40,011 bases of DNA, from positions 1 through 40,011 of IMG/VR virus record IMGVR_UViG_3300017700_000402; one strand, given 5' to 3'. The position numbers and the translations under genes are program-made. Shown one piece after another: positions 1-40,011 of this stretch. The stretch comes from a virus. Taxonomy: Duplodnaviria > Caudoviricetes. The stretch's first letter is position 1. Each line of letters starts with the position of its first letter. The notes beneath the pieces are model-generated. The model saw only the letters and a list, made by a program, of their open reading frames with translations, was not told where the DNA came from and did not search any database.

Positions 1-123
1 GCTTGTTGAGGCTTTCGTAAACAATACGGACGATAAGAAGAAGCCAAAGACGGCTGAGCAGATCGCGCTGGATAAGGAAATGCTGCGCAGGCATGACCAA
101 CTCTTTGCCGATCAGTTCATGGA
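1..123. repeat. Terminal direct repeat copy 1 (identical to 39889-40011); probable assembly overlap of a circular/permuted genome
   Basis: gcttgttgaggctttcg...cagttcatgga occurs identically at both ends (123 bp). Confidence 0.95.
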
Positions 124-232
124 ATTTAACGGAGTAAAGGTTAGCGCTACGCTGGCCGGTCAATTCGGGGTCAAGGTATCGCCGCCTGACAACGTGGATG
201 ATGAGGGTGATTTAGGAGGTAGCCAAGCATGA
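2..232 (+). CDS. C-terminal part of the junction-spanning ORF starting at 39527 (197 aa in total)
   Basis: Frame continues from 39527 through the repeat to TGA 230-232, which overlaps the next ATG (ATGA). Confidence 0.8.
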   Translation, partial: LVEAFVNNTDDKKKPKTAEQIALDKEMLRRHDQLFADQFMEFNGVKVSATLAGQFGVKVSPPDNVDDEGDLGGSQA

Positions 233-492
233 GTGAGAAAACGAGGGAAGAGACAATGCAGGACACATACAGAGCCGCCAGAGAGAGGCTAGGAAGGCCG
301 TTTACGCCTCCGCAGGTGGTAATCCCCCGAAACAGCGTTCCACCGCCTCCTGACCCTTCCCTGCCGCCGCCAGCGGTGTTTGAGAAGCCCAAGCGGGCGC
401 GGGAGAAGCCAACGCCAGGATCAAGGGCCGATATCATGGCTAGTATGGTCTGGTCAGCGCCAGTTTCAGTTCAGTGGAGTAACGAGGAATGA
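229..492 (+). CDS. Hypothetical Pro-rich protein
   Basis: AGGAGG SD upstream; ATGA overlaps at both ends. Confidence 0.65.
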   Translation: MSEKTREETMQDTYRAARERLGRPFTPPQVVIPRNSVPPPPDPSLPPPAVFEKPKRAREKPTPGSRADIMASMVWSAPVSVQWSNEE

Positions 493-1130
493 CGGCAATG
501 GCAGTGCCCACGATGGGCGAGGGAACTACAGGCAATACGGCGCACATCAACTATTCAACAGCCCTGCCTTTTTACAAGCGAACCAAAACGCTGGATGCCT
601 ATCATCAGCGGATAAAGGCTGAGGAGGCGGAGCGGGAACGCAAGAAGGCAAAGGCCAGAGCGAGGGCTGCAAAGAGACGCTCAAGGGCAGCGATAAAGAT
701 GAACCGGCTACGCAGGGCCATGATTATCCGCGAAATAGCCTCTATGGGCTTCTATGGCGCTAAGATTGCCCGTATGTGCGGCACAAGCAAAGAATACCTC
801 TTGCAACTGCGCCGAGAGTTTAACGTCACCGTTCCCAAGCGCGGACGATACGATACGGATAAGTTCAGAGCGGTCCGGGCTGGTTATGAGGCAAACAAGT
901 CGGCGCAACAGATCGCTTTGGAAGCGGGCATGTCTGAAAACGTAGTCAAGAACTACGCCAGTTTGATGGGCGTGACATACAAGTATGGCCGTTACACGTG
1001 GCGGCGCGGGTTCATTGTTCCAGAGAACCGTATGGCAGAATACCTGGAGGCGCGGCGTTGCGGGTGCACGATAAAGGAAGCGGGCAGAAGCTTGGGACTT
1101 ATCCCGAGAGAGCAGGTGGTGACGCCATGA
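489..1130 (+). CDS. Basic protein with several HTH-like motifs (putative regulator)
   Basis: HTH-like segments GFYGAKIARMCGTS, KSAQQIALEAGMSENVV, GCTIKEAGRSLG. Confidence 0.6.
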   Translation: MTAMAVPTMGEGTTGNTAHINYSTALPFYKRTKTLDAYHQRIKAEEAERERKKAKARARAAKRRSRAAIKMNRLRRAMIIREIASMGFYGAKIARMCGTSKEYLLQLRREFNVTVPKRGRYDTDKFRAVRAGYEANKSAQQIALEAGMSENVVKNYASLMGVTYKYGRYTWRRGFIVPENRMAEYLEARRCGCTIKEAGRSLGLIPREQVVTP

Positions 1131-1261
1131 CTGTCTCAGCCCTCTTGGCCCATTTGCGCAGGATCAAGCGTCAATCCACCCCCTACACCAGAATAAACCT
1201 AGAGGCATTTAGCCCGGATGATCGGAGGGCTATCAGAATAATTGGCCCATATGCAAATTAG
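1127..1261 (+). CDS. Small hypothetical protein (44 aa, MTVSALLAHL...)
   Basis: ATGA overlap with the previous stop. Confidence 0.5.
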   Translation: MTVSALLAHLRRIKRQSTPYTRINLEAFSPDDRRAIRIIGPYAN

Positions 1262-1317
1262 GTGTTTACAGCATTGATGGATGGTGCTAACACTTAGTCA
1301 TCAAACGGAGAGAGAAG
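1251..1317 (+). promoter_or_regulatory. Sigma70-like promoter, copy A of a duplicated promoter
   Basis: TTTACA(1265-1270)-17bp-TAACAC with TG extension, then ACGGAGAGA SD; homologous to 38486-38555 (-). Confidence 0.7.
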
Positions 1318-1521
1318 ATGACCTTTACCAAAAGCCACAACAAGGACAACACCGCCTATCTTGTTAGTTCCAAAGGCAAGCTAGTTGGTAAGGTAAGAAA
1401 AGTAGAAAGCTGGGTGGCGCGCGGCGGTCGGATAGAGTGGGAAGCTTACCGTGCTGGTGAGTATCTTGGTTCATTCGACACGCGCACCGACGCCGGAACT
1501 TTTCTGGTTAACCGGGCATGA
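1318..1521 (+). CDS. Hypothetical protein
   Basis: Strong SD; first gene after the promoter. Confidence 0.75.
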   Translation: MTFTKSHNKDNTAYLVSSKGKLVGKVRKVESWVARGGRIEWEAYRAGEYLGSFDTRTDAGTFLVNRA

Positions 1522-1652
1522 AAGAAAAGCGTAAAGATATACGCAAAGGCAACCGCCATCGTCCGGGTTACATGACCGAGTACATGCGTGGATGGAGGGC
1601 ACGAAAGAACGCCGAAAAGCTTTCTCCCTCATCCCAAGCCAAACCTAAATAA
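1518..1652 (+). CDS. Basic micropeptide A (44 aa, MKEKRKDIRKGNRHRPGYMTEYMRGWRARK...)
   Basis: ATGA coupling to the upstream gene; paralog at 38113-38235. Confidence 0.75.
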   Translation: MKEKRKDIRKGNRHRPGYMTEYMRGWRARKNAEKLSPSSQAKPK

Positions 1653-1684
1653 CCCCACAACCGTCCTCTGGAGGGACTATACAA

Positions 1685-1810
1685 ATGACCTTCGCAAATT
1701 CATGGTACGTGATACCGCTGTTTGGGCTTTTGATAACTAGCCTTGTCATGGTTTACGTTTCGGCAATTGTTGATCTGGCTAAAGCTATGCGAAAGCGTAA
1801 TCAGTCATGA
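1685..1810 (+). CDS. Small single-TM protein (41 aa)
   Basis: GGAGGG SD; MTFANSWYVIPLFGLLITSLVMVYVSAIV; stop overlaps the next ATG. Confidence 0.7.
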   Translation: MTFANSWYVIPLFGLLITSLVMVYVSAIVDLAKAMRKRNQS

Positions 1811-2037
1811 GGGCCGCGCTGATACTGCCGATCATCCCATTCCTAAGCGGATGCTTCCTTGACGATATCGAGGGAAAGAACCCCGGTAAAGATCATCAGC
1901 AGCGCATAGCGGCGTTAGAGGCAGGTATGGCAAGGATCACGCCTATAACCCCTCCACAGCCCTTTACTGTGGCTGCAATCACTACGCCAGCGCCTGAACC
2001 ATGCTACCCAATTTTCAGAGTTAGGGACTGCCCATGA
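1807..2037 (+). CDS. Putative lipoprotein
   Basis: Signal peptide with lipobox LSGC. Confidence 0.65.
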   Translation: MRAALILPIIPFLSGCFLDDIEGKNPGKDHQQRIAALEAGMARITPITPPQPFTVAAITTPAPEPCYPIFRVRDCP

Positions 2038-2519
2038 CCATATCGGATAAAGAAATCGACGGACTGATCCGTTATGTCTCCGTGTTGCCCGACAAAGTGA
2101 CAGTCAGCGCTAATCTTGTATTTCAAGTTGCCACCGAACTGCAGCGTCTTCGCGCCGACGCCGCTCTATCCCTCACGCCCGCTGCGCCAAGCAAGGTGGT
2201 GGATATGAGCACTCTGGCGCGAAAAGCGGTTGATCTCGGCGCGCGCCGGACAGGTTTCATGCAACACGCGGGAAATGAGTACGACGCCGCCGCCCATATC
2301 CAGGCACTCACTGCCAGCGCTTTGGGCTGGGAACATAACTGGCAATACGAACGCGAACGAAAGCTTGATGCAATTACCCGCGCCACCACTGCCGAGGCCA
2401 GCGTGAAGGTGCTGGAGTCGGCGCTGGAGAAGATCGCATGCCGTCATGTGACCGAACAGCCGCTGTGGTGGCAGATCGACGCCCGCACCGCCCTCAACCC
2501 AGAGGGGGACGGCGCATGA
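2034..2519 (+). CDS. Hypothetical phage protein
   Basis: ATGA-coupled ORF in the operon. Confidence 0.7.
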   Translation: MTISDKEIDGLIRYVSVLPDKVTVSANLVFQVATELQRLRADAALSLTPAAPSKVVDMSTLARKAVDLGARRTGFMQHAGNEYDAAAHIQALTASALGWEHNWQYERERKLDAITRATTAEASVKVLESALEKIACRHVTEQPLWWQIDARTALNPEGDGA

Positions 2520-2611
2520 GAACCGGATGGCAACATATCGGGTTCGCCATCATCCTAGCTCTAGGCATTATCTGGATTATCGCAACAACAATCATAGAGG
2601 CTATGAAATGA
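2516..2611 (+). CDS. Small single-TM peptide (31 aa, MRTGWQHIGFAIILALGIIWIIATTIIEAMK)
   Basis: ATGA overlaps on both sides; hydrophobic core. Confidence 0.65.
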   Translation: MRTGWQHIGFAIILALGIIWIIATTIIEAMK

Positions 2612-2847
2612 GCACGGTAACTGAATGGATTGAACATGACGGCAAAGGACGGCCCAATCTGCCTCTTGGTACGTATGTTCATATTCGCACTCGTGAAGGC
2701 AAGGGGGAAGGCTGGGGGAGCGATCCTATTGAGTATTGGTCAGCCGATGACGGTGATCCGCGAGACTATTGGACAGCTAAGGGAGACCCGTTTGACATCG
2801 TGCTTTACCGTCTGGCAACAGCATCTAACGGACCTGAAGACCAATGA
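2608..2847 (+). CDS. Hypothetical phage protein (WIEHDGKGRP...DIVLYR type)
   Basis: Start moved to ATG 2608 by coupling; motif typical of phage early genes. Confidence 0.7.
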   Translation: MSTVTEWIEHDGKGRPNLPLGTYVHIRTREGKGEGWGSDPIEYWSADDGDPRDYWTAKGDPFDIVLYRLATASNGPEDQ

Positions 2848-3038
2848 CCCAGGACAACAAGCCCCGAGACTACCACTTCGGCACAGACATACCCATTCCA
2901 ACCATGGAGGAGACAGAAATAGCACGATCTCGCAGAGGCGAGGATGATGAAGGCGCTGGGCTGCTGGTATTGATCCTCATATGCTGCCTTGCAGTGCTGA
3001 TTATTATCGGTGCGCTTGTGTTCCAAGGGTGGAATTAG
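2844..3038 (+). CDS. Small membrane protein (C-terminal TM)
   Basis: LLVLILICCLAVLIIIGALV. Confidence 0.7.
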   Translation: MTQDNKPRDYHFGTDIPIPTMEETEIARSRRGEDDEGAGLLVLILICCLAVLIIIGALVFQGWN

Positions 3039-3042
3039 TATC

Positions 3043-3207
3043 ATGCTTGAGTTCGGAAACTATGCGCTAAACCTTTGGCTTGGCTATGTTACTGAGCCCA
3101 TTGATTGGGAAGCCAAGCGCAAGTCTGATGAGCAGCGCGTCAACCGATTGATTGCCATGGACTTAGAGCGCGCTAGGCTGAAACTGGAGAGGGAAGCCGC
3201 GAAATGA
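3043..3207 (+). CDS. Hypothetical protein
   Basis: ATG 3043 just after the upstream stop; coupled to the next gene. Confidence 0.6.
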   Translation: MLEFGNYALNLWLGYVTEPIDWEAKRKSDEQRVNRLIAMDLERARLKLEREAAK

Positions 3208-3404
3208 GTGAAGTTAAAGCAGTTCGATATCGCCAATGGTCAAGTAAGGCTGATACCATACTGAGAAAGGCGGATCTTCTTATGTCGGAGGTTATGACCG
3301 AACTTGGTGTTGATCATCCTCTGACAGATGAGGTTGATAACATCCTTGTCGCTGTAAGTGACACGCGAAACGCCTTGCGGCGCTACCCCTCCAAAGCCCA
3401 ATAA
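3204..3404 (+). CDS. Hypothetical protein
   Basis: ATGA-coupled ORF. Confidence 0.65.
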   Translation: MSEVKAVRYRQWSSKADTILRKADLLMSEVMTELGVDHPLTDEVDNILVAVSDTRNALRRYPSKAQ

Positions 3405-3429
3405 CCTATAACACAAAGGGTAGTTAGAT

Positions 3430-3591
3430 ATGAGCCAAGAGAACGAGGATCGAGCAAAGCGCCATATGCTGGCTGATCGTAAATCATTTGGTCAGGTGCC
3501 TAGCGAAGTTTCCAAGGAACGGATTGACAAGTTCTATCCAGAGTTTTGGGAAACTGGTAAGCTAACGCCGTCGCTAAAGGTTGTTAAGTAA
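3430..3591 (+). CDS. Hypothetical protein (53 aa, MSQENEDRAKRH...)
   Basis: ORF filling the gap, AAGGG upstream; below the ORF-track cutoff. Confidence 0.55.
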   Translation: MSQENEDRAKRHMLADRKSFGQVPSEVSKERIDKFYPEFWETGKLTPSLKVVK

Positions 3592-3821
3592 ATGGGAACA
3601 GGGCCTTACCAACATGCTAAAGGTGGAAAATCACCACATGCTGGTAGGCGCGTCGGTCTTCGTACCCACCCGAAGCGTCTTGCTAAAGGGTATTCGCCCG
3701 GATCTCGAGCCCCAGGCTATGGCCGCCTCTATCATTCCAAAGCAAAATAACCATAGCCATAACACATTATAAACTACCGGCTACCCATAGGATTAAGCAC
3801 TACCACAGAGGGACAAGGGAA

Positions 3822-4019
3822 ATGCGATACCGAATTGTCAAGCATGCGGATAATGACTACCACGTAGAGCGCAAGGTGTGGTTTGGCCTGTCGTGGGAAC
3901 TGATGCACAGCACCCCAGGTTTCCCAACTGAACAGAAAGCCACCGACTACATTAGACGCTTCACAAACCCAGAAGTGGTTGCCTATTTCGATGATGACGG
4001 CAAGCCCAGTGTCGTATAA
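3822..4019 (+). CDS. Hypothetical phage protein (MRYRIVK...Y.VERK.W type)
   Basis: SD AAGGG; motif common in phage small proteins. Confidence 0.7.
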   Translation: MRYRIVKHADNDYHVERKVWFGLSWELMHSTPGFPTEQKATDYIRRFTNPEVVAYFDDDGKPSVV

Positions 4020-4061
4020 GACATGGCTTATGTGTCAAACGGTTAAGTGAGATAAACTACC

Positions 4062-4346
4062 ATGGCAGGCGGTCGGCCCCCAAAAGAGAAAAGCTTCTAC
4101 AACGCATTGAGCGTAGCCCTTAATCAGGTCAACGGCATTGATGAGGCCGGACAGCGCGTAACCAAGCTCCGCACAATTGCTGAGAAGCTGGTAACTGCTG
4201 CTGAGGCTGGTGAAAGCTGGGCCATCAAAGAAGTAGCCGACCGCATCGACGGAAAGCCCATGCAGGCTGTAGAGCATAGCGGCGATCCTGATGGCGCCCC
4301 GATCATGCATGAAATCGTCCAGCGCATCATTGATACTCATAAGTGA
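4062..4346 (+). CDS. terS: Terminase small subunit (putative)
   Basis: Directly upstream of and overlapping TerL; GGRPPK, AIKEVADRIDGKP and VEHSG.DG.PI motifs. Confidence 0.75.
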   Translation: MAGGRPPKEKSFYNALSVALNQVNGIDEAGQRVTKLRTIAEKLVTAAEAGESWAIKEVADRIDGKPMQAVEHSGDPDGAPIMHEIVQRIIDTHK

Positions 4347-5719
4347 CATCGCTTGAAGTCCTAGTCCCCCGCGCATTATCACCGCTCCTAAGCCCTGCTC
4401 GATACAAAGGGGCATGGGGCGGTAGAGGCGGGGCTAAATCACACTTCTTTGCCGAACAGGTTGTAATCCGCTGCTACCGCAAGGCCACGCGCGTCGTCTG
4501 CATTCGTGAAGTCCAGAACTCCATCAGAGATAGCGTTAGACAGCTTCTCATCGACAAGATCAGGAAGCTTGGCCTTGAATGGGCATTTGATGTTCTAGAG
4601 GCTGAGATACGTGGGCGCGTCGGCACACCCGCAGAGGGTAGCCTGATCGTCTTTCGCGGCATGCAGTCCTACAACGCTGCCAACATCAAGAGCCTTGAAG
4701 GCTTCCACGTAGCGTGGATCGAGGAGGCACAGACCCTAAGCCAGTACAGCCTTGACCTTCTGCGCCCAACCATTCGTTCTGATGGCTCCGAGCTGTGGTT
4801 TAGCTGGAACCCCAGGTTCAAGACTGATCCGGTAGATCAGTTCCTAAGACGCAACCCGCCACCTAACTCCGTAGTGGTGCAGGTCAACTGGTCGGACAAT
4901 CCATGGTTCCCCGTCGAGCTAAAGACGGAAATGGAGCATGACTTCGAGACAGACCCCGACAAGGCCGAGCATGTCTGGAACGGAGCATACGGCGCCACAC
5001 AGGGGGCGGTGCTTAACAAGTGGGTCAACAAGGCCCGCAAGGCAGGCCGGGTCACTAACAGCGCTGTATATGACCCCCAAGGCGCCCCGATCCGCATTGT
5101 CTCGGATATTGGCTACCGCGACACTACCGTATGGTGGTTCTGGCAACCCAAGCTTGGCGGTATTACGGTGTTCAAGTGTATCTTCGGCAATGGCATGGAT
5201 GCAGAAGATTGGGCTGATGAGATTGCCAAGGTTTTGACTACCATGGGCGTATCAATGGATATGCTGGGAAAGATATGGCTACCCCACGACGCGCGGGTTA
5301 AAACCTTCCAAAGCAAATACTCAAGCCTTGAGCGCTTCATTGCCAAGTACGGCATGGCCAAGATGGGGATTGTGCCCATGTCCAAGAAGCACGACCAGAT
5401 CGAGGCCGCGCGCTATATGATTGACCAATGCGAGTTCCATGAGACGGATTGTTCCGATGGTCTGGACGGGCTGGATGCATGGCACTTTGAGTTCAATGAG
5501 GAAACCCAGATATTCAGCAAAGAACCTGAGCATGATTGGTCGAGCCATTTTGGTGATAGCTTTGCCTATGCGTGTCAGGTAATGCAGGGCTTGAAGGTCG
5601 ATCCTAAGCCAGAGGAGCCACGCAATCTGGTTATCCAGGCAGAGGGCACCAGCAAGTCCACATTGACCATGGATGACGCATGGACCACACAGACAACCGG
5701 AACAAGTGGCCGCATTTGA
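4343..5719 (+). CDS. terL: Terminase large subunit, PBSX family
   Basis: Walker A GGRGGAKS, Walker B WIEEA, WFSWNP, C-terminal nuclease (DIG...HDWSSHFGDSF). Confidence 0.95.
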   Translation: MTSLEVLVPRALSPLLSPARYKGAWGGRGGAKSHFFAEQVVIRCYRKATRVVCIREVQNSIRDSVRQLLIDKIRKLGLEWAFDVLEAEIRGRVGTPAEGSLIVFRGMQSYNAANIKSLEGFHVAWIEEAQTLSQYSLDLLRPTIRSDGSELWFSWNPRFKTDPVDQFLRRNPPPNSVVVQVNWSDNPWFPVELKTEMEHDFETDPDKAEHVWNGAYGATQGAVLNKWVNKARKAGRVTNSAVYDPQGAPIRIVSDIGYRDTTVWWFWQPKLGGITVFKCIFGNGMDAEDWADEIAKVLTTMGVSMDMLGKIWLPHDARVKTFQSKYSSLERFIAKYGMAKMGIVPMSKKHDQIEAARYMIDQCEFHETDCSDGLDGLDAWHFEFNEETQIFSKEPEHDWSSHFGDSFAYACQVMQGLKVDPKPEEPRNLVIQAEGTSKSTLTMDDAWTTQTTGTSGRI

Positions 5720-5744
5720 CCTAAGCCGCAATTTTGAGTAATAT
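5716..5744 (+). promoter_or_regulatory. Sigma70-like promoter
   Basis: TTGACC-17bp-TAATAT overlapping the terL stop. Confidence 0.65.
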
Positions 5745-5779
5745 TCAGCGGTCAACTTAACTTTGGAGATAAAACCCAA

Positions 5780-5947
5780 ATGAACGAACATATTAAAGCT
5801 CTAGTCAAGAAATCCGCAGAAGCCAATTCAGCCCTAGAGGCTATGCAGTTCTCCCAAGCGGCTAACAATGCTGCTAATGCATATGCCGTCCTCGTATCCA
5901 TTGATCCAGCAAACAATGCGGAACCCCCTCCACGCAAAGACCGTTGA
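5780..5947 (+). CDS. Small helical protein (55 aa, MNEHIKALVKKSAEA...)
   Basis: GGAG SD; not in the ORF track. Confidence 0.7.
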   Translation: MNEHIKALVKKSAEANSALEAMQFSQAANNAANAYAVLVSIDPANNAEPPPRKDR

Positions 5948-5977
5948 CCAGTAGCGTCCTAACAACGGAGACCTATC

Positions 5978-6295
5978 ATGGTTGACTACAACAAGTTCCA
6001 GCACATCGTTACGGTATGGAAGAACGGCGATTACGAGCAGGCAGGGCTAGAGGCCAGCGCGGTCATTTATGCCGATCCTGATGAGCCTGACGAGGAAACC
6101 CGCACCCGTTTCATTTCCGAAGCCCCTGGTATTGAAGGCTACATCAAGCCCGAGAACAAGCCCGGCAAGGCCGACAAGGATGGCAACATTCACGATGAGC
6201 CGGTAATTAACCAAGAGCGCAGCACGAGCGGTCAGAATGCACCTATGCCTAAGGATCGTGCTGGACACGACGATAAGGGTAGTGCTAAGAAGTAA
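5978..6295 (+). CDS. Hypothetical acidic/disordered protein
   Basis: GGAG SD; followed by a terminator. Confidence 0.75.
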   Translation: MVDYNKFQHIVTVWKNGDYEQAGLEASAVIYADPDEPDEETRTRFISEAPGIEGYIKPENKPGKADKDGNIHDEPVINQERSTSGQNAPMPKDRAGHDDKGSAKK

Positions 6296-6318
6296 ACGTT
6301 TCTCCCTGATCTTTACTG

Positions 6319-6351
6319 GCCTCAGCCTTAAACCGGCTGGGGCTTTTCTTT
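6319..6351 (+). terminator. Rho-independent terminator
   Basis: GCCTCAGCC-ttaaacc-GGCTGGGGC followed by TTTTCTTT. Confidence 0.8.
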
Positions 6352-6400
6352 GTGTGCCGAAGCGGGTAGTATTGCGCATCGCGGCATAGGAGGTTGCGTC

Positions 6401-7156
6401 ATGCCTCTGGTTACATCGGAAATCAACAATCTGGTTGCCGTCGGTTGGCAGGAATGGCCTGCATATCGTCGTGTCGTGGCTATTGGTCATAACAGCGACA
6501 TTGATACCGGGCCGGAGGATATGTGGACAGGTGGCGGTCTTTATCCATGGATGACAGCATCGACTTCCCTTGAGATTGTTTCATCGTCAACAGCCGATAC
6601 GGCGCTAGGGACGGGAGCCAGGACAGTCACGATCAATGGCCTAAACGACGCTTACGACGAAGTTAGCCAAACCGTTTCTCTCAATGGGACATCTGCCGTC
6701 TCTATCCCGACTCCTCTCTACAGGATTAATGGCGCCTTAGTGGTGACGACTGGCTCCGGGAACGTAAATGCGGGGACGCTGACAATCCGAGACGCAGGCG
6801 GCGGCACAACCCGCGCACTTATTTCTGTTGGTCACGGAACTACCCAGCAGAGCGAATACACTACGCCAGCAGGGTATACATTGCAGGTGATTACGCTTGT
6901 TAGTTGCATCAACCGGCCCACCAGCACCCGAGACGCCACGCTGGCAACTTACATAGCGAACCCTAACGGGAGCTACCGCCTGCCCTTTGAATACAGCGTA
7001 AATGGACAGCCATTTGCTCTGCCGATCCTGCCCGGCGTCATAGTTCCAGAGAAAACGGATTTTGGTATTCGCTGCACCTATGTTAGTACAACAAACACTG
7101 ACATTACTGCTGCATGGATTGGCGTCATGAAGTTGAACGAAATCCCGGTCATTTAA
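6401..7156 (+). CDS. Putative virion structural protein (beta-rich)
   Basis: AGGAGG SD before ATG 6401; W.GGGLYPW and SSSTADT.GTGARTV.I.GL motifs seen in phage virion proteins. Confidence 0.7.
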   Translation: MPLVTSEINNLVAVGWQEWPAYRRVVAIGHNSDIDTGPEDMWTGGGLYPWMTASTSLEIVSSSTADTALGTGARTVTINGLNDAYDEVSQTVSLNGTSAVSIPTPLYRINGALVVTTGSGNVNAGTLTIRDAGGGTTRALISVGHGTTQQSEYTTPAGYTLQVITLVSCINRPTSTRDATLATYIANPNGSYRLPFEYSVNGQPFALPILPGVIVPEKTDFGIRCTYVSTTNTDITAAWIGVMKLNEIPVI

Positions 7157-7172
7157 CGAAGTGGAATAGAGA

Positions 7173-7469
7173 TTGCCCGCACTAGCGCCTTTTACCCCAG
7201 CCGGAACAGTCTCACTGGCCGTCACCGGGACTACAGCATCAGTCGCCCTATCCAAGTCGGGGCTTAATCAGGTGATGATTAGCAGTTTGTCGGCCAATGC
7301 CGTCGCTTTTCTAAAGTTTGGCACGAGCGCTGTAACGGCTGCTGTGACAGATACGCCAATCTTGCCGGGTACCGTGCAGGTATTCACCATCCCGATTGAT
7401 GTAACCCATGTCGCGGCCATAGGGACAACGGCAACCACGTTATATTTTACCGTAGGAGAAGGCCAGTGA
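7173..7469 (+). CDS. Small Thr/Val-rich structural protein (head decoration-like)
   Basis: Composition and position; TTG start. Confidence 0.6.
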   Translation: MPALAPFTPAGTVSLAVTGTTASVALSKSGLNQVMISSLSANAVAFLKFGTSAVTAAVTDTPILPGTVQVFTIPIDVTHVAAIGTTATTLYFTVGEGQ

Positions 7470-7795
7470 TGCGGACGACCAGTTCTGTATCCAAGCCTAT
7501 CTCGGGGGAACCGCCTTCTGGATTTACGGCTGTAAGCAGCATATTCCGCAAGGACATAACGTTTACAGCTGGGGCAGTCACAGCGCTTGTCGGGCTTGTA
7601 TCCACTCAGGCTGTAACTGGGTTGCTGACCACTGATGCAGTCCAGGTCAATTGTACAGGCTTGATGACGTCAGGCGCCGTTATCGCCAATGCCCGCGTTA
7701 GCAGCACTGGAAACCTAGCTATAACGTTTGCAACTGCGGTTGCCGCTGGCGTTACCCTCCCAAGCCTAACCTATCGTATTACGGTGTTCCGTTAA
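7466..7795 (+). CDS. Small Thr/Val-rich structural protein
   Basis: Coupled to the portal start (TAATG). Confidence 0.6.
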   Translation: MMRTTSSVSKPISGEPPSGFTAVSSIFRKDITFTAGAVTALVGLVSTQAVTGLLTTDAVQVNCTGLMTSGAVIANARVSSTGNLAITFATAVAAGVTLPSLTYRITVFR

Positions 7796-10104
7796 TGGTC
7801 GATACTCCAGACGCTGAGCCGACGACAGATCGCGATGATCAGGAATGCTGGTCACGCTGGTACGCTGAGGTTCAGCATAGCCAGAAGGATATCGTCTATA
7901 CCCAATGGCTGGAACGTTCCAAGCGCATCACCGAACGCTATCGGGATGAGCGTAACCGAGCCTCGCTCAAGCTGCGCAAGTACAATGTCCTCTGGTCTAA
8001 CGTTCAGACGCTCAAACCTGCCATCTATAGCCGGACGCCCAAGCCTATCGTTGAACGTCGGTTCATGGACAAAGACCCGGCAGCGCGTCTGGCCTCTACG
8101 GTTCTGGAGCGTGTGCTTAGCTTTCAGGTGGAGATTAGCCACTACCACGACCATGTGGACAAGAGCGTTAATGACTACCTTCTTCCTGGAATGGGACAGG
8201 TCTGGGTCCGCTATGAGCCTGAGTTTGAAACCGACCTGATCGAAGAAGAAAACACAGAGGTTGAGGACGAAGAGCGCGATCAGACTGCCGACGATATCCA
8301 GAATGAAGGCGACGGCGATGAGGCTTACGAAAAGCTGAGCTACGAGCGCCTGTGTGTCGATTACGTTTATTACCGCGACTTCTTCTGGGGCGCTGCCCGC
8401 TGCTGGTATGAGGTGCCTTGGGTAGCCCGTCGCACATGGATGACCAAGAGCGAGGTTGAGGAGAGGTTTGGCGAGGATAAGGCCAAGCAGATCGTTCTGG
8501 ACTACACTCCCCAGCAAATGCTCACGACCGACAAGGAAGACAAGACGATCTCGTTTTTCAAGAAGGCCGAGATTTGGGAAATCTGGAACAAGGCTGATCG
8601 AACCGTCTATTTCATCGCCCCCGGTACGCCCGGTCTGGTGCTTGAGGAAAAGGACGATCCGCTCAAGCTAGAGAACTTCTGGCCATGCCCTGAACCGCTG
8701 TTTGCCACGCAGACTAGCGACACGATTGTACCTGTCCCAGACTATTATGAGTATCAGGATCAGGCGCAGGAGCTTGACGACCTGACGCAGCGCATTTCGA
8801 TGATTACGACTGCCATTCGCGCCAATGGTGTCTATGACGCCTCACAGAAGGGCGTAGAGCGGCTGTTGCAGGAGGGCGTGGATAACAAGCTCATCCCGGT
8901 CGATAACTGGCCAGCGTTCACGGAAAAGGGCGGTAGCGCGGGCGTTATCTCGCTTATTCCCATGCAGGAGATTGCCCAGGTTCTGCTGTGGCTGTACGAG
9001 GCCCGTAATCAGGTCAAGGCCGACATGCAGGAAATCACCGGCATGAGCGACATTGTGCGTGGTCAGGGCAATCCTAACGAGACGGCAACAGCCCAGCGCA
9101 TCAAGGGGCAGTTTGCGTCTTTGCGCTTGCAGGAACGTCAGGAGAAAGTTGCCCACTTCTGCCGCGATATTATCCGCATCATGGCCGAGATTATCTCTGA
9201 GGTGTTCGCGCCAGAGACATTGCTGGAAATGAGCGGCATGAGTGTCGAGTTCCGCGATGAGGTGGAGAAGGCTGGTCAGGCTGTACCATTGCCACCACCG
9301 CCCCAGCCTCAACAGCCCGACCCTAACATGCCGCCAGAAGTTGCAGCTATGATGGCGCAACAGGCCCAAATGCAGGCCCAGCAGCAATATCAGATGGCCG
9401 TCCAGCAGGCACAGCAAGCCAAGAGCCAAGAACTACAGGCTGAGTTTGACCGGGCTCTGGAAATCCTTCGTAGTGACAAGCTGCGTGGCTTCCGGGTTGA
9501 GATTGAGACGGATAGCACTATCCAGCCCGACGCCAGCGAGGACAAAGCGGCAGCTACCGAATTGTTTGCGGCTACCCTCCAAGGCTTGCAAAATGCTGGG
9601 GCTATCGTCATGCAGGCGCCCGAGCTTCTGGAGCCCATTGGCGATCTGCTGATGTTTACCTATCGCAAATTCCGCGTTGGTCGCTCCATCGAAAGCAGCC
9701 TTGAAGATGCGCTGACCCAGATGAAGGAGCGCATGGAAGCCTCAGCCAGTCAGCCCAAGCCGCCTTCTGAAGAGCAGGTCAAGGCCCAGGGCGAACAGGC
9801 CAAGATTGCCGCAGAGCTAGACCGCGACAAGGCCAAGTTCCAAATGGACATGGAAGCCAAGCAGGCCGACTTTGCCTTGCAGCAGCAGAAGAACCAGACG
9901 GAGCTAGACCGCGCCGCTGCGGATTTGCAGATCGAACGCGAAAAGCTGGACATTGAACGCCAGCGCATGGAAATGCAGCGGGTCAATGATATCGTCAAGA
10001 CAGCTTCGGACTTGGAGCGGACGAATAACAAGGTTACACTCCAGCGCGAACAGCATGCTATGAAGATCGAGCAAATGAACCAACCGAAACCCGAGGGACG
10101 GTAA
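7795..10104 (+). CDS. Portal protein (podoviral, long C-terminal helical barrel)
   Basis: 769 aa; NVLWSNVQTLKPAIY and EITGMSDIVRG...ETATAQRIK motifs; Q/E/K coiled-coil tail. Confidence 0.9.
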   Translation: MVDTPDAEPTTDRDDQECWSRWYAEVQHSQKDIVYTQWLERSKRITERYRDERNRASLKLRKYNVLWSNVQTLKPAIYSRTPKPIVERRFMDKDPAARLASTVLERVLSFQVEISHYHDHVDKSVNDYLLPGMGQVWVRYEPEFETDLIEEENTEVEDEERDQTADDIQNEGDGDEAYEKLSYERLCVDYVYYRDFFWGAARCWYEVPWVARRTWMTKSEVEERFGEDKAKQIVLDYTPQQMLTTDKEDKTISFFKKAEIWEIWNKADRTVYFIAPGTPGLVLEEKDDPLKLENFWPCPEPLFATQTSDTIVPVPDYYEYQDQAQELDDLTQRISMITTAIRANGVYDASQKGVERLLQEGVDNKLIPVDNWPAFTEKGGSAGVISLIPMQEIAQVLLWLYEARNQVKADMQEITGMSDIVRGQGNPNETATAQRIKGQFASLRLQERQEKVAHFCRDIIRIMAEIISEVFAPETLLEMSGMSVEFRDEVEKAGQAVPLPPPPQPQQPDPNMPPEVAAMMAQQAQMQAQQQYQMAVQQAQQAKSQELQAEFDRALEILRSDKLRGFRVEIETDSTIQPDASEDKAAATELFAATLQGLQNAGAIVMQAPELLEPIGDLLMFTYRKFRVGRSIESSLEDALTQMKERMEASASQPKPPSEEQVKAQGEQAKIAAELDRDKAKFQMDMEAKQADFALQQQKNQTELDRAAADLQIEREKLDIERQRMEMQRVNDIVKTASDLERTNNKVTLQREQHAMKIEQMNQPKPEGR

Positions 10105-10308
10105 ATGGACAAATGGCAGGATATGGAAACAGCGCCAAAGGACGGCTCTGAGTTCCAAACTTGGTCTGAACAATATGGCTGGGTTCCACGAGCACGTATT
10201 GTTAACGAGCGAATTGAAGAGTGGGACGCGGAGTATTCGTGGCAACACTATACGGCCATGGATTATCTGGGGTGGATGCCTCAGCCTGAAAAGCCGGAGG
10301 TGAGGTAA
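10105..10308 (+). CDS. DUF551-like protein
   Basis: WQ.METAPKDG...WMP.PE.P signature. Confidence 0.7.
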   Translation: MDKWQDMETAPKDGSEFQTWSEQYGWVPRARIVNERIEEWDAEYSWQHYTAMDYLGWMPQPEKPEVR

Positions 10309-10661
10309 TGGATATCGTTGAGAAGATTGCCGAGCGCTACTGGAATGCCTTCCGCAATGGCTTCCTTTCCGTTGGCGGTGATCGCTCCTACCCGCTGTGG
10401 AAGGAAAGCAATGATCCGGTCAAGATCGAAACCATGCGCTGCCTTCGTCATGGCCTAGAGGCTCTTAAGGGCCTGCCTGACGCCTGTTTCGTTGATGATG
10501 ATATCGACCCAGCCGAGCGCAAGACCGTGGCCGCTATGAACCGTGGCAAGTTCGAGGCCGTGCTAGAGCGCGCATTCCCCGACAAACCATTGCGCCGCCG
10601 CGATACGCCTGAGACGGCAACGGAAGTGCGCTTGGCTCGCACATTGGGCAAGAAACGATGA
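10308..10661 (+). CDS. Hypothetical protein
   Basis: GAGG SD; TAATG coupling. Confidence 0.7.
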   Translation: MDIVEKIAERYWNAFRNGFLSVGGDRSYPLWKESNDPVKIETMRCLRHGLEALKGLPDACFVDDDIDPAERKTVAAMNRGKFEAVLERAFPDKPLRRRDTPETATEVRLARTLGKKR

Positions 10662-11032
10662 GACAGCGTTACTGCCGTATCTGCAAAGGCTGGCACCCAA
10701 CCGACGAATGGCCCCGCGAGTGCATTGAGCATTACGAGGCATATCTGGGCAAGAAGCGCAGCGACATTGGTTTCCCTGCCGTTCGCCGCGACCATATGGA
10801 CGATCTGTGGCACCCTCTGGACGGCAACACTTACACCAGCCGGTCGGACTATGACGCAGTGACCAAGGGGCGCCCTGATGTGGTGGAAATTGGGAATGAG
10901 CGGCAACATATTACCGTTCCCGTTGACGACACAGTGAAGGACGATGTATTAGAGGCTATGTCTATGGTTAACCAGGGATACAAGCCGAACCTTTCCGAAG
11001 CAAAACTTTCCGGCGAAGGCTGGGTAGATTGA
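10658..11032 (+). CDS. Hypothetical head-region protein
   Basis: CxxCxGWH N-terminus; HP.DG..YTSRS and VEIGNE motifs typical upstream of scaffold genes. Confidence 0.7.
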   Translation: MRQRYCRICKGWHPTDEWPRECIEHYEAYLGKKRSDIGFPAVRRDHMDDLWHPLDGNTYTSRSDYDAVTKGRPDVVEIGNERQHITVPVDDTVKDDVLEAMSMVNQGYKPNLSEAKLSGEGWVD

Positions 11033-11061
11033 ACCGAAACCCATAGGACAGCGGTAAATAC

Positions 11062-12084
11062 ATGAGCGAAGTTGACGGCGCTACACAGGTTGAGAATGCC
11101 ACCATTCCAGAGGTGGACAATTTCCGTGCTGACGTAGAGGCGGCATACAAGGCCGTAGCGGAGAAATCCGAGACGCAAGAAGATACCCCGGCCCGCGATG
11201 CGACCGGCAAGTTTGCTCCCCGCGAAGTGGAGCCTCAGATCAAGGCGGAAGGCGCTGAACCCAGCGACACGCCCGAACCAGTTACCGATGCGGACCCAGC
11301 CCAGGCAACGGAACAGCAGCCCTCAAAGGCTATTGAACCCCCTAAAGGTTGGTCGGCTGACGCGAAGGCCAAGTGGTCTACTCTCGATCCTTCCATTCAA
11401 GCGGAAGTAGCGAAGCGAGAGGCAGACATTGACAATGGCGGGCGTCAGTGGTCCGAGCAGAGACGTGCCTATGATGAAATGCTGACCCCTGTAAAGGGGC
11501 TGGCACAGCGCAACGGAGTACCAGAAGGCGAAGCGCTCAAACGCTTGGTCGATGCCTCCGAGTGGTTGGAACGGGACCCCAAGTCCTTCCTCCAGTCCTA
11601 TGCGCAGCATTACGGCATTAACCTCACAATCGCAGAACAGCAAAACCCTCGGCCTCAGTCTCAACCTGACCCGTACATTGCCAAGCTGCATGAAACCGTT
11701 CAGCGCATTGAAGGAACTCTTGCCTCACAGCAGGAGAAGGAGATTAACTCCGTTATCCAGACATTCGCTTCGTCTCCCGGCCATGAACATTTTGACACTG
11801 TTAAAGTCGAAATGGGACGCCTTATGCAGATTGACCCGTCGCTGTCTATGGACGACGCTTACGACAAGGCAATCTGGTCTAATAAGGATATTCGGGCCAA
11901 CCTTCTGGCTGCTCAGGCTCCCAAGCCTGATAGCCGCGACAAGGATCGTCAGCAGACGGCAAAGGCCAAGGCCAGCGCTGTGTCTCCCAAGGGCTCAGGC
12001 CCAACAGGCGGCGTGACGGCTCCAAAGAAGGAATATGACGATATACGGTCGATTGTCGCAGACGCATATTACGGCAGGGCGTGA
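11062..12084 (+). CDS. Capsid scaffolding protein
   Basis: RD..GKFA, PP.GWS..AK.KW and AYDKAIW motifs; directly upstream of the MCP. Confidence 0.8.
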   Translation: MSEVDGATQVENATIPEVDNFRADVEAAYKAVAEKSETQEDTPARDATGKFAPREVEPQIKAEGAEPSDTPEPVTDADPAQATEQQPSKAIEPPKGWSADAKAKWSTLDPSIQAEVAKREADIDNGGRQWSEQRRAYDEMLTPVKGLAQRNGVPEGEALKRLVDASEWLERDPKSFLQSYAQHYGINLTIAEQQNPRPQSQPDPYIAKLHETVQRIEGTLASQQEKEINSVIQTFASSPGHEHFDTVKVEMGRLMQIDPSLSMDDAYDKAIWSNKDIRANLLAAQAPKPDSRDKDRQQTAKAKASAVSPKGSGPTGGVTAPKKEYDDIRSIVADAYYGRA

Positions 12085-12109
12085 CGGAGGCTCTTAACGG
12101 AGCCCTTAA

Positions 12110-13114
12110 ATGGCATTCCCCAATCCCGACATTGGCGACATCATCGCCACGACTATTGAAAATCGTTCCAAGAAGGCTGCGGACAACATCACCCGCCGCA
12201 ATGCCCTTCTCAACCGCATGTCCAAGCGCGGCACGGTAAAGCCATTCTCTGGCGGCACCAAGCTGTTCGAGGAAATCGAATACGCCCAGAACTCCACTGT
12301 CCAGTGGTATTCGGGCTATGAGCAGATCAACGTCGCGCCCAGCCAGACCCTGACTGCCGCTGAGTACCCGATCCGTCAGGCCGCTGTGGCTGTGTCGATT
12401 TCGGGTCTTGAGCAGCTCCAGAACGCTGGCCCGGAACAGATGATTGACCTCATCGAAAGCCGTGTGAAGAACGCTGAAAACACGCTGATGGCGCTGATTT
12501 CGCAGGCGCTCTACAATGACGGCACTACCCCCAAGGCTATCGGCGGTCTGCGTCAGCTTGTGGCTACCAACCCTCTCAACTCGGTTGGCGGTATCGACGG
12601 CAATACGTGGGAATTCTGGCGCAATATCACTTACGGCGCAGTGACCAACGGCGGTGCAGCTACCACTTCGGCCAACATTCGCCGGTATATGGACGCGATC
12701 TACCCACAGCTTCTGATGGGTGATAACTCCAAGCCCGATCTGATCGTTGCCGACAATACGATGTGGACGTACTTCAACGAAAGCCTACAGCCGCTCCAGC
12801 GCTTCCAGGATGCGGACATGGCCAATGCTGGCTTTATGAACCTGACCTATATGGGCGACATTCCTGTTGTGCTTGACGGCGGTTTCCAGGGTTACAGCAC
12901 TGACGTTGTTGGTGTCGGCGGTGTTCCCACCGGCTTCATGTACTTCCTCAATACCAACTTCCTCAAGTACCGCCCGCACCGTGACCGTAACTTCACCGCC
13001 TTGAACCCTGATCGTTATTCGATCAATCAGGACGCTGTCGTTAAGCTCAACGCATGGGCAGGCCAGCTTACTGTCAGCAACCGTCGCGCTCAGGGTGTTC
13101 TGTACCCAACCTGA
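12110..13114 (+). CDS. Major capsid protein
   Basis: 334 aa; DIIATTIENRS..ADN, SISGLE.LQN.G and W.G.LTVSNR motifs; strong codon bias. Confidence 0.9.
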   Translation: MAFPNPDIGDIIATTIENRSKKAADNITRRNALLNRMSKRGTVKPFSGGTKLFEEIEYAQNSTVQWYSGYEQINVAPSQTLTAAEYPIRQAAVAVSISGLEQLQNAGPEQMIDLIESRVKNAENTLMALISQALYNDGTTPKAIGGLRQLVATNPLNSVGGIDGNTWEFWRNITYGAVTNGGAATTSANIRRYMDAIYPQLLMGDNSKPDLIVADNTMWTYFNESLQPLQRFQDADMANAGFMNLTYMGDIPVVLDGGFQGYSTDVVGVGGVPTGFMYFLNTNFLKYRPHRDRNFTALNPDRYSINQDAVVKLNAWAGQLTVSNRRAQGVLYPT

Positions 13115-13155
13115 TAGTTGGGCGCATGACATTCTGACATTCAAAGGAAAACACT

Positions 13156-13683
13156 ATGGCAATCCCATATTCTACCTCTAATGCGGCTGGTATTAATCTG
13201 TCCGCAACCTACACGCCCACCACTACCGGTTATGCTCAGGACGTTACTGGCCTTGCCCCTCCCGTCCCGGTCGGCACTATTGTTGACGCTACTGATGGTT
13301 CCAAGTGGGTCATGTGCCTAGTTGGTACGGGCGGCATTACCGGTCTTGGCTTCGTCGTTGTTGTTGACGAGGACTTCGGCTGCGTAATGATGAGCAACAG
13401 TGTTGGTGCCCTTGGCGATGCCGTTGGCGTTGCTGTGGCCACTGCTGCTGTAGGCGATTATGTCTGGGTCCAGCGGTTCGGCACTTGCGATGCACTTCAG
13501 GTACTTGCTTCGGCTAATCCTAACGTTCCTCTGGCCTCTACGGTCACTGCGGGCGCCCTGGATGATGCGGTGGCTACGCCTACCAAGAACATCACTGGCG
13601 TTGTTCTCACGACTGCCCGCGCCGCCTCTCAGGGCAATGCCCCGGCATACCTGAATTGGCCAGTTGTCGGCACAACCAACTAA
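13156..13683 (+). CDS. Capsid decoration/cement protein (putative)
   Basis: Follows the MCP, strong SD, YVWVQ..G motif, followed by a terminator. Confidence 0.65.
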   Translation: MAIPYSTSNAAGINLSATYTPTTTGYAQDVTGLAPPVPVGTIVDATDGSKWVMCLVGTGGITGLGFVVVVDEDFGCVMMSNSVGALGDAVGVAVATAAVGDYVWVQRFGTCDALQVLASANPNVPLASTVTAGALDDAVATPTKNITGVVLTTARAASQGNAPAYLNWPVVGTTN

Positions 13684-13689
13684 TCTGGC

Positions 13690-13715
13690 GGGAGGCAATA
13701 ACGCCTCCCCCTTTC
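13690..13715 (+). terminator. Terminator after the capsid genes
   Basis: GGGAGGC-aataac-GCCTCCC then ccTTTC. Confidence 0.65.
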
Positions 13716-13734
13716 ATTCATAGGACGGCATAAC

Positions 13735-14367
13735 ATGGCGGAAAGCGCAAATTGGATGGATATGGAAGGCGCCCAGAACTCTGGGGGTCTTAATGTCCAG
13801 TTCTATCGCGGAACCAAGCGAGACGTTTTTAACTCTACCCTGCAAGGGCTCCCTCTCGACGTTGGTATTGATTACGTGAAGGTGTCCAATGCAGGCGAGA
13901 AAGATAACGTCATCCATGAGGTGAACGAGCTTCACAAGCGGCGTTGGCCGGAACAGTGGCGAGCATATCAGGAAGGCCGGGCGCAGATTGCGGACGGTAC
14001 GCCCATGGATATGCTTTTCCCCGGCAATCCCGAGATTGTCTCGACGCTCAAGGCAAACAACGTTCACACCATCGAACAGCTTGCCGACTACCCTGATAGC
14101 AGCCTGACGGCGTTTACCCCAACGTGGAAGGCCAAGGCCCAGCAGTTCCTCAAGGGCAAGGTGGATAACCGCTTCCCAGAACTTGAGGCGAGGGCACAGA
14201 ATGCAGAGGCACGGCTTGTCGAAATGGAAGCCATGATGAAGCAGCTTCTGGCCTCACAGGGAAGCGTTAACAGCGCCGATCAGGTAGAAGTCGCCAATAT
14301 CGTTCCCGTCGACCCGGAGCAGCCACGACGCGGCCCCGGTCGCCCTCCTAAGACCCAAGAGGACTAA
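13735..14367 (+). CDS. Hypothetical head-tail region protein
   Basis: RWP..W.AY, GTP and TIEQLA motifs; RRGPGRPPK tail. Confidence 0.75.
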   Translation: MAESANWMDMEGAQNSGGLNVQFYRGTKRDVFNSTLQGLPLDVGIDYVKVSNAGEKDNVIHEVNELHKRRWPEQWRAYQEGRAQIADGTPMDMLFPGNPEIVSTLKANNVHTIEQLADYPDSSLTAFTPTWKAKAQQFLKGKVDNRFPELEARAQNAEARLVEMEAMMKQLLASQGSVNSADQVEVANIVPVDPEQPRRGPGRPPKTQED

Positions 14368-14369
14368 CC

Positions 14370-14744
14370 ATGAGCCTTTCAACTGATCTGATGGGCGTAG
14401 GCATGCCAAGTGAACAGGCCATTCGGCTTGGCACTTCTGCGCTTACGACCATTGCGGGTGTTGGTACTGCCCAGAGCGGCGGCGCTGCCATTCCCGTACT
14501 TGTCAACAACGTGCTTGCTACTACGGCTGGCGGTGCCACTGCATTCGTCCTGCCATCAACTGCTGAGATTGACGTCCCCTATTCGGTGGTCAATTCCAGC
14601 GCGACAACTGCTCTGGTTTATCCGCCCACCAGCGGTACGATCAATGCAGCTGCGGCTGATGCTTCGGTTTCCATTGCCCAGAACCTTGGGCGGATTTTCA
14701 TCCGCAAAAGCTCGACGCGCTGGATTTCGTTCCTCACTGCCTAA
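14370..14744 (+). CDS. Small structural protein
   Basis: GAGGA SD; Ala/Thr-rich; VYP..G.TIN motif. Confidence 0.7.
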   Translation: MSLSTDLMGVGMPSEQAIRLGTSALTTIAGVGTAQSGGAAIPVLVNNVLATTAGGATAFVLPSTAEIDVPYSVVNSSATTALVYPPTSGTINAAAADASVSIAQNLGRIFIRKSSTRWISFLTA

Positions 14745-14760
14745 ATAGATCGGACGCGCC

Positions 14761-15708
14761 ATGCCGCTTACCTTGCTCCAGATTGCGCAGCGTGTCGTCA
14801 ATGAATTGGGCTTGCCCGCCATTGCGACCGTTGAAGGCAACCAAGACAATACGGTGCGTCAGATCAATGCTCTGATTAATCGATCCGGGGATAACATCTA
14901 TCAAGAGTATCCCTGGATCGTTTCACAGGACTACCACATTGTGGACATCGGAGCCCCCATCATCACGACAGGTGATGTCGTGTCCGGCTCTACAACCATC
15001 ACGAATATACCATCTACAGCAGGAATTGTTGCGGATCAGTTTGCCATTACCGGCGATGGTTTCTTGCAGTCCACGCGCGTTCTAACTGTAGTCGATGCTA
15101 ACACCATTATTATTGACCAGCAGCCAACCGTCACCCAAATTGGTATGGAGTTGACGATTGCGCGGGACACGTATGCCGTCCCGGCTGACTTCAAATGGTT
15201 TGCCAATATGACCATGTGGGATCGAACCAACCACTGGCAGTTGATTGGCCCTATGTCGCCGCAGGCAGACCAGTGGTTGCGCTCAGGCATCGTCCCTACA
15301 GGCCCAAGGCGTCGCTGGCGGCAGGTTGGTACAGAGCCAGTCAATTGGCGCCTATGGCCCGCTCCTACGGCTTCCAATGACTATCCCGCGACCCTGATAT
15401 TCGAGTACAATAGTAAATATTGGGCTTCGAATAATGCTGGAGTACGCCAAGAGGGCCTGACGCAGGACACGGATTACGCCGTCATTGATGGTCAGGCCAT
15501 TGTTCTCGATACCAAATGGCGCCTGTGGCAAGCCAAGGGATTTGAGTACGGCGCCTTGCAGGCCGAGTTCAAGGATTATCTTGATCGTTTGGCTGCTCGT
15601 GATGGCGGGTCGCCTGATTTGTCCTTGGCCAAACGGAAAGGTAACTTCTACCTGCTGAACATGGAAAACGTTCCGGACGGCAACTGGCCTGGAGACGGAA
15701 ACCCATGA
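14761..15708 (+). CDS. Head-to-tail adaptor
   Basis: MPLTLLQI.Q.V..ELGL start; Y.VP.DF, WDRT..W...GP and KWR....KG.EY motifs. Confidence 0.75.
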   Translation: MPLTLLQIAQRVVNELGLPAIATVEGNQDNTVRQINALINRSGDNIYQEYPWIVSQDYHIVDIGAPIITTGDVVSGSTTITNIPSTAGIVADQFAITGDGFLQSTRVLTVVDANTIIIDQQPTVTQIGMELTIARDTYAVPADFKWFANMTMWDRTNHWQLIGPMSPQADQWLRSGIVPTGPRRRWRQVGTEPVNWRLWPAPTASNDYPATLIFEYNSKYWASNNAGVRQEGLTQDTDYAVIDGQAIVLDTKWRLWQAKGFEYGALQAEFKDYLDRLAARDGGSPDLSLAKRKGNFYLLNMENVPDGNWPGDGNP

Positions 15709-17330
15709 GGCTTACCGCTCAAAAACGCGGGATGGTTCGGGGTGCTGGCACGACTATCGCCGCCCCCCAGACTATTCAGGGCGCCAGCTTCCCTGCGCCT
15801 ATAGGCGGCTGGGACGCGATGAACCCGCTTGCCAACATGCCAGAACAAAACGCTGTTCAGTTGATCAACTTCTTTCCCCAGCCCGGCTATGTCGAGTTGC
15901 GCCGTGGGCATATGATCCATTGCGATACCGGAACAGGCTTGCCCGTTGAAACGGTAATGGGCTACCAAGGGACAGGAGCGCTGACCCAAGTGCTTTTTGC
16001 TGTCTCGGATGGTGATGTGTTCGACGTTACCACTTCCCCAGCCGTGATGACGACTGTAACCGGGCTGCTTAGTGATCGTGTGCAACATACCATGTTCGCC
16101 AGCGGCGGCGGCAATGTGTTGTGGTGCTGCAATGGCGAAGATGTGCCGTTCTACTATGATAGCACCGGAACATGGACAGATACGGCTATTACCGGCATCA
16201 CATCGGGAAACCCGCAGGACATCGTTCAGGTAGCCATATACCGCAACCGCATCTGGGGCGTTCTCAAAGACACGACCGTTGCGGTTGTCTTGGGCGTCGA
16301 TAGCATTACCGGGGCGATCACCACGGAATTTGATGTCGGGGGAGTGTTCCCGCGCGGTGGCTATCTACAGGCCATTGCAACATGGGGCACTGACGTAAAC
16401 AACGGCCCTAACGAGTTCATAGCCTTTATATCGTCATATGGCGATGTTGCGATGTACCTGATCACCGATGTGACGGATGCGGCTGGTATTCAGTATCTTG
16501 GCACCAGTCAGATCGGTTCCCCCATTGGACGGCGCTGTGTGTGCCGTGTCGGTTCGGACAGCGCTCTGGTGACCATTGACGGTGTAATCCCGCTGTCCAA
16601 GATCATCAACTATGACCGTGCTGCCATTCAAAATCAGGCTCTTACGTCTAACATTCGCACTGCCATGACAGAGGCAGCGCAGCGCCAATCGACGTTCTTT
16701 GGCTGGCAGCTTGTGTCCTACGCCCGCAATACCATGGCCATTCTTAATGTCCCGGTTGCTGAGAATGAGGTTCAGGATCAGTTCGTAATGAACACGGTAA
16801 CGGGCGCATGGTGCCGCTTTACTGGCCAGAATGCCAATTGTTGGGAAGTGTTCGACAATTTCGCCTATTTCGGCGGAAATGACGGCGTTGTCAGGCTGGC
16901 CGATGTGGCAAGCGGTGATGAGGATCAAACGCTGGAAGCGGACATGCAGACTGCGTTCAACTATTACGGCATGCGTGGACGGCTCAAGCAGTGGGAAATG
17001 ATCAGGCCATTGATTACGATCAATACCGCATTCCCGACGACACCGTTTATTGGGGTTAACGTAGATTTCGGGTCTAATGCCGTCCTGAGCCCAATCCAGT
17101 TTACCTCTGCTGATCCGGTAGCGATATGGAACGATCCTGGGACGCAATGGGACGTAGCGCAATGGCCCGGCGATGTTCAGTCCAGCGATTGGGCTTCGCT
17201 CAATGGGCTTGGCTATTGTGCATCGGTTCGTATGACCGTATCCATTCCTTGGAGTGCCAACCTGGCCACACCGCGAACCCTTCGGTTCAATAGCTTTGAC
17301 GTGCTTCTAGAGGCCGGGGGCTTCCTTTGA
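15705..17330 (+). CDS. Tail nozzle / packaged-DNA stabilization protein (P22 gp10-like)
   Basis: PAPIGGW, beta-propeller-like body, Q.VMNT.TGAWC.FTG; position after the adaptor. Confidence 0.8.
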   Translation: MRLTAQKRGMVRGAGTTIAAPQTIQGASFPAPIGGWDAMNPLANMPEQNAVQLINFFPQPGYVELRRGHMIHCDTGTGLPVETVMGYQGTGALTQVLFAVSDGDVFDVTTSPAVMTTVTGLLSDRVQHTMFASGGGNVLWCCNGEDVPFYYDSTGTWTDTAITGITSGNPQDIVQVAIYRNRIWGVLKDTTVAVVLGVDSITGAITTEFDVGGVFPRGGYLQAIATWGTDVNNGPNEFIAFISSYGDVAMYLITDVTDAAGIQYLGTSQIGSPIGRRCVCRVGSDSALVTIDGVIPLSKIINYDRAAIQNQALTSNIRTAMTEAAQRQSTFFGWQLVSYARNTMAILNVPVAENEVQDQFVMNTVTGAWCRFTGQNANCWEVFDNFAYFGGNDGVVRLADVASGDEDQTLEADMQTAFNYYGMRGRLKQWEMIRPLITINTAFPTTPFIGVNVDFGSNAVLSPIQFTSADPVAIWNDPGTQWDVAQWPGDVQSSDWASLNGLGYCASVRMTVSIPWSANLATPRTLRFNSFDVLLEAGGFL

Positions 17331-17889
17331 TGCACCACATACTCTTAGGCGAGCGCATCGTTTTAACAAGTTCCATGTCAGGGCAACCCGGCATTGAATG
17401 CACGTGCTGCCAGACTTTGCCTGCACATATAGACCATATAGAAGATGAGTTCAGGCCATATTTATGGCCGAGAGTTGTCAAAGACACGCCTGTAGCGCGC
17501 TCATTCAAAAGCGCAAGAACTATCTCTTCGTTGAGCTTTGACAAGTGGTTTCGACTGCCAACGCGTGTGTTTTTGGGCGGATTGACGTGTCGGTTACGAG
17601 ACATCGCGTCCTTGACGTTATCGGTATAGGAGCCGGGACGAAGATGATTTGGGTTTACGCAAGATCGGTTATCGCAAGAATGCAGCGCCAGCATCCCCTT
17701 TGGGATGGGCGCGCCAAGCTTGAGTTCAAGCGAAACCCTATGCGCGCCAATCGGCTTCAAGGCGGCAGTGTAGTATGCCCCGTAGCCATTGGAATGATGG
17801 CCTCGCTTCCAGTTCCAGCATTCGTATGGAGCCCCCCTGTCGTATCCGCTCTCAAAGCGCAGTATGTCTTCATCGGTGAATTGATGCAT
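17287..17889 (-). CDS. Free-standing HNH homing endonuclease with C-terminal HTH
   Basis: CWNW...GYG, AHRVS, HSCDNRSCVNPNHL, SKL.EE.V; antisense to the late operon. Confidence 0.92.
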   Translation of the reverse strand: MHQFTDEDILRFESGYDRGAPYECWNWKRGHHSNGYGAYYTAALKPIGAHRVSLELKLGAPIPKGMLALHSCDNRSCVNPNHLRPGSYTDNVKDAMSRNRHVNPPKNTRVGSRNHLSKLNEEIVLALLNERATGVSLTTLGHKYGLNSSSIWSICAGKVWQHVHSMPGCPDMELVKTMRSPKSMWCIKGSPRPLEARQSY

Positions 17890-17913
17890 CTGGTATCCCC
17901 TAGTTCATATGTT

Positions 17914-17942
17914 CTAATACCAGACTATTGGAACGAACACAA
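17914..17942 (-). promoter_or_regulatory. Putative promoter of the antisense HNH
   Basis: TTGTGT-17bp-TATTAG with TG extension; GGGG SD. Confidence 0.5.
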
Positions 17943-17954
17943 GAGTACGTTCAT

Positions 17955-18389
17955 ATGAAGGCATGGGTTCCCGGTCATGATCAGGCAGTTGCGGAGTGGG
18001 CTTCGGCGCGAACAGGCTTCAACTTCTTTGCCATGTACTCCGCTTTTGGTATTGTCGGGGACGATGGTACATTGGAAGGCGCGGCCATCTTTTCGGACTA
18101 TTACCCAGGTGGAAACGTTGAACTGACCTATGTTGGGGCGGGCACATTAACGCGTGAAGTCATCAAGCAAATCGGGTACTATGCTTATCAAACGCTAGGC
18201 GTCTCTCGCATCACTGCCAAGACCCAGCGCCGGAACGCAACAGTATGTCGCTTGCTGCCGAAAGCCGGTTTCGAGTTCGAGTGCATCCAGAAACGGTACT
18301 ATGGACCGAACAAGGATGACGACGCAGTTGTGTATTCCCTCCCGATCAAGCGGGCGGAACGGTGGCTAAAGGGAATTTATAATGGGTAG
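17955..18389 (+). CDS. GNAT-fold virion assembly protein (P22 gp14/T7 gp13-like position)
   Basis: LG.SRITA, N....LL.KAGF.FE motifs; lies between nozzle and ejection genes. Confidence 0.75.
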   Translation: MKAWVPGHDQAVAEWASARTGFNFFAMYSAFGIVGDDGTLEGAAIFSDYYPGGNVELTYVGAGTLTREVIKQIGYYAYQTLGVSRITAKTQRRNATVCRLLPKAGFEFECIQKRYYGPNKDDDAVVYSLPIKRAERWLKGIYNG

Positions 18390-19332
18390 CGGTCCAACAC
18401 CTCCAGACGCTAATCAGGTCAATCAGCAGCAGTCGCAGAGCAATAAGGATACTGCCATTGCGCAGCAGAACCTTAGCCAAGTTGATCAGGTTACGCCCCT
18501 CGGTAGCCAAAAGTATACCCAGATCGGGACTAACGCTGATGGTACGCCTAAGTACCAGCTAACCACCTCTTTTAGCCCAGAGCAGCAGACCCTTTACAAC
18601 CAGTCTAACGCCAACCAACAGCAGATTGGGCAGATTGCCCAGCAGCAGGTCGGCCAGTTGGGTGGGCTCCTGGCACAGCCCTACAAGGATTATTCGCAGG
18701 ACCGTCAGAAGGTGGAAGATGCCCTTATGGGGCGCCTGAATACACAGTTTGATAAGGACCGTGGAAGCCTTGAACAGTCCCTGGCCAACAAGGGTATTAA
18801 GCAGGGCTCAGCGGCTGCTACCAATGCCTATGGCGACTTCAACCGCAGCGTTGCCGAAGGGCGAACCAGCGCTATCCTTGGCGCCGGTCAGGAGCAATCC
18901 CGCCTTTCGCAGCTAGAAATGGCGCAGCGAGGCCAGGGGATCAACGAGGTTCAGGCCCTTATGGGTGGGTCACAGGTCCAGATGCCCACGTTTGGCCAGA
19001 CGCAGGGCGCGGGCATCGCGCCAACTGACGTTAGCGGGAATATCTACAATTCCTACAATGCCCAAAAAGAACAAGACGACAAGTTCTGGAATGGTATGGG
19101 TTCTGTCGGCAGCGCTCTTGGCGGCTGGGCATTTTCAGATGAACGCCTAAAAACCGACAAGGAAAAGATTGGCGAGACACCGGGCGGCGTTGGCGTTTAC
19201 AACTACCGCATGAAGGGTTCGCCGGTTCAGCAGACAGGTTTCATGGCTCAAGATGTGCGGCGCAAGCAGCCTGAGAACGTCACCAAGACGCCTTCCGGTT
19301 TCCTAGCTGTTCGCTACCCAGGGGTTAGATAA
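18382..19332 (+). CDS. Ejection/pilot protein with C-terminal peptidase S74-like chaperone domain
   Basis: Gln-rich body, Q.TP.G; FSDERLKTD...VY.Y...GFMAQDV...V.Y. Confidence 0.75.
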   Translation: MGSGPTPPDANQVNQQQSQSNKDTAIAQQNLSQVDQVTPLGSQKYTQIGTNADGTPKYQLTTSFSPEQQTLYNQSNANQQQIGQIAQQQVGQLGGLLAQPYKDYSQDRQKVEDALMGRLNTQFDKDRGSLEQSLANKGIKQGSAAATNAYGDFNRSVAEGRTSAILGAGQEQSRLSQLEMAQRGQGINEVQALMGGSQVQMPTFGQTQGAGIAPTDVSGNIYNSYNAQKEQDDKFWNGMGSVGSALGGWAFSDERLKTDKEKIGETPGGVGVYNYRMKGSPVQQTGFMAQDVRRKQPENVTKTPSGFLAVRYPGVR

Positions 19333-20456
19333 TGGCTTTTATTCCCATCCCTATCAGTGCAAATTCCGGCTCGTATACTCCGGGAACGATTGATGCCCGG
19401 CGCAAGCTTGCTCAAAAGCTAATTGATGGTCAGGTCAAGGATCAGGGCTGGGGTGGCGCGCTTGCTAATACTCTCACTGGTGCGCGCTCGGGGTTTGAGC
19501 AGGACCAAGCCGCGCAGCAAGAGGCCGAAGGCACCGCCCGTTCTAGCAGGTTGTTTGCGGATGCCTTGTCTAGTGACAACCCGAACATGCAAGTTCTTGG
19601 GGCTGCCGCTGCTGATCCGTTCATTAGCCAAAACCAAGGCGCTATCGTTAATGCCCTTATCGGTAGAAGCGATCCCATCAATCAGCTCGCTCTAAAACAG
19701 GCGCAGCTTAACTATGATCAGGATTTGGCTGGTGTCGGCTCTGACGCTTCGATGCCCTCTAATGTGCAGGAATGGCAGTATTACAGCCAACTTCCACCAG
19801 ATGAGCAGTCGCAATATCTGACCATGAAGCGGTCTAATTCGCCTCTGAACATTGGAACTGGATTTGTTACGCAAGACCCAGCCAATCCCGGTCAGATCAT
19901 GGGCGAGGAAATCGCCATTGACAGTTTTAGCCCAGCGCAAGATGCCGCAATTGGCAAGGTCATTGGCGATGCTGCGGCTACGCGTATTCTTGAACTACCA
20001 AAGGTTCTTGCCCAATCGGACAATATGATTGGCTCTATCGATGGTATTTTGAACGATCCGGCGCTAGACAGTTCAACCGGCTGGCTTTCGTGGATGCAGG
20101 GCGTTCCTGGCAGCGAGCAGTACCGGTTTGGTCAGCGCGCTTTACAGCTTCAAGGTCAGGCATTCTTGCAGGCATTTGAGAGCATCAAGGGTGCAGGTCA
20201 GATTACCGAAGTTGAAGGTGCGAAGGCTACGCAGGCTATCGGCAGGCTGTCTACAGCACAGAGCCCGGAAGATTATCGTCAGTCTCTATCCGAGCTAAAG
20301 GGTATCATTGAAGCCGCTAGGCAGCGAACGCAAGACGCGGCTCGCTCCGTTACGTTGCCTCCCGGTTCGGCTATTCAGCCTACGGGAATGCCTCAGCAGG
20401 GCGCTCCACAGGGCGGCGGTGCTGTTGATTGGACTTCCATCGATTGGGGGCAGTAA
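19332..20456 (+). CDS. Internal virion/DNA ejection protein
   Basis: PSNVQEWQYY; FLQAFESIKGAGQITEVEG.KA motif. Confidence 0.7.
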   Translation: MAFIPIPISANSGSYTPGTIDARRKLAQKLIDGQVKDQGWGGALANTLTGARSGFEQDQAAQQEAEGTARSSRLFADALSSDNPNMQVLGAAAADPFISQNQGAIVNALIGRSDPINQLALKQAQLNYDQDLAGVGSDASMPSNVQEWQYYSQLPPDEQSQYLTMKRSNSPLNIGTGFVTQDPANPGQIMGEEIAIDSFSPAQDAAIGKVIGDAAATRILELPKVLAQSDNMIGSIDGILNDPALDSSTGWLSWMQGVPGSEQYRFGQRALQLQGQAFLQAFESIKGAGQITEVEGAKATQAIGRLSTAQSPEDYRQSLSELKGIIEAARQRTQDAARSVTLPPGSAIQPTGMPQQGAPQGGGAVDWTSIDWGQ

Positions 20457-22228
20457 TGCCAGTTATTAAGCTGCCAGATGGTCAGGCGGTAAACTTCCCC
20501 GATGATATGCCTATGGAGGAAATCAAGGCTCTTATCGAGCACAAGTTTCCTAACGAGGTGGCGCAGGCACGCCAGAGCGCTCAGGGAGGGCAGTCACAGC
20601 CGATGCAGGCTGCTCCTGCACCACCCCCCCAAATGCAGCCAGAGGCAACCCAAGCGCCCGCACAACGCGAGGGCCTGTTCCCTCAGTTTGCATCCGGCAT
20701 GACCGAAGGCGCTGCCAACTTCCTAAGCCTCCCTAACACGGTGGAAATGGGCCTGCGGTCTATTGGCCCCGCTATCGGGAACGCCATGGGCGGTGGTTTC
20801 GCATATCCAGAAAGTTCCATGCTGCCAGATGCTGGAGCCAGCCTGCGTAGTTTTGCCGATAATACCGGCGCAATGACCGAACCGACAAATGACATGGGTG
20901 GCCGAATGGTCCGCCGCATTGGTCAGGAAGTCGGCGGCAACATCGTGCCTATGGCCAGTACTGCTGGCGGCCTAGGCAGAAAGGCAGCGGAACTTGGACT
21001 TACGCTCGCTTCTGGGTCTGGCGCTGCTATTGCTAACCAGCTTGCCCCTGATAATCCTATTGCTGACATGGCTGGTCAAGCTGCTGGTTTTGCTACAGGC
21101 GCTGGCGCATTGGGCTTGGGTCGTAAGCTGATCACGCCAAACCCAATTAGCCCAGACCGGGCCGCTATGGTGGCCGCGCTCAAGAATGAGGGCATTGACT
21201 TAACTGCTGGCCAAACAACCGGTAGTGAGCGCCTAAAGGCTATGGAAAGTGAACTAGGAGGCAACACTGCCGCGACGTTCATGGACAAGCAAGGCGACCA
21301 GTTCACCAATGCGGCGCTTGACCGGATCGGCGTAACCGCCCCACGCGCTACCCCGGAAGTGCTGGACAGGGCATACCGAAACATTGGTAGCGAGTTCGAC
21401 CGTTTGGCGGCTAGTAGCTCTGTTCCCGTAGATCAGGCGTTTGTTGGTGATCTGAACAATACGGTAGCCAGCTACCAGAACCTGCTCGAAAGCAATGCTG
21501 CCCCTGCGGTTCAGAACTACATAGACGAGATTTTCGACCATGCGGCTAAGAGCCCTGCGGGCCAGCCGATGTTGTCTGGCGATCAATACCAGTCGCTGCG
21601 GTCGCGCATTGGCGCCGATATGCGCCGCACTACCAGTCCAGCCCTGCAAGACGCGCTAGGCGATATCCAGAGCGCTTTGGATGATGCTGTGGAGCGGTAT
21701 CTGTCTGTTGCCTCCCCTGATGACATTCCCGCGTGGAAAGAGGTCAGGAACCAATACCGTAACTTCTTGGTAATTGAAAAGGCTGCGGCTGGTGCTGGCG
21801 AAAAGACCGCTCAGGGCATTCTAAGCCCCGCCCAAATCCGTAATGCCATCGTTCAGCAGAGCAAGCGCGGATATGTACGCGGTATGGGTGATTTTGCTGA
21901 TTTGGCTAGAAACGCCACAGCTACAATGACACCCCTACCAAATTCGGGGACAGCGCAGCGTACTGCCGCGCAAAATATCGTTGCCAGTGTCCCCACGATT
22001 GCGGGCACGTTGATGGGTACGGCGGTTGGCGGCGGAAATCCTTACGCAGCTATTGCAGGCGGCGTGGCTGGTGCCGCAATCCCAAGACAACTTGGCAATG
22101 CCATTCTAAGCCCTGTTGGCAGAAAATACCTGACCAACCAGCTAATTCAGCCCGGCCCCGGCTATTCCGGAAATGTCAATAATCTTCTAGCCCGCGCGCT
22201 TACTGCTCAGGGTGGTAATGATCAATGA
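20456..22228 (+). CDS. Internal virion/DNA ejection protein (P22 gp16-like)
   Basis: LPDG..V.FPD start, LTAGQ.TG and PNSGTAQR motifs; TAATG coupling at 20456. Confidence 0.7.
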   Translation: MPVIKLPDGQAVNFPDDMPMEEIKALIEHKFPNEVAQARQSAQGGQSQPMQAAPAPPPQMQPEATQAPAQREGLFPQFASGMTEGAANFLSLPNTVEMGLRSIGPAIGNAMGGGFAYPESSMLPDAGASLRSFADNTGAMTEPTNDMGGRMVRRIGQEVGGNIVPMASTAGGLGRKAAELGLTLASGSGAAIANQLAPDNPIADMAGQAAGFATGAGALGLGRKLITPNPISPDRAAMVAALKNEGIDLTAGQTTGSERLKAMESELGGNTAATFMDKQGDQFTNAALDRIGVTAPRATPEVLDRAYRNIGSEFDRLAASSSVPVDQAFVGDLNNTVASYQNLLESNAAPAVQNYIDEIFDHAAKSPAGQPMLSGDQYQSLRSRIGADMRRTTSPALQDALGDIQSALDDAVERYLSVASPDDIPAWKEVRNQYRNFLVIEKAAAGAGEKTAQGILSPAQIRNAIVQQSKRGYVRGMGDFADLARNATATMTPLPNSGTAQRTAAQNIVASVPTIAGTLMGTAVGGGNPYAAIAGGVAGAAIPRQLGNAILSPVGRKYLTNQLIQPGPGYSGNVNNLLARALTAQGGNDQ

Positions 22229-22353
22229 CCAAGCCATCCCAGAACGGTCATTACAGCTTCGCCAGTGTACCAGCCTTGAGCGCCTGCGATGACGCTGATA
22301 ACAGCCCACATCGACAGATAGAACACCCAATCGCCTACGGTTTTGACTTCCAT
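22222..22353 (-). CDS. Antisense 43-aa membrane peptide (candidate superinfection exclusion)
   Basis: MEVKTVGDWVFYLSMWAVISVIAGAQGWYTGEAVMTVLGWLGH; GGAGG SD; own promoter. Confidence 0.75.
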   Translation of the reverse strand: MEVKTVGDWVFYLSMWAVISVIAGAQGWYTGEAVMTVLGWLGH

Positions 22354-22377
22354 GATTTTACCCTCCAGAGTTTTGGC

Positions 22378-22406
22378 ACTATCCCGCAACACGTAGGTTA
22401 CGTCAA
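22378..22406 (-). promoter_or_regulatory. Sigma70 promoter for the antisense peptide
   Basis: TTGACG(22406-22401)-17bp-GATAGT(22383-22378). Confidence 0.7.
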
Positions 22407-24127
22407 TGGCCGATGAACTGACGCCGTATCAGCGCGACATTCTCATCAAGACAATCCTTGGCGAAGCGCGCGGAGAGGGCACTACCGGCATGGCGGCGGT
22501 GGCTCACAATATCCTGAACCGCGCCAAGTCTGGTCGTTATCCTAGCGATCCTGCCGAAGTGGCTTTGGAGCCAAAGCAGTATTCCACCTGGAACAGCGGC
22601 GAAGGCGGGAATAATCCCGGCCAATTCAAGCCCGGATCAAAAGCCTATGAAACGGCTGCTCAGGTGCTGGAACGAGTTGTCGGCGGGGAAATCCCCGACA
22701 TGACGGGCGGTGCATTACAGTATCACGCCAAGAGCGTAACGCCATATTGGGCTGATGAAGCCAACACGAATGGTTCACTCAGGGTTGGTAATCATGTGTT
22801 TTATCCAACTCACCCTGTTCCTCCTGGCGATATTCCAAACACGGTAGGTACTCAGCTAGACGTTCAGCGAACAGCCCCCACGCCTGCACAGCAATCCTTG
22901 CCAATGACAGCGCTAAGAGCCAATACGAGCCCTGGCGGCGGCAATGACGCACTCCAGGCCGCACTCAATCGTATGGCTACGGTAAAGGGCAATCAGGTCA
23001 CGCCAGCCGATGCCTTTGACCGGGTAACAGCACGTAACAAGGCGCCTGCTTTCTCAGCCTCCGACATGACGCGGGGCAGTGAGCCGCAAACCCGCAACGT
23101 CGCCACGACCATTGCAAGCATTCCAAGTACGCAACCTGCTAGTGCTTCTGACATGGTTAGGGGCCGCAGCGGCATTAGCACGGTTGCGACCATTCCCAGC
23201 GTTCGCCCTAGCGCTTCCGACATGGTGCGGGGGCGCAGTGCTTCTCCGTCTACGCAGTCGCTCCTATCGCCCGGCGCTGTTGATGCGTCTGTGACCAGTC
23301 TAAAGACTGATCCGGCACTTGATGCAGCCATGAAGCGTTTGCAGGCGCAAAAGCAGGCTGTTGCATCCGACAAGGTACGCGGCAATGAAATGCAGACGCG
23401 GGAAGTAGCGCAGACCATTGCGACCATTCCCAGCAAGCCGCAGATCAGTGCATCGGATATGGCGCGCGGCAACTCGCTCAATACGCCAGCAGTGATGACC
23501 GAAAGGGACATTGGTGGATGGGGCAAGAGCCCGTCCGGCATGGTGTTCAACAACGGCGCGCCTGTTCCCGAACGTCTGCTTCCGCCCATCAACAATTCGG
23601 CTCCAGAGCGTCTAACGGCGCAGGCAATGGGCATGAATGCACAGACCGGCCTTCCAACCTTCGGGATTGCCAGCCAGTTGCAGAAGGGTGCGCCTGCCAT
23701 CCAAAGCGGCGGCGTTTCGCGTGATGGCCTGACCAATCGGCTTATGGGCATGAACACGCCGTCAATGCAGTCTGCGCCGGTCACGGCGGCCCGTATAGCG
23801 CCATCGCCTATGATGAGGCAACAGCAGCAGGTTCAGACCGCGAGGCCCGTCCAGACGCTTGCCCGCGCCCTACAGGCCCCCACGCGCATTGTGATAAATG
23901 GCGGAAATGTTCAGTCTCAACAGGCGCCTATTATCGGCACGGCAACCGGACGCGCCTATGTCCCTGGCCAGCAATATCAGACCTCGCACGGCACGGTTAC
24001 GGCCTCTGGAGGCGGCTTCATTGATGACAGCACAGGCAAGAGTTCAGGCCATAATACCTATGGCGGATTGAAGTATGACCCTGATGGTGGACCCTCTGGT
24101 TCAGGTGGTTATGTTCGTGTTCGTTAA
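22406..24127 (+). CDS. Virion-associated cell wall hydrolase (SleB/Hydrolase_2 N-domain) with long low-complexity tail
   Basis: TILGEARGEG..GM.AVA..ILNR, QYS.WN, GALQYH, PYWA, VGNHVFY. Confidence 0.85.
   Translation: MADELTPYQRDILIKTILGEARGEGTTGMAAVAHNILNRAKSGRYPSDPAEVALEPKQYSTWNSGEGGNNPGQFKPGSKAYETAAQVLERVVGGEIPDMTGGALQYHAKSVTPYWADEANTNGSLRVGNHVFYPTHPVPPGDIPNTVGTQLDVQRTAPTPAQQSLPMTALRANTSPGGGNDALQAALNRMATVKGNQVTPADAFDRVTARNKAPAFSASDMTRGSEPQTRNVATTIASIPSTQPASASDMVRGRSGISTVATIPSVRPSASDMVRGRSASPSTQSLLSPGAVDASVTSLKTDPALDAAMKRLQAQKQAVASDKVRGNEMQTREVAQTIATIPSKPQISASDMARGNSLNTPAVMTERDIGGWGKSPSGMVFNNGAPVPERLLPPINNSAPERLTAQAMGMNAQTGLPTFGIASQLQKGAPAIQSGGVSRDGLTNRLMGMNTPSMQSAPVTAARIAPSPMMRQQQQVQTARPVQTLARALQAPTRIVINGGNVQSQQAPIIGTATGRAYVPGQQYQTSHGTVTASGGGFIDDSTGKSSGHNTYGGLKYDPDGGPSGSGGYVRVR
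23050..23475 (+). repeat. Five degenerate SASDMxRG peptide repeats
   Basis: SASDMTRG, SASDMVRG x2, VASDKVRG, SASDMARG; ttgcgaccattcccagc occurs twice. Confidence 0.8.
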
Positions 24128-24192
24128 CTCTATGAATAATGGCCGAACGGCTGTAGAATTGAAAGCAGGTTTACAGATGACGGATATTCACG

Positions 24193-25689
24193 ATGCCTAG
24201 GTCTGGCGGCGGCACTGGCCCATACCAACTTCCTGCGATTTATCTTGCCATCCCCGGCACGACCATTCTTGCCACTCAGCACAATACGCCGCTGGAGGAC
24301 ATCGCCAACGAGTTTAACCAGCCGTACCCGATTGCGTATGGCGGTACGTTTGGCGATACGGCTGTAACCGGCGCGGATAATCTCAGCACTAATGCCACGG
24401 TAGCATCATCGACAACCACTGATCTTGCGAACGCAACGGGCGTCAATGTCACTATCACTGGCACGACGACTATTACTGGATTGGGCTCTACGGCGGTTGC
24501 CGGGGCCAAGCGGTGGGTGACGTTTTCCGATATTCTAATTCTGACGCACAACGCTACGTCTCTCATTCTGCCCGGTGGAGCCAACATCACGACTGCGGCG
24601 GGTGACACGGCACTGTTTGAGAATGAGGGTGGCGGAAATTGGCGCTGCTTGTTCTACACGCGCGCTACCGGATACCCGGTTGTTATTGACCCCAACATTG
24701 CTTCTACGGTCGATACCCGCCGCCAACGCATCGTTAATGGCGACATGCGGGTGTCTCAGGAAAACGGCACAACGTCAGGCACGACTAACGGTTATTACCC
24801 TGTCGATCAGTGGGCACAGTATCGCGTCACTTCGGCAGGTACGCTTACCGTTGCTCAGGTGGCCTCTGTAACGCCCGCTGGCTCCCCTAATCGCCTCCGC
24901 GCCACCGTAACCGTAGCAGACGCCACTCTGGCCGCTGGTGAGTATTGGACGCTAACGCAGAACCTTGAGGGCTCCAACGTTGCCGACTTCCAGTATGGCG
25001 GCGCATCAGCAAAGGCTGCCGTGCTGCGCTTCGGTTTCAAAGGCCCGGCTGGCACTTATGCGGCTCGTGTCGGCAATAGCGCGGCTAACCGTTCATTCGT
25101 AGCCCTCTTTACCATCACAGCCCCGCAGGCCAATACCGATACCGTCCAGACGATTGCCATCACAGGCGATACGACCGGCACATGGCTTACGGCGGATGGT
25201 GTGATTGGCATTACGCTGGAAATCGTGTTGGCTTGCGGTTCCACCTTTCAGGGAACTACAGGCTGGCAGTCTGGGCTTATCCTTGGCACCAGCGCTGTTA
25301 CCAACGGCATGGCAACGGGCGGGTCAGTGTTTGAGCTGTTTGACGTTGGCCTCAAGCTCGATCCTGACGCTACCGGCGTTTATGGGGTTTTTGAGATTGG
25401 GTACACGGATGCGAAGTTTTACCCGCGTAGGTATTGGAGGCTTGAACAGTCTGCGTATTATGGGTCCGTCGATATTACGGGTGGCCAAGGCTGTCATTCT
25501 CAGTACGAAATGGCCAAAATCCCAACTGGAGCCTTTGTCTCTAGTGTCACTGCTGGTGGTTTCCCGGCAACCGCTGGGTTTTTTCTGGATATTTCAGCAA
25601 TTGGGGCGACGTATTTCAAGGTTGCGAACATATCTGCATCAAATCAGGCATTCGTTGATATCATATCATTTAACGCGAGGCTCTCATGA
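24193..25689 (+). CDS. Tail fibre protein
   Basis: MPRSG.G.Y.LP...GTTI...HN..L.DIA anchor; LTHNATSLILPGGANITTAAGD; IVNGDMRVSQ domain. Confidence 0.85.
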   Translation: MPRSGGGTGPYQLPAIYLAIPGTTILATQHNTPLEDIANEFNQPYPIAYGGTFGDTAVTGADNLSTNATVASSTTTDLANATGVNVTITGTTTITGLGSTAVAGAKRWVTFSDILILTHNATSLILPGGANITTAAGDTALFENEGGGNWRCLFYTRATGYPVVIDPNIASTVDTRRQRIVNGDMRVSQENGTTSGTTNGYYPVDQWAQYRVTSAGTLTVAQVASVTPAGSPNRLRATVTVADATLAAGEYWTLTQNLEGSNVADFQYGGASAKAAVLRFGFKGPAGTYAARVGNSAANRSFVALFTITAPQANTDTVQTIAITGDTTGTWLTADGVIGITLEIVLACGSTFQGTTGWQSGLILGTSAVTNGMATGGSVFELFDVGLKLDPDATGVYGVFEIGYTDAKFYPRRYWRLEQSAYYGSVDITGGQGCHSQYEMAKIPTGAFVSSVTAGGFPATAGFFLDISAIGATYFKVANISASNQAFVDIISFNARLS

Positions 25690-25717
25690 TCTTTGGCTGT
25701 AACTCTGGCAGGATGGC

Positions 25718-27049
25718 GTGATGGCATTGCATTCGCCATCAACGCTGAAAAAATCAGATCAAGCATACCTGTCCCTCCGTTCGTCCGAGAGTGGTCCACC
25801 CCATGGGCCTGTTGAGACAGAGGCATTCGAGTTCAAGGGCGATCTGGTTACCATCACAGCCATTGCACCAAGTGGCACGTATTCAGGGTATTTCCGCGTT
25901 GACAACGGATTGCAGCGCCCCATGACTTGGGTTGCGGCTCCTGACATGTCCTACCCGTGCGTCCATGTCGAAGATGGCATTGTGTTCGTATATGGCAGCA
26001 GCCTTGACCATCAGCGTATTTTGATGATGTGGAGTACTGATCTGGTCAATTGGTCCGCGCCAGAGGTCGTGTTTTCTGCAACGGCTGGCATGGGATTTTA
26101 TAATACCTCTATCGCCAAGCATACCATGTCGGGCACTTACCGCATGGTTGTGGAAACGACCGACCCGGCATACCCATCTAATCCATTCGTCCTTCATCTG
26201 TTGTCGGCAACCAATCCTAAAAACTGGTCAATTCTGCCGCCAGTTTTCAAGAACGATCTTTACGTCAATTGCCCGATGATCCGCTATGTGGGCGATGTGC
26301 TCTATATGGCCTTCATGGAATGGACAGGAAGCCAGCACGTTACGTTCATTGCCCGGTCTTTTGACAAGGGCGTGACTTGGGAACGCGGCCTTGGCGCTGA
26401 TGGCCAAACCGCTGCTCTTGTGCCTATCGCTGGCGAGGGCAATAACAATTCCGACATGACGCTGTGTGAGTTCAAGGGGCAGACCTATATCCTGTACGGT
26501 CGCGGCGATCAGACCGCTTGGCTTGATTGCGTCAGTGCCGTTTGGCCGGGGACGATGAAAGCCTATTTCGAGCAGTTCTTCCCCAATGCCCCTACGTCTC
26601 CAGCGCCCGCCAATCTGATCCCGCTCATGACAGGCGAGACTACTAGCGGTGTTACGATCACAGCAAGTAGCGTACACGCTGGTATCTTTGTTCCCTGGTA
26701 TGCTGGTGATCGTGACCAGACCACCTTCTGGCATTGCGCCGACACTAATGCTTATCCGCATTGGTTACAGGTGGGGTTTGCGGCTCCGCACTCAGTCACT
26801 GCGTACTCTATCAAGGCCCGTAGTGGGTTGCCTGAACAGGGGCCTAAGAACTTCACGTTTCAGGGCTATAACGGTGCGGATTGGGTATCGCTCGATACAC
26901 AGACGAACCAAAGCTATACGAACGGCGTAGCAAAGACGTTTACGCTTTCATCCTCAGCCTCTTATGCGCAGTTCAGGCTGCTGGTTTCTGCCAATTTTGA
27001 GGGCTCGGCAAACCTGTCTATCGCTGAAATAGAGGTCGTTGGAACATGA
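25718..27049 (+). CDS. Glycosidase-like beta-propeller + F5/8 type C (CBM32/discoidin) protein; putative receptor-binding/depolymerase
   Basis: Asp-boxes STDLVNW and SFDKGVTW; C-domain ITASS, T.WH, PHWLQV.F, PKNFTFQG....W..LD, Y..FRL, IAEIE. Confidence 0.7.
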   Translation: MMALHSPSTLKKSDQAYLSLRSSESGPPHGPVETEAFEFKGDLVTITAIAPSGTYSGYFRVDNGLQRPMTWVAAPDMSYPCVHVEDGIVFVYGSSLDHQRILMMWSTDLVNWSAPEVVFSATAGMGFYNTSIAKHTMSGTYRMVVETTDPAYPSNPFVLHLLSATNPKNWSILPPVFKNDLYVNCPMIRYVGDVLYMAFMEWTGSQHVTFIARSFDKGVTWERGLGADGQTAALVPIAGEGNNNSDMTLCEFKGQTYILYGRGDQTAWLDCVSAVWPGTMKAYFEQFFPNAPTSPAPANLIPLMTGETTSGVTITASSVHAGIFVPWYAGDRDQTTFWHCADTNAYPHWLQVGFAAPHSVTAYSIKARSGLPEQGPKNFTFQGYNGADWVSLDTQTNQSYTNGVAKTFTLSSSASYAQFRLLVSANFEGSANLSIAEIEVVGT

Positions 27050-27720
27050 AAGCCGAAACCTTCACCAAGATCAGGCCCATATTCGGCGGCTCTCTAACGC
27101 AGCCCCAGGTTGATGGCATTGAAACCATTGTTGGCGCATGGGCAAAGTATGGTGACGGATCGAACCGCCACCTAGCCTATCTCCTAGCCACTACAAAGCA
27201 TGAGACTGCAAACACCATGCAGCCCATCTTTGAGCGTGGCCAGCGGTCGTATTTCGACAAGTACGAGCCCGGCACGAAGATCGGCAAGGCGCTTGGAAAT
27301 GTGAAGCCGGGTGACGGCTACCTCTATCGCGGTCGTGGCTATGTCCAGCTTACGGGCCGTGCCAATTACGTCCGCGCTGGAAAGCTCCTGGGCATTGATT
27401 TGGCTGGTAACCCCGATCTGGCTCTTGAGCCATCGACTGCGGCGCGCATCCTGATCCTTGGTTGCCTTGAGGGCTGGTTTACCGGCAAAGCGCTTGGCGA
27501 CTATATGACCTATAAGGACATGCGCCGGGTAGTCAACGGAACCGACAAGGCCGACTTGATTGCAGGCTATGCCCAGCAGTTTGAGAATGCGCTAGGCACA
27601 GAGGCAGTTAAGCCCGCTCCTCAGCCATTGCCGCCCGATGTACCCAAACTACCGCCAGTGGTCACGCCTGTGCGTTCTAACTGGCTAAAATCGTTCTTCG
27701 CCTCTATCTTCTCTCGCTAA
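27046..27720 (+). CDS. Endolysin, glycoside hydrolase family 19
   Basis: LAYLLAT.KHET, LGN..PGDG..YRGRGYVQLTGRANY, RRVVNG. Confidence 0.92.
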   Translation: MKAETFTKIRPIFGGSLTQPQVDGIETIVGAWAKYGDGSNRHLAYLLATTKHETANTMQPIFERGQRSYFDKYEPGTKIGKALGNVKPGDGYLYRGRGYVQLTGRANYVRAGKLLGIDLAGNPDLALEPSTAARILILGCLEGWFTGKALGDYMTYKDMRRVVNGTDKADLIAGYAQQFENALGTEAVKPAPQPLPPDVPKLPPVVTPVRSNWLKSFFASIFSR

Positions 27721-27743
27721 ACGCATCAAAGGAAAACCTGACA

Positions 27744-27944
27744 ATGAACTCTAACCTGTTCCATAACATTCTCAATGTCATCATGGCGCTTACCGCCATT
27801 GCCCTGCTGCCAGAAATCCAGTCCATTCTACCGGCTGAAATTGCGGTGGCTGTAGCCAGCGGCGCGGCAACGCTCAAGCTGGTTGTCAACGTCATTCGTG
27901 ATGGCATTACCGGGCTGGCTAAAGAGCAGCCTCCTGTCAAATGA
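27744..27944 (+). CDS. Putative holin
   Basis: Two hydrophobic segments; follows the endolysin. Confidence 0.6.
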   Translation: MNSNLFHNILNVIMALTAIALLPEIQSILPAEIAVAVASGAATLKLVVNVIRDGITGLAKEQPPVK

Positions 27945-28132
27945 CCATTGTTGTCAAAATCCTGGTGGCCATTGGGGAGTTCTTTATCTCCATTGGCCGC
28001 AGGATCGGTAAGGTAGAAGCCAATGCGCAGTCCCAATCCGAACACAACCAACGCGTTGCGCGGGCTGACGCTGCTAGGGATGATGATGCTGGTGACGGGG
28101 TGTACGACCCTAGAAACAGAGACAATCGTTAG
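27941..28132 (+). CDS. Putative i-spanin
   Basis: N-terminal hydrophobic segment; overlaps a lipoprotein gene in another frame. Confidence 0.55.
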   Translation: MTIVVKILVAIGEFFISIGRRIGKVEANAQSQSEHNQRVARADAARDDDAGDGVYDPRNRDNR

Positions 28133-28250
28133 CGACTTCTGCTCTATCGCCACGCCGATCACTTACAGCCTGACCGAAGATACACCAGAAACTGTGTCGC
28201 AGGTCAGGTCACATAATAGGGCTTACGATGCTGTCTGCCCAGCCAAATGA
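28023..28250 (+). CDS. Putative o-spanin lipoprotein (true start may be downstream)
   Basis: Lipobox LVTGC; C....PI...DT.ET..Q...HN..Y..VC pattern. Confidence 0.7.
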   Translation: MRSPNPNTTNALRGLTLLGMMMLVTGCTTLETETIVSDFCSIATPITYSLTEDTPETVSQVRSHNRAYDAVCPAK

Positions 28251-28282
28251 CAACCATACGCAGCGTCAGGCGTTAGTAGAAC

Positions 28283-28540
28283 ATGAGCACCATGGCAGTT
28301 CCCGATAAAGAATTCTGGGTTCTATCGCAAAAGGTAGAGGACCTAACCACGCGCGTCAGGGAAGTACGCGATGAGGTAAAGGCCATAGACGCCAAGGTTG
28401 ATGGCATCCTAAGCCGCTTTGACAGGATCGACGGCGGAATGCGTATTGCTATGGCCGTCTCTGGGTTCCTTGGTGCTGCCGCCATGCTCTTTCTGACCAA
28501 GGTTTTGCCCCTGCTCTTTGCTGGCCTTCCCCGCATTTAG
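28283..28540 (+). CDS. Coiled-coil + C-terminal TM protein (lysis accessory/holin-like)
   Basis: Heptad segment followed by IAMAVSGFLGAAAMLFL. Confidence 0.65.
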   Translation: MSTMAVPDKEFWVLSQKVEDLTTRVREVRDEVKAIDAKVDGILSRFDRIDGGMRIAMAVSGFLGAAAMLFLTKVLPLLFAGLPRI

Positions 28541-28584
28541 CTCCATAGCTACCATTAGGATTGTGGAAATATAGCTTGTGTCAA

Positions 28585-28884
28585 TCATTGGGTGACCTCT
28601 CCAAACGATGCGACTTCCATTTTCAGAAGAGCCGTTCTAGCTGTTTTTGTAGAAACTGGCTCATCAAAGCAATCGAAGTTGCCGGTCTTGTTAAAGATTT
28701 TTTGCGCCATCGTATCATTATAGCTGGCGATATTCTCCAGAGCTGCAACCGCAATATCTAATCGTCGGATAAGTTCAGCAACGTCGCTCATCCAATCATC
28801 TTCATGATTGGTTACGCCAGCCATAGAACCTGAGAGCGCCTTGATCATGGTTTTGTCCATTCTCTCATCCTTATCATCTACCAT
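28585..28884 (-). CDS. Hypothetical phage protein
   Basis: ALENIA...ARTAL motif; GAGGG SD. Confidence 0.7.
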   Translation of the reverse strand: MVDDKDERMDKTMIKALSGSMAGVTNHEDDWMSDVAELIRRLDIAVAALENIASYNDTMAQKIFNKTGNFDCFDEPVSTKTARTALLKMEVASFGEVTQ

Positions 28885-28929
28885 TGGTTACTACCCTCTT
28901 AGATTGATGTTAGAGGGGCTTGGGAGGGG

Positions 28930-29133
28930 TTAGAGAACAAAGTCTTGTGTTCTCTTGGCAGGTGGGGCCAACCGATTACGCCTAGCAATAAGCGCTTCAA
29001 GCCATTCCTTACGCTCATCAATCTCATCCTGAACTTCGTTAATGCGCTTCAGTATGTCATTTAGGTCCATGCCTTTTAGTGCGTCCCAATTAGCTTGGAT
29101 TGCGGCGTCTTCAGCATCTGACTTTTTACTCAT
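28930..29133 (-). CDS. Hypothetical coiled-coil protein
   Basis: Helical ORF in the leftward operon. Confidence 0.7.
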   Translation of the reverse strand: MSKKSDAEDAAIQANWDALKGMDLNDILKRINEVQDEIDERKEWLEALIARRNRLAPPAKRTQDFVL

Positions 29134-29137
29134 CCCT

Positions 29138-29395
29138 CTATATCCCTTCTCTGTTTATGGGTGGGGTTGGGAGTGAGGCGTAAAAGGATTTGTTGAAATC
29201 CAGAGCCGCGAGGTATGGGGATTTGCCGAAGCCCGAAACTCCATCCTGCAAATTCGCCCCGAACAGCCAGCAATACTCACTGCCGTCAAGCGTCAATGAT
29301 GGCCTCAGAACGGCAATAAGATTGACCTCGGCGGCCTCGATAATTGCGCCCTCATAGACGCCTTGAACGTAGCCAGAAACTTCAGGTCTGCTCAT
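29138..29395 (-). CDS. Hypothetical phage protein
   Basis: DG..YC.LFG.NLQDGV.GFG.SP..A..DF motif. Confidence 0.75.
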   Translation of the reverse strand: MSRPEVSGYVQGVYEGAIIEAAEVNLIAVLRPSLTLDGSEYCWLFGANLQDGVSGFGKSPYLAALDFNKSFYASLPTPPINREGI

Positions 29396-29535
29396 TTCGC
29401 ATTCTCCCTCTTATCCAGATATTCCCGTATTGCCAGCTTGGTTACGTCAGAGACAGTTCTGTTATCTCTTGCCGCCTCTAGTGATAGACGGTGTTTAAGA
29501 TCGGCTGGGAGGCGAAGGTCAAGGCGGGCGGTCAT
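29392..29535 (-). CDS. Ribbon-helix-helix (Arc/CopG-like) DNA-binding protein, 47 aa
   Basis: MTARLDLRLPADLKHRLSLEAARDNRTVSDVTKLAIREYL; ATGA-coupled on both sides. Confidence 0.85.
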   Translation of the reverse strand: MTARLDLRLPADLKHRLSLEAARDNRTVSDVTKLAIREYLDKRENAK

Positions 29536-29708
29536 TTGCGAACCTTGAAATTGCGGCCAAAGATCGACTTTCCGACATGCTCGACTTCCGCAAAATAACC
29601 AGCCCTAAGGTCGGGTTCAACTTCTTTGCGAAATTGATCCTGGTCCTTGAATGCAGCGCCGCTAAGGCTCTCTCTCAGTTCTTCGGCGTACTCTTTAACG
29701 ATAGCCAT
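29532..29708 (-). CDS. Hypothetical protein (58 aa, MAIVKEYAEEL...)
   Basis: GGAGGG SD 8 nt upstream; stop overlaps the RHH start. Confidence 0.7.
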   Translation of the reverse strand: MAIVKEYAEELRESLSGAAFKDQDQFRKEVEPDLRAGYFAEVEHVGKSIFGRNFKVRK

Positions 29709-29735
29709 TTGTCATTCCCTCCATCTGATACCCGT

Positions 29736-29764
29736 ACAGTGTCACACATACCCATGGTAGTCAA
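29736..29764 (-). promoter_or_regulatory. Sigma70-like promoter
   Basis: TTGACT-17bp-CACTGT with TG extension. Confidence 0.55.
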
Positions 29765-29818
29765 TAGTCATAATCATCACCTGCTATGGCAATGGTAGAG
29801 GGCTTAGGAATGAAGGGG

Positions 29819-30511
29819 TTACGGCCAGACAACTTCGACACTAAGACCGGTTCGGTTCTTCCCGAAAGTTCCCCTTTGGTCTTTGGCGTGACGGAAGGGA
29901 AGCCATGTAGCGCCTTCGTTTTCGCATACGATCACTTGCCCATCCAGTTCCCGACAGAACGCCCCTAGAGCCTCGTAATCAATTTTATTGAACGTGTAGT
30001 TCCTGCCCTTCACTTGGTAAGGAGGGTCTATGAACCAAGTGGCTCTGTCGTCATCCCTTAATTGGTCGTACTCGCCCTCATAAATTTCCCAATTACGTAT
30101 TTTGTGCAGCTGGGATGAAATGCGTTGTCTGACAGCGCTTCCCCATACCTTGCAATCCGATGAATTCTCGTATTGCCGAGCCCATGCTCCCTTAGTTTTG
30201 CACGGTTCGGTATTGCCCTTGTTGATCCAAAAGCCGATTAGCCACTTTGCCTCTTGCGGGATAGCAAGATCATCAACGCTATCAAACATAAGAGGCAGAT
30301 CGTTTATCTCCTCCTCCTTGACGTTAATGAGGTATTCCCAAATACCTACAATTCTAGGGTTTTTGTCAATTAGCTTGGCCCACGGCGCTTCCCATCTGAC
30401 TGAATAGGCGGCACTTCCAGCAAAAGGCTCAATAACTGTTTCGTGCTCCGGCGCTCCGTAAAACTTTGCCATCTGCCATTTGCTGCCAAGGTAACTAAAA
30501 AACGGCTTCAT
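29819..30511 (-). CDS. DNA N6-adenine methyltransferase (D12/Dam-like)
   Basis: FSYLGSK, EPFAGS (motif I), FIDPPY (motif IV). Confidence 0.9.
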   Translation of the reverse strand: MKPFFSYLGSKWQMAKFYGAPEHETVIEPFAGSAAYSVRWEAPWAKLIDKNPRIVGIWEYLINVKEEEINDLPLMFDSVDDLAIPQEAKWLIGFWINKGNTEPCKTKGAWARQYENSSDCKVWGSAVRQRISSQLHKIRNWEIYEGEYDQLRDDDRATWFIDPPYQVKGRNYTFNKIDYEALGAFCRELDGQVIVCENEGATWLPFRHAKDQRGTFGKNRTGLSVEVVWP

Positions 30512-30545
30512 TCGCTCTTTCTTCCTTATTGTTGCGACATGAGAT

Positions 30546-30821
30546 TTAGAGGATATACGGATCATCATTAGCGGATGCGGTCATGCTGTGCGCCTCTGCA
30601 AGAATTGTCTTTGCTTCCTCTTTTGGAGCATCTAGGATGGTTTCGTAACCGCGATTTACAGCCATATCGTGAGCGAGTTGCATGGCTCTAATGTTGTTTG
30701 CCATTTCTTGGATAGCCTGATTCTTCGTGATGGGAGTAACTCCGTCATCGCTGAGATACGGCCTGACCTTTGTCTTATTGAACGGCTTGATGTTGCCCAT
30801 CTTATATTCCTTCATTTCCAA
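30546..30821 (-). CDS. Hypothetical protein
   Basis: ORF in the leftward operon. Confidence 0.6.
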   Translation of the reverse strand: MEMKEYKMGNIKPFNKTKVRPYLSDDGVTPITKNQAIQEMANNIRAMQLAHDMAVNRGYETILDAPKEEAKTILAEAHSMTASANDDPYIL

Positions 30822-30824
30822 AGC

Positions 30825-31124
30825 CTAATCTACAGAACCCCCAATAGAGTTAAGCCCGTTTTCGTAAAGCTTGAGGGAATTTTCCACGTCAGACAGGTGA
30901 AGCTGAATACCGGCCTCGATAGCCTCGAACTGACGGCGCGCAAGGTCTAGGCGAGTTTGAAGATGGAACCGCTCCCCCTCCAAAGCCTTGATCGCAATAT
31001 CAAAGGCGTCCCGATGTTGAGCCAGCCTTTGCACCATCACAGACGTTTGCCCCTTAACCGTCTCAGCAAATTCTACCTCTGCGGCTTCTACGTTATTAAC
31101 GGCTACGGCTTTACGTGTGGTCAT
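30825..31124 (-). CDS. Hypothetical coiled-coil protein
   Basis: GGAGG SD before ATG 31124; ATGA coupling. Confidence 0.65.
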   Translation of the reverse strand: MTTRKAVAVNNVEAAEVEFAETVKGQTSVMVQRLAQHRDAFDIAIKALEGERFHLQTRLDLARRQFEAIEAGIQLHLSDVENSLKLYENGLNSIGGSVD

Positions 31125-31345
31125 TTCCGATCCTCCGGCAACGATTTGCGCGCCTTCGCATACATTTCGACACGCCACTGGTTGACCAGGCTATCCAGCG
31201 TCTCAATCGGCAAGTCTTCAACTGCTATCGAAGGAAGCGCCGTCATACCCTCCTGCTTCGGGCGAGGCGGCAAATCAATGTTGGCAAAGTTTGGTGTCTG
31301 CCAAGGTTTAACTTTCATGGCTATCATTGCGTCCGTCATTCTCAA
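31121..31345 (-). CDS. Hypothetical protein
   Basis: PW.TPNF motif; coupled. Confidence 0.7.
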   Translation of the reverse strand: MRMTDAMIAMKVKPWQTPNFANIDLPPRPKQEGMTALPSIAVEDLPIETLDSLVNQWRVEMYAKARKSLPEDRK

Positions 31346-31704
31346 TCTCCATTATGTTTCAGTCTTTGTAGAAAGGCACGTTTAGGCCAGTTAGTTGGAC
31401 CTGACCGGATAGGGTGTTTAGTCTGGCGGCGTGTCTCAGGATCGGCTTGGCGACGAATGCGGTTAGATTTGGCTATGGCTTTCACATCGGCGGCGGTCTT
31501 GATTTTGTGGCACTGCTTATGAGCGGGAGCTAGGTTGTCGTCCCCATCAGAGCCGCCTAGCTCCCTGCTAACCTGATGGTCGCAGTCCCAGGGCTCCTCT
31601 GGCCCGATCTTAGCCTTACACAGCCAGCATACGCCATCATGGGCTAGGAATATGCGGGCGCGGCGTGTCTTGCCGATAGAGGGGCGCTTAGGCGCGTAGC
31701 TCAA
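31342..31704 (-). CDS. HNH endonuclease (nin-region type)
   Basis: G.CWLC...W.CDH...LGG.D..DNLAPAHKQCH..KT..D...IAK. Confidence 0.88.
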   Translation of the reverse strand: MSYAPKRPSIGKTRRARIFLAHDGVCWLCKAKIGPEEPWDCDHQVSRELGGSDGDDNLAPAHKQCHKIKTAADVKAIAKSNRIRRQADPETRRQTKHPIRSGPTNWPKRAFLQRLKHNGD

Positions 31705-31910
31705 CTGTACTTCCGATCAACTATCGGCTTTAGTTGCGCTTGAATGCGATCAAGGGCATACTGTAAATCAGTTACCTGCTCTACGCCCCACAGTTTCAGC
31801 TCAACGTCTCGATTGGCCCCGCTGTCCTCTTTGACATAAACCGAAATGGGCCACCCATCCGTGTAAGCGGTAACGGTCAGACCACCGACTTTCTTTTCAA
31901 TCCTGCTCAT
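31701..31910 (-). CDS. Hypothetical protein
   Basis: Coupled ORF. Confidence 0.65.
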   Translation of the reverse strand: MSRIEKKVGGLTVTAYTDGWPISVYVKEDSGANRDVELKLWGVEQVTDLQYALDRIQAQLKPIVDRKYS

Positions 31911-32329
31911 TCCCCAGCCCTCGCTTTCAATTCCTCAATAGCACTACCATGCTCATCCGAAAACACTACCCCGCGCTCTGCCCCGAATGCCTCTATGAGA
32001 AGCATCAAATCCCCTAGCTCTGCCTTGGTCATGGTGGACGTATGCAGGCCGGTGACGACAAACGAGCCTTGTTCAATGCCAGGAACAACGCGGGACTTGC
32101 GCAGCGATGCTGTTGTTATGTCCTTCCAAGTTGCGGCGTCTAGCTTCTGCCCGTACCAATCCACTTGCTGTGCTAGATCGGTCAGCAATGACCATAGGCG
32201 TGAGTTTTGTGCCGTTGTGCGGGTTGCTGGCTTGATTGACACAACCCAGCCTACAGGGGCGTTCCTAACGGCCTCCATAGCGTTCTGACGCACGAGAGGG
32301 CTAATCAAATGGTACGCGGTCATTTCCAT
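31907..32329 (-). CDS. ninB: NinB/Orf family recombination protein
   Basis: RT.AQNSRLW.LLTDL..QV.W.G, WKD, TS.M.KAE...L...IEAFGAERGV.FS. Confidence 0.9.
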   Translation of the reverse strand: MEMTAYHLISPLVRQNAMEAVRNAPVGWVVSIKPATRTTAQNSRLWSLLTDLAQQVDWYGQKLDAATWKDITTASLRKSRVVPGIEQGSFVVTGLHTSTMTKAELGDLMLLIEAFGAERGVVFSDEHGSAIEELKARAGE

Positions 32330-32553
32330 AGCTCCAGAAGGCTATCAGGAATTGGCTTAGGAGGCTGGTATCTCGCCAAGTACTGACGCTTTGCCTTACA
32401 CCATGCTTTGTATGGAAACATGGACTTTTCACCGAATGGATAGCCCTCTTTCAAAGCATCTTTGCGTTGCTTTAGCGTAGCATCTGGCGGCAAAGATGCG
32501 TGTATCTCGCCTATGACTGCCCAGCTACGTTCTGCCCATACTCCAGCGGTCAT
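32320..32553 (-). CDS. Hypothetical protein
   Basis: YPFGE...FPYKAW motif. Confidence 0.7.
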   Translation of the reverse strand: MTAGVWAERSWAVIGEIHASLPPDATLKQRKDALKEGYPFGEKSMFPYKAWCKAKRQYLARYQPPKPIPDSLLELWK

Positions 32554-33239
32554 GGCTGCAACCCAGAAAAGTCAGGCTCCTTATAGCCCTCGGGCTTAGT
32601 AAGCTGTGCCTTTCGGGCGTCCTTTGCGATAATCAAATCCTCGGCTTCTGTCCCGGTCAGGGTCTTGTCTGCCTTTGCCGCACCAAACACGGTTTTAAGC
32701 TCATCCAGCGTCTTTGCCGCAGTGATGGCTGACAAATGGCTTGGGAAGGTAGAAGGCCGCTGTACGGGCTCCGCTGCCCTCTCTCGCGCTTCATCCTTCA
32801 ACTCCTGAACATACTTGCTGTCATCAAATAGGCCCATATGAACGTCAGCGCTCATGCCGATATGCTTCATGGCATTGCCAATGGCGTCGGTGAAAGCCTT
32901 CTTGAACGCTTCGTCATCGGTGCGCAGGCCAGCGGATTGCTTGACCACAACCATGTCGCCGCCAACGCCAAAGACGGGCTCAGACTTCTTGCCGTCCAGA
33001 ATGTACCAGAGCGACAACCAGCAATAGACGGCAATCTGTCCTTCCGAAGCCGCTACGGTTTGAAATACGGGCTCAGAGAAGCCCCAGCCTGTACCGCAGG
33101 GGCCAAATTCTTCTGTCATCTTCTGTTCGGTATAGATCGGCTTGATAGCCGTGCCACCGAAGCCGCCAGCGCGCTTAAAGCCCTTTGTATGTGCTGGATC
33201 AGTTCGGCCCAGCTTGTTCCATAGGTCTAGGTTGCTCAT
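32550..33239 (-). CDS. Single-strand annealing protein, Rad52/Sak-like
   Basis: MTEEFGPCGTGWG, DDEAFKKAFTDAIG.A...IG..ADVHMG.FDD.KY. Confidence 0.8.
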   Translation of the reverse strand: MSNLDLWNKLGRTDPAHTKGFKRAGGFGGTAIKPIYTEQKMTEEFGPCGTGWGFSEPVFQTVAASEGQIAVYCWLSLWYILDGKKSEPVFGVGGDMVVVKQSAGLRTDDEAFKKAFTDAIGNAMKHIGMSADVHMGLFDDSKYVQELKDEARERAAEPVQRPSTFPSHLSAITAAKTLDELKTVFGAAKADKTLTGTEAEDLIIAKDARKAQLTKPEGYKEPDFSGLQP

Positions 33240-33742
33240 GTGCGTTTCACTCTCAATGTGTCTGGGCCGGTCTTAATCTCGGCCCCTGGAACCGGACTAC
33301 CTGCCTTGATCTGGGCTGCAATAGATGTTTTGTCAGCAATGCGCTCTGTCTTGAACGTGCCCTGCGGCAATGCGTTTAGGTCAGTGATGATGACGCTATC
33401 CCGGCCCGCACTGACGGCAATGGTAGCCTCTGGCAATGACAATGACCGAAGATTGGCCTTGGTCATAAGCTCTAGGATAAGCCCGCGCATGGCCTCAGCG
33501 CGCCTCGCATAGCGGGCCATACGCTCGGACATGAAGCCCATGCGGCCCTTGATAGCCTCTGCCATGCTCTCGGCCTCTAGCGCATGGTCTAATACGCGGG
33601 AAACGACCTCGTTAAGCTCTGTCTCCCCCTCCAGAACATCGGCCCTCAAGGCTTCGTCCTCTTGCAGTTCTGGATAAGCGGCAATGATGCGGTCAATCTG
33701 TTGGCTTAGGTGGCTAACATCAATCTTGAGATAGTCCGTCAT
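33236..33742 (-). CDS. Siphovirus Gp157-like protein
   Basis: D.LEGET, coiled coil, LPEATI.V, DK..I...IK.G..VPGAE. Confidence 0.8.
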   Translation of the reverse strand: MTDYLKIDVSHLSQQIDRIIAAYPELQEDEALRADVLEGETELNEVVSRVLDHALEAESMAEAIKGRMGFMSERMARYARRAEAMRGLILELMTKANLRSLSLPEATIAVSAGRDSVIITDLNALPQGTFKTERIADKTSIAAQIKAGSPVPGAEIKTGPDTLRVKRT

Positions 33743-33942
33743 TGCCCAGTACCCCTAATGTCGCCGTTGGCGTATGGCGCTCCATCGCTTGGAACGCATA
33801 CGGCGTAAAGATAAAGCGGAGCCTCTTGACGCTTTTCTTCCCAAGCCTGAATGCATCGTTCCTCACTTCCATAAGGGATCGGGACCACTACAGAGGCTTG
33901 TCCAGCCATGATCAAAACCAGATACCAGAATGACCAACTCAT
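33739..33942 (-). CDS. Hypothetical protein with hydrophobic N-terminus
   Basis: FWYLVLIM; S.E.C..A...A.CVP. Confidence 0.65.
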   Translation of the reverse strand: MSWSFWYLVLIMAGQASVVVPIPYGSEERCIQAWEEKRQEAPLYLYAVCVPSDGAPYANGDIRGTGQ

Positions 33943-34142
33943 TTCGTTTCCTCCGCAGCCTTGTTCAGCAGTTCCCGCGTTTCCTCTAGCTCCCTAGACA
34001 GATTGTATTTGAGGTTTTCAATTGTCTCTAGGTTGTCTGGATAGCCAGGAATGGCTAGGATGCAGGTAGTGAGGTGCTGGATATATCGAGCCCGCGATTG
34101 CAGGTTGACCAGCGTGTTCCAATCCTCAGTGAGTTTATACAT
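33939..34142 (-). CDS. Hypothetical protein
   Basis: AAGGA SD; coupled. Confidence 0.65.
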   Translation of the reverse strand: MYKLTEDWNTLVNLQSRARYIQHLTTCILAIPGYPDNLETIENLKYNLSRELEETRELLNKAAEETK

Positions 34143-34305
34143 TTCTCAGTCCTTATCTTTGGACTGGATATCAGCGGGCGATCCGTCTATAAATTGGATT
34201 GCCAACCAAGTCTCCAGAACTGGTTTGCATTAGAGGAGGGCTTGAGAATTTGCCTTCTCGCCCTCCTCGCTCCTGCCATTGTATATGTAGGCTGGGCAAG
34301 TGCAA
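34143..34305 (-). promoter_or_regulatory. Promoter + structured 5' leader (three hairpins)
   Basis: TTGCAC-16bp-TACAAT; hairpins at 34233-34268, ~34199-34229 and 34147-34166. Confidence 0.55.
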
Positions 34306-34307
34306 GG

Positions 34308-34616
34308 CTATTCGGCTCGATTGCGGATAGCATCAGCCAGCATATCTGCGGCGTACTCTTGTCCAACTTGAGCGCATTCGTTTTCCAGCGCGTTTCCGAA
34401 CGGCAAAATATCCGATGTGGTGAAGTTGTCAGCAACCCTTGCACACGCTTCGCGTTCGGCCATTATAGCGCCTTCTATCATAGCGTTCATGGCCTCGATA
34501 ACGCCGACTTTTACCCATAGTGCGCTGGCTTCTTTATCTGCAATGTCGAACAAAGCCCTTCGCATGTCATAGCCAATTTGCGTTGCGCTTTTAACCGGTT
34601 CCTCACCCATTATCAT
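34308..34616 (-). CDS. Hypothetical phage protein
   Basis: AIMAEREACARVAD...ADAIR motif. Confidence 0.7.
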   Translation of the reverse strand: MIMGEEPVKSATQIGYDMRRALFDIADKEASALWVKVGVIEAMNAMIEGAIMAEREACARVADNFTTSDILPFGNALENECAQVGQEYAADMLADAIRNRAE

Positions 34617-34622
34617 ATCTCC

Positions 34623-34727
34623 CTAAATCGTCGGTGCGTTTGCAGTGAGTGCCCATACAATAGACCCGATAATAGCTGTTGCTATCGAGAGGGCTAGGAG
34701 GGGGTTGCGGCTGATCCAGTGTTTCAT
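34623..34727 (-). CDS. Small single-TM peptide (34 aa, MKHWISRNPLLALSIATAIIGSIVWAL...)
   Basis: ATGA coupling; hydrophobic. Confidence 0.6.
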   Translation of the reverse strand: MKHWISRNPLLALSIATAIIGSIVWALTANAPTI

Positions 34728-35017
34728 TCTACCAACTCTATTTTGTCGTAGAAATCACCATCAACACGCGACATAATATCTTCAAAGTCATGGCCATCTA
34801 GGAAATAGCGGGCGGCTTCCAATGTGACCTCACCTGTTCCCAAGCAGGTATCACATTCCCCGCCGTTATTGACCTTCCCTGCCGGATCATGGCCACAGCA
34901 AGGGCAACCCAACCGGCCCAATTCGCCGCCCATGGCAGCGATAAATCCGTGGTCTGGATTATGGCAGGTTTCCTTACCGTCGCCAGCGCAGTCTGGGCAG
35001 ACAAACATTAAGATCAT
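34724..35017 (-). CDS. Zinc-finger protein (CxxCxGxG repeats)
   Basis: CPDCAGDG, CPCCG, CDTCLGTG. Confidence 0.75.
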   Translation of the reverse strand: MILMFVCPDCAGDGKETCHNPDHGFIAAMGGELGRLGCPCCGHDPAGKVNNGGECDTCLGTGEVTLEAARYFLDGHDFEDIMSRVDGDFYDKIELVE

Positions 35018-35127
35018 TTCGTAGCTCCCTTTCTATCCATAACTGACGGTAGTTTCATTCCAAGACGTTCGGCTTCAATGCGTTGCCAGCGGCTTAGGAG
35101 AAGGTACAGTTCTTCATCGTCACGCAT
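35014..35127 (-). CDS. Small hypothetical protein (37 aa, MRDDEELYLLL...)
   Basis: TAATG and ATGA coupling at its two ends. Confidence 0.6.
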   Translation of the reverse strand: MRDDEELYLLLSRWQRIEAERLGMKLPSVMDRKGATK

Positions 35128-35405
35128 TACAGGCCCTCCAGTGCTCTACGCGCAGTCTGTCCATCCCATTTAGTCTGATCGTATGCGTCCTCTAGATCAT
35201 CCGGCCACGGGCCATCTGCGATTAGTTTCAAAGCCGCTGCAAGCCGATCAATAGTATCCGCCGCTTCACCCATCGCTTTCATGCATTCCTGCGCAGCAAT
35301 GCCGCCATAAGGCCCGCCGTTCTCTGGCTTATCCAGCGACACAAGATACCGCAGTCGGCTTGTAATTTCGGTCATATCTAAATGCCCCCACGCATATCGT
35401 GCCAA
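35127..35405 (-). CDS. Hypothetical phage protein
   Basis: EAADTIDRL..AL..IA...ARRAL motif. Confidence 0.7.
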   Translation of the reverse strand: MARYAWGHLDMTEITSRLRYLVSLDKPENGGPYGGIAAQECMKAMGEAADTIDRLAAALKLIADGPWPDDLEDAYDQTKWDGQTARRALEGL

Positions 35406-35719
35406 GCATCAGCCGCCGCATGTTCGCCGGTCGGGTCTTCTGCATCAGCCTTGCGCCGTTCCTGCATATCGCCAACATGGGCTAGGAAAATGTCAGGGCA
35501 GTCATCGTATGCATCCGCCCGATCATACCATGCCGCAGCCATTTCAGCCGTGACGTTGATGAATGTGCCAGCATTGGGGTCGGCGCGGAATACGCTGTCG
35601 GTCTTCTCGGAAAAGCTGCTGACGTTATCCAGAAATTCCTGGCGGCTCTCATAAACGATAGGCTCCTCGCCTACTGAGTTCAGTACGATCAGGACGGAGT
35701 TAAATTCGGTTAGGGTCAT
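35378..35719 (-). CDS. Hypothetical acidic protein, first gene of the leftward arm
   Basis: GAGG SD; no HTH or S24 domain visible. Confidence 0.75.
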   Translation of the reverse strand: MTLTEFNSVLIVLNSVGEEPIVYESRQEFLDNVSSFSEKTDSVFRADPNAGTFINVTAEMAAAWYDRADAYDDCPDIFLAHVGDMQERRKADAEDPTGEHAAADAWHDMRGGI

Positions 35720-35832
35720 TTCCTCGTCTCCCAGGTTGTTCGATGACCTAAGATTGCATACCCTACTTTGTCGCGCAAGGGGGTTGACTAAATATTTCCA
35801 TCAGGTACATTGGACGGCAGAAAGGAGACGGC
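35720..35832. promoter_or_regulatory. Divergent early promoters
   Basis: Rightward TTGACT(35784-35789)-16bp-TACATT; leftward TTGCGC-17bp-AATCTT. Confidence 0.6.
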
Positions 35833-36021
35833 ATGAAATTTGATTTGCAACGTGAAATGCGCCTGTATGGACGGGGTACGGATATCGCCAAAGCTCTTGG
35901 CATAACCCGCGCCGCAGTGAGTGCCATGTACACTGGCAAGAAGCGCCCGACTGATACACTCCTAGCCCTTCTTGGCTGGGAACGGGTCGTAACGGAAACA
36001 TTTAAGAGGGCTAAGAAATGA
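35833..36021 (+). CDS. Cro-like HTH protein
   Basis: TDIAKALGITRAAVSAMYTGKKRP; AAGGAG SD. Confidence 0.85.
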   Translation: MKFDLQREMRLYGRGTDIAKALGITRAAVSAMYTGKKRPTDTLLALLGWERVVTETFKRAKK

Positions 36022-36275
36022 CTGATCAAGACAACGTGGGAAAAACCAAGCTGCGGAGTTATGCGGAAAGGTTAACCCGTCTCCTAGATGAACAGACAGC
36101 CCTTGGGGAGGATATCAAGGCGGTACGGCAGGAAGCGGCCTCAGATGGTTACAACGTAAAGGCACTGAATAAGGCTCTAAAGCTTCTGGCCATGACGGTA
36201 GAGAAGCGAGAGGAGGCCGAACAACTTGAACTGGAAATTGACCTGTATGTCACGACCATTAGCGGGGAGGAATAA
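36018..36275 (+). CDS. gapR: GapR/DUF2312-like DNA-binding protein
   Basis: LRSY.ER..RL..E...L.EDIK.V..EA...GY.VK.L...L.L..M...REE.E.....LY. Confidence 0.8.
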   Translation: MTDQDNVGKTKLRSYAERLTRLLDEQTALGEDIKAVRQEAASDGYNVKALNKALKLLAMTVEKREEAEQLELEIDLYVTTISGEE

Positions 36276-36278
36276 GCA

Positions 36279-36740
36279 ATGAAGGGCGTCCCGAAAGGGC
36301 AAGTTCATCGCTACGATTACCTTCTCCAGCATATGTGGGAACCATGCGTAAAATGGCCTTTTGCCAAGGTTCCGTTTGGGTACGGAGTGCTTCGTCATGA
36401 TGGCCGGAATACAACAGCCCATCGTCTTGTTTGCACAATAGTTCATGGGCCACCGCCTACACCGCTTCACCAAGCCGCTCATAATTGCGGTAAGGGCCAT
36501 GAAGGGTGTTTCTCGGCTCTTTGCGTAGAGTGGAAAACGCGCGCTGAAAACCGAGAGGACGAGCTAATTCATGGGACGCGACCACGCGGAGAGCGTCATG
36601 GCCACGCAAAGCTAAAGCAGGACGAGGTTATCGCTATACGAAGCTCCCCGCTTTCGGACAAAGAGGCTGGCGTACTTTATGGCGTTAGCCGTGCCACAAT
36701 ATCTGACTTAAGAGCCAAAAGGACATGGGCATGGCTATGA
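36279..36740 (+). CDS. HNH homing endonuclease with C-terminal HTH
   Basis: CV.WPF, GYG, AHRLVC..VHG.PP, AAHNCG.G..GC, RGERHGHAKL. Confidence 0.85.
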   Translation: MKGVPKGQVHRYDYLLQHMWEPCVKWPFAKVPFGYGVLRHDGRNTTAHRLVCTIVHGPPPTPLHQAAHNCGKGHEGCFSALCVEWKTRAENREDELIHGTRPRGERHGHAKLKQDEVIAIRSSPLSDKEAGVLYGVSRATISDLRAKRTWAWL

Positions 36741-37093
36741 AAATTATAACGATAGAGAGTGAGCATTTCCCAATCAGCGTCAATTCGTTGTTCGCAAACG
36801 TAGCTGGTAAGGGGAGGGTTCGCTCCAAACGATACCGCGCTTGGGCCTCTGCGGCAGGGTGGGATTTTGTAGGCAAGGGCTCGATAACCGGCCCATTTGA
36901 GGTTGCCATCATCCTAAGCCGAAAGAAGGCTAGGGCAAACTCAGATTTGGATAATTATGCCAAGGCCGTAATCGACATGCTGGTTACGCATAAGATCGTA
37001 GAGGATGACCACCTGCTCCAGCGCCTTACCCTGGAATATGGCGACTGCAAGGGTTTCTTCTGCGAAGTTCGCCCGCACTTCCCGCCTCTGTGA
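36725..37093 (+). CDS. rusA: RusA-like Holliday junction resolvase
   Basis: PISVN, SK.YR.W, DLDNYAKA.IDML...I.EDD. Confidence 0.88.
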   Translation: MGMAMKIITIESEHFPISVNSLFANVAGKGRVRSKRYRAWASAAGWDFVGKGSITGPFEVAIILSRKKARANSDLDNYAKAVIDMLVTHKIVEDDHLLQRLTLEYGDCKGFFCEVRPHFPPL

Positions 37094-37105
37094 AAGGAAC
37101 TTGCC

Positions 37106-37276
37106 ATGAAGAAATATCTATGGGCGCTCGTCATCCTTGGCGTTGTGTTTCCATCCCTTGCAACATGGTCCTATGCGGCAAAGATTATGGGCATTCCGTG
37201 GTGGGTATCTTTCGCCAGCGGCGTCTGGATGATGCTTTCAATCCTGTACTTGGCCGAGCGTCTAGCCAAGAAGTAA
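37106..37276 (+). CDS. Small two-TM membrane protein (56 aa, MKKYLWALVILGVVF...)
   Basis: AAGGA SD; not in the ORF track. Confidence 0.7.
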   Translation: MKKYLWALVILGVVFPSLATWSYAAKIMGIPWWVSFASGVWMMLSILYLAERLAKK

Positions 37277-37291
37277 CCCCTATAGGGCGTA

Positions 37292-37618
37292 TTGCCCGGA
37301 AAGAGAATGATGATGACCAAGTGGACTGCAAAGAAGTTGATTGAGATTTGCGAACAGTCTGTCGTTCCCGTCTCAAAATGGAGCAACCGCGATAGCCCGG
37401 AAGCTCAAAAGCAAATCGGCGAAGCTTGGGTTTATCTCAAGTCGGGCTGCAAATTCCGCATCCGAGACGATATGGGCGGCGGTGAAGGAACAATTTGGGT
37501 TGAAATCACCCACCCGAACTTCGGCACCTTTGATTGGGATGGCGGTGAGGAGGAGGAGACGTTTTATCTTCCAACGCCTGAACGTCTCGCAAGCCGCTCT
37601 GGTGGAGATTGGTACTAA
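37292..37618 (+). CDS. Hypothetical phage protein
   Basis: W.NRDS..AQ.Q.G...C.F; FYLPT..RL....G.DWY motif. Confidence 0.75.
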   Translation: MPGKRMMMTKWTAKKLIEICEQSVVPVSKWSNRDSPEAQKQIGEAWVYLKSGCKFRIRDDMGGGEGTIWVEITHPNFGTFDWDGGEEEETFYLPTPERLASRSGGDWY

Positions 37619-37630
37619 CCACCAAACGGA

Positions 37631-37659
37631 TCAGGCCCCAGTGATGAACCGGGGCCTGA
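37631..37659. terminator. Hairpin between convergent genes
   Basis: TCAGGCCCC-11nt-GGGGCCTGA; weak U-tract. Confidence 0.5.
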
Positions 37660-37693
37660 CACAGGGGAGGAGGGAGAATGAGGCCGAGGAACC

Positions 37694-37894
37694 TCAACAA
37701 GAGTTGTATCGTGTTGGAGTGGTAGAAGCAAGAGGGCTTTGGAATGAAGGCTTGGAGAGGCGTTCGGCCATTATGGCTCTGGATATATTCTCTATGCGAT
37801 CTTCCCTGGTTTGAATGCCGTTCTGTGGGATTTTATCCAATGCAGCCGCTGCCTTTTCCCAAATATCCTGCGGAATATCGCGTGGTTTAGTCAA
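37694..37894 (-). CDS. Hypothetical protein
   Basis: GGAGGGG SD; P.DIPQDIWE.A...ISRAIMAER. Confidence 0.65.
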   Translation of the reverse strand: MTKPRDIPQDIWEKAAAALDKIPQNGIQTREDRIENISRAIMAERLSKPSFQSPLASTTPTRYNSC

Positions 37895-37909
37895 TCATCC
37901 CCTCCATCT

Positions 37910-38116
37910 TTAGGTGTCGTTTTCGATTGCTTTTAGCGCAGCTCGGAAATGGCGGACGCGCATAACCTCGCCAACGGCATATCGGGGAGACATTGCAGCG
38001 TACAGATCGTTATCGTGCTCATCTGCGCCAATGTCCCAAAGCGCCACTTGCGAGAATGGCTGTAGCGCGGCCTCAAGTTCTGCAATCCTAGCTTCTAGTT
38101 TGGCAACGTCGGTCAT
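37910..38116 (-). CDS. Hypothetical phage protein
   Basis: RIAELEAAL.PF motif; GAGG SD. Confidence 0.7.
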   Translation of the reverse strand: MTDVAKLEARIAELEAALQPFSQVALWDIGADEHDNDLYAAMSPRYAVGEVMRVRHFRAALKAIENDT

Positions 38117-38235
38117 TTCTTTTCCTCTTTTTTCTTAGCTCTATATTTCCGCATGTATTCTGTGAAATAGCCGGGGCGGTGGCGGTTTAGGCTGCGGTCC
38201 TTGGGGGGATTTTTGCCCCCCTTAAACTCACTCAC
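38113..38235 (-). CDS. Basic micropeptide B (40 aa, MSEFKGGKNPPKDRSLNRHRPGYFTEYMRKYRAKKKEEKK)
   Basis: GTGA/ATGA coupling; paralog of 1518-1652. Confidence 0.75.
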   Translation of the reverse strand: MSEFKGGKNPPKDRSLNRHRPGYFTEYMRKYRAKKKEEKK

Positions 38236-38315
38236 TTTTCGTGATCCAGAATGAAGCCGACCATTGCAAGCCAAAACGGGGTGGTGATGATGATCAGTTC
38301 AATTGCTGCGGTCAT
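38232..38315 (-). CDS. Single-TM micropeptide (27 aa, MTAAIELIIITTPFWLAMVGFILDHEK)
   Basis: GAGGAG SD; coupled to micropeptide B. Confidence 0.65.
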   Translation of the reverse strand: MTAAIELIIITTPFWLAMVGFILDHEK

Positions 38316-38341
38316 TTTTCTCTCCTCGGCCTAGTGGCCCT

Positions 38342-38485
38342 CTACTTGAGGGCCACACTGAAAACCAGCATCATAACGCTATTCTTGATTGGGCCTTCCA
38401 CGAGGCACTGTGCAGCTACTTCTTTGAATGTCAGGCCGCTCAGTTCGCTGTAGGCTTTGATTGCTTCGTTGATTGCGGTGGTCAT
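38342..38485 (-). CDS. Hypothetical protein (47 aa, MTTAINEAIKAY...)
   Basis: ACGGAGAGA SD; first gene after promoter copy B. Confidence 0.7.
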   Translation of the reverse strand: MTTAINEAIKAYSELSGLTFKEVAAQCLVEGPIKNSVMMLVFSVALK

Positions 38486-38555
38486 TTCGTTCTCTCCGTG
38501 TTTCCTGAGTATGAGTAAACACCATTCTGAGCACGTTGTAAACACCTATTTGCAT
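38486..38555 (-). promoter_or_regulatory. Promoter copy B (homolog of 1251-1317)
   Basis: ATGCAAATAGGTGTTTACA...ATGGTGTTTAC...ACGGAGAGA. Confidence 0.65.
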
Positions 38556-38565
38556 TTATTTTGCA

Positions 38566-38604
38566 GAAAGAGAAACCCCCTCACAGAATGAACTGCAAGG
38601 GGGC
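38566..38604 (-). terminator. Minus-strand rho-independent terminator
   Basis: GCCCCCTTGCAG-ttcatt-CTGTGAGGGGGT then TTCTCTTTC; the G-U pairs form only on the minus strand. Confidence 0.75.
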
Positions 38605-38606
38605 TA

Positions 38607-38635
38607 TTGCCGAGCGGGCTAGGAAGGGGTAGGGT
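38607..38635 (+). promoter_or_regulatory. Promoter of the replication operon
   Basis: TTGCCG-17bp-TAGGGT. Confidence 0.55.
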
Positions 38636-38695
38636 TGAAGTTGAGCAGGCCGATTGTGGTGATCGCCTACTCCCAAAAGCTAAGGACAATAGCTA

Positions 38696-38749
38696 ATGCA
38701 AATGCACAATACCCAAGCCCGTACTCCGTTGCAAGTGGCAACGTCATGA
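38696..38749 (+). CDS. Leader peptide (17 aa, MQMHNTQARTPLQVATS) coupled to rep
   Basis: AAGGA SD at 38682-38686; stop overlaps the rep ATG (ATGA); the rep ATG has no SD of its own. Confidence 0.55.
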   Translation: MQMHNTQARTPLQVATS

Positions 38750-39600
38750 GTGATATGCCGTGGGTTAGGTTTTTCCCCTCAGACTGGTTAGGCGGCACTC
38801 GTTCATTGAGCGCGGCTGAAACCGGAATTTACATCACTCTGGTGGCGACGATGTACGAGCGCAGTGCGCCGATATCGTATGACCATGCCAAGCTTGCGCG
38901 TCTGTGCGGGGCTTCCAATTCCACGTTCAAAGCGGCTCTGGCGTCCCTCATTGAGGACGGCAAAATCATCGAAACGCCAGAGGGGCTTTGGAATGAAAGA
39001 GTGCAAAAAGAGGTCGTCTACCGTCAGGAAAAGTCAGAGGTAGGTTCTCGGGCAGCTAAAGTGAAATGGGATAGAAAGCGCAATGAAATCAATGAAACGA
39101 CTGATGCGCCCGCAATGCCCTCGCTATCCGACCGCAATGCTAACCAGAAGCCAGAGTTAGAACCAGAAGCCAGAAAGAAAGAAGATAGTAAGAAAGAAGT
39201 TATTTTGTCGCCTAAGGCTCCAAAGCCGCAAAATGGCTCACGCCTATCTGCGGAATGGGCTTTGCCTAAAGCGTGGGGGGAATGGGCACTTGAGAACGTT
39301 GCAGGATCGACGGTTGAAACCATCCGTTCCCAAGCCGAGCAATTTCGGGATTACTGGGTAGGCAAGGCAGGGGCAGGAGCCCGTAAGGCCGATTGGGAGG
39401 CAACGTGGCGTAATTGGATGCGGAACGCCAAGATCAGCCCCCGCGCCTCCCCAGCCCAAACGGGACAACCCCGAAACATATTTGAGGCATCCACCCAACT
39501 CTTGAACGAACTGAAAGCAGCAGAAAATGGCACCCGATCCGACCAGATTGATAACCGCCCTGAACCGCCTATTCGCTACCTTGCCGCTTCCGAACGCTAG
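38746..39600 (+). CDS. Replication initiator, DUF1376/YdaU family
   Basis: PWVRFFPSDWL.GT..LS..E.G.YI.L...MY, LARLCG, L.N.R; C-terminal RL..EW.LP..W, FRDYW, K.DW.ATWRNW.R. Confidence 0.85.
   Translation: MSDMPWVRFFPSDWLGGTRSLSAAETGIYITLVATMYERSAPISYDHAKLARLCGASNSTFKAALASLIEDGKIIETPEGLWNERVQKEVVYRQEKSEVGSRAAKVKWDRKRNEINETTDAPAMPSLSDRNANQKPELEPEARKKEDSKKEVILSPKAPKPQNGSRLSAEWALPKAWGEWALENVAGSTVETIRSQAEQFRDYWVGKAGAGARKADWEATWRNWMRNAKISPRASPAQTGQPRNIFEASTQLLNELKAAENGTRSDQIDNRPEPPIRYLAASER
39075..39210. repeat. Iteron-like repeats / candidate origin within rep
   Basis: caatgaaa x2, ccgcaatgc x2 (39110, 39132), aaccagaagccaga x2 (39142, 39161), then a purine/AT-rich tract. Confidence 0.55.
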
Positions 39601-40011
39601 CGCCGATCCGAGGGAAGCCCTGCGGGTCTATTGCGAGGCATGTTCCAACTACTCCGCAGACGATGTTGAACTAGCCGTAAAGCAGTTTATTGAGGGAACG
39701 GTAAAGGGCATCAATGCAGCCTTTGCGCCAACCGCCCCGCAGTTCGTAAGCCAGATGCGGGCGAACCTGGAATACACCGGCAAGATCAGGGCCGGGAAAA
39801 CTGCACTGCTGGAGCAGTTCAAGGAACAGGAGCGCGACGAGGAATGGGCGACTAAGCGAACGCCAGAGGTCAAGGCCCACGTAAAGAGGCTTGTTGAGGC
39901 TTTCGTAAACAATACGGACGATAAGAAGAAGCCAAAGACGGCTGAGCAGATCGCGCTGGATAAGGAAATGCTGCGCAGGCATGACCAACTCTTTGCCGAT
40001 CAGTTCATGGA
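39527..40011 (+). CDS. Protein downstream of rep (possible helicase loader/replication accessory); continues across the junction to 232
   Basis: MAPDPTRLITALNRLF...Y.EA.......V..AV..F..G......FAPT.PQF; position typical of a loader. Confidence 0.7.
   Translation, partial: MAPDPTRLITALNRLFATLPLPNASADPREALRVYCEACSNYSADDVELAVKQFIEGTVKGINAAFAPTAPQFVSQMRANLEYTGKIRAGKTALLEQFKEQERDEEWATKRTPEVKAHVKRLVEAFVNNTDDKKKPKTAEQIALDKEMLRRHDQLFADQFM
39889..40011. repeat. Terminal direct repeat copy 2
   Basis: Identical to 1-123. Confidence 0.95.

Follow-up and report, generated by a model that had tools for sequence, protein, structure and literature searches.

We have analyzed a compact control cassette that lies directly in front of the putative replication initiator gene (rep) of a tailed phage. 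The window, by which we mean the whole stretch of DNA analyzed (40,011 nt), is a complete 40-kb virus record (IMG/VR IMGVR_UViG_3300017700_000402) with a 123-nt terminal repeat. The cassette consists of a 17-codon leader ORF whose stop overlaps the rep start, a promoter candidate on the opposite strand within that leader, and an intrinsic terminator upstream at which the predicted antisense RNA would end. Judged from sequence, it is a real, conserved and portable control element, in which the antisense RNA itself is predicted, and it is the conservation in relatives that carries the case. In the reading that we prefer, to which we assign a probability of about 0.6, the cassette would follow the logic of the CopA/tap/repA system of IncFII plasmids, with leader coupling and an antisense RNA together limiting the initiator. 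The motifs listed by an initial annotation of this region (promoters, hairpins, Shine-Dalgarno (SD) sequence, leader ORF, ATGA overlap and terminator) are all present in the DNA, and their coordinates are given below.

Terminase, portal, capsid, ejection and tail families, identified by a PHROG family search, point to the window being the genome of a podovirus-like phage. The homologs of rep are mostly rhizobial, and for this reason the host is probably an alphaproteobacterium. The rep gene (38746-39600, plus strand) encodes a 284-residue protein of the DUF1376/YdaU family (Pfam PF07120, E 1.6e-15) that also falls in the PHROG primosomal and replication-initiation families. Its start is fixed at 38746, as the homologs open with M-x-x-MPW. 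The N-terminal part is predicted to form a winged helix with structural matches of a generic kind (best Z 8.8, rmsd 2.4, 66 residues); a Foldseek search with the structure found nothing that reached E 0.001, and a comparison of the protein with PDB sequences gave nothing below 0.2. A repeat scan found short direct repeats and an A-rich run within the gene (39104-39194, plus strand), which by analogy to lambda O are possible origin iterons. The family, the N-terminal winged helix and the in-gene repeats are those of phage replication initiators (lambda O-like, DUF1376/YdaU), and the product is likely to be one, a role assigned from its family. The next gene (about 197 aa) begins at 39527, overlaps rep by 74 nt and runs across the terminal repeat. 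It has no family, although a weak homolog also follows a rep-like gene in another record (G003); its place is possibly that of a helicase loader.

Small leftward genes (37694-38488) stand between rep and the main rightward early genes, so that rep needs a promoter of its own. An inverted repeat (37626-37660) lies between the converging rightward and leftward blocks; it is likely to be a two-way terminator, which would shield rep against the main early promoter. As the initial annotation had noted, the window has no integrase or CI: the 80 ORFs scanned include no integrase, CI-type repressor, partition ATPase (no ParA/ParB) or CII-family match, and no unexplained ORF has the size of an integrase, a CI repressor or a partition ATPase. 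Many of the small ORFs have no family. A Cro-sized HTH gene is present at 35833, directly followed by a gene for a GapR-like DNA-binding protein (PF10073; 36018-36275, plus strand). Near the left operon end, a 47-residue Arc/CopG-like ribbon-helix-helix gene (29395-29535, minus strand) is a candidate transcriptional partner.

The leader ORF (38696-38749, plus strand) shares an ATGA with the rep start. Its SD sequence (AGGA) is displayed in the 7-nt loop (AGGACAA) of a small stem, AGCTA/TAGCT (38678-38694, plus strand), which follows a C/A-rich linker. The rep start is enclosed in a stem on the same strand (38722-38752), whose core CGTTGC/GCAACG (38727-38743) is extended over the ATG by folding. 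Opening the rep initiation region would cost 13.9 kcal/mol, versus 6.3 kcal/mol for that of the leader, and the calculated SD strengths are -4.8 kcal/mol for the leader, -1.9 kcal/mol for the rep ATG and -8.6 kcal/mol for an in-frame TTG at 38635. The rep ATG thus has almost no SD, as had been remarked before. Because this ATG is nearly devoid of an SD and lies in a stem, while the leader SD is open and the leader stop overlaps it, rep is probably coupled to the leader. Two sense promoter candidates lie upstream: TTGCCG-17-TAGGGT (38607-38635, plus strand; rank 44 genome-wide on a weighted consensus score), with a predicted start near 38642, and TTGCAG-17-CAGAAT (38561-38589, plus strand; rank 76). 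A standard promoter scan reported neither the sense promoter nor the antisense promoter described below. The rightward promoter candidates at 35720-35833 and 38595-38612 are both preceded by GCAAGGGGG, which suggests either an operator common to both or -35 boxes in a back-to-back context.

The ATGA overlap by itself is generic, and starts of the form ATG-AGT yield an ATGA stop automatically. It says little on its own because most rep homologs are coupled to a long upstream gene: at 16 of 17 close homolog loci, a set with several near-duplicates, the rep start lies no more than 5 nt from the end of a gene of at least 60 codons, and in phiLM21 this gene is a DnaB-like helicase. Coupling to an upstream frame is therefore the usual state in the rep family. 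In a wider screen of 113 distinct rep loci a long upstream ORF was found at 65, a rough count in which the starts of C-terminal-only matches were guessed. What is unusual in the window is that a 17-codon leader with its own SD would do the coupling in place of the long upstream gene of most homologs. The sequence of the leader peptide looks unimportant, since codons 2-4 are altered in one relative (X10, below) and the conserved residues lie under promoter boxes.

On the minus strand, the promoter candidate TTGCAA-17-TATTGT lies inside the leader ORF (38706-38734; -35 box 38734-38729, -10 box 38711-38706), with a predicted start near 38699 and rank 18 genome-wide on the weighted consensus score. 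The intrinsic terminator (38566-38605, minus strand) has a 13-bp stem (38605-38574), a 6-nt loop and a U-rich tail to 38566, the predicted 3' end. The RNA so defined (38566-38699, minus strand; ~130-134 nt) would contain in order a hairpin complementary to the SD hairpin, hairpin A (38643-38672), an unpaired linker and the terminator, and would overlap the predicted mRNA over its first ~58 nt. The terminator had been described as strand-specific, and this is borne out: it folds with -21.9 kcal/mol on the minus strand and -14.9 kcal/mol on the plus strand, a difference of 7 kcal/mol due to three G-U pairs that become A-C mismatches on the plus strand. It is the strongest of 174 terminator-like rows genome-wide (duplicates included). 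Hairpin A is biased likewise (-13.1 versus -10.1 kcal/mol), with complete pairing on the minus strand and one mismatch on the plus strand. The predicted 134-nt RNA has a folding z score of -3.68, matched by 0 of 200 shuffles, against -1.11 for its complement; minus its terminator the z score is only -1.64. The first minus-strand genes upstream of the terminator are ~30 kb off, round the circle, so no minus-strand gene needs a terminator here. The leader is the only plus-strand gene beneath the predicted RNA, and a terminator scan found no sense-strand terminator in the leader. A long-range pairing of 38602-38608 with 38687-38693, which occurs in folds of a longer mRNA, was rejected, as the stem letters differ in relatives.

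To gauge how often such motifs arise by chance, the 257-nt gap was submitted to 1500 dinucleotide shuffles, for which the real values served as thresholds. The terminator was equalled in 7 shuffles, the antisense promoter in 161, the sense promoter in 274, the SD with a coupled leader ORF in 50, and a terminator with a correctly placed promoter in a single one. The terminator and the combination thus exceed chance, whereas each promoter singly is within chance and, taken alone, only moderate.

Relatives of the cassette were sought among ten listed runs, eight of which were compared with this region, all as DNA contigs; the runs had been found with this same stretch. The matching contigs are 151-239 nt long at a depth of 2-5, and the stem pairs were read by hand; for X4 and X10 most individual differences are unlisted and the exact -10 and -35 letters are not readable. 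The stretch with the leader ORF and the antisense promoter is conserved (86-98% identity) ahead of three different kinds of start, namely the rep of the window (X2, X6, X7), MSSAPFMQLYVA (X3, X10), a start typical of another DUF1376 subfamily, and MSERGVFAVD (X4), which we take to be that of another initiator family. X7 is identical to the window over 38629-38779, and X6 has five changes over 38656-38883, all five in rep and none listed in the leader. X3 matches 38696-38751 with 1 change in 56 nt and continues into MSSAPFMQLYVA.

The more diverged relatives bear on the SD hairpin. X2 spans 38641-38820. Differences cluster at 38671-38695, with seven substitutions listed there and four gap letters, and the stem is kept: an A-T pair becomes C-G, a new outer pair appears, and two inserted bases pair with the right arm. 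The X2 leader ORF has one listed change, which is synonymous; two further differences near the contig ends are unlisted. In X4 (38695-38744, 7 changes in 50) the stem is GCGA/TCGC round an AGGA loop, with T-A changed to G-C relative to the window. Although one base is missing from the spacing, the stop of the leader frame still falls at rep codon 2-3 (8-nt overlap); the gene that follows starts with MSERGVFAVD. Two X10 contigs match from the -10 box (38706) onward with 4 changes each (4 in 46), and the leader diverges over codons 1-3; upstream a stem AGCG/CGCT, again with T-A changed to G-C, surrounds a GGA loop with the ATG at the same distance, and one of the two contigs leads into the same MSSAPFMQLYVA-type DUF1376 subfamily. 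All four SD stems come after a C/A-rich unpaired stretch, and the shape of the stem is kept with two-sided base changes in X2, X4 and X10, that is, in three other runs. The sequence of hairpin A is kept in X2 and X7 and partly in X6. One further X2 match (record 2), 36 nt long with 5 differences and lacking the right arm, was put down to chance.

Promoter and terminator were never found on one piece in any relative examined. The terminator was found once only among them, as an exact 31-nt copy (window 38575-38605) in a 39-kb contig (X3 record 5). TTGACG boxes stand on both sides of this copy, and one of its flanks is similar to the right flank of the window hairpin in reverse, so that an inversion or relocation of the hairpin is possible.

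Additional evidence comes from a database protein, P0012, which is 79% identical to rep over the matched half and bears a 52-residue N-terminal extension. This extension back-translates to the antisense boxes at their 17-nt spacing, which occurred in 1 of 20000 shuffles, although the peptide differs; it is also compatible with the sense boxes at the matching place (536 of 20000 shuffles). Over the whole leader it scores 72, versus 25 +/- 9 and a maximum of 55 in 60 shuffles. The extension of P0234 does not fit the cassette, and with the N-terminal extensions of P0001 and P0012 as queries nothing but these proteins themselves was retrieved. The hairpin before the rep ATG, to which attention had been drawn earlier, exists in the window and is probably not conserved in this form, as the P0012 extension cannot encode its right arm.

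Given the anatomy observed, transcription, coupling and pairing in our preferred reading would proceed as follows. An mRNA beginning at ~38642 would expose the leader SD in its open loop, and ribosomes translating the 17 codons would open the stem that covers the rep start, terminate at the ATGA and reinitiate. The leader would thereby replace the long upstream gene that couples rep in most homologs. The counter-promoter in the leader would make an RNA whose 5' hairpin mirrors the SD hairpin; its anti-SD loop would meet the SD loop, and a duplex of ~58 nt may then hide the SD and the start codon. The initiator would be made in a burst after entry and damped as the antisense RNA grows with genome number, a negative feedback like that of plasmid R1. 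The earlier proposal of an antisense RNA combined with a leader has gained strand-specific folding, covariation in the SD hairpin, conservation of the leader ORF with its promoter, and a layout matching IncFII, while the RNA is still a prediction.

Antisense-plus-leader control of an initiator is textbook knowledge in plasmids. The closest parallel is the CopA/tap/repA region of IncFII plasmid R1, where, in the available part of the description (PMC12361487), a leader ORF overlaps the initiator, a counter-transcribed RNA with its promoter in the leader ends upstream, and the initiator is controlled via leader translation, which for the window is only predicted. The window has a short leader ORF with its own SD and a stop overlapping the initiator start, and, as sequence motifs only, a counter-promoter in the leader ORF and a terminator upstream. 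The geometry of pMccB17, as given in the portion of PMC10912980 that was accessible, is nearly that of the window: copA, 93 nt long, stops 12 nt short of a leader of 24 codons, and this leader has an overlap of 8 nt with repA, as is also the case in the X4 relative. In contrast to IncFII, the predicted RNA is ~130 nt rather than 93 and would lie directly over the SD and start of the leader; in this tailed phage a phage DUF1376 (PF07120) protein takes the place of IncFII RepA as initiator; and no copB is adjacent, the nearest ribbon-helix-helix gene (29395-29535) being 9 kb off. A cmscan of 37500-40011 to E 5 for CopA homology gave one unrelated weak row. The cassette thus would work like IncFII logic without being an IncFII member, in view of the lacking Rfam match, the other initiator and the absence of an adjacent copB.

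The initial annotation had invoked the logic of both R1 and IncI. The IncFII-type layout upholds the former, and the pseudoknot version is not borne out. According to the accessible text of PMC8125031 and PMC10724649, IncI repY/repZ and IncL/M repB/repA resemble the window in having a leader peptide, an antisense RNA (in the window a predicted one) and also a stem over the initiator start, but need an activating pseudoknot beside the rep SD. In the window, the loop of hairpin A finds its best complement in 6 nt at 38705, which lie within the antisense -10 box, 40 nt ahead of the rep start; the remaining loops have none. The Rhizobiales repABC plasmids share with the window, as predicted for it here, an alphaproteobacterial setting, a ctRNA just upstream of the initiator and an in-gene origin; in the parts of PMC3155836 and PMC10194956 available, the ctRNA is 55-59 nt long and induces a terminator in the repC leader. 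The window differs in its ~130-nt predicted RNA, its leader ORF, and the lack of a RepC family match and of a sense-strand terminator.

Among phages, lambda pO/oop is comparable in position and targets cII, as had been pointed out. In the text of PMC3985674 that is available, lambda has a leftward promoter beside the initiator start, a short RNA with its own terminator, and origin-like repeats inside the initiator gene. There, oop is antisense to cII and is without control of O, whereas the predicted RNA of the window overlaps the leader of the initiator itself. The window has no cII or lysogeny module, and its predicted RNA is not antisense to a cII 3' end. In our search of the literature, mostly outside subscription journals, no leader-plus-antisense control of a tailed-phage initiator was found. 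If real, the cassette, which is small and self-contained, would give phages a protein-free feedback on replication and possibly allow them, in the absence of CI, to enter carrier states or exclude superinfecting phages.

The lambda case leads to the alternative that survives best, one that we nevertheless hold to be unlikely: the antisense promoter may act as a pO-like convergent promoter, which affects the rep promoter by collision or occlusion, with the RNA a by-product and the leader merely coupling. Converging polymerases would tune transcription through the origin; possible iterons lie inside rep, and the predicted transcript crosses the sense promoter (38607-38635) before it stops. As far as the accessible part of PMC3985674 goes, pO, located beside the O start, reduces transcription from pR and has an effect on replication, and oop RNA does not act on the O-P mRNA; an antisense RNA in the matching position thus leaves the initiator uncontrolled, a point against our preferred reading. 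The SD hairpin could also be kept for translation alone. Against this stands the fact that the predicted RNA starts on the leader start codon and covers the SD, that for both hairpin A and the terminator the antisense strand gives the better pairing, and that the SD stem varies in its letters and keeps its shape, which fits an RNA recognition loop.

A bolder form of RNA control, of which we are rather doubtful, is a portable switch giving plasmid-style copy control, a self-limiting episome, and an RNA-based incompatibility that silences incoming kin. The cassette would then be swapped before unrelated initiators, and the variable letters of the SD hairpin would define incompatibility groups. 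The episomal or carrier state that the initial annotation had thought possible found no positive evidence: the idea was based solely on the missing integrase and CI, and the 80 ORFs contain neither partition genes nor CI. The partition or repressor module of phage-plasmids and extrachromosomal prophages is accordingly absent among these ORFs.

It is improbable that the leader is the whole story, that is, a minimal adaptor providing the coupling for a rep gene which has become the first of its operon, with chance promoter boxes and a terminator that shields the leftward operon. Coupling at close homolog loci is in line with this, as are the antisense promoter score reached in the shuffles and the report, in the part of PMC13285730 accessible, that coupling uORFs are common in S. 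meliloti. However, conservation within the leader falls on its promoter part, with X10 matching from the -10 box on, and P0012 has both boxes at the 17-nt spacing with a different peptide. Neither this adaptor nor a convergent promoter is exclusive of the IncFII-like reading.

There is very little chance that TTGCAA-17-TATTGT is instead the early promoter of the leftward genes, with the hairpins and terminator as an attenuator or antiterminator leader. It does point at those genes, outranks the candidate adjoining them (18 versus 92), and has two hairpins ahead of the terminator. However, the leftward genes have their own candidate promoter beyond the terminator (TTTACA-17-TTTACT, 38514-38546, minus strand), the 38-nt stretch containing it recurs before another leftward gene without the cassette (X6 record 4), and no alternative antiterminator fold dominates. 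A 9-bp direct repeat (38515-38523 and 38538-38546, 23 bp apart) lies on both boxes of this candidate, is kept in X6, and is possibly a binding site. Least probable of all is that rep is a 321-residue form made from TTG 38635, on an mRNA from 38561-38589 with the strong GGAAGGGG site and an incidental short ORF: the frame is open from 38635, its SD is stronger than that of the leader or of rep, and P0012 likewise has an open upstream frame, but the homologs begin at M-x-x-MPW, a net +2 indel in the SD hairpin of X2 breaks the frame, and the two extensions are unlike as protein, neither with database relatives. This start had been named in the initial annotation as a possible objection, and its strong SD is a point against our preferred reading.

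Further copies of the cassette were sought in several collections. A pattern scan of IMG/VR for the cassette gave 0 matches; three more gave 42, 41 and 18, none before a rep-like gene or flanked by the cassette. The 7 matches of a GTDB pattern scan were all unrelated, a DNA search of genomes of one alphaproteobacterial order was negative (0 of 401), and blastn of the leader against phage and plasmid collections gave weak chance rows only. The cassette is also absent from 15 virus records picked by capsid similarity; pieces of 8 of these 15 were mapped, and two rep-like genes (G003, G004) follow ordinary genes. A comparison of upstream regions, as had been proposed, thus gave a divided answer: the leader ORF is kept in X2, X3, X4 and X10 and the SD stem in X2, X4 and X10, and the cassette is found in none of the 113 screened rep loci except the window's own copy.

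Other structures were seen in front of rep-like genes. At four loci (L017, L028, L039, L140) the upstream 250 nt contain strong minus-strand terminator-like hairpins, in the position of lambda oop; the rep starts in L028 and L039 were guessed. A different, sense-strand motif (GGCTAG, a hairpin, GAAAAG and CCNGCC) precedes distant DUF1376-type genes at 15 of 142 rep loci (L009, L011, L013, L014, L016, L019, L020, L024, L037, L045, L046, L049, L052, L067, L076), mostly 10-150 nt ahead of the rep-like gene. The gathering cut-off of Rfam int-alpA (RF02996) was passed by 0 of 20 loci; the motif in L013 scores 35.7 bits (gathering 35.8, E 3.9e-6), and it appears to be a variant of int-alpA associated with phage initiators.
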